Shown piece after piece: positions 1 to 64,000 of a stretch of DNA of 64,000 nt; within the stretch, counting starts at the first letter, position 1; each line of letters starts with the position of its first letter. Source of the DNA: an uncultured delta proteobacterium. Its GTDB lineage: Bacteria > Desulfobacterota > BSN033 > UBA1163. The stretch is from positions 928,001 through 992,000 of the forward strand of contig CAWHBU010000002.1 of NCBI GenBank assembly GCA_963827685.1. Direction: 5' to 3'. The position numbers and the translations under genes are program-made. The notes under the pieces are model-generated. The model was not told where the DNA came from. It saw only the letters and a program-made list of their open reading frames with translations, and ran no database searches.

Positions 1-119
1 ATGGCTTGGGCTACAGAAGAGGCATCCCGACAATCCAAATAGCGGACCTCCTGAGGAAGTCTCCTTTGGTCGAGGATTCTGACCTCATCACTTTTCCATT
101 CAATGGTTTTAAATTTCAT
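1..119 (-). CDS. mtnA: Methylthioribose-1-phosphate isomerase, N-terminal part (runs off window start)
   Basis: Hand translation MKFKTIEWKSDEVRILDQRRLPQEVRYLDCRDASSVAQAI contains the MtnA-type LDQRxLP motif; lies directly downstream of gatB; not in ORF track. Confidence 0.85.
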   Translation of the reverse strand, partial: MKFKTIEWKSDEVRILDQRRLPQEVRYLDCRDASSVAQA

Positions 120-133
120 AGAGCCTAAACGCC

Positions 134-201
134 AGGTTGAGGTTAAGGTTTAGGTTCAGTAAAGACTTTTTTTGTTCTTAACCTTAGCCTCAGCCTCAAC
201 C
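134..201. repeat. Intergenic palindromic element built from GGTTRA/GGTTTA hexamers and their complement
   Basis: ggttga ggttaa ggttta ggttca ... ttaacc ttagcc tcagcc tcaacc; same family at 55659-55726. Confidence 0.7.
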
Positions 202-1635
202 TTTTAATTTCTTTCTAAGTATCTCATTGACCAATTTGGGATTCGCCTTCCCTTGGGTCTGCTTCATCACCTCCCCCACGAAGAAGCCGAAGAGTTTCTC
301 CTTGCCTTTTCGATAATCCTCCACCTGCTTTGGATTGGCCTCTATGGCTCTTTCAATGGCTCTTTCGATCTCCCCTCCATCAAGGATTTGAACCCAACCT
401 TTTTCTTTCACGATATCTTCCGCATACGCTCCTGTCCGATACATCTCTTCAAAGACATCCTTGGCAATTTTTCCGCTGATCGTCCCTTTCTTCATCATGG
501 AAAGCATCTCTGCCAGGTGTTTGGGAGTAACAGGACAATGATCAATCTCCTTTTCGTCTCGCTTCAACTCCCGGAGCAGATCTCCCATCATCCAATTGCT
601 CACGGTTTTGGGTTCTGGAAAGAAACTGACACATTCCTCAAAATAATAGGCCATGGCTTTTGCAGAGGTGAGGATCTCGGCATCGTATTCAGGAATCTGA
701 TATTGTCGAATAAACCTTCCCTTTTTTTCATCGGGAAGCTCAGGAAGTCTTTTACGAATCTCCTCGACCCATCTCTCATCGATCCTCAATGGAACAAGAT
801 CCGGATCGGGGAAATAGCGATAATCATGAGCCTCTTCTTTTCCCCTCATCGAAATCGTGATCCCTTGATCGACATCCCAGAGCCGTGTCTCCTGAACTAC
901 CTCTTCTCCCTCCTCCACCATTGCTATCTGACGCTTGATCTCAAACTCTAATGCCTTTTCTACATGGCGGAAGGAATTCATGTTCTTCAATTCTGTTCTG
1001 GTCCCAAATTCTTTCTGACCTTTTGGCCGGACCGAAACATTTGCGTCACATCTAAAGGTCCCCTTCTCCATATCGCCTGTACAGATTTCCAGATATTGGA
1101 GGATCGCTCGAAGTTTTCTTAAATAATCACCAGCCTCCTCTGGAGATCGAATGTCCGGTCCACTTACAATCTCAACCAAGGGAACCCCTGTCCGATTGAA
1201 ATCGACATAACTGAAAGCTTCGGTCTCGGGTGTCTCGCCATGCTTCAGCTTCCCAGCATCCTCTTCCATATGAATCCGGATGATATGAATCCGCTTCTTT
1301 TCTCCTTGGACCATGATTTCAATAAAACCATCCACGGCCAAAGGAAACTCATACATGGAAATCTGATACCCCTTCGGGAGATCCGGATAAAAATAATTCT
1401 TTCTGGCAAAAAGGCTGTGAGGAGCAATTCGGCAGGAAGTAGCCAAACCCAATTTGATGGCAAACTCCACAGCCTTCCGATTGATCACTGGAAGAGAACC
1501 GGGCTGTCCGGTACAGACAGGACAGGTTTGCGTATTCGGTTCTTCCCCAAATGTTGTGGAACACCCACAGAATATTTTCGATCGGGTCAGGAGCTGCGCA
1601 TGGACTTCTAAGCCAATGACAGGTTCATATTCCAC
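196..1635 (-). CDS. gatB: Asp-tRNA(Asn)/Glu-tRNA(Gln) amidotransferase subunit B
   Basis: [60 protein letters not shown] motifs. Confidence 0.98.
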
Positions 1636-1673
1636 AAGACTTCCCTCTCTTTCTTGAAATCACTGTTTCTAAA

Positions 1674-1700
1674 ATTATAATAAAGTCCAATCGTTGTCAA
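1674..1700 (-). promoter_or_regulatory. Putative sigma70 promoter of gatB
   Basis: TTGACA (1700-1695) followed by TATAAT (1679-1674; spacer 15) or TAATTT (spacer 17). Confidence 0.5.
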
Positions 1701-1713
1701 ATAATCTAATCAG

Positions 1714-1921
1714 TCCAAATCCCGCTTTAGAAAATTGTCATTGCGAGGGGAACGAAGCAATCTCGCCTTTTTCGATTAGATTGCCACGCCTGCGTGCCGA
1801 AACCTTTAATCATGTCAAAACTAATAGTTAGTGAGCACTACGGCGTGCAGGCACGCACCTTTCAGGTGCTCGCAATGACGAAATTGGAAATGGGTTTCGT
1901 TCTCCAAATCGGAATTTGGGA
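1714..1921. repeat. Nested REP/MITE-like palindromic element
   Basis: GTCATTGCGAG (1737) ... CTCGCAATGAC (1869-1879), inner GCCTGCGTGCCG...CGGCGTGCAGGC pair, outer imperfect IR ccaaatcccgcttt/aaatcggaatttgg. Confidence 0.7.
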
Positions 1922-1997
1922 TCAGTAGGGGCTCTCCCCTAAACCCTTTCTGGTTCAGGGTTGACAAACCTGATCGATTCCATTACCTTAGTCCAAA

Positions 1998-2861
1998 ATG
2001 TTCAAAAATATCCAGATTCCGCCATCCTTCTCCCTCATTAGGAAAGGACAGACTTTTATCCTCCTGGAGCAGGGGTATAAAGAGGCCCTTCTTAAACAAG
2101 GAATTGATGATTTAAAAACTTTCACCCAAAAAAGCAGCCAAATCTCTCACTATCACAAAGGTCGAACTCTTCATCCTTCCATTCCTCTTGAGGACGGGAA
2201 GAGGATGGTTCTTCGCCAATATTCACACGGAGGACTGTTACGAGCCATCACTGGCAATCTCTACTTTTCCGGGGCGAGATCTTTCCGAGAGCTGGCCTTA
2301 ACAGAAGAAATTCGATCCTGCGGAATTCCTACGATCCCCTCCATCGGTGCCATCCACCATTGCATTTTCTTCCCTTTCTACCAGGCTTACTTTCTTTCCT
2401 TAGAAGTTCCTCATGCCATAGATCTAATTCAATATTTTAATGAAATGGGAGTACATTCTTCCCGTGAGAGTCTTTCCTCAAAGAGAACAACAATACGATC
2501 TGCCGGCCTTCTTATTCGACAATTTCACCAAGCTGGATATTTCCATGGCGATCTTCAGCTTAAGAACATTCTGGTAGCAGGAGACCAACTTCTGCTTATT
2601 GATTTTGATCGCTCCTATCGGAAGCCGAGCCTCTCTACGGAGGAAAGGATGAAGAATCTCCTTCGCCTCAACCGTTCTGCAGAGAAGTGGATCCAACAAG
2701 GGCTGCCTCTCACGCGGACAGACCGCTGGCGTTTCTTTTTGGCTTATGCAGGAGACGATAAAAAGATCAGGGAGGCGATGCAAAAGGCCCTTCAAACCCA
2801 TTCGCTTCGTCTTTTATTCTATCGATTGGGCTGGGCAATAGAAAAAATAGTTGGGAGTTAG
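1998..2861 (+). CDS. Lipopolysaccharide (Kdo/WaaP/InaA family) kinase
   Basis: VLRQYSHGG, RSFREL, HGDLQLKNIL and LIDFDRS kinase motifs; NLLRLNRS; TTGACA-17-TACCTT upstream. Confidence 0.85.
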   Translation: MFKNIQIPPSFSLIRKGQTFILLEQGYKEALLKQGIDDLKTFTQKSSQISHYHKGRTLHPSIPLEDGKRMVLRQYSHGGLLRAITGNLYFSGARSFRELALTEEIRSCGIPTIPSIGAIHHCIFFPFYQAYFLSLEVPHAIDLIQYFNEMGVHSSRESLSSKRTTIRSAGLLIRQFHQAGYFHGDLQLKNILVAGDQLLLIDFDRSYRKPSLSTEERMKNLLRLNRSAEKWIQQGLPLTRTDRWRFFLAYAGDDKKIREAMQKALQTHSLRLLFYRLGWAIEKIVGS

Positions 2862-2917
2862 GAGTTCGGTGTTCAGAGTTTAAAACTAAGAACTCCGAAC
2901 TAAATACTCCGAACTAA
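2851..2917. repeat. Heptamer (GAGTTCG-type) inverted repeat element at a convergent gene junction
   Basis: gagttag gagttcg gtgttca gagtt ... aactccg aactaaa tactccg aact; same family at 25873-25951. Confidence 0.7.
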
Positions 2918-3545
2918 TCTTTTTGAAAAACTCTCTCAGGGGCTGGATGAGGAATTGGGTGTGGAAAAGGAAGAAGTGATCTGCTCCCGGGATAACGGCT
3001 AAAGATTTTGGTTCATCGAGTTGCTGATACCATTTCTCCAAGAGAGCAGGTGGACAGAACGAATCCTGGTTTCCTGCAATAAAAAGTTTTCTCTTCTTGC
3101 ATCCCTTGAGAAATCCAAAATCATAAATCCCAAGGGGTGGAGCAACGGCCACTATCCCCTTGAATCTTTCATCCTCGACGGCAACGGGGAGGCCTACCCA
3201 GGCTCCAAAAGAGTATCCTACCAAAATAAGCGGCGGATGGCCGTCCTTCAGTCTTGAAGAGAAGTAGTCGGCAACAGCCTTCACATCCTGCCTCTCTGCG
3301 ATCCCCTCTCCATAAGATCCTTTGCTTTCACCCACGCCTCTGAAATTAAACCGAAGTGTGGAGAGCCCTTCTTGAGAAGCAGCCTCCGCAGAAGTCGCAA
3401 TAACAAGGTGATCCATATCTCCACCATACTGCGGATGAGGATGGCAAAGGATAACCCCACCTCTAAAAGAAGAAGCCTCTTGAATACTCAAGAGGCCTTC
3501 CAGTTGAATCCCGTCAGATGGAATAAATACCTTTTCTTCTTTCAT
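2886..3545 (-). CDS. Alpha/beta fold hydrolase
   Basis: CHPHPQYGG, RFNFRGVGES, nucleophile elbow GYSFG, GADHFF. Confidence 0.9.
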   Translation of the reverse strand: MKEEKVFIPSDGIQLEGLLSIQEASSFRGGVILCHPHPQYGGDMDHLVIATSAEAASQEGLSTLRFNFRGVGESKGSYGEGIAERQDVKAVADYFSSRLKDGHPPLILVGYSFGAWVGLPVAVEDERFKGIVAVAPPLGIYDFGFLKGCKKRKLFIAGNQDSFCPPALLEKWYQQLDEPKSLAVIPGADHFFLFHTQFLIQPLREFFKKISSEYLVRSS

Positions 3546-3976
3546 CCCATTTTAGAAAATGGCGGAATTTCTTGATGAGTCTCTCGCAATAACCCTCTTT
3601 GTCGTTCTTTTATTGGTTTTTCCTTCTCGGAAGATTCGATCTTTGCATCGACCTTCTCTTTTACCCATTCCAAGATATTCCTCAAAATTTCCAAAAACCT
3701 AACCTTAAAACGGCTGACATCCTCACTTTCAATGCTTTCATTAAGTGATTTTAGCCACTCATCCAATTTTTTTTGTACTGCTTTTAAAATCTGGAGCATG
3801 TGAGGATCTGTTTCTCCCTTTTCCTCCTCACCCTGGATGGGGACAACCCGGTACCCATCTGATTTTGTTGCTTTAGACGTCGTCTTTTTAAGAATGGAAA
3901 AAGAACCGGAAACCAAGCCTATTCCCAGGGTAAGGATCAGAAATAAGGAGATGAGAGGGCCGACCCATTTTTTCAT
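3542..3976 (-). CDS. Hypothetical protein with N-terminal membrane anchor/signal
   Basis: Hydrophobic N-terminus, helical body, 4-nt overlap with the hydrolase gene. Confidence 0.65.
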   Translation of the reverse strand: MKKWVGPLISLFLILTLGIGLVSGSFSILKKTTSKATKSDGYRVVPIQGEEEKGETDPHMLQILKAVQKKLDEWLKSLNESIESEDVSRFKVRFLEILRNILEWVKEKVDAKIESSEKEKPIKERQRGLLRETHQEIPPFSKMG

Positions 3977-4005
3977 AATTTACACACCCGTAATAGCCGT
4001 GAAAA

Positions 4006-4082
4006 TGGCGGGCGATGCGGGAGTTGAACCCACGGCCTTTGGTTCCGGAGACCAACGCTCTATCCAACTGAGCTAATCGCCC
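4006..4082 (-). tRNA. tRNA-Arg(CCG)
   Basis: GGGCGATTAGCTCAGTTGGATAGAGCGTTGGT-CTCCGGA-ACCAAAGGCCGTGGGTTCAACTCCCGCATCGCCCGCCA: 77 nt cloverleaf, anticodon CCG, encoded CCA. Confidence 0.97.
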
Positions 4083-4120
4083 ATTCTTTCTCCGAAAAGA
4101 CATATCGACTTCTCGATACC

Positions 4121-4149
4121 TTTTTACCACCTTCCAGGGTCGCTGTCAA
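4121..4149 (-). promoter_or_regulatory. Putative island-borne sigma70 promoter for the reconstituted tRNA
   Basis: TTGACA-17 nt-TAAAAA with TGn extension, ~40 nt upstream of the tRNA 5' end. Confidence 0.55.
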
Positions 4150-4283
4150 TTCTAACTGGATTGACCTGAACCTTCTTTAACCCCCACTCTTCAAGTGTAC
4201 CGCTTCCCTTCGTAATAAAAATCAACGTACCAGCTTTTTCCTCTAAGATAGACGCCCATTCAAACCACCTCCTTTTATTGAGT

Positions 4284-4895
4284 TTATTGTTTATATTCTC
4301 GTCTAAAAACCCAAGTTCCCGGAATAGTCTCTTCAAATATTCCTTTGTAAGTATAATTTCTTTTTAATATGTCTTCATATCTTAATTCATAAGGGTATTT
4401 ATTATGATTGATAAGGATACTAAAGTGATTCAGAAAATCACTCTCGGCTGCTGGGCCTTCTTCAAAACCAGTTTCTTTTTCGTAACGTACTTTTTTAATT
4501 GTCAATATTTCTTCTATGCCAGATGGAAGGACTTCTATCTTTCGAAATATTGGCGTTTTCCCGGAAATAGGTTCCAATGCAAGAACTTGAATATTAATTG
4601 CGGTTCCTTTGCCATCATTTTTGATTTGAAAACTGGTTTTTCTTACACCCTTACTCAAATCATAAGTTTTAAAATACAAAGATATAAAAGGAGCTGCTTG
4701 CTCAATTCTCATTCTCCTCGTTTCCCACGCATACCAAAAGACAGCCCCCGCAGTAATGATTAAGACAATATCTCCAATGGAAATTCCATAATACTTGGAC
4801 AAGAAAAAAGTGACATAAAGATGCAAGAGACAAGAAATTAAGATAGAAGCCAAGATTATCCAAGCAAAAGCCATTAGGTTCTTGTGATTTTTCAT
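4284..4895 (-). CDS. Hypothetical membrane protein (2 TM + beta-rich domain), paralogue of 4929-5627
   Basis: Two hydrophobic segments then YAWETRRMR..PFISLYF, IKNDGKGTAINIQV, YEDIL. Confidence 0.75.
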   Translation of the reverse strand: MKNHKNLMAFAWIILASILISCLLHLYVTFFLSKYYGISIGDIVLIITAGAVFWYAWETRRMRIEQAAPFISLYFKTYDLSKGVRKTSFQIKNDGKGTAINIQVLALEPISGKTPIFRKIEVLPSGIEEILTIKKVRYEKETGFEEGPAAESDFLNHFSILINHNKYPYELRYEDILKRNYTYKGIFEETIPGTWVFRREYKQ

Positions 4896-4928
4896 TCAAC
4901 TCACTTCCCTTTCTTTGATTATTTAGGG

Positions 4929-5627
4929 TTAAGCGGGTACACCTCCTTTCATTTCATACGGTATATTGAATTCTCTTTTAGTCCGTTCCGGTTTTCCAGC
5001 ACCGATCCCCGTTAGGCTGTGATACTCCAAATCGCTTTTCCAACTGTGGCCCAAAATATCATCATAAATCACAGTCGTCGTTACCCAATATACACCCTCT
5101 TTCATTTTTTGCGGATAGTTTGAAACACCAAAAAAACCCGCCTGAGGTTGATTTGAATCGCCGCAAATATCTGCAATTAAACATAATAAAGAAACCTTTC
5201 CTTTCGATGGAACCATAGTGACTCCCGCAAACTCTAATGGTATTTCTTCGTTTTTGGAAAATGACCACTTAGAAAATGTCAATTTGGTTTCTACAAATCT
5301 AAGGTTGTAAGCGGGGAAATTACCAAAGTTCTCTATCCAAACATTGTCATTTGTAAAATGCAAAACCATAACTGGTCTAATATTGATTTCCGTATTATCT
5401 GTTATTGCTTTCCGCATCTTATAGGTTTCGATGGTATAGAAAAGAATAATTAACGCTGTAATCGCATATATAAGATCAGATAGTCTGAAAAAAACACTTA
5501 GTAACAATATTGTTGCTGCGACTGAAATCCACAGATATTGACTCTTTACTATGTGCTTGGTTCTTTCTTTCAATACTTTTATGAATATCACTGATTCTCT
5601 CCCTTCCTCTACAAAAAGAGGAACCAT
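4929..5627 (-). CDS. Hypothetical membrane protein (2 TM + beta-rich domain), paralogue of 4284-4895
   Basis: YTIETYKMR..RPVMVLHF, IENFGNFPAYNLRF, YDDIL. Confidence 0.75.
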   Translation of the reverse strand: MVPLFVEEGRESVIFIKVLKERTKHIVKSQYLWISVAATILLLSVFFRLSDLIYAITALIILFYTIETYKMRKAITDNTEINIRPVMVLHFTNDNVWIENFGNFPAYNLRFVETKLTFSKWSFSKNEEIPLEFAGVTMVPSKGKVSLLCLIADICGDSNQPQAGFFGVSNYPQKMKEGVYWVTTTVIYDDILGHSWKSDLEYHSLTGIGAGKPERTKREFNIPYEMKGGVPA

Positions 5628-5654
5628 CCAGCCCCTTTCGTCACAACAAACAAT

Positions 5655-5826
5655 CTAAACCATTTTCGCCATTTCAAGATTCACCACATTTACCATTTTA
5701 AAAAAATCTTCTTTTTGAATATCCCCTTTTCCATAAGTAACTGTATAATGGCTTCATTAGACACTACCTGGGACATGAGGAGTTCTTCAGAGGAAATGAT
5801 TTTTTAGGATCAAGATCTATTGCCAT
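5655..5826 (-). pseudogene. Frameshifted small hypothetical gene
   Basis: RBS GGAGGT, then MAIDLDPK; protein-like text (SEELLMSQVVSNEAIIQLLMEKGIF) continues only after frame changes. Confidence 0.4.
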
Positions 5827-5853
5827 TCCACTTACCTCCTTTTGGGATGATAT

Positions 5854-6945
5854 TTACTCCAACTCGTCAAATCCAATTGCTTTCAATACCCCTAAGGCAT
5901 TGAAAATGTAACTAAGCAAATCGTCACCATTATATTCATAACGAACCATTGCATCTAATAGAATTGCCTGAATGGGCAACGCATACTCGTAGTCCAACTC
6001 GATCTCTCCTGATTCCCCTTTTATTGAGAATAGCTGGCCGTCCAATAAATCGAGGTCTTCACTTAATCGGATATTGAAATCCCTTTTTCTATCCGCCGGA
6101 CGCGTAAATTTTCCATTCACCCATTTTACTCCATAATATTCAGAAATTCTTTCGATCTCTTCCGCAAAATCGTCACTCTCTTCATCTATATCCTCTAACT
6201 CCCCATCAAAGTAGAAATAATAGTCCCTTGGATAATCTGGCAATCTATTGTAAACCTCTTTGATAAACTTACGGTTTCTTATTAATTCCATATCTAAATT
6301 TGTTTTCGGGTTAATTATGGATTCATAGACTATTGCAATAGTGAGGGCAACTTCTGTGGGAGTAAGGTCTTGTATCATTTTTTTTGCTCTTTCATAAACA
6401 AAATCGTCTTTCCTCAATACAGAATCAACAATGGCAGTAATTCGAATTTCATTTAATCTAAGGAAGGTGATTGCATATTGTGGGTCTATGACCGTTACAG
6501 CACTTGAAGCCCCAAAGGCCTTTTTGATTTCACGAATCTGATTTTCGTGGGCCGATTTATCGGTGCAAAGCAGAATATAATATTGCTCAAGTTCCTTGCC
6601 ATATTCATTCAGGGCTTCAAAGCATTGTGCCTTTAACTGTTTAAGATAATCTTCGGAATCTAAATCATCAAATGATTTTATCTGGAAGGCAATATAGTTC
6701 GATTCTTCAGATTCCTCTTCGGAATCACGCAAAAGAACGTCAGTTCCTCGATCATGAATGCCCTGAACATCGTATGCAATATTATGGAATTTACTGAAAC
6801 ATTCAATGACCGTATTCAATTTCTTTTCTACTGCAGGACATAAGTGTTTGTTGTGTTTCAAGCGGCGAAAGGTTTCCGTAGAATGAATTGAACCTTCTCG
6901 ATATCGTAGCAATTCGTCAATTATTTTAGATAAAAATTCAAACAT
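5854..6945 (-). CDS. Hypothetical protein with Mrr-like/PD-(D/E)xK nuclease-type N-terminal motif
   Basis: QGIHDRGTDVLL...IAFQIKS resembles the D-x-G-x-D...Q-x-K Mrr-type active site; acidic C-terminal half. Confidence 0.6.
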   Translation of the reverse strand: MFEFLSKIIDELLRYREGSIHSTETFRRLKHNKHLCPAVEKKLNTVIECFSKFHNIAYDVQGIHDRGTDVLLRDSEEESEESNYIAFQIKSFDDLDSEDYLKQLKAQCFEALNEYGKELEQYYILLCTDKSAHENQIREIKKAFGASSAVTVIDPQYAITFLRLNEIRITAIVDSVLRKDDFVYERAKKMIQDLTPTEVALTIAIVYESIINPKTNLDMELIRNRKFIKEVYNRLPDYPRDYYFYFDGELEDIDEESDDFAEEIERISEYYGVKWVNGKFTRPADRKRDFNIRLSEDLDLLDGQLFSIKGESGEIELDYEYALPIQAILLDAMVRYEYNGDDLLSYIFNALGVLKAIGFDELE

Positions 6946-7052
6946 AATTAAATGGAACTCCTGCCTTTCGTTCTATATTTATGTCAAGGCATCAAGTATT
7001 TCTTTAAAAGCGTTTTCAATATCGCCAACTATTTCCATTCAACTCACCCCCC

Positions 7053-7205
7053 TTATTTCTTGGATTGTTTCTCTAACCATTCATCCAAGACCCTTCTAAT
7101 AAGTTCCGACACTGACAACCTCTTTTTTCGTGATAATGCCTTGAATTGTTTCATCTGATAAGGGGTAAGATAAATGTTTGTTCGGTTCATTAATTTTGGT
7201 CTCAT
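7053..7205 (-). CDS. Ribbon-helix-helix (CopG-like) DNA-binding protein, 50 aa
   Basis: Hand translation MRPKLMNRTNIYLTPYQMKQFKALSRKKRLSVSELIRRVLDEWLEKQSKK (RTNIYL strand, SVSELIRR helix); TTGACA-16-TATATT upstream; below ORF-track cutoff. Confidence 0.8.
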   Translation of the reverse strand: MRPKLMNRTNIYLTPYQMKQFKALSRKKRLSVSELIRRVLDEWLEKQSKK

Positions 7206-7380
7206 ATGTGTCTCTTATTGCCTCCAATGTTTAATATACACCATTAGATTGTTTTGTCAACCTTTTTCTTTGGACTCATTTGGAAAAGGGATGGATCTTT
7301 AACTCGAATTTCCTCCTGATTCAAAATGTTTTACAATAATCTTGAATTGTTGATATTATGTTATCCTATGTGGGTGTTAG

Positions 7381-8622
7381 ATGGGACCAATCACTCTATT
7401 TGATAAATCATTTCTTCAGTCATTAAGCTTGGATGAAGCTGTTTTTTTCGATCATTTCTTTTACTCAAACATCTGCCCAATTTTTTTCGTCGAAACGTTA
7501 GCCGATCTGGGTAAAGTAGTACGCGAAGGACGAACCCCGGAAGAAGAAGTTAGTATCATAGCCGACAAAACTCCCGAGATGAGTGGGAACGTAAATGTCT
7601 TTCATGGACAGATATGTATCGCCGATCTGTTAGGGCATCCACCCGCGATGTCAGGTCAGATTGTGATTCCAGGAGGGCGTCCGGTCCGCCATGGTAATCA
7701 ATCTGGTGTTGTTTTCGAGGAAGCTCCTGAAGTGATGGCTCTAAGAAGGTGGCAAGAGCACAAATTTGGAGAAGTTGAACGGGGTTTCGCACGCGTTTGG
7801 CGGGAGATGCTTAGCTCGATTGATACTGACAAGTTAGCGCGCGGTTTGAGGGAATTGGGATTAAGGCTCGGACATTGTAAAACGCTGAAGGATGCGAAAA
7901 ATATCGCAGACAAAATGATAATTGCTCGCAATAACCCCAGCGATCGAATCAAAATGACTTTTTGGCTGTTGAGTATCCCTGGACGTTTCCAAAAGGATAT
8001 ATTGCTTCGATGGAGGTTAGAAGAACAACCGCCGCTTATCGACTTTGCTCCATATGCCTCTTTTGTGCTATCTGTGCAAATCTTTTTTCACATTGCCCGT
8101 GCTGCTAACCTCATTTCTAAAAAACCATCAACTATTATGGACATCTCGTATCTCTTTTACCTCCCCTTTTGCATGGTTTTCACCTCCTCTGATAGGCTGC
8201 ATGAAAGGTGTGCGCCACTATTCTTACGATGCGATCAGGAATTTATTGCCGGAAAGGATTTGAAGATTGATCTAAATCGCATTGTGGACCACTTTGACGT
8301 ATTGCCTGAAGCTGAAAAGGAAAAGGGGCTCAATGCTTTTGCAGGAGGACCACCAGTTGAGGGAGATTTTCTCACCGCCAGGCTCTGGGATCGTTATTTA
8401 CCAAAGTGGCGCAATGTCTCAACCGTTCCCGTTCCACGAGATCCTAAAGAAGATGAATATCTGGTTGGATATGTTAAGAGTTTTGCAGAGGCCCCCACAG
8501 TCAGACCAGAGGAAATCGATTTTGACCTTGAGAATCCTGACTCTGTTGTTGTGGAGCGTAGGGTTATGAAGCGCCGAGGGAAATGGTGGCAGTTGCCTAA
8601 AGATTTACGCGATGAGGATTAG
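7381..8622 (+). CDS. Hypothetical protein, possible PIN-like fold
   Basis: 413 aa ORF; ITLFDKSFL N-terminus, ETLADL, and DISYLFYLPFCMVFTSSD resemble PIN acidic-residue spacing. Confidence 0.6.
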   Translation: MGPITLFDKSFLQSLSLDEAVFFDHFFYSNICPIFFVETLADLGKVVREGRTPEEEVSIIADKTPEMSGNVNVFHGQICIADLLGHPPAMSGQIVIPGGRPVRHGNQSGVVFEEAPEVMALRRWQEHKFGEVERGFARVWREMLSSIDTDKLARGLRELGLRLGHCKTLKDAKNIADKMIIARNNPSDRIKMTFWLLSIPGRFQKDILLRWRLEEQPPLIDFAPYASFVLSVQIFFHIARAANLISKKPSTIMDISYLFYLPFCMVFTSSDRLHERCAPLFLRCDQEFIAGKDLKIDLNRIVDHFDVLPEAEKEKGLNAFAGGPPVEGDFLTARLWDRYLPKWRNVSTVPVPRDPKEDEYLVGYVKSFAEAPTVRPEEIDFDLENPDSVVVERRVMKRRGKWWQLPKDLRDED

Positions 8623-8767
8623 GCAGATTCAATATTCAATTGTCAAAGAGCAAAAGGGCCTCAGATCTCTTAATCGACCAAAGACTAAATATCCTTTATC
8701 CTCTCTCCCTCAACCATTTCCCTATTTCCTCTAATCTACCCACTCTTCCAATCTCTTTTGTAGAGAC

Positions 8768-9067
8768 TTGTCCCCCCTCCTTGGTGAAAGACCCCCGTTT
8801 GGTGATTATGCCACGTTTGGCTCTATCACGTTTATCACTGCGAATATGTTATGGCTTCTCTGGGAAATCTATTATCAAAAAATAAGGTTGGAGCGAGTCA
8901 AACGGTGTCACCAATGTAAGAAATGGTTTGTGGATAGGACACGAAACAGACAAAAGGAACGCTGCTCCCCCGGTTGTACCTGGAAATCGTGGTCGTGGGG
9001 AAGAAGGAAGGAAAAAGGACACAAGCTATCCAAAGTAAAAATAAAGAGAAGAAGAAAGAAGGGCTAA
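8768..9067 (+). CDS. CGNR-like zinc-finger protein or fragment
   Basis: RVKRCHQCKKWFVDRTRNRQKERCSPGC followed by basic tail; start uncertain. Confidence 0.55.
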   Translation: MSPLLGERPPFGDYATFGSITFITANMLWLLWEIYYQKIRLERVKRCHQCKKWFVDRTRNRQKERCSPGCTWKSWSWGRRKEKGHKLSKVKIKRRRKKG

Positions 9068-9115
9068 TCATGAATCTAGGAAAGAATATCTGATATGCTT
9101 TTTGACGAGGGAATA

Positions 9116-9562
9116 TTAAGGCTTCCTTAGCCCACTAATACCGATTTTATTTAGGCTTGTATGGATATCCAATAGAATCCTTGGTGAGTAAAATCGAGAC
9201 CTCAAGATAGCCCCGTAAATTGTCTTCAGGGTTTGCTTATCTAATTCACCCCTTATTTCGATATCACTGTTGGATTCTAATGTTCCCTCTGGTAGAGAAT
9301 AAGGACGTTCGTCGAAATCCAAAATACAATCTTCATCGAAGCAAGGATACTTCTTCTTCTCGAAACTGAAAATACGATGTGACTCCCTTGCCCCTCCAAG
9401 TTTGAAATCATCCACTGAAGTGGTGGTTGTGCAGATATGAATAAGTATAGGGCAAGACAACAAACCCGTATCACCTAAACAAATAAACCATCTTGGCTTT
9501 ATTTTAATACCAATCTTTGGATAAGGGAAATTATTCCATTTAAATATTGTGCCAGGTTTCAA
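9116..9562 (-). CDS. Putative toxin, PemK/MazF-like fold
   Basis: MKPGTIF..FPY....KPRWFICLG..ICTTTT pattern and C-terminal IRGELDKQTL; TTG start overlaps the antitoxin stop. Confidence 0.55.
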   Translation of the reverse strand: MKPGTIFKWNNFPYPKIGIKIKPRWFICLGDTGLLSCPILIHICTTTTSVDDFKLGGARESHRIFSFEKKKYPCFDEDCILDFDERPYSLPEGTLESNSDIEIRGELDKQTLKTIYGAILRSRFYSPRILLDIHTSLNKIGISGLRKP

Positions 9563-10125
9563 GTTGAAGCTTCTTCGATGGATTTGTAGATCAGGAAGCT
9601 TTCTTCTGCGGGCTTTAACTCTTTTGGGTCTTTAAGTTTAATATCCTCATCGAACTGCATCTCATACTCTATGATGCTGTTTTCCTTCTTCTTGTAGGCT
9701 ATTCTCCATGCCTTAATATCTTGGTGGCTGGCTTCGCTTATGTCAGATGTCTTAACGAAAGTGTCAGCATATATTTCAATCAATTCAGACATCTTCTTAA
9801 CTTCATAAGGAGAGAAATACTCTAAATTTGGGCGCCCCTTTGCGATAATAATAAACTTGTTTTCTTCCAATTCCCTAAAATCAAAGCATTCGCTCTTTAA
9901 GGTTTTTCTGTTACTATATATCTCAATAGGTACCGGCCCTTTTCCCATGGCAAGATATTTAAGACCTAACGCGGGATGACCCGTCTCTTCTAAACTCTTG
10001 AAATCCAGGAACGCAAGGTATTTGTATAGAAAGGTCTGAGCAAGAGGCTTCCCTGTGCTTTCCCTGTGCTTGAGGGCAAAAAAGCAAATTGCGTTTTCAA
10101 CCTTTTCCTTTTGATAAGCTATCAA
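9559..10125 (-). CDS. Panacea domain (DUF4065/SocA-like) antitoxin
   Basis: LYKYLAFLDF...G..Y.AM.KGPVP (GPV motif), ISEASH...AW; RBS GAGGAGGT before TTG start. Confidence 0.85.
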   Translation of the reverse strand: MIAYQKEKVENAICFFALKHRESTGKPLAQTFLYKYLAFLDFKSLEETGHPALGLKYLAMGKGPVPIEIYSNRKTLKSECFDFRELEENKFIIIAKGRPNLEYFSPYEVKKMSELIEIYADTFVKTSDISEASHQDIKAWRIAYKKKENSIIEYEMQFDEDIKLKDPKELKPAEESFLIYKSIEEAST

Positions 10126-10617
10126 CTTGTGTTTACCTCCTCTTGATTAAGAAATATTACGGTCAACTCAATTTGTCAAGCAATTTCCGTACCGTCTTGC
10201 AAGAAAAACACAACTTATTAATAACAATAATATTTTCCTAAAGTAAGAAATCCTTTTTCTGGATATAAGGTAAAAATTTTTCAATAAATGAGCGATTTTG
10301 GGCCGTCTTTTCCAAATCCTGATTATAATACCGACAATATAGCGGATTTTTTTGAAGTCAGAACTTCCTTCTTTAAAGTCCGAGATCAAGTCACAAAATG
10401 ACTTGCCATCCTAATTTGACAATATGAAATTTCAAGAATCTTCCCACCCTTTTCTCGTTCCGCCTGTTGTAAACTTGTTGTGAAAATTGATGTGACTCCA
10501 GCGTGAAAATCAGTGTTTTTCTGTGATGCAGAGTGATATTTCAATTTGGTCTCTTCTCCAATGCTATTAAGAACTTTACTTTAATTTAAAGATGTTAGAG
10601 CGTTGGCCCTGATCGAC

Positions 10618-10656
10618 TCCGGAGACCAACGCTCTATCCAACTGAGCTAATCGCCC
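10618..10656 (-). repeat. att site: duplicated 5' 39 nt of tRNA-Arg(CCG)
   Basis: Identical to 4044-4082; identity stops at the end of the anticodon loop CTCCGGA. Confidence 0.92.
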
Positions 10657-10756
10657 GGCTTCGAATTCTATTTATCACAATTTGATAGAAACTGCCAATT
10701 TTTCTGCACAAGCATCGAGTTTGGGGTCATAGACTTCCATTTGAATGCCCATGCTC

Positions 10757-10966
10757 CTATCTCCTGAGTGATCCGCCTTCATTTTTCTCATATTTTCCCC
10801 AGGTTCTCAAACTTTCCTGCGATGTCAGAATTTGATGATTACCCTGCTCTTCTCTCAACACTACCCAATCACCATCAAGGACAACTTCTGATACCACATA
10901 AATATTCTTACTATCTGGCTTGATAAATCGATCACCCTTCTCAGCCTTCTCCACATTCAACTCCAA
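10757..10966 (-). CDS. Small hypothetical protein
   Basis: 69 aa, beta-rich protein-like sequence (KGDRF...IYVVSEV...WVVLRE). Confidence 0.5.
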   Translation of the reverse strand: MELNVEKAEKGDRFIKPDSKNIYVVSEVVLDGDWVVLREEQGNHQILTSQESLRTWGKYEKNEGGSLRR

Positions 10967-11120
10967 TGAGTTTATCCTGGAAGACCCCTCACAGAATTCT
11001 TTAGATGAGTACCGAACAGAGAAACCAGATAAAAGAGAAGATAGTGGCCCATTTCAAAAAGCCTAAATCCTAATCCATCGGCCTTCTCGATATCAATCTC
11101 AAGCTAAAAAATGTATCGTT

Positions 11121-11366
11121 TTACTTTAATATATCTTGTAATTCTCCCAGGCTTCTATAAAGCTCTTTCGCAATTTCTAACGATGCGAAGATTAGATATA
11201 GTGTGTAAATCATGACAAGGACGGTCAGTACTATCTTTAATGTCTTGCTAAACTTAGGACTTTTATAAAGCAGTGGCAGCCCAAAGGGTCCTAATACAAA
11301 AAATAAAAGAAGAACCACACTGATCGGTCTCAAATACCATTTAATTTTTCTATCTTCTTCGCGCAT
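11121..11366 (-). CDS. Small membrane protein
   Basis: KWY..P..VVLLLFFVLGPFGLPLLYKSPKFS, two TM segments. Confidence 0.75.
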   Translation of the reverse strand: MREEDRKIKWYLRPISVVLLLFFVLGPFGLPLLYKSPKFSKTLKIVLTVLVMIYTLYLIFASLEIAKELYRSLGELQDILK

Positions 11367-11464
11367 TTTATATCGTCAGGACACCTTCTCTCCACACTCT
11401 CACAGCATCAGCCTCTTCGACTATGCTCTCAAAATCAACCCCCCCTTTTAGGTTTGGACTCGTA

Positions 11465-11791
11465 TCAGGCATGGCCTTCACTTCCTCCAACAATGCCGGA
11501 AGCGGCTTCATTGGCTTTCTGAATGAGCCATTCCCCTAAGGAGCGTGCAATATCAGGACGAACCACCACACCAATTTGGGACTCACGGACATGAACTTGA
11601 CCCTCTCTGGTTATCTCCACAGGGGGCCGGCCAGGTTCGACTTTGATCTGGACCGATTCAGGAATTTCCAATTTCTCAACAAATAGATCAAAAATTATTT
11701 CTCCCTGGGGGTTTACACCCCCCCATGCGCCCGTAACAGGGATGATTCTATAATCCCGTGCCTTCTTAAAAGCAATTTTAATTTCCGGCAT
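11465..11791 (-). CDS. Hypothetical protein
   Basis: RBS GGAGGAG before ATG 11791; YRIIPVTGAWGGVNPQGEI motif. Confidence 0.7.
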   Translation of the reverse strand: MPEIKIAFKKARDYRIIPVTGAWGGVNPQGEIIFDLFVEKLEIPESVQIKVEPGRPPVEITREGQVHVRESQIGVVVRPDIARSLGEWLIQKANEAASGIVGGSEGHA

Positions 11792-12174
11792 TTTTCTCCT
11801 CCTTGATTGCCCAAAAAATGTGATTGAACACGATTGGGCCACCGAACAAAAATGATGCCACCCTATCTAAGGTTAGAATTTAATAACCGATGGCTTCCAT
11901 CTCAATTGGAGTGTATTAAATTATGAACAGGGTGTCAATAGGAATTGAAATGGGGATTCCAATTTCCCGCACTTATTGGCATCCACTCCATAGGGCTTGG
12001 AATGAGCGACAAATATGTAGAAGCCGGGATGGGCTCAACTGAAGCCAGAGACAAAACGGCCTGTCATCACTCAAGTATTTGCCACAGACAACCCGAGACG
12101 TTCATCAGCACAATGCCATTGGCCACCCTTTTCGGGCTCCTCAAGCTCTCGAGAGGTCGGAGGTACGAATTCCC

Positions 12175-12203
12175 TTGCTATTCGCCCAGCGATAATGTAT
12201 AGT
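12175..12203 (+). promoter_or_regulatory. Putative sigma70 promoter of the sigma factor-RRM operon
   Basis: TTGCTA-17-TATAGT. Confidence 0.55.
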
Positions 12204-12249
12204 AAAGTCAAATTTAGTTGTAAAGAGCTTATGATCGTTCCAAAAGGGG

Positions 12250-12295
12250 GAAAGCCGCAAAGAACTCTAAGGAACTTCTTTGCGGTTTTCTAATT
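12250..12295 (+). terminator. Terminator/attenuator-like hairpin in the 5' leader
   Basis: GAAAGCCGCAAAGAA...TTCTTTGCGGTTTTC stem followed by T-rich sequence, between promoter and CDS. Confidence 0.6.
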
Positions 12296-12356
12296 AAGCG
12301 TTGATTCCTTCCTTGTCCGACGGAACCCTTCACCGTGATTCATTAAAATAAATCTA

Positions 12357-14015
12357 ATGCGAAGAAATTGGAAAAAGGAGAGAGGTTTGGGAGACCAGGT
12401 TTCAGACAAATCTTACCTATTTGAGCCAACCGAAGATCCCATCATCCTATCCGATGAGTTGGATATGGATATATTCGTCGAGCTACCTGTCATCGAAGCA
12501 CAGAATGAAAATGTCCAAACAGCGGAGGAGGAAGCTGCTGAAGTCGGATACGTGGGGCTTCCTGGAAAAGCGATCGATCCTGTCCGGATCTACCTGAAAG
12601 AGATGGGATCATTTCCGCTATTGACTCGTGAGGGGGAGGTGGAGGTGGCGAAGAGGATCGAAAGCGGACAGCAGGAGGTCCTCAGTGTGGTGCTCAGCTG
12701 CCCTGTTTCGATCAGGGAGATCGTCAACCTTGGAAAAGCTCTCCGAACCGGAAGAATCAAGATCAGTCAGGTCACCAATGAGATCGACGATGAGGAAACG
12801 AATATCAAGGCAGAAAGGCTTCAAGAAACAAGGATTCTCCGCCTCATCGATAAAATCCGGAGGGGAGGAAATAAAATTCAACTTCTTCAAAAGAGGTTGA
12901 AGGGCATGAAAAGGAAGTCCTCTAAAAAGAAGATTGAGGGAGAGATTATTAAGAAACAGGCTGACATACTCAATGCTTTTAGACGGATCAACTTAAGAGG
13001 AGAACAGATCGGCAAGATCATTCTGCGGCTAAAGCAGCTCGACATTCAGATGGAAAGGGCCAAACAGGAGGTAAGGAAAATTGGCTCAGACTTAGGGATT
13101 TCAATCCAAGGGACTAAAAAATCTCTGAAGATGGAGAAGGTGAGCCTGAAGCGAAAAGATCTGGAGGAGATGAACAGGATCGTCCGTAATTCCAAACGTA
13201 GAATAAGCAGGATGGAGTCGGAATGTGGCCTCTCTTCGGAGCGGCTCAAAGAGGCGCTGAGAGCGATTGAGAAAGGAGAAACCAAGATCAAGGAGGCGAA
13301 AGCTGAATTGATCAAGGCCAATCTGAGATTAGTCATCTCCATTGCCAAGAGATATTTGAATCGAGGACTCCAATTTCTGGATTTGATTCAAGAGGGGAAT
13401 ATTGGGTTAATGAGGGCAGTTGAAAAGTTCGAATACCAAAGGGGCTATAAGTTCGGTACCTATGCCACCTGGTGGGTTCGTCAGGCCATCACCCGCGCCA
13501 TCGCTGACCAAGCCCGGACCATACGCATCCCAGTCCATATGATCGAGATCATCAACAAGCTGAACCGGACCTCTCGATCTCTGGTTCAGCAGATGGGGAG
13601 GGAACCTACCCTGGAGGAGATCGCCGAAAGAATGGGAGTCCCCCTGCATCACGTTCAGAAGATTCTCAAGGTCAGTAAAAAAACCATCTCCCTTGAAACC
13701 CCTGTCGGCGAGGAGGAGGATGGCCGCCTGGAGGATTTTATCGAGGATAAGGGATCCATTTCCCCTCAGGATGCCGCCATCATTTCCAATCTCGCCAAAC
13801 AGACTCAGACTGTACTCTCAACCTTGGATAAGCGCGAGGAAAAGATTCTAAGGATGCGCTTTGGGATTGGGGAGAAACACGACCATACTCTGGAGGAGGT
13901 GGGACAGGACTTTAATGTAACACGGGAGCGGATCCGGCAGATTGAGGAGAAGGCACTGAGGAAATTAAAACATCCCAGTCGATCGGAAAAACTGAAGAGT
14001 TTTGTCGAATATTAA
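12357..14015 (+). CDS. RpoD-like sigma70 factor (probable paralogue; no canonical region 1.1)
   Basis: [60 protein letters not shown]; no dnaG upstream. Confidence 0.92.
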
Positions 14016-14029
14016 AAAGGAGAGAGACG

Positions 14030-14350
14030 ATGAACATTTATGTGGGAAATCTATCATTCGACGTGAAAGAGGAAAATCTTCAAACAGCCTTTGAAGCCTT
14101 CGGGCAGGTCAGCTCAGCGACGATCGTGAGAGATAAGTATAGTGGCCAACCTCGGGGTTTTGGCTTCGTCGAAATGCCAGATCAGAATGAGGCTCGCACG
14201 GCGATTGCGAACCTGAATGGAAAAGAGCTCCTGGGTCGCCAGATGAATGTGAATGAAGCTCGTCCTCGCCCTAACCGAGGAGGATCCGGAGGTTATGGGG
14301 GTCGAGGGGGAAGATCCAATTATGGTGGCGGTGGCAGGGGCCGTTATTAA
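14030..14350 (+). CDS. RRM RNA-binding protein with Gly/Arg-rich tail
   Basis: RNP2 IYVGNL, RNP1 RGFGFVEM, VNEARPR. Confidence 0.95.
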   Translation: MNIYVGNLSFDVKEENLQTAFEAFGQVSSATIVRDKYSGQPRGFGFVEMPDQNEARTAIANLNGKELLGRQMNVNEARPRPNRGGSGGYGGRGGRSNYGGGGRGRY

Positions 14351-14449
14351 AATCGGCGCAAAGCCTCTGAGCGGTGAAATGTGTGGGTTCGTTTCGTTTC
14401 ACTAAGAAGTTTTATGCTCAGAGCCACCTTTCTTATTTCAATAGATCTC

Positions 14450-14580
14450 AGTGGAGCCACGCGGCTAAAGCCATGGCCCGTCCACCGGTTCCGGTGGGCG
14501 AAACCCGCTGAAGCGAACTCTCCTTTGTTAAGGCTACGGAGGGTAATCCGTCCTAACGGTTTCATCCGTGGGTAAATTCG
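14450..14580. repeat. IS200/IS605-end-like palindromic remnant
   Basis: CCACGCGGCTAAAGCCATGG ... TTCATCCGTGGG with internal hairpins; no transposase. Confidence 0.45.
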
Positions 14581-14653
14581 TGCCTGCATATTCAAGTGCG
14601 TTACCACAAGCAGGCGTCGCCTTCTGCAAAGGCGGGCAAAAGAAGGGAGCAGG

Positions 14654-14818
14654 ATGCAAAGAAGAAGGCATGGGAGGATGCGTGTTTCAAGATCCCACCG
14701 TTCAAGCCGCCCAAAATCTTACAAAACGAATTGTGCGGGTTGTGGTAAAGAGGTCATCCTTCAAGTGCCACCCCTTGAGGGCAAAAAACTGATGTGTCTG
14801 GAGTGCTTCAAAAAATAA
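14654..14818 (+). CDS. CxxC-x17-CxxC zinc-ribbon protein, 54 aa
   Basis: Hand translation MQRRRHGRMRVSRSHRSSRPKSYKTNCAGCGKEVILQVPPLEGKKLMCLECFKK; exactly 17 residues between the CxxC pairs; not in ORF track. Confidence 0.8.
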   Translation: MQRRRHGRMRVSRSHRSSRPKSYKTNCAGCGKEVILQVPPLEGKKLMCLECFKK

Positions 14819-14863
14819 TCTTCTCCGCCACTTCTGCAATTGCAATCCAAAACTCAAAATGTT

Positions 14864-15301
14864 TTAAACCGGTTCAAGGATGATTGTAACCTTACCGTCA
14901 GGAAGAATCTGCGGTGAGGCTCTCATCTTCGTCCCAACTTTAATCTTTTTCAGATCCACCTTTGGGATCCAGCCCATCACTCTCAATCCACCCTCAACCT
15001 CCAGGAGTCCAATGGGGCAGGGCTCAAATGCAACAGTCGAAAAAGGCATGAGAGGCTGCCGCATTGCAAAATGCTCGGGTGGAACGAAAATCTTTGTAAA
15101 AGTAACAAGGGTTCCTTCCCCCTTCAACGGTCTCCACTCCATATCGCTGGACATACATTCTGAACAATCCGCCTGCGGCGGATAGTATCTCTTCCCGCAT
15201 TTTTTGCAGAGCGTTGACATAATCTTCCCTGCTGCAAGATCCTCCGCAAATCGAGCCACTTTTGTCTGTGAAATAGTTAAGGAGAAATTCTTGAAATCCA
15301 T
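14864..15301 (-). CDS. DUF35 Zn-ribbon/OB-fold protein (thiolase partner)
   Basis: CKKCG..YYPP..DC..C, GTLVTFT; directly follows the thiolase; start MDFKNF. Confidence 0.9.
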   Translation of the reverse strand: MDFKNFSLTISQTKVARFAEDLAAGKIMSTLCKKCGKRYYPPQADCSECMSSDMEWRPLKGEGTLVTFTKIFVPPEHFAMRQPLMPFSTVAFEPCPIGLLEVEGGLRVMGWIPKVDLKKIKVGTKMRASPQILPDGKVTIILEPV

Positions 15302-15302
15302 T

Positions 15303-16460
15303 CTACTCCCTCCTGAAGATATGGACAGCGACCACCTGTCCGGTTCCGCCGACGTTGTGAGTAAGGCCAATCTCAGCATTTTTCACCTGTCTCTCGCCCG
15401 CCTCCCCCCTCAACTGTTTCGTAATCTCAATAGCCATGGAAACCCCTGTGGCCCCGAGGGGATGGCCTTTCGATTTCAATCCCCCATCTACATTGACCGG
15501 AATCTTTCCTCCCACATAGGTCTCCTTCTCCTGAATCAGTTTTCCGCCTTCCCCTTTTTCACAGAAACCAAGGTCCTCATAAGCCACAATCTCCGCAATG
15601 GTAAAACAGTCATGGACCGTTGCGACATGAATATTGGACGGCCCCACTCCTGCCATCTGGTAAGCTATCCTTGCCGCTTCCCGGGTTGAAAGAATCGAGG
15701 TTAAACTTTTTCGGTCACCGATCCTCATCGTATCGGTCGCCAGACCAAGCCCCGCGATCCAGACCGGCTTTTTTGACAGGGCTCTTACTTTCTCTTCAGA
15801 AGCAAGAAGCACCGCAGCCGCCCCATCCGTAATAAGACTGCAATCGAAAAGTTTCAACGGATGAGCCACCGTGAATGAAGTGAGGGCTTTATCCAGGGTA
15901 ATCGGTTTCTGCATATGGGCATAAGGGTTAAGGCTTCCATAATAGTGATTCTTCACCGCGACCATAGCGAGCTGTTCTTCCGTCGTACCAAATTCAGCCA
16001 TATGGGCATTGGCAATCATCGCATAGTAACCCGGGAAAGTCGTACCAAATGGATATTCCCAAGTCGCGTCCCCTCCTCTGCCCATGATGTCTGTTGCCAC
16101 GCCGGTCGGGACTTCGGTCATCTTCTCCACGCCAACGACCAGAACGAGGTCGGCGAGGCCCGATGCGACATTCATCCATCCTGTTCTCAAAGCCATGCTC
16201 CCTGTGGCACAGGCTCCTTCCACACGGAAATTGGGTTTCGGGCAAAAACCGATATAGTCATGAACCTGTGCAGAGGGCTGTAGGGCCATGGAGAATTCAT
16301 CTCCTGCAATGCCTGTGACCATGCTTTCCACTTCTTTTAAGCCCACCCCTGCATCATCAAGGCATGCCTTGACGGCCTCAAAGGTCAATTCTCGAAGAGA
16401 GGCATCCGATCTCACTCCAAACTTTCCATGACCGATTCCAATGATAGCCACCTTTTTCAT
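15303..16460 (-). CDS. Thiolase (SCP2-thiolase-like)
   Basis: VEGACATG, VKNH, DCSLITDGAAA, HDCFT, GGLKSKGHPLGATG. Confidence 0.93.
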   Translation of the reverse strand: MKKVAIIGIGHGKFGVRSDASLRELTFEAVKACLDDAGVGLKEVESMVTGIAGDEFSMALQPSAQVHDYIGFCPKPNFRVEGACATGSMALRTGWMNVASGLADLVLVVGVEKMTEVPTGVATDIMGRGGDATWEYPFGTTFPGYYAMIANAHMAEFGTTEEQLAMVAVKNHYYGSLNPYAHMQKPITLDKALTSFTVAHPLKLFDCSLITDGAAAVLLASEEKVRALSKKPVWIAGLGLATDTMRIGDRKSLTSILSTREAARIAYQMAGVGPSNIHVATVHDCFTIAEIVAYEDLGFCEKGEGGKLIQEKETYVGGKIPVNVDGGLKSKGHPLGATGVSMAIEITKQLRGEAGERQVKNAEIGLTHNVGGTGQVVAVHIFRRE

Positions 16461-16468
16461 ATCCTTAC

Positions 16469-17623
16469 CTATCCTCTCTTTCCAATCACGGAGCTTGCAA
16501 TCGTATTTTTTTGAATCTCTCTTGTGCCTTCATAAATCTCGGTGATCCTTGCATCCCGATAGAACCGTTCCACTTCGTATTCTAACATATAGCCATAACC
16601 GCCATGAATCTGAATGGCCTCTTGCGCCACTTCCACGGCCACCCTTCCCGCAACCATCTTGGCCATGGAGGTCCATTTCGGCTCGATTCTGCCCTGGTCA
16701 AAATTCCAGCCTGCCTTATAGACCAGACATCTGGCCGCTTCAATCATGGTTGCCATATCAGCCAATTTATGCTGGATGACTTGAAACGCTGCCAACTTCT
16801 GACCAAACTGTTCCCTTTTCTTGGCATAATCGAGTGCGCGATCAAAAGCACCCTGAGCAATTCCCAGCGCCTGAGCGGCCACCATCACCCTGCTCTCATC
16901 AAAGAATTCGATCACTTGATAAAAACCTTTGTGGAGATTTCCGATGAGATTCTCTTCTGGGACCCGGACTTGGTCAAAAGACATCTCGGTCGTGGAGGTC
17001 ATCTTGATACCCATCTTCTCTCCCAGTTCACTCACCTCGAATCCTTTGCTCCCCTTTTCAACGATGAAGGTGGATTGGCCTCGGTAGCTTGGCTTTACCT
17101 CCGGATCGCTCTGACAAAGGACGATGGCAAAATTGGCGATGCTTCCGTTGGAGATGAAGGTCTTCACCCCATTGATCAAATATCCATTCCCATCTTTGAC
17201 AGATGTTGTGCGGACTTGAGTGAGATCGCTCCCATGATCCGGTTCGGTAAAAGCACCCGCAGAAATGGCCTCTCCTCGTGTGATGGGAATCAGATATTTT
17301 CTCTTCTGAGCCTCGTTTCCAAACCTCAAAATGATCTCCGAAGAGAAGTTAGCAATGCTCAGGCAAATTCCAACCCCTGAATCCCTTCTGCAGAAGGCTT
17401 CAACGATTAAGGCGTTTTCAAGGATTCCATATCCCTGCCCACCATAGGCCTCCGGGTAATGAATCCCGATAAATCCAAGCTGACACGCCTTCTTCACAAT
17501 GGCAAAAGGATATTGATGATTTCTTTCAAGCCCTAAAATCGCCTCTTTGTCAAATTCTCCCTTGGCAAATTCCTCCGCGGCCTTCTGAATCCCTTTCTGT
17601 TCTTCACTCAAATCGAAATCCAT
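16469..17623 (-). CDS. Acyl-CoA dehydrogenase
   Basis: FTEPDHGSD, INGVKTFISNG, REQFG, QIHGGYGY, IYEGT. Confidence 0.95.
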   Translation of the reverse strand: MDFDLSEEQKGIQKAAEEFAKGEFDKEAILGLERNHQYPFAIVKKACQLGFIGIHYPEAYGGQGYGILENALIVEAFCRRDSGVGICLSIANFSSEIILRFGNEAQKRKYLIPITRGEAISAGAFTEPDHGSDLTQVRTTSVKDGNGYLINGVKTFISNGSIANFAIVLCQSDPEVKPSYRGQSTFIVEKGSKGFEVSELGEKMGIKMTSTTEMSFDQVRVPEENLIGNLHKGFYQVIEFFDESRVMVAAQALGIAQGAFDRALDYAKKREQFGQKLAAFQVIQHKLADMATMIEAARCLVYKAGWNFDQGRIEPKWTSMAKMVAGRVAVEVAQEAIQIHGGYGYMLEYEVERFYRDARITEIYEGTREIQKNTIASSVIGKRG

Positions 17624-17652
17624 GTTTCTTCTCCTTTACGTTTGCAGGGACC

Positions 17653-19311
17653 CTATTCCATTACCTTCCTACGTTCCTCTTCTCGCATCTCGCGTCTCAG
17701 CATCTTCCCTACCTTCGATTTAGGCAGCATATCCCGAAATTCAATATAGGTAGGAACCTTGTATGGGGCTAACCGATCCCGGCACCATTTCATGAGCTCG
17801 TAACTGCTCACACCTCTCACATCTGTCTTAAGCACGACAAAGGCCTTGATTCGCTCACCCACACTCTCATCTGGAACACCTACCACACAGGCGGCGAGCA
17901 CAGCATGATGGGCCTGGAGCACTCTTTCCACTTCAGCAGCGGCAATTCGATAGCCTTTATGTTTAATCATATCCACGGATCGGTCCATGAAGAAGAGCCA
18001 CCGATTCTCATCCACACGAACAATATCTTTTGTTCGATACCAGATTTCACCATCGATATTCAAAAAGCATTCGGCCGTATCCTCAGGTTTATTCCAATAA
18101 GCTTTGACCCCATTGTCACAGGTTCCTATTAGTTCTCCAGGCTCTCCGGGTGGGACTTTCTTAAGGGTTTCAGAGTCCACCAGTTTAAACCGATCCGTGG
18201 GCAAGATTTTCCCTGCTGAACCCTCTGGTGGAATTCCATCTTTGGCATAAGAGAGCGAAATGGCTCCGCACAGTTCCGTCGCTCCATAGCCCTGGTATAA
18301 AGGGATGTTGAACCTCTTAAGCCACCGATTCCCTACCTCAACCGGCATGGCATCGCCACCTGTTCCACAATATCGAAGGGAACTGAAATCGTAGTAATCA
18401 ACTCGGTCATGCTCCAGAATCATTCGGTACATAGCAGGAACGGCAAACATATTTGTTGCTCTATATCTTTGAATATGATCAAACAGAGCATCTAAGACAA
18501 CCCGGGGCAACAGGATGACTGTCTCACCACCCACAATCAAAGGGGATAAAGCATCCATTTCACCGATGATGTGGTAAAGGGGAGCGGAGGACACGGTGAT
18601 ACATTCTCCCAATGGAGTAACCCCTTCACTTGCACTTCTCCACTCGAGCGCTCTTTTGAGAAAGAACTGTTCAGAAAGAGGAACGCCCTTTGGAAACCCA
18701 GTGGTGCCACCTGTGTAAAGCATGAGGGCTGTTCTGTCCTCATCCCTCTTTTGAAAAGGAGGGAGAGAGGAAGGACGGCCTTCCTTTAAAAGTTTATTAA
18801 AGGAGAAAAAATCCTTCCCCAAAGGAATCTTACCCTTCGGAACACGATCGAATCCTTTGCCAATAAGCCTTTTCCACCAGGGAACGAGATCGATCATATT
18901 GGTTACAATGACCCTTTTTAATGGGGTCTCAGGAAGAACCTCGACCACATAACTGAGGTTTGTATCCATGCACACAATCGTCTCAGCTCCACTGTCTCTA
19001 GCCAGATACTTGAGATCCTCAGCCGTATAAACAGGTGCCACCATGATCGGTATCATACCGAGACGCTGAACGGCTAACCAGGCGATGACGGTTTGAGGAA
19101 GATTATAAAGGTTCAAAATAACACGATCATCTTCCCCAATCCCTAATTGATGTAAGGATGCAGCAAATTGAAGCACCAGCTCTTTCAGTCCAGAATAAGG
19201 ATACCTTTCTCCAAGATGGATGAGTGCTGTCTTATTAGGATTTTTTTTTGTCGCCTCTTCAAAAGAACCATAAATGGTATCGGCAAGTAACTCCATCGGC
19301 TCCACCCTCAA
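17653..19311 (-). CDS. Long-chain-fatty-acid/aromatic acid CoA ligase
   Basis: YTGGTTGFPKG, QGYGATE, LPKSKVGK. Confidence 0.93.
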   Translation of the reverse strand: MRVEPMELLADTIYGSFEEATKKNPNKTALIHLGERYPYSGLKELVLQFAASLHQLGIGEDDRVILNLYNLPQTVIAWLAVQRLGMIPIMVAPVYTAEDLKYLARDSGAETIVCMDTNLSYVVEVLPETPLKRVIVTNMIDLVPWWKRLIGKGFDRVPKGKIPLGKDFFSFNKLLKEGRPSSLPPFQKRDEDRTALMLYTGGTTGFPKGVPLSEQFFLKRALEWRSASEGVTPLGECITVSSAPLYHIIGEMDALSPLIVGGETVILLPRVVLDALFDHIQRYRATNMFAVPAMYRMILEHDRVDYYDFSSLRYCGTGGDAMPVEVGNRWLKRFNIPLYQGYGATELCGAISLSYAKDGIPPEGSAGKILPTDRFKLVDSETLKKVPPGEPGELIGTCDNGVKAYWNKPEDTAECFLNIDGEIWYRTKDIVRVDENRWLFFMDRSVDMIKHKGYRIAAAEVERVLQAHHAVLAACVVGVPDESVGERIKAFVVLKTDVRGVSSYELMKWCRDRLAPYKVPTYIEFRDMLPKSKVGKMLRREMREEERRKVME

Positions 19312-19469
19312 TCTTAACTTGATATTGCTCTAATCCAACAGGTTTGGGATATCAAATCCCAAATCCCAAATCCCAAATAAATTCCAAGCTCCCATTCCAA
19401 ATCGTAAGACGAAAGGGTTAGAGAGTTTAAACGCTATGCGCCATGCGCTCTGCTCTTTGCCCTTAGCCA

Positions 19470-20222
19470 CTAAATTCCCAGATAGGCCGATTTGACTTCA
19501 GGATTATCAAATAGCTCTTGTCTCGAACCTTCAAAGACAAGCATTCCGTTCTCTATCACATATCCCCGATCGATGATAGGCAGGAGGGTCCTGGCAAATT
19601 GTTCGGTCACAAGTACTGTAATACCCTGGACGCGAATACCCTTGATCGCCCGAGCCAGGTCCGCTTGAAGGAGAGGGCTTAATCCGAGGAGTGGTTCGTC
19701 CATGAGCAACAACCTCGGTTTGGCGACCAGTGCAATGCCAATGGCGAGCATCTGCTGCTCTCCTCCGCTCAGCAGCCCTGCTTTTCTCTTTTTCATTCCT
19801 TTTAAATGTGGAAAAAGTTGGAAAATGAAATTAATTCTTTCCTTGACCTCATGTCTCTTGTGCAGATATCCGGCGATTTTCAAATTTTCCACAACATCGC
19901 TATCACGGAAGATGGGGTGCCTCTCCCGACTGAGGACAATTCCTCTTTTCACCCTTTGAGTTGGCTTCATGTTAAGAATATCTTCCCCTTCAAACTCCAA
20001 TTCACCGAGCACACTGATTCTCTCGCCACCTCTGCGGTCCTCTTTTTTCTTCATGTCAATAATCAAGCCAGAAACTGTATTCATCAAAGTAGTTTTTCCA
20101 GCACTGTTGGACCCGAGAACCCCTACAATTTCACCCTTCCGCACCTCCAGGCTGAAGTCATTCAGGGCAAGGGCATTTTCAAAGAATACCATGAGATTTT
20201 TTACAGTGAGCATGAGTTCCAT
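19470..20222 (-). CDS. Liv-type ABC transporter ATP-binding protein (LivF-like)
   Basis: GSNSAGKTT, LSGGEQQM, DEP. Confidence 0.92.
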   Translation of the reverse strand: MELMLTVKNLMVFFENALALNDFSLEVRKGEIVGVLGSNSAGKTTLMNTVSGLIIDMKKKEDRRGGERISVLGELEFEGEDILNMKPTQRVKRGIVLSRERHPIFRDSDVVENLKIAGYLHKRHEVKERINFIFQLFPHLKGMKKRKAGLLSGGEQQMLAIGIALVAKPRLLLMDEPLLGLSPLLQADLARAIKGIRVQGITVLVTEQFARTLLPIIDRGYVIENGMLVFEGSRQELFDNPEVKSAYLGI

Positions 20223-20321
20223 TCTCTTTATTCAAATCCGCCCTTTCCCCCTTTTTCTAAAGAGGGGTCGCCGCCGTCCAAAGCCAGACTATGACGCCGG
20301 ACGGTTTGTAGGATTATTAAT

Positions 20322-21092
20322 TCAACCTATCTCTACTTCGATCCCGAGATATGCCTTCTTGACGGTTTCGGTGCTCATTACCTCTTGAGGAGATCCATCA
20401 GCGATCTTCTCGCCAAAGTTCAATACCATCACTCGGTCGACGACCCGGAAAAGCTCTTTTAATCTGTGCTCGATCATGATGATCGTCAAACCTTCTTCAT
20501 GGAATTTTTCAATGAGAGGCAGCGTGCTTGCCACCTCAGACATGGCCATTCCGGAGAAGAGCTCATCGAGGATCAAAAGGTCCGGACGAAGGGCCATCGC
20601 GCGAGCCAGATCAAGGCGTTTCAGGTATCCGTGGGGAAGGCTACCGGCTAATTTATAGGGCACAAAAGAATCTCGCTCAAATCCCATATCATCTAAGAGA
20701 TCAACGGCCACATCATCCCTTTCACCATATTTACCTCCCCTGAGTTTCTTCACCCTTGAAGAAGACAGAGGAATAACGAGATTTTTATAAGCAGGAAGAT
20801 TATAAAAGAGCCTTACCATCTGAAAGGTCCGGGAAATGCCGAGACCAGCTATAGTATAAGGTTTTTTGCCCGCAATATTTTCTCCTCGATAGATGACTCT
20901 GCCTGAATCAGGTTTGACAAACCCTGTGATCAAATTGACGAGCGTGGTCTTTCCAGATCCATTCGGTCCGATAATTCCCAAAAATTCTCCCTGACGGAGT
21001 GAAAAACTAACGTCGTGAACCGCTTGGACACCACCAAAATGTTTCCTAAGTCTTTCAACCTTTAAAATGGTTTGGTCTTCCGTTTTACCCAA
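20322..21092 (-). CDS. Liv-type ABC transporter ATP-binding protein (LivG-like)
   Basis: FGGVQAV, GPNGSGKTT, RTFQ, KAYLG. Confidence 0.92.
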   Translation of the reverse strand: MGKTEDQTILKVERLRKHFGGVQAVHDVSFSLRQGEFLGIIGPNGSGKTTLVNLITGFVKPDSGRVIYRGENIAGKKPYTIAGLGISRTFQMVRLFYNLPAYKNLVIPLSSSRVKKLRGGKYGERDDVAVDLLDDMGFERDSFVPYKLAGSLPHGYLKRLDLARAMALRPDLLILDELFSGMAMSEVASTLPLIEKFHEEGLTIIMIEHRLKELFRVVDRVMVLNFGEKIADGSPQEVMSTETVKKAYLGIEVEIG

Positions 21093-22137
21093 CTCTCACC
21101 AACCTCTCAAATTGGTGGTATTTTCTCTCGATATAATGGAAAATCCCTTCTGGCAAAGCGATTACACTTAAGATCAGAATGAAACAGTAAAGGGCTATTC
21201 TTAGCCCACCTAAGGCGCGGAGGGCTTCGGAAAGAGGCACGAGAATCATACTCCCCAGGGCTGGGCCAGCAAAAGTGCCGGGCCCTCCCAGTGCTGAAGC
21301 AGCGAGTGGTAAAATTGAATAATCCAGAGCAAAGACACTCATGCCCACAAACTGATACTGATGGGTCATAAAGGCACCGGCAAATGCACCCACTGCGCCA
21401 GCGACAAATAGTGCCTGAGCCTTTCGCCAGTATATATTAATCGCAGCACTCATCACAGCACGATCATCATCTCGAATGGCTTTCAACACCAAGCCATAAT
21501 CCTCGTTAATGGCTCTTCGAAAAACAAAAAGGCAGACTAAGAAAGCCCCCACGGCGAGGTATATGGCAACCCATTCATTGGGGAAAGGAGCGAGAGAGGA
21601 AAGTCCATGGCTCCCCCCAACGAGCCCAGTCGTCTCAATCATCTTCATAAAGAGTAAAGGCATCATGAGAGTGACCATTGCAAAGTAAACACCTCTCAAT
21701 CTCAAGACTGGCGAGAGTAAACCAACGCTCAGGAGACCTCCACCTAAAACAGCAATAGGGATGGTAAAGATCGGTGACCAATGAAAGTAGTAACTGAGCG
21801 TACCCGCTACATAAGCGCCGATGCCGAAAAACAATGATTGCCCAAGGGAAAATAATCCACAGGAGGCTAAGAAATCCCAGCTTAAAGCAAGGAGACCAAT
21901 CATACAGGAGTAAATGATAACTTTGTTCCAGTACCCTTTGAACAATAATGGTAGAACGAGCAATAGGATGACGGGCAAGGCCCTGGGCAGAAGCAAATAG
22001 AGGATCTCTCTATAAGAAGCAATGGCGAAAATAGTATCCGCCCTTGCTTTGATCCCTCGGTCTAACCTTTTTTTACGATACCTGGCTTCGACTTCAGCCA
22101 CTTCAAATCCTTTCTTCGAGCTCCTTAAACTTACCAA
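21085..22137 (-). CDS. Liv-type ABC transporter permease (LivM-like)
   Basis: SLGQSLFFGIGAY, RLRGVYFAMVT, multiple TM. Confidence 0.92.
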   Translation of the reverse strand: MVSLRSSKKGFEVAEVEARYRKKRLDRGIKARADTIFAIASYREILYLLLPRALPVILLLVLPLLFKGYWNKVIIYSCMIGLLALSWDFLASCGLFSLGQSLFFGIGAYVAGTLSYYFHWSPIFTIPIAVLGGGLLSVGLLSPVLRLRGVYFAMVTLMMPLLFMKMIETTGLVGGSHGLSSLAPFPNEWVAIYLAVGAFLVCLFVFRRAINEDYGLVLKAIRDDDRAVMSAAINIYWRKAQALFVAGAVGAFAGAFMTHQYQFVGMSVFALDYSILPLAASALGGPGTFAGPALGSMILVPLSEALRALGGLRIALYCFILILSVIALPEGIFHYIERKYHQFERLVRVG

Positions 22138-22978
22138 AAAGACCTGAAGGTCTAATGACTAAGACGAAGATGATCGCAACAAGAGGTACAATGATCATCC
22201 ATTTTGCACTGAGGAACTTTGCCGTAGCCACCTGACCAAACCCGAGGATGAAGCTTGCCACAATGACTCCTGAGGTGCTCTCTAATCCGCCTACGATAGC
22301 TACGGCCAAGGCATAGATCAGGACTTCATAACCGATAGCTGACTCCATGAGTCCCATTGGTAAAATGACAATGGCAGCTACCCCTGCTAAAGCTGAACCA
22401 AAGGCTAAGCTCAGAGAACCTATCCAATCGGACTCGATGCCCACTGAAAGAGCGGTACGTTCGTTCTGGGCCATTCCTCTGAAAGCCAATCCAATCTTGG
22501 TATGATGAACAAAGAGCCATAGAAGGACAACCAAGACTACTCCAGTTCCGATCACAAACAGACGTTGATAATCTACTGCTACACCTTTTATTTCCACACC
22601 CCCTTCCAAAAAGAGAGGTAGGCTATATTGAATGCCGTAAAAACCCTTCCACATCAAGAGCTCTAAAATGGCTACTCCCGCTGCAAAAGTGACAACGAGC
22701 TCAGCAAGCGGTATCCCTCTCACACGGAGCAGTAGTCCCCAATAGATGCCAAAACCAATAAGCCCTGAAATGATTATAGAGAGGAGGGCTGACAAGAAGT
22801 AAGGCAGTTCTACCTGGTTTAGAAAAGACCAAGCAATAAAACCACTAAGGATGTAGAGGGCTCCATGAGCAAAATTGGCAAGTCCACTGATGCCGTAGGT
22901 TAGGCTAAATCCGGCAGCGTAAAGAGCAAGAACAACACTACTAATCGTTCCATAGATCAGGAGCGACATTTCTCTCAA
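22103..22978 (-). CDS. Liv-type ABC transporter permease (LivH-like)
   Basis: NFAHG, TKIGLAFRG, IVGG, RPSGLFG. Confidence 0.92.
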   Translation of the reverse strand: MREMSLLIYGTISSVVLALYAAGFSLTYGISGLANFAHGALYILSGFIAWSFLNQVELPYFLSALLSIIISGLIGFGIYWGLLLRVRGIPLAELVVTFAAGVAILELLMWKGFYGIQYSLPLFLEGGVEIKGVAVDYQRLFVIGTGVVLVVLLWLFVHHTKIGLAFRGMAQNERTALSVGIESDWIGSLSLAFGSALAGVAAIVILPMGLMESAIGYEVLIYALAVAIVGGLESTSGVIVASFILGFGQVATAKFLSAKWMIIVPLVAIIFVLVIRPSGLFGKFKELEERI

Positions 22979-23066
22979 CCTTTCTTAATTTTCTAACGAG
23001 AGGTGCCTTTTTTAAAGAGGGGGTGGCCAATTTCATTTTGGATTTGTTCACCCCCTCTTCAATGCT

Positions 23067-24350
23067 TTACTTCTTCATCCAGGGAGGAAGCGCTACTTTT
23101 CCTTCAGCTAAGAAGGCGGGGTAAATCGGTACCCTTTTCCCTTTTTGCCACTGGAAGACGACACATACCCCTGTCTCTTCAGGGTTTGAACCAAAAACGA
23201 TAATATGGTCCTTGTTGAATCTCAGCCTTCCCGACACTCCCCTGTAATCAGTCTGCTCGAGGGCCGTAACGAGCTTATCCGGATCGAGACTCCCTGCACG
23301 TTCAATGGCTGCCGCGAGAATATAGACCGAATCATAGGCGGATGAGTTGACAGCGGCTGCCTCAGGGGCCTTCCCATATTTCTTTTGGAATTTATCGAGA
23401 AACTCCACTGTCTTAGGTAACTTTTTTAACGGAACCGAAGCCCCGACTGGGAACTCCACCTGGATGCTATATTCAATATCCTTTCCGAGAGTCTTCCACG
23501 CATCTGCTGCGGCCATGGGGGGAACAAAGCCTACGACAAGGGAAGGCACTTTCATCGCAGCCCATTGTTTGCTAAATATCCCTGCGCCAAGTGGCACATC
23601 CCATACCATCGCAATGACTTGAGCCTTTCCCTCTTTGGCTTTTGTAAGTCCAGGTGAAAAATCGGTAGCACCGGCTGCATAGGGCTCATACCCCACCTCT
23701 TGCCAGCCCGTTTTTTCACAGTATTTTCTCAGCACTCCGATAAAGCCTAGTGCCCATAAGGTATCCTGAGGAATAAAGTAGACTTTGTTGAGGCCGAAGT
23801 CCGCTTTGAGGGCATCCAACGCTCCCGAAATATACCCCGCATCAATAGCAGCATCCGTGGTAACTCGAAACAGGTACTTATACTTCTCTGGGTCCGTCCT
23901 GAATTTAACCTGAAACTGAGGGGTTTGGGCAATGGTTTGAAGCTGGGGCACTTTGTATTTGGCCACCAGATCCATACTCGCAATGATGGCCTCAGAGCGG
24001 AAAGGAGCGATCACAACTGCATGAGGCTTTTGCTCCAAAAGCATTTTTTCATAAGCCATGAGGGAATCATGAATTGGAGTTGTAGGTTCGCCATCTCTGG
24101 TATCTGTAACGACCACTTTAATCGGTCGTTTCTCATTCCCTACCAAAACCCCTCCTTTCGCATTGATTTCCTCAACGGCCATGTTTACAGCCTTCAAGCC
24201 ATCCCTTCCAAAAGGCGTATAGATTGAGGTTGGCACTCCGACGATAATAGGTTCTGCTGCACTTGCAGAAACGGTGGATATTCTAAAAATGACTGAAAAA
24301 CTTACTCCGACAACCGTAGCTAGAAGAATTAATAATATCTTATTTTTCAT
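23067..24350 (-). CDS. Liv-type ABC transporter substrate-binding protein
   Basis: Signal peptide after RBS GAGGAGG; AVEEINAKGG, AYDSVY..A.AIERAGS. Confidence 0.92.
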   Translation of the reverse strand: MKNKILLILLATVVGVSFSVIFRISTVSASAAEPIIVGVPTSIYTPFGRDGLKAVNMAVEEINAKGGVLVGNEKRPIKVVVTDTRDGEPTTPIHDSLMAYEKMLLEQKPHAVVIAPFRSEAIIASMDLVAKYKVPQLQTIAQTPQFQVKFRTDPEKYKYLFRVTTDAAIDAGYISGALDALKADFGLNKVYFIPQDTLWALGFIGVLRKYCEKTGWQEVGYEPYAAGATDFSPGLTKAKEGKAQVIAMVWDVPLGAGIFSKQWAAMKVPSLVVGFVPPMAAADAWKTLGKDIEYSIQVEFPVGASVPLKKLPKTVEFLDKFQKKYGKAPEAAAVNSSAYDSVYILAAAIERAGSLDPDKLVTALEQTDYRGVSGRLRFNKDHIIVFGSNPEETGVCVVFQWQKGKRVPIYPAFLAEGKVALPPWMKK

Positions 24351-24446
24351 TAGCCCACCTCCTCTGAAAAATTTTGAACACGAACTTTTCTTCCAACTCT
24401 TTTCACCCACTCACCCACCTCCTTTCTGAAAAATTTAGTGGAGCGA

Positions 24447-24480
24447 GTTTTAGCAGTTTGGGTAATCATTGTCAATGTTT
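24447..24480 (-). promoter_or_regulatory. Promoter of the ABC/beta-oxidation operon with overlapping operator-like palindrome
   Basis: TTGACA-17-TAAAAC (TGn extended); AATCATTG-T-CAATGTTT palindrome (24464-24480) overlaps the -35. Confidence 0.6.
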
Positions 24481-25007
24481 CTACCTGGGATAACGGCCCG
24501 GACTTCCCTGAAGGTCTCCTGCAAGATTCCTCGCCGACACGGGTTGAAGAAATGGATGACAGGGATCTCCCCGAGCTTCTTGGTTATGAAGAAAGAAGGT
24601 CCCCACGCTGTTAATGGTGAAGGATACTTTATCAATAGAAGACCTGCCTTGTCAAGATTTGGATTGATTTAGGAACTGCCATCAAAATGGCTACTGAAAA
24701 TGGAAGGAAGCTGTTCCCAGAACTGATCGGGAGAATTGTTCAAGATCAACCTGCCAATCTTGTACTCTTTCGATTTAAGGAAGAGATAACGTTTGAAAGG
24801 ATTTTTTTGATGGGCAAAGAGATCCAGCGCCCCGCCCCGGAAACTAAACAATGTGAAATAACCAAATTCCAAGCACCAATAATCAAATAATGACCGAAAT
24901 TTCACTAAAATTCAAAAATAAGACTGATTAAAATGTGTTTTGGTCATTTGGACATCTGGTAATCGGATTTTATCGGGGTTTTGGGATTTGGTTATTGGAA
25001 TTTCTGA

Positions 25008-25862
25008 TTAATATACAATTCCTGCATAACCGACAAAGCTGTTGTCCGGGAGAATATCATAACTGGTGTAGTAATCGAGGAGTACCCCCTTTTCACCCCC
25101 CAAAGCTTTGCAGGTAGCCATGGCAGAGAGGGCTGCCCCGGCACTGCAGGCGCTATCATTTTCCAAGGCATGTTTCAGGAGGCCTTCTGCATCCATCCTT
25201 AATGCCCGATCAATAAACCCCTTGTCATTTTCCTTCTTCACCCACTCCACAGAAGCCGGACCAACCCCTTTACTCAAAAACCCATAATTAGGCCCATAGT
25301 GAGTTAAATCAGTGGATCCAACCGCAAGGATGGAAATTCCTTCCTTTTTTGCAATCTCAGCCACTTCTCTCCCCAGTATTTCGGCTTTAAGAGAAAGAGG
25401 TGATCGGAGGGCAACAAGTTTTGTTTCCGGAAAAAAATATTTCACCATGGCCAGCTGAATTTCAATGGTATTATCCCCGCTGGTTGGAGCCTCCTTTTTC
25501 ATCTCAAGGCTTTTCATCAGGTTTTTTACAAAGCCTATATGAGTTTCGATATCGCCGATTGGGGTCTCACAGGCCTCTTCTGTCACAATCCGGGGAAGAT
25601 CTTCAGCAGAAAGATGGCCTCCATAGAGGACAACCACCTCAGCCTTGCTGTTCAATTTCAGGGTATAGAAGACTCTTGCAGCAAGCCTTCCGGAAAAGTA
25701 CCAACCCGCATGAGGGACAATTCCCCCTAACCCTTTACTTGAAGGGAGCTGAGGGGGCGTCCACCCCTCTAAATAGGATTCGATCTCTTTCTTACAATCC
25801 TTTCCATCAAAAGGATACCAGCCCCTCGGCAGGATTCTTTTTCTTCGGTTCATAGCTATCAC
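25008..25862 (-). CDS. amrB: AmmeMemoRadiSam system protein B (Memo-like)
   Basis: PHAGWYFSG, STDLTHYGPNYG, VGYAGIVY. Confidence 0.9.
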   Translation of the reverse strand: MIAMNRRKRILPRGWYPFDGKDCKKEIESYLEGWTPPQLPSSKGLGGIVPHAGWYFSGRLAARVFYTLKLNSKAEVVVLYGGHLSAEDLPRIVTEEACETPIGDIETHIGFVKNLMKSLEMKKEAPTSGDNTIEIQLAMVKYFFPETKLVALRSPLSLKAEILGREVAEIAKKEGISILAVGSTDLTHYGPNYGFLSKGVGPASVEWVKKENDKGFIDRALRMDAEGLLKHALENDSACSAGAALSAMATCKALGGEKGVLLDYYTSYDILPDNSFVGYAGIVY

Positions 25863-25872
25863 CTCATAATTT

Positions 25873-25951
25873 GAGTAATGAGTTCGGAGTTCAGAGTTCG
25901 GAGTTTCAAAATAAAAAGACTCCGAACACCGAACTAAATTACTCCGAACTA
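25873..25951. repeat. Heptamer GAGTTCG inverted repeat element
   Basis: gagttcggagttcagagttcggagtt ... actccgaacaccgaact..actccgaact. Confidence 0.7.
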
Positions 25952-27910
25952 TTATATTCTTTCCAGCGCGGGCATGCCCATCAGGTTGAGCATATTCCCC
26001 AATACTTTTTGAAATGCCGCGACCAAGGAGAGACGGAAGGTTTGAATTCCCTGATCCCGAAGATGAATAAATGGAGTCTGGACATCGGCCCCCGGATCAG
26101 GATGTTCGTAAAAATTAGTAAAAGATGTCGCCAGATCAAAGGCATATTCTGTCAATTGAGAAACCCTTAATGTTTTTCCAGTTTTGGCGACAACCGAAGA
26201 AAACCTCGATAGCCCATCCAGGAGGTCTCTTTCCGTCTCAGTCAATCGTTTGGGAATACAATCCCCTCTCCATTGAAGATCGATCTTCCGTTCCCTGGCT
26301 TTTCTCAGGATACTACATGACCGGGCATGGGCATATTCTAAATAGACTCCTGTATCTCCTGTCGTCTTCAGGGCCTCATCAAAATCGAAGACAATCTGAC
26401 TCTCTAATGTGAATTTCAGCAAATAGTACCGGATGGCCGCCGAGGCTAAAGCAGAAGCAACCCTTTCTTCCAAAGGATGATCTGCCTTCTCGATCACCTT
26501 CTGCTTCACCATCTGGATAAAATCCTTTGCCTTCACCCCTGTCCCGGAGCGGCCTGACATGGCGTAGGTCTTTTTCTCCTCTGTCTCCTCCATTCCCAAA
26601 AGTCGGGCAGCCTGTAGAGAAAGGTTGACCACCTCATAGGCCAGATGGACGGATTGGTTCGCCTCTTTCACGAAACCCATCTGTCGAAGGCACTCAACGA
26701 CAACTTGTTGAGGATAGCTCTGTCTGGTATCAATCACATTGATGACCATTTCCGCATAGGCAAATTTTTTTGAAGCTCGATCCCCTGGCTCACCATCTCC
26801 AGCGGTCGTCCAGAGGATTTCTCCATTGGCTTGGGGTCCCCAGCGTTTATATAAAAAATCTTTCCTGAGAAGACCAAACTTCCAGAGTTGATACGCAACA
26901 TCCTTCCCTGTGTAGGTCACGCTCCCATTTGACCGAACCAGTATCTTATCCAGACTCTTCATTCCTTCGGCGGTCTCGACAATGCCGCCGAAAGGAACCA
27001 CCCAACACCCCTCATTCGGACCCTCTGTTTCAAATCGAAGAGACCCTTTCCCTTTCAGGATCTCGAACGTAGCCTCCCAGAACCCCCGGGCAATGATATC
27101 TGACTCCCAGTTGAGAAGATCGTAGAAGATAGAGAGCTGAGTTACGGTGTCCAGATGAGACCGAACAATCTTTGTTGCCAATTCTTTAGCAAACCCAGCA
27201 ATGGGATCGATTCCTCCCTCGATCTTATGGAGAACCTCCTCCCTTTTCTCAAGGAGGGCTGGGTTCTTCTCAAGCTCGCCCTGGAAGCGGGCATAAAGAT
27301 CCCAGCAGAAATAATCAAAAGGTTGATCTGCCGAAACTTTTTTCCAGATTAATTTGAAATCAGACCCTTCAGTATAGGAAGGGCGATCCAGATAAAGAAG
27401 GGCCGTTACCACATCCACCACCTGGAGACCCGTATCATCGATGTAATTACAAACCTCTGTTGAAAAACCAAGCCATTCAAGAACCCTGGCTACCGTGTCT
27501 CCTAAAACCGAATTCCTGAGGTGACCAATATGCATCGCCTTGTTAGGGTTCACACTCGTGTGCTCAATAAAGACCTTTTGCCTCAGTGGCGAAGCAGGCT
27601 TTCCGAAAAGCTCACCTTCCTGAAGGATTCGGGGAATGAGGTCTTCAGCCAATGCCGGCCAATCCACCTTGAAATTGAGGTACCCGGGAGGAGAAACACC
27701 TATCTCTTGAATATAAGGCGGAGGTTTAGATTTCAACCGCTCCGCCATTTCCTGAGCTATTTTCATGGGAGATTCCCTTCTCTGCTTGGCCATGGACAAA
27801 CAGACGGCACTGGACAAATCCCCCAACTCCCGCTGAGGGGGCACATTGAAAGGCATCTCTTCAATATTCAAAAGTTCCCTTAATGCTCTGGCAACCCCTT
27901 CTCTGATCAT
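25952..27910 (-). CDS. argS: Arginine-tRNA ligase
   Basis: EHTSVNPNKAMHIGHLRN (HIGH), MSGR, YLEYAHARSCSILRKA. Confidence 0.96.
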   Translation of the reverse strand: MIREGVARALRELLNIEEMPFNVPPQRELGDLSSAVCLSMAKQRRESPMKIAQEMAERLKSKPPPYIQEIGVSPPGYLNFKVDWPALAEDLIPRILQEGELFGKPASPLRQKVFIEHTSVNPNKAMHIGHLRNSVLGDTVARVLEWLGFSTEVCNYIDDTGLQVVDVVTALLYLDRPSYTEGSDFKLIWKKVSADQPFDYFCWDLYARFQGELEKNPALLEKREEVLHKIEGGIDPIAGFAKELATKIVRSHLDTVTQLSIFYDLLNWESDIIARGFWEATFEILKGKGSLRFETEGPNEGCWVVPFGGIVETAEGMKSLDKILVRSNGSVTYTGKDVAYQLWKFGLLRKDFLYKRWGPQANGEILWTTAGDGEPGDRASKKFAYAEMVINVIDTRQSYPQQVVVECLRQMGFVKEANQSVHLAYEVVNLSLQAARLLGMEETEEKKTYAMSGRSGTGVKAKDFIQMVKQKVIEKADHPLEERVASALASAAIRYYLLKFTLESQIVFDFDEALKTTGDTGVYLEYAHARSCSILRKARERKIDLQWRGDCIPKRLTETERDLLDGLSRFSSVVAKTGKTLRVSQLTEYAFDLATSFTNFYEHPDPGADVQTPFIHLRDQGIQTFRLSLVAAFQKVLGNMLNLMGMPALERI

Positions 27911-27967
27911 TTTCTTCCTGCTGATATCTATGAGTTACGACTTAGATAAATAGAAGTATTTTAGTCT

Positions 27968-27995
27968 CGATAGACGGGGTTTTCCAACCCCGTCT
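27968..27995 (+). repeat. REP palindrome flanking RAYT
   Basis: CGAT-AGACGGGGTT-TTCC-AACCCCGTCT. Confidence 0.8.
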
Positions 27996-28004
27996 TGGTG
28001 GGAT

Positions 28005-28478
28005 TTATTCCGCCATCCTAAAATATTTATCAAAATCAGTTTTTTCCCCATATCCCATGGAACTATAATGATAGCTTTCCGGACATGTCACCATACCCTT
28101 TCTCACCGGATTATCTTCTATGTATTTCATTCTACCCAATACCTTCTCTTCACTATCAAGTATGTAATCATAAAAACCATCTTGCCAAATTGAACCCTTC
28201 CTATCCAATAAAGAATTTATCCGTCTTGCTGAAAATCCCTTAATCGATTTCATACATTCCGAAATATTCTTATCCCTCGGAATTAAAATTAAATGCATAT
28301 GGTCAGGCATTATAACAAAGGACAAAAGATAATACCATCGCTGTTTTCTTCCAAACAAGATAGCTTCCAGCAGAATATCAGCTGTCTTAGATTCTTTAAA
28401 TATTGGCTCTCTATGAAGCGTAACGGTTGTAACTGTATAAGGGTAATCTTTGATATATAGGTGTTTTAATTTTGGCAT
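28005..28478 (-). CDS. REP-associated tyrosine transposase (RAYT, Y1 HUH)
   Basis: MPDHMH (HUH), WQDGFYD, YIEDNPV catalytic Tyr motif. Confidence 0.92.
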   Translation of the reverse strand: MPKLKHLYIKDYPYTVTTVTLHREPIFKESKTADILLEAILFGRKQRWYYLLSFVIMPDHMHLILIPRDKNISECMKSIKGFSARRINSLLDRKGSIWQDGFYDYILDSEEKVLGRMKYIEDNPVRKGMVTCPESYHYSSMGYGEKTDFDKYFRMAE

Positions 28479-28494
28479 ATTTTCTATTTTTGAT

Positions 28495-28520
28495 GCAGGG
28501 TTAGAAAACCCTGCCTATCG
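28495..28520 (-). repeat. REP palindrome flanking RAYT (inverted relative to 27968)
   Basis: Reverse complement CGATAG-GCAGGGTT-TTCT-AACCCTGC. Confidence 0.8.
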
Positions 28521-28681
28521 GTAAAAGTTTTACATAAACCCATGATGGAGCATTTTGTTCGATTATTATTATGAAAAGAGGAAAAGTCAAGACAATCGAA
28601 AATTGACAGCGAAAAGAATTCGGGAATATAATTGGCTCACGGAAAGCACGCTAAAAAAATACGCTGTGAGGATTGAACTGA

Positions 28682-30295
28682 ATGAAGCTCCTCCACACAA
28701 CCGATACGACAATAAAACCATGCTCAAAGAAAAAGGACGTGAGGTTGATGAACGAAGGCCCAGCCCTTGCCCCGGATGAAATCATCCGATTCCTCAAGAC
28801 GTTTCGCATTGACCTCCTAAAGATTTACCCAAGATCTTTCTGCTCTAAGAATGGATTGTGGTATGGGTTGGTTCGAGCCTCAGAGGGAAAAAAATTCCTC
28901 GTCTGGGGAGAAAAAAGCCGCGTCCTTAAAGATGCCTTCCTTGGAAATTGCCATCACCGATTATCGTCGCTCAAGCTCTGCGATCTCTCGGCCGAAAATA
29001 CCGAGAGTTTGATGGACCTCTTCCCTTACACAAAACCAGTCTCCCTCCGAGAATATCCGATGACCGTTGGCACTGGAGATCGTTTCGGGATGGCCATTCC
29101 CGGACATATCCGCGCCATCAAGAAATTTCACGTTCGTCCGGTCCTAGCTCAGCAATCGATTAGAGAAAATGCCCAAACACGAAGAAATTTTAGTGAGATG
29201 ATTCAAAATGCTGTCTGGGCGGTCTTTCAGGAGAATTACCAGGAAAGCTACGGAGCAGACGGTGACCATCTGAAATCCCTGCAGGAGGTTAAAAGTGCTC
29301 TGGACGCCGGGGCCTCCATGGTCACACTCGATCTATCCGAAAAAATAAATCCTGAAGCCCTCTGTGAACCCAAAGAGGTGATCGACCGAAAGTTTAATAA
29401 TGAGATTGACGAGGGAGATGCCAAAGTTATCTTTCACCTATTTTTAGACAAAGAATTCGTATTCAGAGGTACTGACGGACAGTTCTCCATTCAATTCGAT
29501 GAAGAAAGCGTCAAACGGAACACCCTTCTTTTCTATAAAGCCCTTGACTTCACCGAAGAGGTTTATGAATGGATTCGTTTTCGAAAAGGAAATCAGAGCT
29601 CGATTGATTTTGAAATATCCATGGATGAGATATCCTTTCCGACTTCACCAGAAAACCACTTTTTCTTCGCGCTTGAACTGAGCCATCGAGGAGTTACCAT
29701 TCAGTCCCTCGCACCGCGATTTATCCGAGAATTACGGGAGGGCGCCGATGAGCGCGAGGATAGAGAGGCATTTCGCAGACTATTCTATCAACATGTTCTT
29801 ATCGCCCAGGATTACGGGAATTATAAAATATCCATCCATTCCGAGAGTAATAGCCGCTCTCTCTTCTCTGACGTGGGAGGCCTGTCAAAGGGATTTCTCC
29901 ATCTAAAAACTTCTGGGACGGATTGGGTCGAGGCAATGCGGCTCATGGCTCTCCGGAAACCTTCCCTTTACAGAGAGATGCATTCATTCTCGTTACGCAG
30001 ACTCGGAGAAGCATCCACACTTTATCATATGACAAGGGATCTCAGCCGGATTCCAAAACTTGAAGAGCTAAGTGACGATGAACTCCCCGCTCTTATGGAC
30101 CAAGAGGATTCCAGACAGCTTCTCCACATCACTTATGGATATCTACTCAACGCAACGGATAAGGCAGGAAGGAGTCTTTTCAGAGATCAGCTCAGTCAAG
30201 CCCTGACGCAATATGAAGAGGATTATTGGTCTCTGCTTGAGACACATATTGAAAAACAGTTAAGCTCTCTTGGGGTCGAAAGAAAGCGAAGTTAA
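28682..30295 (+). CDS. Tagaturonate/fructuronate epimerase UxaE-family protein (divergent)
   Basis: GTGDRFG, AQQSIRE, GADGDH, FEISMDE, HLKTSGT, RQLLHITYG; start may be 28748. Confidence 0.85.
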   Translation: MKLLHTTDTTIKPCSKKKDVRLMNEGPALAPDEIIRFLKTFRIDLLKIYPRSFCSKNGLWYGLVRASEGKKFLVWGEKSRVLKDAFLGNCHHRLSSLKLCDLSAENTESLMDLFPYTKPVSLREYPMTVGTGDRFGMAIPGHIRAIKKFHVRPVLAQQSIRENAQTRRNFSEMIQNAVWAVFQENYQESYGADGDHLKSLQEVKSALDAGASMVTLDLSEKINPEALCEPKEVIDRKFNNEIDEGDAKVIFHLFLDKEFVFRGTDGQFSIQFDEESVKRNTLLFYKALDFTEEVYEWIRFRKGNQSSIDFEISMDEISFPTSPENHFFFALELSHRGVTIQSLAPRFIRELREGADEREDREAFRRLFYQHVLIAQDYGNYKISIHSESNSRSLFSDVGGLSKGFLHLKTSGTDWVEAMRLMALRKPSLYREMHSFSLRRLGEASTLYHMTRDLSRIPKLEELSDDELPALMDQEDSRQLLHITYGYLLNATDKAGRSLFRDQLSQALTQYEEDYWSLLETHIEKQLSSLGVERKRS

Positions 30296-30336
30296 CCGCT
30301 ATAAATTAATCCACCAATTGCATAAAAAAGCGTCCC

Positions 30337-30505
30337 AAAAGGCAGTTGGGTGTACCGGGAAACCTTTACAGCGGAACCTTTGAACGTTTCGCCGCTTCGT
30401 TTCCAGACACATTTCAAAAGTCCCCTCGGGTGACATTTAATGTTACCCATAAAACATAATAAAGAACCGCTTGGTAAAGGTTGGAGGAACATCCAACTGC
30501 CTTTT
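30337..30505. repeat. MITE-like long inverted-repeat element
   Basis: AAAAGGCAGTTGGGTGT / ACATCCAACTGCCTTTT ends (1 mismatch), inner AACCTTTAC/GTAAAGGTT pair. Confidence 0.7.
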
Positions 30506-30561
30506 CAATGGAAGATCTGGGTTAACAAATAAAGAAAAACAGGAAGGGGGGTTAAAGAAAA

Positions 30562-31416
30562 ATGGCTAAAAAGAGTCCGATAAAGATTTCGATTTGTAAT
30601 GAGCTCTTCGAGGGGTGGCCGATCGATAAAGTCTTTGAGTATGCGGCTCAATTGGGGTACGACGGGGTTGAGATCGCTCCCTACACCCTGGCAGACTCGG
30701 TCACGGAAATCTCACCGAAGAGGCGAAAAGCCATTCGGCAGGCAGCAGAGGAGAATGGGATCGAGATTGTTGGTCTTCATTGGCTGCTGGCGAAGCCGGA
30801 AGGCCTCTACATCAACCATCCCGATGAGATCATCCGTATCGAAACCCAGGAATATATCGAGGCACTCATCCACTTCTGTGCCGACATCGGAGGAAAGATT
30901 CTGGTTCACGGTTCTCCACATCAGAGGACCGTTCAAGAAGGATGGGACTTTCAAGAATCATGGGATTTTGCCAAGGAAACCCTCAAGGTATGTCTTAAGA
31001 CGGCTCTAAAAAGAAATGTCCTCTACTGCATTGAACCTCTTGCCCATACGATCACCAATTTCATTAACACCGTGGCAGAGGGCATTCAATTGGTGAGGGA
31101 GATAAGACATCCCAATTTCAAAATGGTTTTCGACTGTCGAAGCGCATCGACCCAGGAGAAATCGGTTTCTGAAGCCCTTCTCCGTGCGATGGATTCCGGA
31201 TACCTCCGTCATATCCATGCCAACGATGCCAGCGGAAGGGGACCCGGCTTTGGAAAAACAGGGTTCGTCCCGATTTTGAAAAGTTTAGTCAAGAATGGTT
31301 ATAAGGGTTATATTTCCGTAGAGGTTTTCGATTTTAGTCCGGATCCTCAAACGGTAGCCAGCCGAAGCATCGGCTACCTCCGGGGAATTCTTGAGACCTT
31401 GACTGAAAAAGGCTGA
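30562..31416 (+). CDS. Sugar phosphate isomerase/epimerase (TIM barrel; D-tagatose 3-epimerase-like)
   Basis: GYDGVEIAP, IEPL, HIHAND, GPGFG, GYISVEVFD. Confidence 0.9.
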   Translation: MAKKSPIKISICNELFEGWPIDKVFEYAAQLGYDGVEIAPYTLADSVTEISPKRRKAIRQAAEENGIEIVGLHWLLAKPEGLYINHPDEIIRIETQEYIEALIHFCADIGGKILVHGSPHQRTVQEGWDFQESWDFAKETLKVCLKTALKRNVLYCIEPLAHTITNFINTVAEGIQLVREIRHPNFKMVFDCRSASTQEKSVSEALLRAMDSGYLRHIHANDASGRGPGFGKTGFVPILKSLVKNGYKGYISVEVFDFSPDPQTVASRSIGYLRGILETLTEKG

Positions 31417-31775
31417 AGTCTGCTGATCGATTTGACTACAGTTTTACCGTAATCGTGGATGTGGAGAGAACCCTTCGCCGAGTGGATACCACAGGAGAAC
31501 TTAGCGCCAAACCTAAAGGATGGACCTTGAGACCCTCAAGGAACAACCTAAAGACCCGAACGGAATTTAAGACTCCATGCGGGTCACCTCAAAATGATCT
31601 CAGACATTCCTCCTTCTGAATAGCCCCATCTGAAGTAATTACATCCAATCAGACGTTCTGCCCTGGCAAAAAGAAAAATAAACTGCCAAAAATTGACGAT
31701 CATCATACTCGATTCACCTGTTATTCAAATCCAAAACGCTCAAAATTACAATCAGTTATAAAAGATAAATCCGAC

Positions 31776-31791
31776 GGGCATATTATTTGCA
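31776..31791 (+). promoter_or_regulatory. Putative sigma54 promoter
   Basis: GGGCATATTATTTGCA = GG-N10-GC, ~30 nt before ATG 31820. Confidence 0.6.
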
Positions 31792-31819
31792 CTACTCATA
31801 AATCTAAAAAATAGGAGGT

Positions 31820-32071
31820 ATGTCTATGAAACTAATAAGTCTATTCATCCTAATCGTCGTAGCTTTATTTCTCGTCAGCTGCAGTACTGTCGCCCCGAAG
31901 CCTACTCTTCAAAGTAGTGATTTTCCCAAGATGGCAAAGGCAACGCCAGATGCTGGAATCCTCCCATATGATTTGGAAGATTCCTATGGTCCATTCATTG
32001 CCCCTGAAGAAGCGGCAGCCATGCAAGACACCGTAAGAAGATTACGGCAAGAAAATTACAGCAACTATTAA
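31820..32071 (+). CDS. Small lipoprotein
   Basis: RBS AGGAGG; signal peptide with lipobox LVSC. Confidence 0.75.
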   Translation: MSMKLISLFILIVVALFLVSCSTVAPKPTLQSSDFPKMAKATPDAGILPYDLEDSYGPFIAPEEAAAMQDTVRRLRQENYSNY

Positions 32072-32195
32072 ACGAAACGAGAGAAAAAGGAATAGTTATA
32101 CAAGAGGAAGTGAAGGAAATTTCTTAAAGATCTCTCGTAGATTTAAAAAATGGAATCACCTTTACGTCCTTTTGTTGACTACAAAAGGAGTCTTC

Positions 32196-32230
32196 GAAGC
32201 CCATTCTATTCAATGGGCTTCATCTTTTTT
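32196..32230 (+). terminator. Intrinsic terminator
   Basis: GAAGCCCATT-loop-AATGGGCTTC then T-run, between convergent genes. Confidence 0.7.
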
Positions 32231-32292
32231 ATGTTATCGAAGGCTACTGATCCCCTGAGGGTCAACGACTGATCTATATATCCTTTCCCTCT

Positions 32293-32724
32293 TTACCGGC
32301 TATGTATTTCACCCACCTCTTTCAGTAACTTGCTCAATTTCTGGACGTCTCCTTCCTGGAACGATTTAAATTCCAATCCATATCTATACTCTCCCCAAAT
32401 TTCCTTAGGGGCTAAATCAGACCAAACTACTTTTGCACTCGCTCTGATCGCATTTAATTCCGATCCCTTCACAAAAAGAATCTCAATTGTCAATAAAGTC
32501 CCTACCAAGATAGCTTCGGGTAGATAGACAAGGAGCCCTCCTTTGCTTGCATTGGCTGCAACGCCCCCATAGCGCTCCACACTCTCGATGGAATAATCCA
32601 AAGGAAGCTCAAGACTAAATCTCGGGTGTTTTCTTCTCTCGACTATAAAAATGCCTTCTTTGGATTTTGATTTTCCCTTTCCTCTCCTCCTTTTCACTGT
32701 TGTAAGATACTTCCGAGGACTCAT
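32293..32724 (-). CDS. PilZ domain protein
   Basis: ERRKHPR (RxxxR) and NASKGG (D/NxSxxG), VVW, YGLEF. Confidence 0.9.
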   Translation of the reverse strand: MSPRKYLTTVKRRRGKGKSKSKEGIFIVERRKHPRFSLELPLDYSIESVERYGGVAANASKGGLLVYLPEAILVGTLLTIEILFVKGSELNAIRASAKVVWSDLAPKEIWGEYRYGLEFKSFQEGDVQKLSKLLKEVGEIHSR

Positions 32725-32908
32725 TGGAGCTTCCTCCTTAATGAAATGTATTAAACTTCCTACAAAGAAGTCAATGAGAATCTTCGTCCATTATTTTCAA
32801 TAAATTCGCACAGGAGATACAATTTTGGGCAACCTAATAAATCTTCTGGTCAAGAGATTATTTTAAAAATGTCATATTTTTCAATGAGTTATTGATTTTT
32901 TGACAGGC

Positions 32909-32924
32909 TGGCATCATCTTTGTA
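32909..32924 (+). promoter_or_regulatory. Possible sigma54 promoter (variant -12)
   Basis: TGGCATCATCTTTGTA = GG-N10-GT, IHF-like TCAATGAGTTA just upstream. Confidence 0.4.
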
Positions 32925-33008
32925 TACCTGTATACAAGAAATAACAAGAAGCAGCTCCAAAAGAGTGGAAGAAAAGCTTACGGGTGGAATGAAAGGAGGG
33001 GTCTCACG

Positions 33009-33404
33009 ATGACCGTATCGACCAACCTACATCGGACGGAATTGACGCAGGAATCAGATTCAATAGGAGAAAAGAGAAGGCATCCACGGTTCTATTTGAA
33101 TTTGCCCATTGAATTTAGAGTGAAGGATGCTCCATCTGTCCATGGAGCAATGGTCGTCAATGCCAGTGAAACGGGCCTTCTTATGCAATCCTCTAACAAC
33201 ATGCCTGTCGGCACGAAATTAAATATTGCGGTTTTATTCTCTAAAGGATTTGAATTGGCAAACTTTGAGGTATTAGCCGAGGTGGTTTGGACAAAAATCC
33301 ATTCGGATGAAGGTCGGAAGGTGTACCAATCAGGGTTAAGATTCATCAAGGTATTGGCGGAGGACCATCAGAAACTGAAGCATCTTCTTGGTGAAGGGCA
33401 ATAA
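33009..33404 (+). CDS. PilZ domain protein
   Basis: EKRRHPR, NASETG, VVW, SGLRF; RBS AGGAGG. Confidence 0.9.
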   Translation: MTVSTNLHRTELTQESDSIGEKRRHPRFYLNLPIEFRVKDAPSVHGAMVVNASETGLLMQSSNNMPVGTKLNIAVLFSKGFELANFEVLAEVVWTKIHSDEGRKVYQSGLRFIKVLAEDHQKLKHLLGEGQ

Positions 33405-33614
33405 GCGCTAAAGGGCCAATTCAAGGGTCTTTGAATAGGCATAGCATTTCCTTTTATTACCTCAGAACGCCGGTCACCTGCGCGTCAGCGACTCATCGAC
33501 AAAATTCACTTGAAGGCAAAATTCTGAATTTTTACTACTCAAATTGTCTTTATAACCAAGTTGTATTATAAACCACCTCAAGCATCACGTAGAGTTAATC
33601 GCTGTGGTGAAGGT

Positions 33615-35044
33615 TGTCAAGCCAAAATAGAAATGTCCTCTTCTTACCAAAATAGAAATGTCCTATTCTTCAGATTTGAGATTCTAAGAGTTTTTCTCTG
33701 TTATAGGGATGTTTCCTAATCTTGAACTTCCTCCAAGGATGATCAGCCGGAGGAATGTAAGTCTTCCTCCTTCTCACAATAGCCGGCTGTTTCTTCTCTC
33801 TTAGTGGTCTCTCAGTGATCTCTTTAAATCTCAAAGCTCGACCTTTATGGGTCATGACCATTGATCCGTCGATTCGATCCTGAACCATCACCTTGGAGGC
33901 CTTGATCGTATCCTCAACCTGATAGAGCTTCCTGTTATGAGCCACCGTAAAGTCATTTCTCAGTGCTCGCTCTGTCTTAATGCATAAGATCGCATCCAGA
34001 TCCACCCCCTTAGGTAAGGGCCTGTGGAAATCGTCTTTCTCCTGGGGCCAAACAGAGAACCTCTTGTTATAGAGAGGAAGATATTCCTCTAAGAACTGAT
34101 TGCCTTCCTCAATCGTCCTGATCCCTCTTAAACGCATCTCCTTGACCAGCCTGTCCTGAAGGGTCCGAAAGAGTCGTTCAATCCGCCCCTTGGCCTGCGG
34201 CGAATGGGCATGACTGACCTCTACCCCCAACTCTTTTAAGGCCCTCTCAAACTCACTTAACGGCCCCACGTCATTTAACTCGTCCTCGATCGTTGGCTTG
34301 GCCGTCGACTTATAGGTCGAATGCTTATCCAAATACACCTTCATCGGTAAACCGTTTTTCTTGATATAACGCTTGAAGCTATCCATCGCCGGGATCGTCC
34401 CCTCATACTCATAGAACCTCCCAAAGGCTTCCCCGGTAGCATCGTCAATATAGCTCATCAGAACACAGGGGCCACCTCTGTCCTCAAACCAAGCGTGATG
34501 GGACCCGTCCATCTGTACCATCTCGCCGTAATGATGCTTCCGCTCCCTCCACTGACGATGCCTCCCTCTCTTGCGGCTCTTCTTCCAATCCCCCGCCTCG
34601 ATGAGCCACCTCCGTAAGGTCTCATCACTGATCTCTATCCTACCCCTTTCCAGAAGCTTCTCCGAGGCCAGGGTCGGCCCAAAACCCTTGTACTGTGCCC
34701 GGTAAAGTCGGATCACCCTGTCCTTAATCTTATAGGGTATCCTCCGGTTTGATGGCCTCCCTCTCGATTTGTGTATGACTCCCCTGTTCCCTTCATTCCT
34801 GATCCGCTTCACGATCCTCCGAATTTGCCTACCACTCAAGGAAAGAATCTCTGCTGCCTCTACCCGCTTGATGACCCTCTCCAGGACCTTCTGGATGACA
34901 TGTAACCGCTTTAACTCTCCCTGACGTACCATGATCATGTCCTCTCCTGCCATCATGCCCTCCTCTGAAAAAGGGCATCTTAGCATGTCGAAAAGAGGAC
35001 ATTTCTAAATTGGTCAATTAGGACATTATCATTTTGGGATTACA
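33615..35044 (-). mobile_element. IS1202-family (ex-ISNCY) insertion sequence, 1430 bp, 16 bp target duplication
   Basis: TGT...ACA ends; IRs TGTCAAGCCAAAATAGAAATGTCCT / TGTAATCCCAAAATGATAATGTCCT with internal subrepeats; DR TCGCTGTGGTGAAGGT at 33599-33614 and 35045-35060. Confidence 0.92.
33670..34956 (-). CDS. IS1202/ISNCY DDE transposase
   Basis: HTH, QMDGSHHAWFE, IDDATG, YLDKHS, SPQAKGRIERLF.TLQDRL, PPADHPW. Confidence 0.95.
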   Translation of the reverse strand: MMAGEDMIMVRQGELKRLHVIQKVLERVIKRVEAAEILSLSGRQIRRIVKRIRNEGNRGVIHKSRGRPSNRRIPYKIKDRVIRLYRAQYKGFGPTLASEKLLERGRIEISDETLRRWLIEAGDWKKSRKRGRHRQWRERKHHYGEMVQMDGSHHAWFEDRGGPCVLMSYIDDATGEAFGRFYEYEGTIPAMDSFKRYIKKNGLPMKVYLDKHSTYKSTAKPTIEDELNDVGPLSEFERALKELGVEVSHAHSPQAKGRIERLFRTLQDRLVKEMRLRGIRTIEEGNQFLEEYLPLYNKRFSVWPQEKDDFHRPLPKGVDLDAILCIKTERALRNDFTVAHNRKLYQVEDTIKASKVMVQDRIDGSMVMTHKGRALRFKEITERPLREKKQPAIVRRRKTYIPPADHPWRKFKIRKHPYNREKLLESQI

Positions 35045-35082
35045 TCGCTGTGGTGAAGGTTGAATATGAACTCCGCTCCCTT

Positions 35083-35337
35083 CAAATCTCCATTCTTCCA
35101 TAGACATGGCATTCAATTTTTCTTATTCATGGCTGCATGAAATGTAGCCCTTACCGAATAAATTCAAAAATGACGATCAGCAAGGAACCGTTTAATAAAG
35201 GAATATTCCTTTCCCTTGCGAAATGTGAAGACGAATTTCTATCATAGGGCTTGATTTTTGATCAAAAGAGAGCCTAAATCTTGCTTGAGGGGATAGTCAA
35301 AGAGGGGAGAGAAAATTATGAGCGTGGTATCGCAGCC
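35083..35337 (+). repeat. Diverged copy of the AI-2E gene upstream region and first codons (37027-37281)
   Basis: Shared blocks ttcttcca, atgtagc, tgtgaaga, ttgatttttg.tcaaaagagagc, gtcaaagaggggagagaaaattatgagc.tggtatcgcagcc. Confidence 0.8.
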
Positions 35338-36722
35338 GCTTCCATGGCCCGCCGACGTTGGGCGTGCACCCTGTGGTTCTTCGCCACGGACCAGGCGAGG
35401 CTCGGAAGCTGCGGCAGTACTCGGGGAAGAAACCTGAGAACCCCATGCCGGATCCCTTTCCTTGCAATCCGGAACAGTTGGCCAAGCGTGTAGAACTCGC
35501 GGTAGATCCGATGGTGCAGATCCCTGAGCTGCCTGACGGAGCAGTGGTCCGAGTAGATCTTCCCGTTGTGGGCGATGTGGTAGCCAGGGCTCTCCGCCAC
35601 CAGCTCATCCAGTCCCGAGTACGGACTTGACCTCAGGATCGAGATAGCGATGGAGTCCAGGCCCAGTTCCCGCGAAAAAGGGCCAATCTGGAGCATCTCC
35701 TCTACGCTCTCGCCAATGTTCCCGAGGATGAAATACCCGTTGAGGATCATGCTCGAGTGGCCAAGCACCTTGAAGCACTCCCGGATCCGCGCGGTGTCGA
35801 AGCCCTTTCTCATGGAACGAAGCGTTTTGTCCTGGGTGGACTCGATCCCTAACATAAGCATGAGGAACCCGGCCTTCTCCATCTTGAGCAACACCTCCGG
35901 ACGCTGGGCGATTTCCAGCCTCGCGTTGATGATGTACTTCTTCCGGATGCCGCGGGCCAGAATCAGGTCGCAGATCCGCTCCACCCTGTCCATATCGAAG
36001 GTGAAGAGGTCGTCGGTGAAAGCAACGATGGGGGCCTTGATCCGGGCGAGCTCATCGACCACTGACTCCGGAGAGCGGGCCGACCACTGTCGCTTGTTGC
36101 CCCAGGGATTCCGGCTGAAGGAGCAGAAGCTACAGTTAAACGGGCAACCCCGCGAGGAAGACACCATGTCGACCGGGATGCTTGCCTCTACCCCCTCGAG
36201 GCCGAGCCGGTAGGGCTCTTTTCTCAAGTGGCGGGCGGGAAGGAGATCCTCTCGGAGGGGACCGGGGCTCCGGTTAGAATTGTGAAGGATCTGACCATTT
36301 CTCCGGAAGCTGAGGCCCGCGATTGCCTCGAGCGGTTCACCTTGGCACAGTTCCTCTACCGCCTCCTCGCCGTCGCCACGCACGATGGCATTCACGCTGG
36401 GGCAGGCGGCGAACCAGTCGTCTGGATTCTCCGTCACGTGCCGGCCGCCCAGGAGGATGAAGGCTCCCGGCGGCACGGATCGGATCTCCCCACGGATGAA
36501 TTCGACATCGCGTTTCCAGTTGACAGAGAAGCAGACTAGGTCGGTCTCGGGACGGCAGAAATCGATGGTGCGGCCGGGCCTCTTGCGGAGATCCACGATC
36601 TCCAGCGACCGGCAGCTCGGCTCCAGAACGGACGTGATCAGCTCAAGCCCTAAGGGCGGGAGGAACCCCGCGTGGAACCCATCACTGCGGTAAGGGTAGA
36701 CACAGAGAACATGGTTATACAT
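35316..36722 (-). CDS. B12-binding radical SAM protein
   Basis: PPLGL, LLGGRH, VRGDGE, SSRGCPFNCSFC (CxxxCxxC), GIES; GC-richer than flanks. Confidence 0.93.
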   Translation of the reverse strand: MYNHVLCVYPYRSDGFHAGFLPPLGLELITSVLEPSCRSLEIVDLRKRPGRTIDFCRPETDLVCFSVNWKRDVEFIRGEIRSVPPGAFILLGGRHVTENPDDWFAACPSVNAIVRGDGEEAVEELCQGEPLEAIAGLSFRRNGQILHNSNRSPGPLREDLLPARHLRKEPYRLGLEGVEASIPVDMVSSSRGCPFNCSFCSFSRNPWGNKRQWSARSPESVVDELARIKAPIVAFTDDLFTFDMDRVERICDLILARGIRKKYIINARLEIAQRPEVLLKMEKAGFLMLMLGIESTQDKTLRSMRKGFDTARIRECFKVLGHSSMILNGYFILGNIGESVEEMLQIGPFSRELGLDSIAISILRSSPYSGLDELVAESPGYHIAHNGKIYSDHCSVRQLRDLHHRIYREFYTLGQLFRIARKGIRHGVLRFLPRVLPQLPSLAWSVAKNHRVHAQRRRAMEAAAIPRS

Positions 36723-37261
36723 CGGTGAATCTCACCTCTTCAGTTGTTTTTTTAACTCGTTTGTTGCCCTGCCAATGTTCTAGGCTAACCACGGAAGTCT
36801 TCTGGGCCCAGAAACAATCAAGGCTACGGTTTTCGGATTTTATGCCGTGTCAGATAATAAATGCAACCACTTTCTTTACCTTCGTAAATCTGAAAGAAAC
36901 ATAACCAAACGAAGATTAAACGGCCATTAAATGTTGATGAAAATTTCTTAACCTTGAAAAATAGAATCTTAGGTTATTAAAAAGATCCATTACATGCGTA
37001 ATGTATAATTTTAACTTAACTTAACGCAAACCTCAATTCTTCCATACAAATGGGATTCAATACTCCTTATTGATTGGTGTTCAATATGTAGCACTCAGGA
37101 TAAGATTCATACCTCACAACTTCAGAAAGCGACAGTTAAAAAAGGATTATTTCATTCAACTCCGGAGTGTGAAGAGCATTTTCTATCATGGGGGTTGATT
37201 TTTGGTCAAAAGAGAGCTTTAATTTTGTTTGAAGGGGCAGTCAAAGAGGGGAGAGAAAATT

Positions 37262-38386
37262 ATGAGCATGGTATCGCAGCCAAAGGATATACAAAAGCGG
37301 GAAACGGACAAAACGAATGCCACAATGCCCCGTGAGATAGACAAAACCCACATAGAGTTTAAATCGGTCGCACTCAAAGGGCTTTTTATCATCGCTTTTT
37401 TCTACACCCTTTATTTCGCTCGCGCTTTGATCCTGCCATTCACTTTGGCCTTACTGCTTAATTTTCTGCTGAGGCCTGTGGTTCGTGCCCTAAAGAAGAT
37501 CAAAATACCGGAGTTAGCAGGAGCTGCTTTAGTGCTCATCGCGCTACTCGGAAGTGCAGGCTATGGGGTGATTCGGCTTTCCGGACCCGCCGCCGAATGG
37601 ATCAATAAGGCACCAGAGAGTTTGCACCAAATTGAGCTAAAGGTAGGCTTTTTCCGCAAACCCTTAGAAGGGGTAAATAATGCGGTTGAAGAGTTGAAAG
37701 GGATCGCGAGAATGGGTACGGAAAAGAAACCGGAAGTTGAGATAAAGCCCCCGGGCATCACCGATGCCGTTTTGACCGGCACAAGGGAAGTTATTGTGAA
37801 AAGTTCGGTGATGTTTATCCTTCTCTATTTCCTGCTTGCCTCGGGAGACTTATTTCTGCGCAAGCTTATTAAACTCTTCCCCAAGCTTCACAAGAAAAAG
37901 CAGATCGTGAAAATCACCCGAGAAGTCGAACATCTTACCTCTCGCTACCTTTATACCGTGACAGTGATTAATATCTTTATGGGGATTTCCATCGGCCTTG
38001 GCATGTACCTAATCGGTATGCCTAACCCTTTGCTCTGGGGGGTGATGGCTGGATTTCTTGTTTTCCTTCCTTATATCGGACCTCTGATTGGCATCTCTGT
38101 TGTCACTACTGTAGCTTTCTTAAGTTTTGACAGCATTGGCCAGATACTCCTGGCACCTGCAATCTATATCGCCTTGGAAACAATTCAGGGCCAAATTGTC
38201 ACTCCTGTGGTACTCGGCTTGCGTTTCACGCTTAATCCTGTCGTGATCTTCATTTGGCTGATTTTTTGGGGATGGATGTGGGGCATCGTGGGCGCCATGC
38301 TGGCATTTCCCATGTTAACTATTTTCAAGATACTTTGCGATCGTATCCAGCCCCTCGCACCTATTGGTGAGTTCCTCGGAAGGTAA
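37262..38386 (+). CDS. AI-2E family transporter
   Basis: Multi-TM; PYIGP, LNPVVIFIWLIFWGWMWGIVGAMLAFP. Confidence 0.92.
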   Translation: MSMVSQPKDIQKRETDKTNATMPREIDKTHIEFKSVALKGLFIIAFFYTLYFARALILPFTLALLLNFLLRPVVRALKKIKIPELAGAALVLIALLGSAGYGVIRLSGPAAEWINKAPESLHQIELKVGFFRKPLEGVNNAVEELKGIARMGTEKKPEVEIKPPGITDAVLTGTREVIVKSSVMFILLYFLLASGDLFLRKLIKLFPKLHKKKQIVKITREVEHLTSRYLYTVTVINIFMGISIGLGMYLIGMPNPLLWGVMAGFLVFLPYIGPLIGISVVTTVAFLSFDSIGQILLAPAIYIALETIQGQIVTPVVLGLRFTLNPVVIFIWLIFWGWMWGIVGAMLAFPMLTIFKILCDRIQPLAPIGEFLGR

Positions 38387-40112
38387 CCCTGGTTGGGAGT
38401 CCCATCCGTCTACCCGCAGCTTCCGCTTCGCGGCCAGCAACTGCTGCGGAGACAAGTAAGAGGTATCTTTTCTCAAAGTCAAAGCTTGCTTCGATCTGGA
38501 GATCTCTTCCCGCAGAGTGTGCGGCCTTATCTAACTGGAACGGAAGTGCATCTCTGTCGATCCAGTAAAACAGTGCTACTGCCTCATTGTGATCCTCTGT
38601 AAGCCGGGCGACAAGCATGTCTGGTGATGTGATTTCCTGCGCTGTCCGGTTCCGATAGAAACCGGCCGCTCCACGGAGTCCATCCGTTGGGTTGTAAAGT
38701 ACGATGTCCCGGCTACCCGCACGGCTAAGAGCTTCCGCCATGGGTCGGTGCATGCTACGCCTTGCCACATCAGCTTCTGCCATTGGCCCGGTAAACCAGA
38801 GGCTCCATCCCAGGGCAAAGAGGACAGCAATGCAGGCAGTGGTCCAACGCAGGTTATTGCGCCGAATAGACAATAAGCATCCCGCAACGGCAAGCACAAA
38901 AACAGCACTTGCTGTTGCCACGGAGAGAGCTGATCCTCCCCGGATACCCGTCATCCCCAGCATGCTGCAGGCGACAACGATAGCCGCCGTTGCCGTTATC
39001 CACGTGAGAATCTTGACCCTGCGCCCCGACAACGTCCATCCTCTCACGATGCTCCAAGCTACAAGAATCGCCAGCCCTGGGTGACCCGGCAAAAAATAGA
39101 CAGAAGCTTTGGCTACGGAAGCCGAGAGAATTGCTAACGGACCAAGATACAGGGAGAGGAAGAAGATTCCGGCTCGATTCTCCCATTCTTTTCGAGTCTT
39201 CCAGGCCATCCAGATAGCCAAAGGGAGGAAGATCGACCCAGGTGCGAATTCCGGCCAGATGTTGAGGAGGTAGAAGTAGATAGGCCCGCCGTGACTATCG
39301 TATCCGTGCATGAAGCGGCCGAAATGGTTCATGATGAAGAATTCCCGGACAAGGTGCGACGGAGCACTTAAGAGGAATGGGACGATCCATGTCAGGATTG
39401 GAACCAGAAAAGCAATGACCGGAAACGGTCGGAGAATGTGCCGAAGCTCACCGAACCGCCTGCTCAGGATAAGATAGAGAAGGAATCCTGAACCGAAGAT
39501 GGCCGGGCCGACAAACCCCTTGAAAAGGAAGCTTACTCCGAGTGAGAAGCCCGCTGCCGCGTAAGTCAGATGTTTTTTACGTGGTGTGTCGGCTTGGAGA
39601 GCGATCCAGGTGAAGAGGACAGTAAAGGCAATCGCGGCGGTCAGGGCATTGTCAAGGAGGACATTGTGTGCCGTCCGGCAGAACCGCTGGGAGAACGCCA
39701 GGAGGGCCGCTGCGAGAGCGCCTCCTTCGATCCCCAAGACGCGCCATCCGAGAAGGAAAACGGCAGTAAGGGATGCGAGAGCGAAAGCCGCCGCTACAAT
39801 ACGTGCAGCCGCGGCACTTGGACCGCCAGCAATTCGGTATGCCAAGGCTACTGCGGCAGGGAAACCAGATGGCTTTTCAACAAACGGAAGCCCCGCGAGG
39901 CGCGGCACGATATAGTCTCCTTCCTTGTACATCTCACGTGCAACCTCCGCCTCCCGAAGGTCATCAGGGGGCACAAGTTCGCGCCCTATCTGTCCAATCA
40001 GGATAACGATCGCGCCCGCCAGAAGAAAGAAGGCTACACGAACCCGCATTCCAACCGCTGAAGCCGGCGTTTCAAGCTCCTTTTTCCTCGTTATCTCCAT
40101 TATAGACGCCAT
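38361..40112 (-). CDS. ArnT/GT39-like membrane glycosyltransferase
   Basis: PDDLREAEVAREM, FVEKP, KGFVG, ~12 TM. Confidence 0.88.
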   Translation of the reverse strand: MASIMEITRKKELETPASAVGMRVRVAFFLLAGAIVILIGQIGRELVPPDDLREAEVAREMYKEGDYIVPRLAGLPFVEKPSGFPAAVALAYRIAGGPSAAAARIVAAAFALASLTAVFLLGWRVLGIEGGALAAALLAFSQRFCRTAHNVLLDNALTAAIAFTVLFTWIALQADTPRKKHLTYAAAGFSLGVSFLFKGFVGPAIFGSGFLLYLILSRRFGELRHILRPFPVIAFLVPILTWIVPFLLSAPSHLVREFFIMNHFGRFMHGYDSHGGPIYFYLLNIWPEFAPGSIFLPLAIWMAWKTRKEWENRAGIFFLSLYLGPLAILSASVAKASVYFLPGHPGLAILVAWSIVRGWTLSGRRVKILTWITATAAIVVACSMLGMTGIRGGSALSVATASAVFVLAVAGCLLSIRRNNLRWTTACIAVLFALGWSLWFTGPMAEADVARRSMHRPMAEALSRAGSRDIVLYNPTDGLRGAAGFYRNRTAQEITSPDMLVARLTEDHNEAVALFYWIDRDALPFQLDKAAHSAGRDLQIEASFDFEKRYLLLVSAAVAGREAEAAGRRMGLPTRVTFRGTHQ

Positions 40113-40642
40113 CTTATTATCAAGAGTATTATGCAAAGATTAAAATTAAGTTAAGATTTCTTAATTCTCTGGATTGAATTATTACTCGATTAAGTTTATC
40201 AATTACCGGTAGGAGGAAGGAAGTGTTCTCTGACTTGACGGTGTCTGCAAGGTGAGATCCTGACCTCCACACAAATCGATAGACATACTATTTCCCCTGA
40301 TCTTTCTTAGGATGGAGATCCCATGCGTGTCAATGAATTGTCGACATATTTGATGAAGAGAGGGATAAAAAATCGATCACCCGTTTTAATCTCTGCCGCC
40401 ACGGCCATCGCGGGCGCGATGGGAGATTCCTTGTCTTTGTCACCAACGGTAAGACGTTTGGGCCTATGAATTAAGCATCCCACCTACAAAGCTCCAGTTT
40501 TGTCAAACCGAAGCAACTGAGGATTATTGGTTAAAAGTGAGTACAGGAACCGAATTCAGTGGCGTGCGTCAGAGAGTCCTTCGCCATGGCGCCAATTCGT
40601 ATTCCCTCCGTATTTTATGCGAGATCATCCAGATATTTTTTA

Positions 40643-41431
40643 TTAACGTACTATCGTCATCATAATAACCAGGGCACCCAATATAAACCGATACCAGGCG
40701 AATGGTAAGAAATTCTTAGTCTGAACATATCGAAGCAAAAAGCCAATACTGACTATACCAGTAACACAAGAGACCAGCATACCTATCGTAAAGCTTACAG
40801 TGATCATAGACGAATTCGATATGACGTGCGGCAGTTTAACCATCGCAGCGCCGAAGATGATCGGAGTTGACAATAAGAACGAAAACCTGGCTGCTCCTTC
40901 TCTGGTCACCCCCATCAACAATCCTGCAGTCATAGTAATACCCGAACGCGAAACTCCCGGAATAATCGCCAGTGCTTGGGATATCCCAATGAATATACTT
41001 GTTCCAAAAGTGATATTGTTTATCTCCGTATTCTTAGCACTTCTACGATCCGCCCAATACAGAAGAATGCCCATCAATATCAACATCACGGCGATTAGAA
41101 TAGGGGATCTGAATATGGTCTCGGCTTTTTTTTCTAAGAGGAATCCTCCAATTGCTCCCGGCACACTGGCCGCAACCAAATACCAAAACAATCGGCCTTT
41201 TACGCTTCGAACATCTGTAAAGCCCCCTATAATCATTTGCCACCAGTCTTTCCAGAAATAGATTACCACCGCGACAAGCGTACCGATATGTAGGGCAACA
41301 TCGAAAGTAAGTCCAGGATCTGTCCACCTGAAAAACCAGGGAACCAGAACTAAATGTGCTGAACTCGATATGGGCAAGAACTCTCCCAAACCTTGAGCTA
41401 ATCCGAGTATTACTGCCTGCAATAGAGTCAA
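40643..41431 (-). CDS. uppP: Undecaprenyl-diphosphatase
   Basis: EFLPISSSAH, PGVSRSGIT, AARFSFLLS. Confidence 0.96.
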   Translation of the reverse strand: MTLLQAVILGLAQGLGEFLPISSSAHLVLVPWFFRWTDPGLTFDVALHIGTLVAVVIYFWKDWWQMIIGGFTDVRSVKGRLFWYLVAASVPGAIGGFLLEKKAETIFRSPILIAVMLILMGILLYWADRRSAKNTEINNITFGTSIFIGISQALAIIPGVSRSGITMTAGLLMGVTREGAARFSFLLSTPIIFGAAMVKLPHVISNSSMITVSFTIGMLVSCVTGIVSIGFLLRYVQTKNFLPFAWYRFILGALVIMMTIVR

Positions 41432-41559
41432 ATTCTACCTCCCAATTTAGGATTATCCAAAGAAATCCACTGAAGCTTTGTGAAAGGTGAAATCTCCAAC
41501 CAGCGACCCGCCGGAAAACTACTACGGTCGAAAGTTCTCTGCAGCGGCCTATCCAACAT

Positions 41560-42117
41560 TTAATAATCAATCCCGGGCTGCGGCTCAATCCCTTTGTTAT
41601 AGGCGTGCTTCACTTCCTTAATTTCACTCACTGTGTCCGCCAACTCAATCACCCGAGGGTGGGCGTCCCGTCCCGTCAAAACGAGATGCATCAAAGGGGG
41701 TTTGCGTCGAATGATTTCTAAAACCTGTTCCAAATCCCCTAATCGAAGATGCAGAGCATTGTTGATTTCATCCAATATGAGGATATCGTGCTAACCTGAT
41801 TCCATCTTCTGATGCGTTAATTGGATTGCCCCCTGAGCATTCATTCTGTGTTCCTTATAAGGATACGGGTTTCCCTGAATACCGCAGAATCCTTTCCCAG
41901 TGGGAATCAGCTCCACCTCGCAACCCATCTTCTTCACTCCATCCCATTCGCCTGCATAGATATCACCCTTCATGAACTGGATGATACAGACCCTCATGTT
42001 GTGGCCGCATGCCCGAACCGCAATACCGAGGGCGGTTGTCGTCTTTCCTTTGCCATGACCAGTAATCACAACGACAAGTCCTTTCCTTTCTTTGGGAATC
42101 AATCGAGTTATTTCCAC
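41560..42117 (-). pseudogene. cobO: Cob(I)alamin adenosyltransferase interrupted by in-frame TAG at 41791-41793
   Basis: TGHGKGKTTTALG, IQFMKG, then ESG*HDILILDEIN, LTGR, GIDY all in one frame. Confidence 0.85.
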
Positions 42118-42259
42118 GACCCTAACCTCCTTCAATAATAATATCACATTTTTCCAAATGCTTTCACTCAATTAATTAACAAAGGAAGCGTTGTCTGACC
42201 TGACGGTGTCTGTCACGCATAATTCTGACTTCTACACAAATCAATGCGCATAATATCAA

Positions 42260-42655
42260 GTGATTGGGGGTATCGCCTCTATCCTCTATGGAGTGCCAAG
42301 AGTTACCTTTGATTTAGATATCCTCATCGAACCCACCCCAGACAATGCACAACGGTTACTTGATTCACTCCTGGGTGCCGGGCTCGGGACTGCCTCTCTA
42401 ACGAATGCTAAAGAACTTCTTTCTAATGAGATCACTGTTTTTAAGGACTGGGTACGCATTGATGTCCAGACAGTCACTCCACGACTAAATTTCCAAGAGG
42501 CATGGGAACGGCGAGAAACGATGACCTTTCAAGGCCAGATATTTCACGTGCTTTCAAAAAAAGATTTGATCTCGTCCGAAAGAGCATCAGGCCGTGATGT
42601 TGATCTTGAAGATGTAAGGTTGCTTGAGCTGCCAGAAACCAAAGAAGAATTATAA
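42260..42655 (+). CDS. Nucleotidyltransferase-like protein, probably 5'-truncated
   Basis: IGGIA..YGVPR.T.DLDI and GRDVDLED; no RBS/N-terminal helix before the IGG motif. Confidence 0.7.
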   Translation: MIGGIASILYGVPRVTFDLDILIEPTPDNAQRLLDSLLGAGLGTASLTNAKELLSNEITVFKDWVRIDVQTVTPRLNFQEAWERRETMTFQGQIFHVLSKKDLISSERASGRDVDLEDVRLLELPETKEEL

Positions 42656-42911
42656 CCAAAAAAGTGAAACAGCAGGGTTTGGGTGTCTTGAATCTTCTCA
42701 CTATTCGACGCTCCCCTACCCTGACAGGCCTACCCTACCGGACGCACCTTTATCCAAACCACCGGTTACTCTCAGGAACAGGTAGTCCGTACTTTGTTCT
42801 AAAAAATGTAGCTGCCTGTTTAGAGAAAATAAGTAATAGAATTCGACAATGTCTCCGGGACGTTCGATGCTATTAACACGGGTCCACCATTTCAAGACTA
42901 AACGTATTGTT

Positions 42912-43409
42912 CTATGAACGTATGTTATGCTTTGCCAGCCAATCGCGCACAGCATGACCGGTTCCGAATGGCCACGGCTTCAATTTATCTACGGGAATCC
43001 ATTTGATTTCCGCTAATTCATCTCCCAACTTAATTTCCCCAGCAATAGAGAGTTGATAGGCGATAATCAATTGGTTCTTTTCAAAAAAAGAATAAATGCC
43101 TACCAATTCCATAATCTCGGAATCAAGCCCCAGTTCCTCCTTCACTTCTCTCTTGACGGCCGTTTCCGGTGTCTCCCCTTTTTCCAGAAATCCTGTGATG
43201 AGTCCGAATACCTTTTCAGGCCATTCTTTATTCCGCGCAAGAAGGACTTTGCCGTCCCTTTCGATGATGGCCGCAACGACCGGCAAAGGATTGTCCCAGA
43301 ACACATAACCGCAGTTATTCGATATACAGCAAAGGAGATCCTTCCCGTTCACAGTGTTCTTCGTTAAACACTCTCCACACAATGGACAATATTTAAATTC
43401 AGTCATCAC
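42912..43409 (-). CDS. NUDIX hydrolase with N-terminal zinc ribbon (NudC-like)
   Basis: YCPLCG; GFLEKGETPETAVKREVKEELG Nudix box. Confidence 0.92.
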   Translation of the reverse strand: MMTEFKYCPLCGECLTKNTVNGKDLLCCISNNCGYVFWDNPLPVVAAIIERDGKVLLARNKEWPEKVFGLITGFLEKGETPETAVKREVKEELGLDSEIMELVGIYSFFEKNQLIIAYQLSIAGEIKLGDELAEIKWIPVDKLKPWPFGTGHAVRDWLAKHNIRS

Positions 43410-43625
43410 ATCCTCATCTTAAAAAAAGTGATTTACACTGGAAAATAAAAAGAGGAAATAACGTCGTTCGATTGGTAAAATCTTCCTACAACCCCATTTT
43501 CCAAAAGGCAAAATTAAAAGTCTCCTTTAATCAAGTGAAATTCAGCGGGATCTTTACAATCCTGCTTAATGCCCCTTTGACGAGGCTCCAAATCTCACTG
43601 ATATCTCATTGTCTCGGTTGTTTTC

Positions 43626-44891
43626 CTAAAACGCTCTCCCTTTCCCCGGTATCCATTTCCCGGTCTTTGGGTCCAACTCGACACAGACAGGGATGTGGCA
43701 GACGCCAAGGTGGGCATGGCAGTTGTTCGTGCAATCCTGAGCAGTCTCGTACTTCTGCTGATCGCATCTGCAAAGCCAACGACACTTCGCCTCGGCCTTT
43801 TTCAGGAGAACGCGTAGTAGCTGTATTTCCTGCCCGTAGGCTGCAAGCTCTTCTTTTGCCTCACCCCACACGGTGAGGAGGAGGACTTTTTTTGTCCGCA
43901 ATCGTTCAAGACATCTCGAGGCGTGATACGTTTCATGGATATAGGCATATTCTGACAGTTCCTTGCACGGCACCGCCTGATCCATAGATTTTTTGCTTGC
44001 TTCGTCTATTTTGCACGACAATGGATCGGTATGAATTTCCAGAACCCCGGAGCCCGCAAATTTACAGTTGTCCTTGACATCTGATTCGATTTGAGAGGGT
44101 ATCTTTGCAAGGATATCGCTCCACAATGTCTTCTTATCGTCATCGTTGGCCTGAATAGCCTCTAGTCTGTCCTCCTGACTTGGCAGTTCTCCCAGATCGA
44201 TATAGTCAGTCCCCTGCTTCTCGATGTTGCCCCAGTTCCTCTCAGCTGCTACCTTCTTAATTGCCTGGATGATGGCCTCTTTCTCTTTGATAAGGCTTTT
44301 GATGCACTTAACGTACTTGCATTGCTCACAACTCTCCTTCGCATCCTGGCCGCCACCCGACGCTCCTGGCTTATCAGGCTTTCCTTCGCCCGTAGTGTCT
44401 TTTTTAGAATCACTTTTCGCGGGTGGCGTGGCAGCCTTCTTCGTAGAAGTCGTGAGTGCTTGACTTTTGGAGCTGAATTGCTGCCGGTCGCATGCGGGGT
44501 CTTTCTTAAGCCAGGTCGAGCTGCCGGGGCCGGGGCTTCCGCTCAGGGCCTTGAAGGGCAAAACCAGCGTGCAGCCGTCAAACTGGAGCGGCTGGTTATC
44601 CGCTCACCACTCCATTTCCTTGAAGCGCACCGTGATGCGGTTGTTGCCGATCGAGTAGTTGCCGCTATCTTCGACCGTCTCGCCCGGTTGGGTTGCAAGC
44701 AAACGCAGAGACCCTTTCTTCGAGCCTTCGAAAGTAAGCGTTACCGTTGCAGCGGACTTGGGCTTCGTGCCATCAGAGTCGCCGATGAGTGTATAGCTGC
44801 CCGCAATTTCCGGGACAGATGCCAATGCCGACCCGGCCACCAACAGGATGACCACCATTGTTAACCATACTATGTGTTTTCTGGTATCCAT
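43626..44891 (-). pseudogene. Secreted Cys-rich protein with HExxH motif, split by in-frame TGA at 44604-44606
   Basis: RBS GGAGGAGG, signal peptide; ...KEMEW*ADNQPLQFDGCTLVLPFKAL... continues in frame into ORF 43626-44561 containing IHETYH. Confidence 0.7.
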
Positions 44892-45235
44892 TTCGACCCT
44901 CCTCCTCCGAAATTCCAGCATAATATATCGCAGACCTTTTACTATTACCACTAAAAGCTCGATTGAAAGAGAGTGCCTTATCAATGAAACGGCACGTGGG
45001 TTCTAAAACATTTTAATAAGCTGTGGGTAGTTGCTGAGTTCTATCACTATTTTTTCTAAACATCGAAGTATATTTCTTAGGTTAAAGGGAAAGGAGGGCA
45101 AAGACATCATTGTTTCAGATAACATTATCTCTCCCCATGTCCATTCAGTGCAGAGAATATGCCCCAATCAAATTCATGTCAAGATTGAAATATGACGAAA
45201 TCGCGGATGTCGGGTTCGATGTGGCGAGGGCCTAC

Positions 45236-46794
45236 CTACGGCAATAGCATCTCGATCAGATGGGGCCCTGGTTCGGCAAGGGCCTTGCTCAGTTCCCGCC
45301 CAAGATCTTCTGCTGTGCTGACCATAACCCCTGGAATCCCAAACCCTTGAGCAATTTTTACCCAATCGATCGGAGGGTTTTTCAGTTCTGTCAGTGCCTG
45401 AGTATTAGGGCCATCGGACGTAATACCTGCACGTTTTAGCTCTATCTGCAGAATCCGGTAGCTCCGGTTGGAGCAGATCAGGGTGGTAACGTTTAACCCT
45501 TCACGGGCCTGCGTCCACAGGGCCTGTATCGTGTACATGGCGCTCCCATCTCCCTGCAAATCGATCACCGGTCGGTCAGGACAGGCGATTGCAGCACCGG
45601 TCGCGCAGGGAATGCCTTGCCCGAGCGCCCCGCCCGCCAGCGTCATAAGGCTGTAGGGGAGCAGCCAAGCAGGCGGAGCGAAATAAAGAAATCCCGTTGT
45701 GCCGGATTCATCGACAATGATGGCATTCTCCGGCTGAATTGCCGCTATCACGAGAGAGGCCTTGTCGGCCGTCAGCTTGCCATCCGGTATTGCTGCCTGC
45801 TGCCGTCCCGCGAAGAAATTGTCGTCAATAGTGAGGTGCGAAGGGGCCCCAGAGCATCGGCGAGATATTCGAGCGCCTCCACAACATTCTGCCGATCCGT
45901 GCACAGAGTGATTCTCTCTTGCTCATCAGCCAAAATCTTACTCGTAAAACCAGGGTACCCAAAGAAGGCAACCGGTTCCGGAGCTCCCGCGAATACTACT
46001 ACCTCATAGCGCGAAATCATGGCAGTCGCCTGCTTCGGAAAATAAGGGAGCCGTTCCACGATTGGCAATCCCGAACCACGCTCCATGTATCCGGGAAACG
46101 TTTTGGTCAGAAGATCACATCCGATCTTCTTTTGGATGCGTCCGGCTGCATCCAGGCCAGGCTTTCGCAACGCTCTCCCACCGAGCAGGAGTGCCATCTT
46201 GTGAGAGGTTCGCAATCGGGAGGCAGCCGCTTCAATGGTAGCGTGCTCGAGAGGATCAAAGGGTGCACCAGGTGTCTTCACTCTATAGTCATCACATTCG
46301 GCCAGTTGATAATCATGGGGCACGATCAGGGTGGCCACTTGACCCAGCCGAGTCGCACTAACAGCATCCGCAATATCCACCGCAATGTCGCGAGCCGACT
46401 TGCTCGTCCGCTGCCATCCTGAGACCGTCCTGGCCAGGCCCTCAATATCCATGGCGAGTGGAGGATCTGCATCCCGATGCCACGTTGCATGCTCGCCAAC
46501 CACGTTCAGCACGGGCGATTTGGCGCGCCGTGCATTATGTAGGTTGGAAATCCCATTGGCGAGACCAGGGCCCAGGTGTAGCAGCACCATTGCTGGTTTG
46601 TCCAGCATCCGTCCGTAACCATCGGCAGCACCGGTACAGACACCCTCGAAGAGACCCAGAAAAGCCTTGATACCGGGCGTTGTGTCGAGCGCCGTAACGA
46701 TCGGCAGTTCAGTGGTACCAGGATTCGCAAAACAGACCTCCACACCCGCCCCGATGGCAGCCTTTACAATCAGTTCAGCACCGTTCATGGTCAT
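45236..46794 (-). pseudogene. Acetolactate synthase large subunit-like TPP enzyme with frameshift near 45845-45850
   Basis: N-half FANPGTTE, GAADGYGR; C-half GDGSAMYT..N; frames join at GGGGCCCC (one base short). Confidence 0.85.
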
Positions 46795-46849
46795 CTCCCT
46801 TTATTAGGCGTAGATACTTACTCATTGAAATCTGAGAATTTATCTCCAA

Positions 46850-47005
46850 CATTTAGAACAATTTCCCTAAAGGCCTCCCCTCCCCACCGTGGGAGGGGAT
46901 CAAGGGGAGGGGGAACCAATCGATTTTGTCCACCCCCACCCTGACCCTCCCCCATCTAAGGGGGAGGGAATATACAGGGAAAATTTCAAATATCTTTGGT
47001 TAGAA
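46850..47005. repeat. REP/MITE-like palindromic element (CCCTCCCC/GGGGAGGG type)
   Basis: Paired CCCCTCCCC..GGGAGGGG hairpins, outer aatttccct/agggaaaatt; relatives at ~20240, ~23005, ~52800. Confidence 0.7.
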
Positions 47006-47128
47006 TTTCAATCATCGGGATCTCAGTCATTGTTTGGTTATTAGCCTGCCTGCCCTGTACCAGTACGGTTCAGGGCCTGGGCGTAGTCCCGCCTTGCGGG
47101 AGTGGAATTTGGTGCTTCTATTTCGGAT

Positions 47129-48100
47129 TTATAACCTATCGAGATCAACGTTATCTTCGCCCTTTGCAAACTCAATAAAGACATCCTCTAAATCTATCTG
47201 TCCTAAAGTGACTTTTTTGATCTGGGCACCTCCTTGGGAGAGCAAGGCGATGATGTTTCCCAATCTTCTCTCCCCATCATCCACAATGATTTCACAAAGG
47301 CCTCCAGAGATACCATAGTTAATGACCCCGTCGGCACGGAGCAATTCGTCTTCCAAAATCGTCCCTTTAAATTCAATCTTCACCGTATCTCCGATTCGGA
47401 CCATCCGTTTCAGGGCCTCTGCAGTCCCGGTGGTGAGGATCCTTCCCTCTTTCAAAAAAGCAATACGACCGCAGAGATATTCTGCCTCCTTCATATTGTG
47501 GGTGGTGAGGAGGACGGTCATTCCCCTTTTCCTATGAATTGAAAGAATCTCCTCTCGAATTCGGATGGAGACATCCGGATCGAGGCCGACCGTGGGTTCG
47601 TCGAGGAAAAGAACCTCTGGATCGTTCATAAGGGATTTCGCAAGGGAGAGTCGCTGTTTCATGCCGGTGGACAGCTCATCAAAAGGAATATTTCGGTGCT
47701 CTTTCAGCTTGAAAAGGTCGATCAATGTTTCAACCTTTTTCTCACGCTCCTTCCCCGTCAGTCCGTAAAGCATGCCGTAGTAGTGAAGGTTCTCCTTTAC
47801 GGTCAGGCTCCAGAGGAAGTTGGCATTTCCACTTACGATGTTCACTTTCTTCCTAATTTGACGGACGTCGTGGAGGCCATCCATACCCAAAATATAGACA
47901 TTGCCGCGATCAGGAAGGAGTAATGTGCAGAGAATCGACAAAAGAGTGGTCTTCCCTGCGCCATTGGGCCCGAGGATGCCGAAGATCTCCCTTTCTTCGA
48001 TCTGAAGGTCAACCCCTTTAAGAGCTTCCTTCTCTCGCTTCTTCCACCAACCTGATCGAAAGGTCTTGAATATTCCTTCTGCTTTAATTGCTAAAGACAT
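47129..48100 (-). CDS. ABC-2 type exporter ATP-binding protein (no permease adjacent)
   Basis: GPNGAGKTT, LSTGMKQR, LDEPTVGLD, LEDVF. Confidence 0.9.
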   Translation of the reverse strand: MSLAIKAEGIFKTFRSGWWKKREKEALKGVDLQIEEREIFGILGPNGAGKTTLLSILCTLLLPDRGNVYILGMDGLHDVRQIRKKVNIVSGNANFLWSLTVKENLHYYGMLYGLTGKEREKKVETLIDLFKLKEHRNIPFDELSTGMKQRLSLAKSLMNDPEVLFLDEPTVGLDPDVSIRIREEILSIHRKRGMTVLLTTHNMKEAEYLCGRIAFLKEGRILTTGTAEALKRMVRIGDTVKIEFKGTILEDELLRADGVINYGISGGLCEIIVDDGERRLGNIIALLSQGGAQIKKVTLGQIDLEDVFIEFAKGEDNVDLDRL

Positions 48101-48158
48101 TATGCGTCCCCGTGATTCGTGTCTGTGGTGTCCGTAAATCCAAAATCGTGTGAGAAAT

Positions 48159-48218
48159 GTAGCGTCGGCATTTACTGCCGACGAATTCTCTTTCGCCCCC
48201 ATTAAATGGGGGCGCTAC
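48159..48218. repeat. GTAG-type REP doublet (REPIN)
   Basis: GTAG-CGTCGGCA..TGCCGACG and inverted GTAG-CGCCCCCA..TGGGGGCG. Confidence 0.75.
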
Positions 48219-48326
48219 AGAATCTTACTTCGTGTTTTCACTCCGCAATCCGCATTCCCTGCCTGCGCGAAGCCGCTTCGGCGAAGGCAGGCGAATTCCG
48301 CAATAGAAAAAAGTAGTCATTCCCCC

Positions 48327-48764
48327 TCACTCTGGCATTGTCCATAGAAACAAGCCGGTCGTCTCATCAAAATCCCTCTGTAACATTGGCCCGTCAAAGA
48401 CTTCCAGCATGAACTCACATGCAAAAACCACCGTTCCCGATGCGAGATGGCCTCCATAGGCATTTCCTCTCTTGTCCGTCAGTGTGATGTGTGCATGGAC
48501 AAAGGGACTGTTATCCTTGAGTGAGACATTGCCTACGAGCTTAGTGATTTCAAGCGGCTGATCTATTACAAAGAATTGATACTCATGCGTTTCCTGGTTG
48601 TAGAATGCAAGGCGGGCCCTCTGAACTGCACCCAGCGCCTCGAAACGCGCAAGCTGGATATTTTCCCTTAGGCAAATATCAGTCATCTCTTCCAGCAAGT
48701 CACCCCCGTGACTTAGTTTTCCAATGAATACTTCCTTTGGTTTGATCTTCTTCATAATTGCCAT
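48327..48764 (-). CDS. PPC domain (DUF296) protein
   Basis: GDLLE, ALGAV, GNVS, HAHITL, GGHL. Confidence 0.9.
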   Translation of the reverse strand: MAIMKKIKPKEVFIGKLSHGGDLLEEMTDICLRENIQLARFEALGAVQRARLAFYNQETHEYQFFVIDQPLEITKLVGNVSLKDNSPFVHAHITLTDKRGNAYGGHLASGTVVFACEFMLEVFDGPMLQRDFDETTGLFLWTMPE

Positions 48765-48920
48765 ATCTGTCTCCGCTTTCTATTTTATGCGGACATTATT
48801 TTACATGCTGTTTTCTATACTTTCGTAAAATTATGCCCCAAAGTCAAGGCCCAAAGCCAAGGATTGATTCATAGAAAGTATTATGGTAGTATTTATTCAT
48901 ACCAGGAAAGGAGGTCCAAA

Positions 48921-49157
48921 ATGGGAATGGCGGTTAAGAAGACGATATCTCTTCCACCAGACCTCGCAAGAGAGGTTGAAGAAATAGCTCGTGAAGAAAA
49001 GAAACCCGTTAGCGCGGTCATTCAAGATGCTCTTAGATCTGCGAGAAAGGAAAGACTCAAAGAGGAATTCTATCAGATTCAGAATTATTGGAGTCGCAAG
49101 GCAAAAGAGAAAGGGGTTCTCACTGAAAAAGACCTCGAAAGATATCTGAAACCATGA
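48921..49157 (+). CDS. CopG/RHH antitoxin
   Basis: KKTISLPPDL..EVEEIA, SAVIQDALR; ATGA overlap with PIN gene. Confidence 0.85.
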   Translation: MGMAVKKTISLPPDLAREVEEIAREEKKPVSAVIQDALRSARKERLKEEFYQIQNYWSRKAKEKGVLTEKDLERYLKP

Positions 49158-49525
49158 GAGTCGTATTTGACACGAACATTTTCATTTCTGCACTTGTGAT
49201 CCCCAGGAGCTTGGCCGAAAAGGCAATTCTTAAGATCATCGGAGGTGCGGACATTTTAGTCATATCCAAGGATATCATTAATGAGGTTTTATCCGTTCTT
49301 TCATCGAAGTTCAATCGTGACAAAGAAGGTCTTAGCCATGTCGCTGTTATGCTTTCAGAACTTGCCGAGTTGGTAAAGCCGATTAAAAAAATCAGCATTT
49401 TCAAAGATGACCCTGATAACAGAATTCTCGAATGTGCAATACATGGCAAAGCTGATGTTTTGGTTACAGGCGATAAAGAGATGCTTCAGCTAAGAGACTG
49501 TACACGCTACCTATTCATGAGCTAA
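49154..49525 (+). pseudogene. PIN-family TA toxin, C-terminus replaced by the IS end at 49499
   Basis: VVFDTNIFISAL, DDPDNRILECA, VTGDKE; last residues (CTRYLFMS) are encoded by the IR. Confidence 0.8.
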
Positions 49526-50548
49526 AAAAAGGGGTAAAATTGGGTGACACTTTTTATTGATGTGAACCCTGATATGTCCACTGGATTGGAGCCAGGATTC
49601 CACCGCGATCCTCCAGGCTGATTCTCTGACAGCCAGTCCAGATTGATTCATTGCCAACAAAATCCTTTCCACCCTTTCCATTACCCAATCATAGATTCCC
49701 CTCCTTTGCCGTTTCGTAAAAGCCGGTCTGTTGCCAGATTCAAAGAATGCCTGACAGGATGTCTTCCCATTCAGGCAAGGCCGGATCCGATGGTTCAGAT
49801 CATTGACCGCAGCTTCCGCATACGCAGCGATATGATCCCGGTAGCCATGCAAACCCAACATAATTTTCTTCCGTAGAGTTGTCTTCACCTCTCGTTGTGA
49901 CTCTTCGATTGCTCCATTGTAGGGTGCATAATACTCCGGATTGTTCAAAGGTAGAACAAATGATTCGGCTAATACATCGTTGATGGCGGTGTGGTTCATA
50001 TTCCCTTCATTATCCCGCTTCAACACCAGAGGCGTGCCATACCGATCAAACTTCTCGCTCAGATATCCAGCCACCTCTTCTCCAACCGGATACTCTCCGG
50101 CCATCGGCAAAAACTTGTACCGCGAGCCCAGATCCTGCGTATTGTGCAAATAGATTTTACCGGCTATCCCCAGGTCATATGCCGTGAAGTCCATAGCCCA
50201 CACTACCCCTGGCGTCAGCCATTCGATCCAGCGAAGATGGGCACGGCGATCCGACTCCAGGTCGTGCCGTACCCGCTCCACCATTCGCCCCAGCTCCCGC
50301 CGTGACACACTAAACCGGTACCGTTGATATAAGCCGGTTGTTCCTACACTCCGCTTCACCCCATGATCTAACGATTGAACCTCCGTGTCAAGAACCGAAG
50401 GATCAAACGGTTGTACCTTCTTCGGACCCGGACGATTGATTAAAACAACGTTTTCCTTGATCCTGAAGCGCCACCGGTTAAAACTCGCTAAAGGGAGCTG
50501 AAGCGTCTTGCAAATCATCCCATAAGGCATCCCTGTCCGTTCCTTCAT
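49511..50548 (-). CDS. DDE transposase catalytic ORF (IS3-like OrfB), probably translated via -1 frameshift from 50593-50961
   Basis: WAMDF, QDLGSRY, LKRDNE, NGAIE; its frame is open upstream to the A9 run at 50599-50607. Confidence 0.85.
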   Translation of the reverse strand: MKERTGMPYGMICKTLQLPLASFNRWRFRIKENVVLINRPGPKKVQPFDPSVLDTEVQSLDHGVKRSVGTTGLYQRYRFSVSRRELGRMVERVRHDLESDRRAHLRWIEWLTPGVVWAMDFTAYDLGIAGKIYLHNTQDLGSRYKFLPMAGEYPVGEEVAGYLSEKFDRYGTPLVLKRDNEGNMNHTAINDVLAESFVLPLNNPEYYAPYNGAIEESQREVKTTLRKKIMLGLHGYRDHIAAYAEAAVNDLNHRIRPCLNGKTSCQAFFESGNRPAFTKRQRRGIYDWVMERVERILLAMNQSGLAVRESAWRIAVESWLQSSGHIRVHINKKCHPILPLFLAHE

Positions 50549-50592
50549 ACTCTCAATCGTCTCTACAACCTTTCTGATCGCTTCTTGCCGAT

Positions 50593-50961
50593 CTATTGTT
50601 TTTTTTTAGCGCCGCCGCGGTCCCGAAACTCCTCATACACCCCCAGGAACTCTTTCACCTTGGTGGTCTGCTTCGCGACATCCAGCTTCTTCTCCAATTC
50701 CTGGATCCGCTCCAGAAGCGTCTCCTTCTCTTCGTCCACAGGCACAGGCGGTCTTCCCGCAGGATGATTCTCCAACGCCAGGGCCATGGCTTTGAGCGAC
50801 TTCTCCTCCCACTCGTAATACGTCTTGCGCGACACCCCCAGCCGCTGCGCTCCCTCCTTTGCAGTTAAGGCTCCACTGCGCACCTGGAGAATCACCAGCG
50901 CCCGCTCCCGTGCAAGTTTCTGTTCCTTCTCCCTCTCGTGCCGCCGTTTCCTTTCCTCCAT
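50593..50961 (-). CDS. HTH + coiled-coil protein (OrfA-like)
   Basis: AKEGAQRLGVSRKTYYEW, GRPP, coiled coil, ends in GCT AAA AAA AAA CAA TAG. Confidence 0.85.
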   Translation of the reverse strand: MEERKRRHEREKEQKLARERALVILQVRSGALTAKEGAQRLGVSRKTYYEWEEKSLKAMALALENHPAGRPPVPVDEEKETLLERIQELEKKLDVAKQTTKVKEFLGVYEEFRDRGGAKKKQ

Positions 50962-52579
50962 CCAAAATCTCCCTGTAGATTGTCAGACCTTCTTCTCTGC
51001 CCCAACCTCCTTCAACTCTCCTGGCTTGGCCACCGGACTTCCCTGCAGTCTCGCCAAACGCCGCTCCAATCCTTTCATCGCTCCTCCCTTGCTCTTCCGC
51101 TCCAACAATACCGCAAGACGCGAGTTCAATGCCACTCTCTTCTCCATCACCGCAACCCGTGACTGCAATGCCAAGAGCATCCCCTCCATCGCCCGCTCCT
51201 GCCACTGGTTCAATAAACTCCACGCGACTCCCAACTCCTGGCAAACCTCTCCGGGTTTGCGTCTCTCCGTCCATACCGACAACACCGCCCGGCACTTCTC
51301 CTCCGCCGTGTGCCCCGAAACCTTCCTCCCTCTCTTGTCCTCTATCCCTGACCTCTCTACCTTCGGCTTCTCTACCTTGTCCATCGCTCTCCTCCCTCTT
51401 AATAGAACGATCTTTCTCTTCTCCTTTGGCGCCAACTTCATAGATCATCTCCTGCTTTCCACCGCCCTCTTCATCATCCACCATCAAACGCAGCTTTCCC
51501 TTCTCCGCCCGTAAGACCACCGACTGCCCCTCCATCCGCCCTACCATGTAAAACGGCTCCCGCGGCTTCCCCCGCAAGGCCATCTCCAGCACATTCTCTG
51601 CGATCCCTTGCTCCATCGTCTTTCGCAGCTCTGCCTGGATCTCAAAGTACCGATCCGCAGGACACAGCCCTCCAATCCCCTGGTGAGGCCGCTTGTAATT
51701 GTAATACTGCACCCACTGCCGAATCCTCTCTCTCGCCTCCTCAAAACTCCCAAACTGCGCCCGTACCAAGAACTCCTCATAGATCGTCTTCCAAAACCGC
51801 TCCACCTTCCCCAGCGTCATCGGATGATGGGCCTGGGACTTAATGTGTCTGACTCGGTCCTTCCGTAACTCCCGCTCAAACCGAGTCGATCCCCGCCAGT
51901 TCGTATATTGCCGTCCCCGATCTGTCAACACCTCCTTCGGTACCCCATACTCCCCAACTGCCCGACAATACACCTCCAGTACCTGATCCGCCGTCTGGCT
52001 CCGGTATAACTCCAAACCCGCCATGTACCGCGAGTAATCGTCGATAAACCCGATCAAATAGGCATACCGACCCCCCAGGCGAAAGGTGAAGATGTCCGAC
52101 TGCCACAATTGATTCGGTGTCGACCGCTCAAAAAACCGAGGACGGGTGATGTTGCGATGGTGTTTCTTTCTGAAAGGAACAATCAACGATTCTGCCCGCA
52201 GCGTCCGACGGACTGTCTCCGGGCTCGCGCTGAGGAAGAACGCACGCTTTAAAAGATGGGAAATCCGCTTGACACCAAAGAGAGGCTCACGCTTCTTGAT
52301 CTCGACGATCTTCTCGCGTACTGGTCCGGGAAGCTTCCGTCGTCTCCCCGAGGATATAATACGATTCCGTAACCCCGCTTCTCCCCGTTCCTGATATGCC
52401 TTCACCCAACGACAAATGACATCTTTACTGGCTCCTGCCTCCTCGGACAACAAAGAAACTGGTAACCCTTCTTCTAATCGTAACTTCACACACCGAAGCT
52501 TGAACTCAACCCCATACCGCTTCCCATACCGACTTCCTTTCCTCTTGCCCTTCTTCTTAACTCCTGCTACATTCTCCAT
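50633..52579 (-). CDS. IS481-like DDE transposase with long overlapping tail
   Basis: HTH, PNQLWQSDI, IDDYSRY, TDRGRQY, GKVERFW, YNYKRPHQGIGG; the last ~250 aa overlap two other ORFs. Confidence 0.9.
   Translation of the reverse strand: MENVAGVKKKGKRKGSRYGKRYGVEFKLRCVKLRLEEGLPVSLLSEEAGASKDVICRWVKAYQERGEAGLRNRIISSGRRRKLPGPVREKIVEIKKREPLFGVKRISHLLKRAFFLSASPETVRRTLRAESLIVPFRKKHHRNITRPRFFERSTPNQLWQSDIFTFRLGGRYAYLIGFIDDYSRYMAGLELYRSQTADQVLEVYCRAVGEYGVPKEVLTDRGRQYTNWRGSTRFERELRKDRVRHIKSQAHHPMTLGKVERFWKTIYEEFLVRAQFGSFEEARERIRQWVQYYNYKRPHQGIGGLCPADRYFEIQAELRKTMEQGIAENVLEMALRGKPREPFYMVGRMEGQSVVLRAEKGKLRLMVDDEEGGGKQEMIYEVGAKGEEKDRSIKREESDGQGREAEGREVRDRGQEREEGFGAHGGGEVPGGVVGMDGETQTRRGLPGVGSRVEFIEPVAGAGDGGDALGIAVTGCGDGEESGIELASCGIVGAEEQGRSDERIGAAFGETAGKSGGQARRVEGGWGREEGLTIYREILDGGKETAAREGEGTETCTGAGAGDSPGAQWSLNCKGGSAAAGGVAQDVLRVGGEVAQSHGPGVGESSCGKTACACGRREGDASGADPGIGEEAGCREADHQGERVPGGV
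50983..51384 (-). CDS. HTH (transposase HTH-like) accessory protein
   Basis: RBS GGAGGAG; HTAEEKCRAVL..W...VCQELGV.W..L.QW. Confidence 0.75.
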   Translation of the reverse strand: MDKVEKPKVERSGIEDKRGRKVSGHTAEEKCRAVLSVWTERRKPGEVCQELGVAWSLLNQWQERAMEGMLLALQSRVAVMEKRVALNSRLAVLLERKSKGGAMKGLERRLARLQGSPVAKPGELKEVGAEKKV

Positions 52580-52903
52580 GGGTACACTCCTTTCTCCTTC
52601 TCAGGAGTGTCACCCATTTCTCCCTTCTTCTTTAGCTTACGATCTGGTAGTTAGCTCATTTTTTTCCCTGATAAATAGATTCATGAAATAGATGCCAAAG
52701 GAATTCTTTCCTTTCAAAAAGTGAATTTGAAGAAATGATGGACTTATGTATTATAATTACTAAGGTGTCCATAATTGAGCAGGCATATTGTTCTGAAAAT
52801 CTCCCCTAACCCCTCTTTTCCAAAGAGGGGGAGTTCTTCCTTTTTCTAAGAGGAGGCAGGGATTTAATCTTCAATGTCTACGTAATTATTGAGTAATCAT
52901 TCG

Positions 52904-55666
52904 ATGGAAAAGTTTATCGAGATTATTGGAGCGAAGTCTCACAACCTCAAGAATATCAACTGTCGAATTCCAAGAGGAAAGATCACGGTCATCACAGGTG
53001 TCTCCGGGTCGGGCAAATCAACTCTTGCTTTTGACACCCTCTTCGCGGAGGGGCAGAGACGTTACATTGAATCCCTCTCCACTTATGCCCGGCAATTTTT
53101 AGAGAAGATGGACCGGCCTGATGTAGAGGCTATCCATGGAATCCCCCCTGCCATTGCGATTGAGCAGAAGAATAGTGTAAAGAATGCCCGTTCCACGGTT
53201 GGAACAGCTTCTGAGATTTATGACTACCTCAGGCTCCTCTTCGCCAAGATCGGTGAAGTCTTCTGCCCGGAGTGCCATATCAAAGTCTCAGGAGATACTG
53301 TGGAGAGCGTTGTCGAACAGATCCTGATTCAATTTAAAGGAGTAAAGATTTTCATCCTCAGCCCGGTTTCTCTCGGCGACGGCCAGGAAAGAGAGCTTAA
53401 GGTAAAAGATCTCATCAAAAATGGTTATTACCGAATCTGGGAGAAAGGGCAGATTCTTGATCTCACCAGCCTCCCTCTTCCTGAAATTGTACGTCGGAAG
53501 ACGCTCTCCGTTCTTATCGACCGGCTTATCTCCGAAGATAAGGAAAGATCAAGGCTATCCGAAGCCATTCAGAGAGGGTTTCAAATAGGGAATGGTAAAA
53601 TTGAAGTGCTTACTGAGCACGGTAAGAGAATGACCTTCAACAGGAGTTTCTCCTGTAATCGCTGTGGACGAAACTTTTCAGAGCCTGAGCCCCTTCTCTT
53701 CTCGTTTAACAGCCCTCTCGGGGCCTGCCGTGTGTGCCAGGGTTTTGGCAGGATCATCGGGATTGATTGGCAGAAGGTCATCCCGGACCCGAAAAAAACA
53801 TTGAAAGAAAAACCCTTTGCCCCCTGGAACACGCCTGCCTATCAAGACCTGTATGAATACCTATGGGAGGCCTGTCGGAGGCACAAAATTCCAATCCAAA
53901 AACCGTTTGAAGAACTTCTCCCTCATCAGAAAGAGATCTTGATTAATGGGAAAGGGGAGTTCATCGGTCTAAAAGGATTCTTTGAATGGATGGAGGGAAA
54001 GCGATACAAGGTTCACTACCGAGTCTTCCTCAGCAAATACCGAGCCTACACCCCCTGCCCTGTTTGCCACAATACCCGACTCAAAGAGGAAGCACTTTAT
54101 GTGTTCCTGGCGGGAAAGAACATTGCTGAGCTTTGCGAGATGCCCATTTCAGATCTTCGAATGTTCTTTAAAGATTTGCCAATTAGAGATTTTCAAAAGA
54201 AAGTTGGGGAACGTCTCCTTAAAGAGATTAACGATCGAATCGGATTCATGGTGGATGTTGGATTAGGGTACTTAACTCTCTCCCGTCAAACCAGAACTCT
54301 CTCCAGCGGCGAATATCAACGGATCACATTGGCAAGATCGCTCGGTTCGGCTCTAACTGAAACTCTCTATGTCTTAGATGAGCCGAGTATTGGCCTCCAT
54401 GCGAGGGATACCCATCGTCTCCTTCGGTCCCTTCGGAAATTACGAGAAGGAGGAAACACGGTGGTCGTAGTAGAACACGATCCGGATGTGATACGAGCAG
54501 CCGATGAAGTCATTGACCTTGGCCCTGGCGCCGGAAGATGGGGAGGTTCTATGGTCTTTCAAGGGGGATTAGAATCCCTTCTGAAAAACCAGGATTCGAT
54601 TACAGCCCGCTACTTGAGGGATGGAACGATTTCTGCTCTAACCAGGTCTCTTAGAAAACCGCAGGGATGGATCTCCATTCGCAACGCACGGGAGCACAAT
54701 CTTAAAGGAATCGATGTCAGGATTCCATTGGGCGTGATGGTTTGTATCACTGGCGTCTCCGGAGCCGGAAAGACTACCTTGGTTCACAACATTCTATACG
54801 CAGGAGCAAAGGGAAATGGAAACTCAGGCTTTGAAAAAGGGGCTTTTGATTCCATCAAAGGTCTTGAACAGGTCGATGATCTCATCCTGGTCGATCAATC
54901 TCCCATCGGGAAAAGCCTTCGATCCAACCCGGCCACTTATGTCAAAGTATTCAGTGAGATTCGGGATCTCTTTGCTCTCACCCGGGAGGCCAAAAGATTA
55001 GGGTTCAAACCCCGCCACTTCTCTTTTAATACAGAAGGGGGCCGATGTGAAACCTGCCAGGGCGCAGGATTTCAAGTTCTGGACATGCAATTCTTGGAGG
55101 ATGTCACGATCACCTGCGAAACGTGCGAAGGGAAAAGATTTCGACCCGAGATTCTCAAAGTGAAGTATCGAGATAAGAATATTTCAGAAGTATTAAATAT
55201 GACGGTTGATGAGGCCGTCACTTTCTTTCAAACCCACAGACGGATTCTTTCAAAACTTCAAATCTTTAAAGATGTCGGCTTAGGCTATCTCAGCCTCGGC
55301 CAGTCCACCAATACGCTGAGCGGAGGAGAATCACAGCGCTTAAAACTGGCTCAGCATATCGGCCAAAGCAAAACAGGAAAAAATCTCTTCATCTTTGACG
55401 AACCCACAACAGGTCTCCATATGGCCGATGTCGAACTCCTTCTTATGACCTTCCAGCAGCTTCTTTCCCAAGGCCATTCGATCATCGTGATCGAACACAA
55501 CTTAGACCTCATCCAACGTGCAGACTATATCATTGATTTGGGACCGGAAGGAGGGGAAGAAGGAGGAAGGATTATTGCGGAAGGCGATCTCAAAACGATC
55601 ATTGCTTCGCAACAATCCTACACTGGGGAGTTTTTGAGGCAACGCCTGAACGAAACAAAGGTTTAG
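52904..55666 (+). CDS. uvrA: Excinuclease ABC subunit A homologue
   Basis: GVSGSGKS, EGQRRYIESLS, FSFNSP.GAC, two ABC cassettes, zinc fingers. Confidence 0.95.
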   Translation: MEKFIEIIGAKSHNLKNINCRIPRGKITVITGVSGSGKSTLAFDTLFAEGQRRYIESLSTYARQFLEKMDRPDVEAIHGIPPAIAIEQKNSVKNARSTVGTASEIYDYLRLLFAKIGEVFCPECHIKVSGDTVESVVEQILIQFKGVKIFILSPVSLGDGQERELKVKDLIKNGYYRIWEKGQILDLTSLPLPEIVRRKTLSVLIDRLISEDKERSRLSEAIQRGFQIGNGKIEVLTEHGKRMTFNRSFSCNRCGRNFSEPEPLLFSFNSPLGACRVCQGFGRIIGIDWQKVIPDPKKTLKEKPFAPWNTPAYQDLYEYLWEACRRHKIPIQKPFEELLPHQKEILINGKGEFIGLKGFFEWMEGKRYKVHYRVFLSKYRAYTPCPVCHNTRLKEEALYVFLAGKNIAELCEMPISDLRMFFKDLPIRDFQKKVGERLLKEINDRIGFMVDVGLGYLTLSRQTRTLSSGEYQRITLARSLGSALTETLYVLDEPSIGLHARDTHRLLRSLRKLREGGNTVVVVEHDPDVIRAADEVIDLGPGAGRWGGSMVFQGGLESLLKNQDSITARYLRDGTISALTRSLRKPQGWISIRNAREHNLKGIDVRIPLGVMVCITGVSGAGKTTLVHNILYAGAKGNGNSGFEKGAFDSIKGLEQVDDLILVDQSPIGKSLRSNPATYVKVFSEIRDLFALTREAKRLGFKPRHFSFNTEGGRCETCQGAGFQVLDMQFLEDVTITCETCEGKRFRPEILKVKYRDKNISEVLNMTVDEAVTFFQTHRRILSKLQIFKDVGLGYLSLGQSTNTLSGGESQRLKLAQHIGQSKTGKNLFIFDEPTTGLHMADVELLLMTFQQLLSQGHSIIVIEHNLDLIQRADYIIDLGPEGGEEGGRIIAEGDLKTIIASQQSYTGEFLRQRLNETKV

Positions 55667-55726
55667 GTTAAGGCTAAGGCTAAGATTAAAACCTGAGATC
55701 CCTCAATCTCAACCTCAGCCTCAACC
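55659..55726. repeat. Hexamer-based palindromic element between convergent genes
   Basis: ggttta ggttaa ggctaa ggctaa ... tcaatc tcaacc tcagcc tcaacc. Confidence 0.7.
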
Positions 55727-55986
55727 TAAATCTCTGTTCTCTGTTTCATGCAGCTGAGCATCTGTTCGAGGCGGTTCCGTTCAAATCCCACCATCACCTC
55801 GTTGCATGCCGTAATGACCGGAACGCTTCGTGCGCCCGAAATCTTTACCATCTCGTCTAATGCAGCCCGGTCTTTGGTCACATCATATTCCGTAAATTTG
55901 TAGCCTTTTTGCGAAAGAAACTCTTTCGCCATCTTACAATAGGGTCAAGTCGGTGTGGAATAAACCTTGATTTCGTCTTCTGCCAT
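55726..55986 (-). CDS. Glutaredoxin-like selenoprotein (UPYC), 86 aa
   Basis: RBS AGGAGG, MAEDEIKVYSTPT-TGA(55945-55947)-PYCKMAKEFL..., SVPVI, VGF. Confidence 0.9.
55911..55929 (-). promoter_or_regulatory. Bacterial SECIS-like hairpin
   Basis: GCGAAAGA-GTT-TCTTTCGC, stem begins 15 nt 3' of the UGA. Confidence 0.65.
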
Positions 55987-55999
55987 GATCGGTCCTCCT

Positions 56000-56446
56000 T
56001 TACAGATAATCTTTTAAAACTAGCACCTTTATATCTTTTATCTGTTTAAGCTTATTATCATTGGTAAGAAATGCATCTGCACCCACATTAATAGCTACGG
56101 AAATCTGTATAGCATCAATGGCTTTGAGGTATGGATAATTCCCTCTCAACATACCAGCTCTTTCAGCCATGTCTTGAGATATTTCTATCAATCTAAGATT
56201 TTTGCCATACTTGAGAAACTCTGCAAATCTCCTTGCTAGCTTTTCATCCCCAATCTCAGTTGGTTTCGGGAGAACTTCAGTCAGGGTTATAACAGAAGAA
56301 AACGCATTCAATTTTCCCGATTGAAAGAAATCAACAACTTTTTTGGCAAGAGGCCCAAAAATAGGGTTTGCCTCAATGTAATAGATGATAGGCGCTGTAT
56401 CTATAAAAATAGAATCGATCCGGCCAAGCTCTTCGTCAAGGGTCAT
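56000..56446 (-). CDS. VapC/PIN toxin
   Basis: IFIDTAPIIY, ITLTEVL, DAIQ, FLTND. Confidence 0.9.
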   Translation of the reverse strand: MTLDEELGRIDSIFIDTAPIIYYIEANPIFGPLAKKVVDFFQSGKLNAFSSVITLTEVLPKPTEIGDEKLARRFAEFLKYGKNLRLIEISQDMAERAGMLRGNYPYLKAIDAIQISVAINVGADAFLTNDNKLKQIKDIKVLVLKDYL

Positions 56447-56667
56447 ACCCTATCCTCTCTCAAACGATTGACATGTTCTTGGGCATCTTCTCCTTTCCAT
56501 AAACCTTTCCCAAGTCCATAAAGTTTATTCCAGTCAAGTTCCTTTTTCATCGCAAGTCCATTCTTCCTTAACTGGTTAGCAAGCTTTTCAAGCAGTTTTA
56601 ACTGCTCCTTGGCCGAAAGCTTCTCTATCTCTTTCTCAATTATCTCTAAGGTAACTGCCCTGCGCAT
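56443..56667 (-). CDS. Antitoxin of the PIN toxin
   Basis: LYGLGKGLWKGEDAQEHVNRLRE; ATGA overlap with toxin. Confidence 0.8.
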   Translation of the reverse strand: MRRAVTLEIIEKEIEKLSAKEQLKLLEKLANQLRKNGLAMKKELDWNKLYGLGKGLWKGEDAQEHVNRLREDRV

Positions 56668-56766
56668 CTTTGCCTCCTTCATTGCCCTGCATTTAATTTA
56701 TTTATAATTAACTCCCTTTACTCTATTTACACTCATCTCGTTCCAATTGTCAACCAATGTTTTTCT

Positions 56767-57027
56767 TGTTATTCCAAATTTCAATTGTTGCGTTTTCCCA
56801 AGTTTGAATTGTCACATTGTTTTTCACAAATATCTAAAACCATATGATATTATTTCAAGACACTTATATCACGCATAGCATCAGAATTAACTCATCCAGT
56901 GGCCTCCCAGGAGAAATCTTGGAATTCTATTTTTCTTCGGGCAATAATCAAATTACACCTGTTCTTCATTACAAAAGGGCGACAATTCAAACTTGGAATT
57001 CTACGACATCTCAAACTTGGGATCACA
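56767..57027. mobile_element. MITE, 261 bp, TGT...ACA ends
   Basis: ~49 bp IRs, each with two CCAARTTTSARWTGT subrepeats; flanks TTTTCT / TTTTCC (near-perfect 6 bp duplication). Confidence 0.8.
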
Positions 57028-57126
57028 TTTTCCTAAATCTCCCATTCACTGGCTCCACCCTCACCCCTGCCCTTTCCACTGCCTAGCGGACTTGTTTATT
57101 GATATTACGATTGTGCACGTTATTGC

Positions 57127-57465
57127 TTACTCTTGGCTGGTTGCTTGAACAAAGAACTGTCCACCATCTTTAGGATACAAGTCGTTAAATTCTTTCTTGC
57201 GCTTCTCGATATATCCCAAGAGATATTCCTTCAAATCTGATGGAGGAAGGGAGGTTATATCAAGGTATGGATCTCCTCCCCAGCCCGAACTGTAATATAT
57301 TTTGAGCTTTTTCGCGGCTAATAGGTTCAGAATTGGATCAATGATATCTTTTGGGTCTTGGCATAAGCCATTTTTGAGGAATCCATGTATGATTCCATGC
57401 ACCGATTCTTCTTCATAGGCCGCCTCTTCAAGAAGTAATTTTTCTATTCCTTCTAACGTTTCCAT
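57127..57465 (-). CDS. Hypothetical acidic protein
   Basis: 112 aa ORF with ATG and RBS-like AGGGG; no recognised motif. Confidence 0.55.
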   Translation of the reverse strand: METLEGIEKLLLEEAAYEEESVHGIIHGFLKNGLCQDPKDIIDPILNLLAAKKLKIYYSSGWGGDPYLDITSLPPSDLKEYLLGYIEKRKKEFNDLYPKDGGQFFVQATSQE

Positions 57466-57620
57466 TCTAACCCCTATCTTTATTTCTTAGACTCCGAATA
57501 ATTTCGAGTTTGAGGTCCCAGACCTGCAATAATCACTTCGAATGCACCCGTCATTGGTAGGGAAGCTACTTGCTATTATACCCCATTTTTCAGATTTCCT
57601 TTACTAAATTTTAGGCTATA

Positions 57621-58343
57621 ATGTCCTTCATGAATTCTGGGGGAGGCAAATCAACCTCGATTAGAACGGCCAATTTCAAAGATCTTCAAAATGCTGCAGA
57701 AGACTTCCGTTACCTCCTCAACCGGAGATACCCCAGGAAAGCTGCGCTGGAACTGGTGGGGAATCGATACGGATTAACTTTTGAAGAGCGGCACCTTCTT
57801 CATCGGGGAGTTTTTTCAAATTCCGATTCTAAATCGAGGAAAAAGAAAATGATCCCCATCACAGGCATCCGGAATAAAGATCTGGCTATTGACGGTCACA
57901 ACGTCCTAATCACAATTGAAGCGGCCCTCTCTGGCCGTCCTCTGGTATTAGCGGATGACGGGTTTATCAGGGATATCTCCGGCCTCTCTGGAAGTTTTGC
58001 GAAATCAGAAATAACAGAAGCAGCCATCCAATTGATTCTCAATGTCTTGAAGAAATGGAAGCCCCCAAAAACCCTCTTCCTCTTCGATGCACCGATAAGT
58101 ATGAGCGGTAAATTGGCTGAGGAGATCAGAGATCGATTAAAGCGAGAGAATCTTTTAGGCGATGCCATGGCTGTGAAGGTTCCGGAAAAGATTCTGATCG
58201 GGTACCCTGGAGTGATCGCTACGAGTGACACGGCCATCATTAACCCATCCAAAAAGGTGCTGGATTTAGCCGGTTATATCATAACGAAGAGAATTGGGTT
58301 AAGATCGTTTCTGCAATGGAAGAAAAAACCATCGAGGGGCTAA
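57621..58343 (+). CDS. DUF434 domain protein
   Basis: YLLNRRYP..AALELVGNRY.L, IDGHNVLIT.E, DGFIRD, ATSD. Confidence 0.85.
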   Translation: MSFMNSGGGKSTSIRTANFKDLQNAAEDFRYLLNRRYPRKAALELVGNRYGLTFEERHLLHRGVFSNSDSKSRKKKMIPITGIRNKDLAIDGHNVLITIEAALSGRPLVLADDGFIRDISGLSGSFAKSEITEAAIQLILNVLKKWKPPKTLFLFDAPISMSGKLAEEIRDRLKRENLLGDAMAVKVPEKILIGYPGVIATSDTAIINPSKKVLDLAGYIITKRIGLRSFLQWKKKPSRG

Positions 58344-58373
58344 AGTCCCCTGCCTAAAGGAGAGAAACCCCAT

Positions 58374-59564
58374 TTGGAAAGCGCTGAAAGGATTGAAAGC
58401 TATCGCTGGGTGATCCTGGCCGTAGTCTATCTATCCATCCTTGCTTTTACACTCATCTTCCAATCCATCCCACCCCTCCTTCCTTTAATCATTGCTGAAC
58501 TCCATTTAACTTACGCCCAATCCGGCCTCCTCATGAGCCTTTTCTCGCTCCCCGGCCTTTTCATCTCCCTCTTAGGTGGATTTCTCTCAGACCGTTATAG
58601 AATGAGGCCTTTAGCAGCAGGTTGCTTTTTATTAATGATCGGGGGAACCTTGCTCGTGGGATTAGGGATGAATCTCCAGATCCTATGGGTAGGAAGAGTC
58701 ATCGCCGGAATCGGCGGCATCACCCTTTCCATTTTCCTTCCCAAACTGCTTTCTCAATGGTTTAAAGACAGGGAGTTAGGTCTTGCCATGGGTATCTACA
58801 ATACCGGCGTCCCCCTTGGTTCGGTTATTTGCTTCGGGTTCTTTGGAAAAATGGGAAGCCTATGGGGATGGCGCATCCCTATTTTATTCACTGGGATGTA
58901 TTTGCTCATCACCTTCATCCTTTTCTTGAGCCTTTACCGATTGCCCCCTTCGCCAGTGCCCAGAGAAGGCAGACCGCTAAGTATTTATAAGTCGTTAAAA
59001 GAGGCGGGATGGCCCATTTGGTTAGCGGGCTTTTCGTGGCTCTGGTTCAATGCTGCCTTCAGCTCTTTCGCTACTTTTGCACCCAACTTCTTTCTCCAGA
59101 AGGGCTATACGATTGAAGAGAGCGGCCTCCTCATCGGAATCCCCCTTTTGGGTTCTCTTCTCTTTAGTGCCCCCATAGGATATTTGGTGGACCGATTTAG
59201 ACATCAGGAATGGTTCATTGGAACGGGGGCCGTTGCATTGGCCGTCCTGGCATTATTTTTCAATTTTAGCTCTTCGTTTCTACTGCTCGTCATCTTGATG
59301 GGAATCTTTTCAGCAATGATTCCCGCTCCAATTTATTCCCTTCCCCCGGAAATGTTAAAACCAGAAAATGTTGGATTGGGATTCGGAGTCATCTCCACCT
59401 GCTCGAGCGTCGGCCTATTTGTTGCACCCTATCTCGTTGGAAAGGCCAGAGATTTAACAGGCTCTTACAACTGGAGTTTCGTCTTAATCTCAGTCTTCTT
59501 CTTTCTCATCACGATCTTCATCGGCTTCACCCACCGCTCCCAAAACAGAATAAAAACGTTTTGA
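58374..59564 (+). CDS. MFS transporter
   Basis: ~12 TM, GFLSDRY motif A, GRVIAGIG. Confidence 0.92.
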   Translation: MESAERIESYRWVILAVVYLSILAFTLIFQSIPPLLPLIIAELHLTYAQSGLLMSLFSLPGLFISLLGGFLSDRYRMRPLAAGCFLLMIGGTLLVGLGMNLQILWVGRVIAGIGGITLSIFLPKLLSQWFKDRELGLAMGIYNTGVPLGSVICFGFFGKMGSLWGWRIPILFTGMYLLITFILFLSLYRLPPSPVPREGRPLSIYKSLKEAGWPIWLAGFSWLWFNAAFSSFATFAPNFFLQKGYTIEESGLLIGIPLLGSLLFSAPIGYLVDRFRHQEWFIGTGAVALAVLALFFNFSSSFLLLVILMGIFSAMIPAPIYSLPPEMLKPENVGLGFGVISTCSSVGLFVAPYLVGKARDLTGSYNWSFVLISVFFFLITIFIGFTHRSQNRIKTF

Positions 59565-59569
59565 CCGGA

Positions 59570-59690
59570 ACGTGCCCCGCAAGCCCCGTCTTGCCTGCCT
59601 GCCGGTAGGCAGGTAGGCTGGGTTAAGGGGCACGATATGAATGATATTACAATGCCGGGAAGCCCCGCCCTGTGGGCGGGGAGCTTCGCT
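59570..59690. repeat. REP / IS200-605-end-like palindromes
   Basis: CGTGCCCC...GGGGCACG enclosing CCTGCCTGCCGGTAGGCAGG; GAAGCCCCGCCC-TGT-GGGCGGGGAGCTTC. Confidence 0.65.
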
Positions 59691-59955
59691 TATAAGTTAG
59701 GAGTTCGGAGTTAAAAACCTAAAATAAGATAAGAAAAGACTTCCAAAAAGAAATTAAAGCGGAAAGAATGGCCCATTTTTCCCCTCCTTTACAAAATTGT
59801 CCTCTTCTGAGTAAATTTTTCATAAATTGTCCATCTTGTCCTATTCAACTCCTCTCGCTCACATCTATACATCTTACCTTCAAAAATCTTAAAAGACCTT
59901 AAAAAATAGGATGTTAGGGGAAAATCCATATTCTTTATGAAAATTTGGAGCATCT

Positions 59956-59971
59956 TGGAACAAAACTTGCT
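59956..59971 (+). promoter_or_regulatory. Putative sigma54 promoter
   Basis: TGGAACAAAACTTGCT = GG-N10-GC upstream of the kinase gene. Confidence 0.6.
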
Positions 59972-60017
59972 TTTTTGCTAATCCTTAGGAAAATCTATGC
60001 CCATAGTAGACTGAATC

Positions 60018-63000
60018 ATGATGGCGAAAAAACCTAATAGAGCCATTTCCGAACAACCTAAAGGAACACCTATACTAACCCAAAACATTAATAGAAAAAA
60101 AATAACTACCCATTTATCAGATCGGAAAACAACTGGATCCCTCAAAAACTTAGCTATCACCAAACTCTTCCCTGCTGAACGGACAGAGGAGGCGCTGCGG
60201 GAAGCCGAACGTTTTCTAAACAGCATCTTTACAAGTATCCAGGACGGCATCAGTATTCTTGACAAGGATATGAATATTATTCGCGTCAACCAGACCATCG
60301 AACGCTGGTATTCCCACGCCATGCCGCTTGTTGGCAGGAAATGTTATGAAGCCTACCATGGCCGAAAGGAACGATGCGATACATGCCCTACCCATCAAAC
60401 GATTCTTACAGGAAAAGGTGCTTATGAGACTGTCCCGAAGACGGGAGCAAATGGAGAAATTGTTGGATGGCTTGATCTCTATAGTTTTCCTCTAATTGAT
60501 ACAACAACTGGAAAGATGAAAGGTGTAATCGAATATGTCCGCGACGTCACCGAGCGCAAGCGGGCGGAGGAGGCATTGCGCCAAAGTGAGGAGAAATACC
60601 GAACCATTCTTGAAAGCATCCAGGACGGCTATTTTGAGGTTGACCTTGCCGGGAATCTTACCTTCGTTAATGACGTAGTCTGCAGATATCTCGGATATAC
60701 CAAAAAGGAATTGATCGGGGAGAACTACCGGCAGTACACGGATGAAGAAACTGCAAGAAGATTGCGTGAACTCTACATCGAACTCTACAGAACAGGGACA
60801 CCGATTGAGGCAATGGAACAAGAAGTCTTCAGAAAAGACGGGACGAAAGGTACTGTCGAAGTTTCGGTATCTCTTATCAAGGATTCAGAGGGCAAACCGA
60901 TCGGATTTCGGGCTGTTTCTCGGGATATCACCAAGCGCAAGCGTGCAGAGGAGGCGCTGCAGGAGAGCGAAAAATACTTTAAGGAGATTACAGAAAACTC
61001 TTCAGATATCATTATCATTACGGATAAAAACGGAGACATAAAATATTGCAGCCGTTCTATCGAGCGTTTTACCGGATACAAGCCTGAGGAACTAATCGGT
61101 AGAAGTACGCTCACACTTATTCATCCGGATGACAAAAAACGTGCTGTCGGTGATTTCGGCAAGGCTATTCTGGCAATAGATCCCGCGATCCCCAATGCAT
61201 TCCGCATAGTGCATAAAGATGGTTCAGAACGCTATTTTGAGGGGCTGGGAAAAAATCTCTTAGATAATCCAGCTGTTGCAGGTTTTATCATGAATGTCCG
61301 TGATATCACCGAGCGCAAGCAGGCGGAAGAGGCCCTGCACGAAAACGAGAAAAGACTCCAGTCCCTCATGGATGCCTCGCCGATAGGTATTTCCTGGGCA
61401 GACATGGACGGAAACATCAAATACAACAACCGCAAGTTCCGTCAGCTCTTCGGCTATACCGTTGACGACATTCCAACCATCGCTGAGTGGCGCCGTCTGG
61501 CCTATCCAGACCCGGCCTACCGTGAGACGGTCCCTTCCCTTGTCGCCATGCTCACCGAGGCACAGAAGCAAGGGAAAGAGATGAAGCCTATAGAAGTGAC
61601 CGTCACGTGCAAAGACGGTTCCACTCGCAACGTGGAGCAGATGGGAGCCTTCGCCTCTAAGCAAATCCTGGCCATTTACAACGATCTCACCGAACACAAA
61701 TTGGCTGAAGAAGCACTGCGCCAGAGTGAGGAGAGATACCGGACCATTCTTGAGAACATCCAAGACGGCTATTTTGAGGTTGACCTTGCCGGCAACCTTA
61801 CCTTCGTTAATGATGCGGAGTGCGTCAGTCTCGGATATTCCAGAGATGAATTGATCGGAATGAACAACCGCCAGTATACAGATAAAGAGAACGCAAAGAA
61901 ATTGTTTCAAGCTTTTAATAAACTCTACAGAACAGGGGAACCGGTTAAGGGATTAGATTTGGAAGTTATCAGAAAGGACGGGACGAAAGCGTTTGACGAA
62001 CTTTCAGTATCTCTTATAAGGGGTTCAGAAGGCAAACCGGTCGGATTCCGGGGTATTTCTCGAGACATCACCGAGCGCAAGCGGGCAGAGGAGGCACTGC
62101 GCCACAGTGAGGAGAGATATCGAAATATTCTTGAGAGCATCCTGGAGGGCTATTACGAAGAAGACCTTGCCGGTAACTTTGTCTTCTTTAACGAAGCGAT
62201 GTGCCGAATATATGGGTACCCCAAAGAAGAATTGTTGGGCTTAAATTACAAAAAATATACAAGTGAAGAAACTGCGAAAAGACTGTTTCAAATATTCAAC
62301 GAAATGTACAGAACAGGGAACCCCTGTAAAGAATATAGCTATGAGCTTATAAGAAAAGACGGGGTTAAGAGATACATTGAGGCATCTGCATCTTTAAGAA
62401 GAGATTCATCGGGTAAACCGACAGGGTTTAGAGGGGTTGTACGGGACGCCACCGAGCGCAAGCGTGCAGAGGAGGCACTGCGCCAGAGTGAGGAGAGATA
62501 CCGAACCATTATTGAAAACATCCAGGACGGCTATTTCGAGGTTAACCTTGCTGGAAATTTTACCTTCGTTAATGACGCGGAGTGCGTCATTCACGGATAT
62601 TCCAGAGATGAATTGATCGGCATGAACAACCGGCAGTATACGGATAAAGAGAACGCAAAGAAGGTGTTTGAAGCTTTTAATAAACTCTACAGAACAGGGG
62701 AGCTTGGTAGAGTACTGGATTATGAAATTATAAGAAAAGACGGGACTAAAGCGTTTACTGAACTTTCCGTATCTCTTATAAGGAATTCAGAAGACAAACC
62801 GATCGGATTCCGGGGTATTTCTCGGGACATCACCGAGCGCAAGCAGGCTGAAGAAGAGAAGTCATTTCTTCAAGAGCAACTTCGGCAGTCGCAGAAAATG
62901 GAGGCCATTGGTCAGTTGGCAGGGGGTGTTGCCCATGATTTCAATAACCTCCTGACCGTCATCAAGGGCTACAGTCAACTTTCCCTTTTCGACCTTAAAG

Positions 63001-64000
63001 AAAACGATCCTCTCCGAGGCAACATCCAAGAGATTGAAAAAGCCACCCAGCGGGCAACAGATTTAACCCGTCAACTTTTAGCCTTCAGCCGTCGCCAGAT
63101 CTTAGACCTCAAAGTGCTCGATCTGAATGTCCTTTTAAAAGATATGGAAAAGATGCTGCGCCGGATCATTGGCGAGGACATCGAACTGGTCATTCTCTTA
63201 TCCGAAGATATAGGAAAGGTGAAAGTAGATCCGAGTCAAATTGAACAAGTGATCTTCAATTTAGCCGTAAACGCCAGAGATGCCATGCCTTCTGGCGGGA
63301 GACTCGCCATCGAAACGGCGAATGCAGAGTTGGATGAAGAGTATGCCCATGCGCATGTCAGTGTGGCCCCAGGTCGATATGTGAGGCTTTCCGTCAGCGA
63401 CACAGGGGTCGGGATGACGCAGGAGGTGAAAGAGAGAGTCTTCGAACCCTTCTTTACGACTAAAGAAAAAGGAAAGGGCACCGGATTGGGTCTTTCCATG
63501 GTCTATGGAATCGTGAAGCAGAGTAATGGGAATATCTGGGTTTATAGTGAACCGGGACGTGGGACGACCTTTAGGATTTATTTTCCAAGGACGGAGGAAG
63601 AGGCAGATACACTTCGCGAGCGAGAAGAAGCGGATTTCTTTCCGAGGGGGAGCGAGACAATCCTCCTGGTGGAGGATGATGAGTTGGTGCGAGATCTGGC
63701 AAACCGACTTTTAGAACAACAGGGCTACAGAGTTTTGAAGGCAGCCAATGGCCAAGAGGCGCTGCTTGTCGCGAAGGAACATGTTGGAGAAACGATCCAC
63801 CTCCTGCTGGCTGATATTGTGATGCCCCAGATGGGTGGAAAAGAGTTAGCCGATTGGCTTAAAATTTCCCGGCCCAACGTCAAAGTTCTCTTTACATCAG
63901 GCTACGCGGACAATGCGATTGTCCACCACGGTGTGCTGAACCCGGGAACCCACTTCCTCCAAAAACCTTTCTCTCTCAAAACTTTATCAAACAAAGTGCG
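60018..64000 (+). CDS. Hybrid sensor histidine kinase: 7 PAS domains, HisKA, HATPase, receiver (runs off window end)
   Basis: Repeated DITERKRAEEALR.SEE.YR linkers, AGGVAHDFNNLL H-box, NARDAM, GKGTGLGL, LLVEDD..ADIVMP..QKPF; absent from ORF track because no stop lies in the window. Confidence 0.95.
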   Translation, partial: MMAKKPNRAISEQPKGTPILTQNINRKKITTHLSDRKTTGSLKNLAITKLFPAERTEEALREAERFLNSIFTSIQDGISILDKDMNIIRVNQTIERWYSHAMPLVGRKCYEAYHGRKERCDTCPTHQTILTGKGAYETVPKTGANGEIVGWLDLYSFPLIDTTTGKMKGVIEYVRDVTERKRAEEALRQSEEKYRTILESIQDGYFEVDLAGNLTFVNDVVCRYLGYTKKELIGENYRQYTDEETARRLRELYIELYRTGTPIEAMEQEVFRKDGTKGTVEVSVSLIKDSEGKPIGFRAVSRDITKRKRAEEALQESEKYFKEITENSSDIIIITDKNGDIKYCSRSIERFTGYKPEELIGRSTLTLIHPDDKKRAVGDFGKAILAIDPAIPNAFRIVHKDGSERYFEGLGKNLLDNPAVAGFIMNVRDITERKQAEEALHENEKRLQSLMDASPIGISWADMDGNIKYNNRKFRQLFGYTVDDIPTIAEWRRLAYPDPAYRETVPSLVAMLTEAQKQGKEMKPIEVTVTCKDGSTRNVEQMGAFASKQILAIYNDLTEHKLAEEALRQSEERYRTILENIQDGYFEVDLAGNLTFVNDAECVSLGYSRDELIGMNNRQYTDKENAKKLFQAFNKLYRTGEPVKGLDLEVIRKDGTKAFDELSVSLIRGSEGKPVGFRGISRDITERKRAEEALRHSEERYRNILESILEGYYEEDLAGNFVFFNEAMCRIYGYPKEELLGLNYKKYTSEETAKRLFQIFNEMYRTGNPCKEYSYELIRKDGVKRYIEASASLRRDSSGKPTGFRGVVRDATERKRAEEALRQSEERYRTIIENIQDGYFEVNLAGNFTFVNDAECVIHGYSRDELIGMNNRQYTDKENAKKVFEAFNKLYRTGELGRVLDYEIIRKDGTKAFTELSVSLIRNSEDKPIGFRGISRDITERKQAEEEKSFLQEQLRQSQKMEAIGQLAGGVAHDFNNLLTVIKGYSQLSLFDLKENDPLRGNIQEIEKATQRATDLTRQLLAFSRRQILDLKVLDLNVLLKDMEKMLRRIIGEDIELVILLSEDIGKVKVDPSQIEQVIFNLAVNARDAMPSGGRLAIETANAELDEEYAHAHVSVAPGRYVRLSVSDTGVGMTQEVKERVFEPFFTTKEKGKGTGLGLSMVYGIVKQSNGNIWVYSEPGRGTTFRIYFPRTEEEADTLREREEADFFPRGSETILLVEDDELVRDLANRLLEQQGYRVLKAANGQEALLVAKEHVGETIHLLLADIVMPQMGGKELADWLKISRPNVKVLFTSGYADNAIVHHGVLNPGTHFLQKPFSLKTLSNKV

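Follow-up and report, generated by a model that had tools for sequence, protein, structure and literature searches.

An intact insertion sequence with two DDE transposase genes: a probably new family of the IS3/IS481 kind

To our knowledge, bacterial insertion sequences (IS) with an integrase fold are regarded as requiring one catalytic transposase and as producing a short duplication of the target. A locus of an uncultured delta proteobacterium raises the question of whether a single IS can instead house two such enzymes. In the 64,000-nucleotide stretch of DNA analysed here (contig CAWHBU010000002.1, positions 928,001 to 992,000; hereafter the window), one pair of inverted ends encloses genes for two DDE proteins. 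This locus is one intact 3.16-kb IS of the rve DDE kind, which includes IS3 and IS481. It occupies positions 49499–52658 on the minus strand (3,160 bp, with TG...CA tips), which is the exact stretch common to four near-identical copies in the genome, and unrelated flanks begin directly beyond these limits. The four full-length copies are spread over two contigs and, together with a further copy of 83% identity, each lies in different flanks. Full-length copies of approximately 80% nucleotide identity are present in two related genomes, and the element measures 2,834–3,253 bp in relatives.

The left inverted end (IRL; 52606–52658, minus strand) adjoins the first transposase gene and reads, on the minus strand, TGAGCTAACTACCAGAT...TGGGTGACACT; the right end (IRR; 49499–49551, plus strand) adjoins the second and reads TGTACACGCTACCTATTCATGAGC...TGGGTGACACT. 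Aligned without gaps, these imperfect 53-bp arms are identical at 36/53 positions, a score reached by 2 of the 127,894 53-mers in the window, namely the arm and its partner. The tips are TG on both ends in 34/34 distinct IR pairs, as in the TG(T) tips of the IS481 type. Both arms carry the TG tip and an inner block, GGGTRACAC; elsewhere in the genome GGGTRACACT occurs at the chance rate (17 occurrences, 19.9 expected). Across the 34 distinct pairs the IRL-specific positions CTAAC and CCAGAT are kept, and the IRL is more alike between elements (74% identical) than it is to its own IRR (61%), with certain positions being end-specific. Promoter- and terminator-like sites are no commoner within the element than in shuffled sequence.

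Four genes are encoded between these ends, all on the minus strand: Tnp1, HTH152, OrfA and OrfB. The initial annotation had proposed this arrangement, that is, imperfect terminal repeats (with blocks CTACC, AGCTAAA and TGGGTGACACT, all of which are present) bounding four co-oriented ORFs, of which one encodes an IS481-like transposase with an intact triad, one a second intact DDE protein, one an HTH protein and one an OrfA-like protein, and each of these assignments was borne out by the profile matches and by conservation in relatives described below. Its view that no internal repeats mark one IS nested within another also held, as the internal repeat pairs are at most 30 nt long, 65–93% matched, and none bounds a nested element. 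One point needs amendment: the four ORFs stand, but the IS481-like frame does not stop short of the first HTH gene; it is 648 codons long and extends across the two HTH genes in a different frame.

Tnp1 is an IS481-like protein of 648 aa in its full frame (52579–50633, minus strand), of which the core of 380 aa (51440–52579) contains N-terminal HTH domains and a DDE core with the triad D162, D220 and E260. The C-terminal block past the DDE core is conserved as far as residue 361. Tnp1 matches the IS481 model NF033577 over the whole model length (216.2 bits, E 6e-64), narrowly missing the cutoff of 224, and the IS3 model NF033516 with 154.8 bits, which does not reach the cutoff of 160; the rve (E 2.5e-15) and rve_3 (E 4.8e-17) domains are also recognised. 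Its triad is invariant in sets of 43 and 27 sequences, and the corresponding motifs, WQSD/TDRG/KVER, are conserved in relatives and align with the WAMD/KRDN/GAIE motifs of OrfB, which are likewise conserved. A structure model of Tnp1 (pLDDT 61) was too poor for use.

OrfB is a divergent DDE protein of 345 aa from its ATG (49511–50548, minus strand; triad D120, D179 and E215), the frame of which is open from 50605, within an A run. It matches rve weakly (E 1e-3) and scores 33 bits against the IS481 model and 27.2 bits against NF033516 (cutoff 160), but a profile of the OrfB family matches retroviral integrase cores with an E-value of 2e-11, and the structure model (pLDDT 81) has a fold matching integrase catalytic cores. 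All three triad residues are invariant among 35 representatives of 30–43% identity. In two sets of genomic loci D179 is invariant, D120 is at least 90% conserved in both, and E215 is at least 90% conserved in one and invariant in the other; some of the copies lacking a strict D120 or E215 may be decayed. Tnp1 and OrfB are distant paralogues across almost their entire length, and both possess the RNase-H-like core and D,D,E triad of rve DDE enzymes. Judged from their residues and, for OrfB, from the predicted fold, both look active.

The two smaller genes lie between these. HTH152 (50983–51441, minus strand), the first OrfA-like helix-turn-helix protein, is 152 aa long and matches HTH_Tnp_1 (E 3e-5); it is a paralogue of OrfA (31% identity across 52 aa, E 7e-6), is found in relatives and shows a third-codon-position peak of substitutions. 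OrfA (50593–50961, minus strand; 122 aa) is the second such protein, with matches to HTH_28 and HTH_Tnp_1 and to the N-terminal part of the IS3 model NF033516 (27.1 bits; cutoff 160); it is conserved in relatives and terminates in an A9 run (50599–50607, minus strand; T9 on the plus strand) at which it overlaps OrfB, here in the −1 frame. An A6–A9 run is present at this joint in 58/58 distinct sequences (A8 in 34, A9 in 19, A7 in 3 and A6 in 2), thus A8 or A9 in 53/58. Slippage on the A run would yield an OrfA–OrfB fusion product. The frame of OrfB relative to OrfA is −1 or +1 depending on the clade, which favours transcriptional slippage as the mechanism. The A9 run is shared with IS1447 of the IS3 family, for which transcriptional slippage in both directions on such a run has been described (PMC6211511). 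No conserved hairpin was found 3′ of the A run in 10 sequences (−3.8 kcal/mol, with one compensatory pair).

These genes travel together. Among 80 loci kept from a scan of genome contigs, 50 include 2,200 nt or more of DNA upstream of OrfB, and the order Tnp1, HTH152, OrfA, OrfB was found in 48 of these, 44 of them contiguous and 4 interrupted by an IS21-like insert; the remaining 2 are OrfB fragments. In none of the 50 was either transposase found alone with its own ends. Identities in relatives go down to 37% for OrfB and 57% for Tnp1, and the record titles of the related loci bear about a dozen phylum-level labels. Substitutions peak at third codon positions in all four genes. The distances of Tnp1 and OrfB co-vary across 39 elements (Mantel r 0.957, with 0 of 2,000 permutations as high), OrfB diverging faster than Tnp1 (slope 1.21; maximal distances 0.67 versus 0.45). 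The element is thus propagated as one unit, with imperfect inverted ends of approximately 53 bp at its limits.

Database homologues of OrfB number 1,657 at E ≤ 1e-3, and 240 clusters at 50% identity give matches at E ≤ 1e-30. The homologues are mostly labelled hypothetical and derive from sediment, wetland and soil bacteria with about 12 phylum-level labels. No OrfB relatives were found in 72,556 plasmid records, and for a more distant relative (P0267) no locus was found among metagenome contigs. RNA contigs from one metatranscriptome align to parts of the element at 90–95% likeness, which does not imply transcription of the present copy, and public runs, examined as assembled contigs, yielded no circle junctions or joints.

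A further feature of Tnp1 is the tail of its frame (50633–51439, minus strand), in which 268 codons and a stop are overprinted, in another frame, on both HTH genes. The Tnp1 frame is kept stop-free across these genes: synonymous resampling predicts 9.3 stops (5.4 + 3.9) where the window copy has none, whilst the third frame has the expected number. The same depletion is seen in several lower-GC relatives; in high-GC members the open frame alone is not significant by synonymous resampling. Gly, Glu and Arg are abundant in the tail, the sequence of which is not conserved despite the open frame. Among the best 120 database homologues of Tnp1, 96 measure at least 600 aa, and across the family 130–290 codons are overprinted on other genes. 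In 33/55 elements no more than 60 nt separate the Tnp1 stop from the A run, and in 17/55 the same holds for its distance to the HTH152 stop; in a Nitrospirota-labelled clade the frame stops at the HTH152 stop, 370–550 nt upstream of the A run. A frame which is open to one or other of these points suggests linked expression. It may encode a disordered tail, or it may deliver ribosomes to the OrfA/OrfB start, in which case both enzymes would be made together.

In the window the target is a gene for a PIN_3 (VapC-like) toxin (49154–49498, plus strand; PIN_3 E 2e-19), the 3′ end of which is cut by the insertion; orthologues in four relatives extend approximately 50 nt further, a segment that is absent here. 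Insertions of the element carry no target duplication: repeats of at least 3 bp flank 0/43 insertions, and 2-bp repeats flank 4/43, with 2.7 expected by chance. An IS21-like insert in locus L098, which served as the positive control, shows a duplication of 7 bp. A separate IS of 1,124 bp has CTAG ends common to all copies and was of no use as a control for duplications. Since no staggered-cut duplication results, joining to the target probably differs from that of IS3 and IS481 elements.

Comparison of copies A–E and of loci L094, L097, L032, L036 and L056 with related genomes, where for two donor genomes the genus consists of the donor genomes alone, gave no clean empty site, because at all four comparable sites (copies A, C and E, and L097) the sequences on either side of the insertion lie apart in the relative. 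The flanks of copies B and D and of loci L032 and L094 are repeated or not conserved. At L097, 1,073 bp of target are missing, and gene ends are missing at window copies A and C; later rearrangements could account for part of the missing duplications. An exact 30-nt flank pattern had no match among metagenome contigs, removal of the element in silico gave equal counts of junction-spanning open frames in all frames, and the cross-copy duplications predicted by an inversion model were not seen in the copy flanks on inspection by eye.

The whole is best explained, at a probability of roughly 0.6, by a widespread two-DDE IS in which OrfA and OrfB are joined by slippage, Tnp1 and OrfB act as working parts of one transposition machine, and no staggered-cut duplication is made. 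The two enzymes may assemble into a heteromeric transpososome, or may divide the labour by end or by step; both conserved triads, the co-divergence and the end-specific IR positions suggest that a heteromer, or one enzyme per end, may be involved. It is conceivable, albeit rather unlikely, that a single DDE protein mobilises the element, the other being a regulator (an inhibitor acting through competition for the ends or poisoning of the complex) or an accessory DNA-binding factor. IS3-type elements, in which truncated or alternative transposase products serve as regulators, provide a precedent, and the faster evolution of OrfB (slope 1.21), its low scores (33 bits for the IS481 model, 27 bits for the IS3 model) and the incomplete invariance of D120 and E215 among all genomic copies are in keeping with this. 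Triad conservation is itself compatible with a regulatory role; a pure regulator, however, would not require an intact triad, whereas all three triad residues of OrfB are invariant in the 35 representatives, the catalytic core of OrfB is modelled with confidence, and neither gene is missing from members with enough flank, save for the two fragments. Division of labour in its most specific form, an unlikely and tentative proposal, would make this a new IS family whose two DDE transposases are each specialised for an end or a step, with coupled synthesis and uncoordinated joining of the ends. Coupled synthesis would follow from the overprinting of the regulator genes by the Tnp1 frame up to the slippage run, whilst ends joined without one coordinated staggered cut would leave no duplication and could allow target DNA between the joints to be lost. 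If true, such loss would cover the 1,073 bp at L097 and the gene ends at copies A and C.

The two halves of the element resemble two IS types, Tnp1 being IS481-like and OrfA, OrfB and the A run IS3-like, the enzymes are paralogous, if distantly, almost from end to end, and both arms carry GGGTRACAC and a TG tip. These features would suit an ancient fusion in which either enzyme can mobilise the common ends, each perhaps in its own circumstances or by its own route. We judge such redundancy quite unlikely: redundant genes of selfish elements would be expected to disappear often, yet this layout persists in 48/50 loci with tight co-divergence, certain positions of the ends are conserved in an end-specific manner, and the extent of the open Tnp1 frame suggests linked expression. 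That frame, which in most members stays open as far as the A run and in the window clade is the same as that of OrfB, might alternatively lead by slippage into a two-DDE polyprotein as the main product, and locus L107 does contain a single open frame of approximately 1,000 codons from Tnp1 to OrfB. L107 is, however, 1/55, two stops separate the Tnp1 and OrfB frames in the window, and the frame of the Nitrospirota-labelled clade ends at HTH152, well before the run. Furthermore, at least 16 members end the Tnp1 frame with a TAA composed of a T and the first two A of the run; a slip at a later point in the run would leave this stop in place. We consider a polyprotein highly improbable. Recent nesting of one IS in another is the usual cause of adjacent transposase gene pairs, but the lack of internal repeats, the four near-identical copies over two contigs, and the occurrence of the 3.1-kb unit, its halves diverging together, across numerous genomes and phyla leave nesting or an assembly chimera a negligible probability. 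Both are ruled out by the multiple copies, the conserved four-gene loci and the co-divergence.

The element most closely resembles the IS481 and IS3 families. Its IS481 likeness lies in Tnp1, which matches the IS481 model end to end with N-terminal HTH domains and an rve DDE core, and in the TG tips, though the 216 bits are borderline against the NF033577 cutoff of 224. IS481 elements are roughly 1–1.3 kb long and have a single transposase gene, without a frameshift, as their only coding content, whereas the present element, at approximately 3.1 kb, has four, adding to Tnp1 a second DDE gene and two that are OrfA-like, and its Tnp1 bears an overprinted tail of 130–290 codons. Target duplications of 4, 15 or 25 bp are given for IS481EU in a published account (PMC10045372). 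The present element, in contrast to the IS481 type, makes none (0/43 insertions).

The IS3 likeness consists of an OrfA (HTH) followed at a slippery A run by an overlapping OrfB (rve DDE), for which a fusion is predicted from sequence, and of the TG...CA tips. IS3 elements, at approximately 1.2–1.6 kb, have one OrfAB as their sole catalytic protein; at 2.8–3.25 kb the present element is about double this length, and upstream it has a further full transposase gene as well as another OrfA-like one. OrfA and OrfB, moreover, score 27 bits each against the NF033516 cutoff of 160. Subgroups of IS3 make duplications of 3, 4 or 5 bp according to the same account (PMC10045372). None of 3–5 bp accompanies the present element (0/43).

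Elements that depend on two proteins are known elsewhere. Tn7-like elements resemble the present one in having two catalytic proteins and asymmetric ends, but in their heteromeric TnsA/TnsB transposase TnsA folds as a restriction endonuclease and not as an rve enzyme, and Tn7 also depends on target selectors and on the ATPase TnsC and duplicates 5 bp of its target; the present element is small, and no TnsA-, TnsB- or TnsC-type domains were found in its four products at E ≤ 0.01 (Pfam, NCBIfam). IS21 elements likewise need two gene products, the DDE protein IstA and IstB, although in IS21 the helper is an AAA+ ATPase instead of a second DDE protein, and duplications are made, as by the IS21-like insert (7 bp) in a relative of the present element.

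We found no published description of this four-gene, two-DDE layout in the literature. The family is probably a new IS family of the IS3/IS481 kind, albeit one that ISfinder or TnCentral may already name; of the suggestion that the locus represents an uncharacterised class of element, the single conserved mobile unit is supported, and the family is apparently unnamed. This common family departs from both the one-transposase and the target-duplication rules. Annotation pipelines divide its members into an ‘IS481/InsO’ gene and hypothetical genes, so that the element as a whole and the part it plays at rearrangement breakpoints are missed. The Tnp1 tail is a clear case of a frame held open over other genes without conservation of its sequence. 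If both enzymes are needed, the element would offer a compact natural system for the division of labour between DDE enzymes, in which to address how strand cleavage, end recognition and target joining are shared by related proteins.

The insertion sequence at positions 49499–52658 of the window is 3,160 bp long and carries all of its genes on the minus strand. Tnp1 (52579–50633; 648 aa), an IS481-like transposase with HTH, rve and rve_3 domains, scores 216 bits against the IS481 model (cutoff 224); it is accompanied by two OrfA-like HTH proteins, HTH152 (51441–50983; 152 aa; HTH_Tnp_1) and OrfA (50961–50593; 122 aa; HTH_28 / HTH_Tnp_1), and by a second DDE protein, OrfB (50548–49511; 345 aa), which has a weak rve match (E 1e-3) and scores 33 and 27 bits against the IS481 and IS3 models, respectively. 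The terminal arms (49499–49551 and 52606–52658) match, ungapped, at 36 of 53 positions; of all 127,894 53-mers in the window, only an arm and its partner score as high. In gene orientation, the left inverted end beside Tnp1 (IRL) is TGAGCTAACTACCAGATCGT...AAATGGGTGACACT and the right inverted end beside OrfB (IRR) is TGTACACGCTACCTATTCAT...AATTGGGTGACACT. An internal repeat search found no inverted or direct repeats bounding a sub-element. The ORFs with their domains, the matching arms and the absence of such repeats thus confirm the initial annotation, which had described co-oriented genes, including two DDE ORFs, bounded by one pair of inverted repeats and without internal ones that would mark a nested IS. 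One correction is required: Tnp1 does not end before HTH152, since its frame runs 268 codons further, overlapping HTH152 and OrfA in a different frame.

The host genome (5.2 Mb, 14 contigs) contains four full-length copies (A, the window copy, to D), approximately 100% identical and located on two contigs, together with a fifth (copy E, 83% identical) in which all four frames are kept. The boundaries common to the near-identical copies are exactly 49499–52658, and the flanks diverge immediately outside. To judge by the four near-identical copies, the element is recently active. OrfB is present in 5 of the 41 related genomes, the host included; two of the others carry full-length elements with about 80% nucleotide identity, one an internal-deletion derivative plus a fragment, and one a 24-residue remnant. 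The internal-deletion derivative (L021, G021:C377, 3222–4759) keeps both ends and has no intact gene, element nt 5–1011 being joined directly to nt 2594–3144. Several solo fragments with only the first 130–350 nt of the element (IRL and the start of Tnp1) are scattered over three related genomes (G064, G065 and G068).

The element belongs to a family that is both large and old. Among 3,306 candidates in a 90%-clustered database, 1,657 match OrfB at E up to 1e-3; the best 120 share 77–87% identity with it, are mostly unnamed or 'hypothetical', and often lie on contigs of 3.1–3.5 kb. At the level of 50%-identity representatives, OrfB has 1,340 matching clusters with E up to 1e-3, and 240 clusters when E is limited to 1e-30; nearly all are 320–360 aa long. 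No OrfB relatives were found in the plasmid collection. The best 80 of 159 relatives, from a scan with one genome per species, were taken as the locus set; their record titles name Thermodesulfobacteriota or 'delta proteobacterium', Nitrospirota, Elusimicrobia, Fibrobacterota, Acidobacteria/Terriglobia, NC10/Methylomirabilis, Verrucomicrobia, Lentisphaerae, Desulfobacterales, Anaeromyxobacteraceae, Chromatiaceae and Alphaproteobacteria.

Gene order was scored by tblastn with the four window proteins at the 50 loci with 2,200 nt or more of sequence upstream of OrfB; the remaining 30 are too short to judge, many showing whatever part of the layout fits the contig. Tnp1, HTH152, OrfA and OrfB are contiguous and co-oriented in 44 of the 50, and a further 4 have all four genes interrupted by an IS21-like element, so that the order is conserved as a unit at 48 loci; the other 2 hold an OrfB fragment only. 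Identity to the window proteins falls as low as 37% for OrfB and 57% for Tnp1, and the 40 delimited copies measure 2,834–3,253 bp. Pairwise distances for Tnp1 and OrfB are correlated across 39 distinct elements (r = 0.957; none of 2,000 permutations as high), in a test that is inflated by kinship of the sequences; even so, the Tnp1 and OrfB halves have not been shuffled. The IS21-like element (~2.3 kb; IstA 415 aa, IstB 316 aa) lies at three distinct positions within the copies at L093, L095, L098 and L100, loci of an NC10-labelled genome, at approximately 1,970–4,650 of each; its joints show a 7-bp duplication in one case, a 55-bp overlap in one and a 12-nt loss in two.

Both DDE proteins look catalytically competent. 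D162, D220 and E260 of Tnp1 are invariant in two sets of 43 and 27 sequences, and a further conserved block extends to residue 361. The corresponding residues of OrfB, D120, D179 and E215, do not vary among 35 cluster representatives at 30–43% identity. Two sets of genomic copies have D179 without exception; D120 is conserved in at least 90% of both sets, and E215 in at least 90% of one and in all of the other. The OrfB family profile hits retroviral integrase cores, among them that of MMTV integrase (E 2e-11), and the AlphaFold model of OrfB (pLDDT 81) can be superposed on integrase catalytic cores (TM 0.85, target-normalised, for the HTLV-2 core). Profile–profile alignment of Tnp1 38–315 with OrfB 5–273 (21% identity, E 3e-5) places the catalytic residues in register, which indicates distant paralogy along almost the full length of the two enzymes. 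HTH152 and OrfA are likewise paralogous (31% identity over 52 residues, E 7e-6). In eight relatives at 76–90% identity, substitutions are highest at the third codon position in all four named frames.

An A9 run (50607–50599, minus strand) occupies the 3′ end of OrfA, and the OrfB frame opens inside it, one base back. All 58 distinct family sequences have a run at this place (A8 in 34, A9 in 19, A7 in 3 and A6 in 2). Relative to OrfA, the OrfB frame is −1 in the window clade and in the Nitrospirota-labelled clade, and +1 at most more distant loci, where a stop often follows the run directly. Since a single signal serves both frame directions, transcriptional slippage fits better than −1 ribosomal frameshifting alone; no conserved hairpin was found downstream of the run. 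For the IS3-family element IS1447, +1 and −1 slippage of approximately 16% each on an A9 run has been described (PMC6211511). Slippage at the run would produce an OrfAB fusion.

The Tnp1 frame stays open for 114–286 codons past the conserved core in nearly all members. With the HTH152 and OrfA proteins held fixed and synonymous codons resampled from the element's own usage, 5.4 (HTH152) and 3.9 (OrfA) Tnp1-frame stops are expected in the window copy and none is seen (p 0.0015 and 0.006), versus 9 and 3 seen in the third frame where 8.1 and 5.6 are expected. None is seen in several lower-GC relatives either, with 12.6 (L067), 10.3 (L075), 8.6 (L096) and 8.3 (L086) expected; in high-GC members the expected number is too low for the absence of stops to be significant on its own. 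Because the open frame itself sets the limits of the tested stretch, what counts as evidence is the length of that stretch and its recurrence across lineages. The amino-acid sequence of the tail is not conserved: third positions in the HTH frames coincide with first positions of tail codons, and they vary as quickly as third positions elsewhere (0.27 versus 0.29–0.33). In 33 of 55 elements the Tnp1 stop lies no more than 60 nt from the A run, and at least 16 of these use a TAA formed by a T and the first two A of the run; in 17 (the Nitrospirota-labelled clade) it lies within the same distance of the HTH152 stop, and in 8 it is at neither place. At L107 (3030–6053) a single frame of ~1,000 codons runs from Tnp1 through the tail into OrfB and contains two DDE domains. 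Gene callers also see the long form, 96 of the best 120 database homologues of Tnp1 being 600 aa or longer. We infer that the open tail frame may reflect selection to keep translation going as far as the next start; it could couple translation of the two enzymes, or else provide a disordered tail.

The ends were compared in 45 pairs anchored on the inner block GGGTRACAC, which is reached after 42–43 nt; both arms begin with TG. IRL follows the pattern TGnnCTAAC.ACCAGAT.ATGA and IRR the pattern TGTGC....C.TAATTATGA, positions 14–15 reading AG in IRL and TA in IRR. IRL is 74% identical between elements, whereas IRL and IRR of the same element are only 61% identical. None of 43 distinct insertions has direct repeats of 3 bp or more at its tips, and 2-bp repeats occur in 4 versus 2.7 expected by chance, other boundary offsets being no better. 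Copies D (C for T at its right tip) and E (cut tip) were left out, as no TG was recognised at one of their ends; by eye, copy D has no target duplication. As a positive control, the same flank method recovers the 7-bp duplication of the IS21-like insertion inside a relative. Reported duplications measure 3, 4 or 5 bp in the IS3 subgroups; in IS481EU they measure 4, 15 or 25 bp (PMC10045372).

Among the sites comparable with relatives (copies A, C and E, and L097 in an NC10-labelled genome) no clean empty site was found. Copy A interrupts a PIN_3 toxin gene, which four relatives continue for approximately 50 nt absent from the window; uvrA, which lies beyond the element in the window, is on a different contig in the three relatives holding both genes. 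Copy C interrupts a gene that lacks its first ~55 nt, and the other flank of the copy lies away from the homologous site in five relatives. Copy E (L005; G000:C2:8693–11848) lacks a few bases at the very start of its left tip (L005 1501–1515), and its flanks are 671 kb apart in a relative 96–97% identical; the relative's uninterrupted DNA is homologous up to ...AAGCCGC, where the element begins TAACTACC, which suggests a deletion or an illegitimate join at this end. At L097, the two junctions are separated by 1,073 bp in a relative whose left flank is 91–95% identical. Target DNA is therefore missing or rearranged at all four sites, and this may reflect either later IS-mediated rearrangement or a mode of insertion that removes target DNA.

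Several other repeats and modules lie near these copies. At 48864–49525 a 97-aa upstream gene overlaps the PIN_3 (VapC-like) gene, whose last ~50 nt are lost to the insertion, to form a small toxin–antitoxin pair; the same pair lies upstream of dapB in one relative, which indicates movement of the module itself from genome to genome. Between the element and uvrA (52757–52892), a ~135-nt repeat with many occurrences in related genomes (72–92% identity) looks like a REP- or MITE-like sequence. A separate 1,124-bp IS with inverted ends CTAGTATCTA... is present in five near-identical copies (G000:C2:597729–598853 and four other places), one of them 56 nt from copy D, the other flank of which belongs to another repeat family with ~20 hits in the genome.

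IS481 is the family nearest to Tnp1, with a score just under the curated cutoff, and OrfA and OrfB with their A run match the plan of IS3, although each scores only 27 bits against the IS3 model. The element nevertheless departs from both families in their defining features, namely a single catalytic transposase, target duplication and size, and domain searches found no TnsA-, TnsC- or IstB-like parts within it. Literature searches on two-transposase ISs, judged by titles and abstracts, turned up no description of an IS with a pair of integrase-fold transposases; the family may have a named ISfinder or TnCentral entry. The window element is real and intact and belongs to a widespread family in which the two-transposase layout is fixed; on the reading we prefer (probability approximately 0.6), both enzymes act in transposition.
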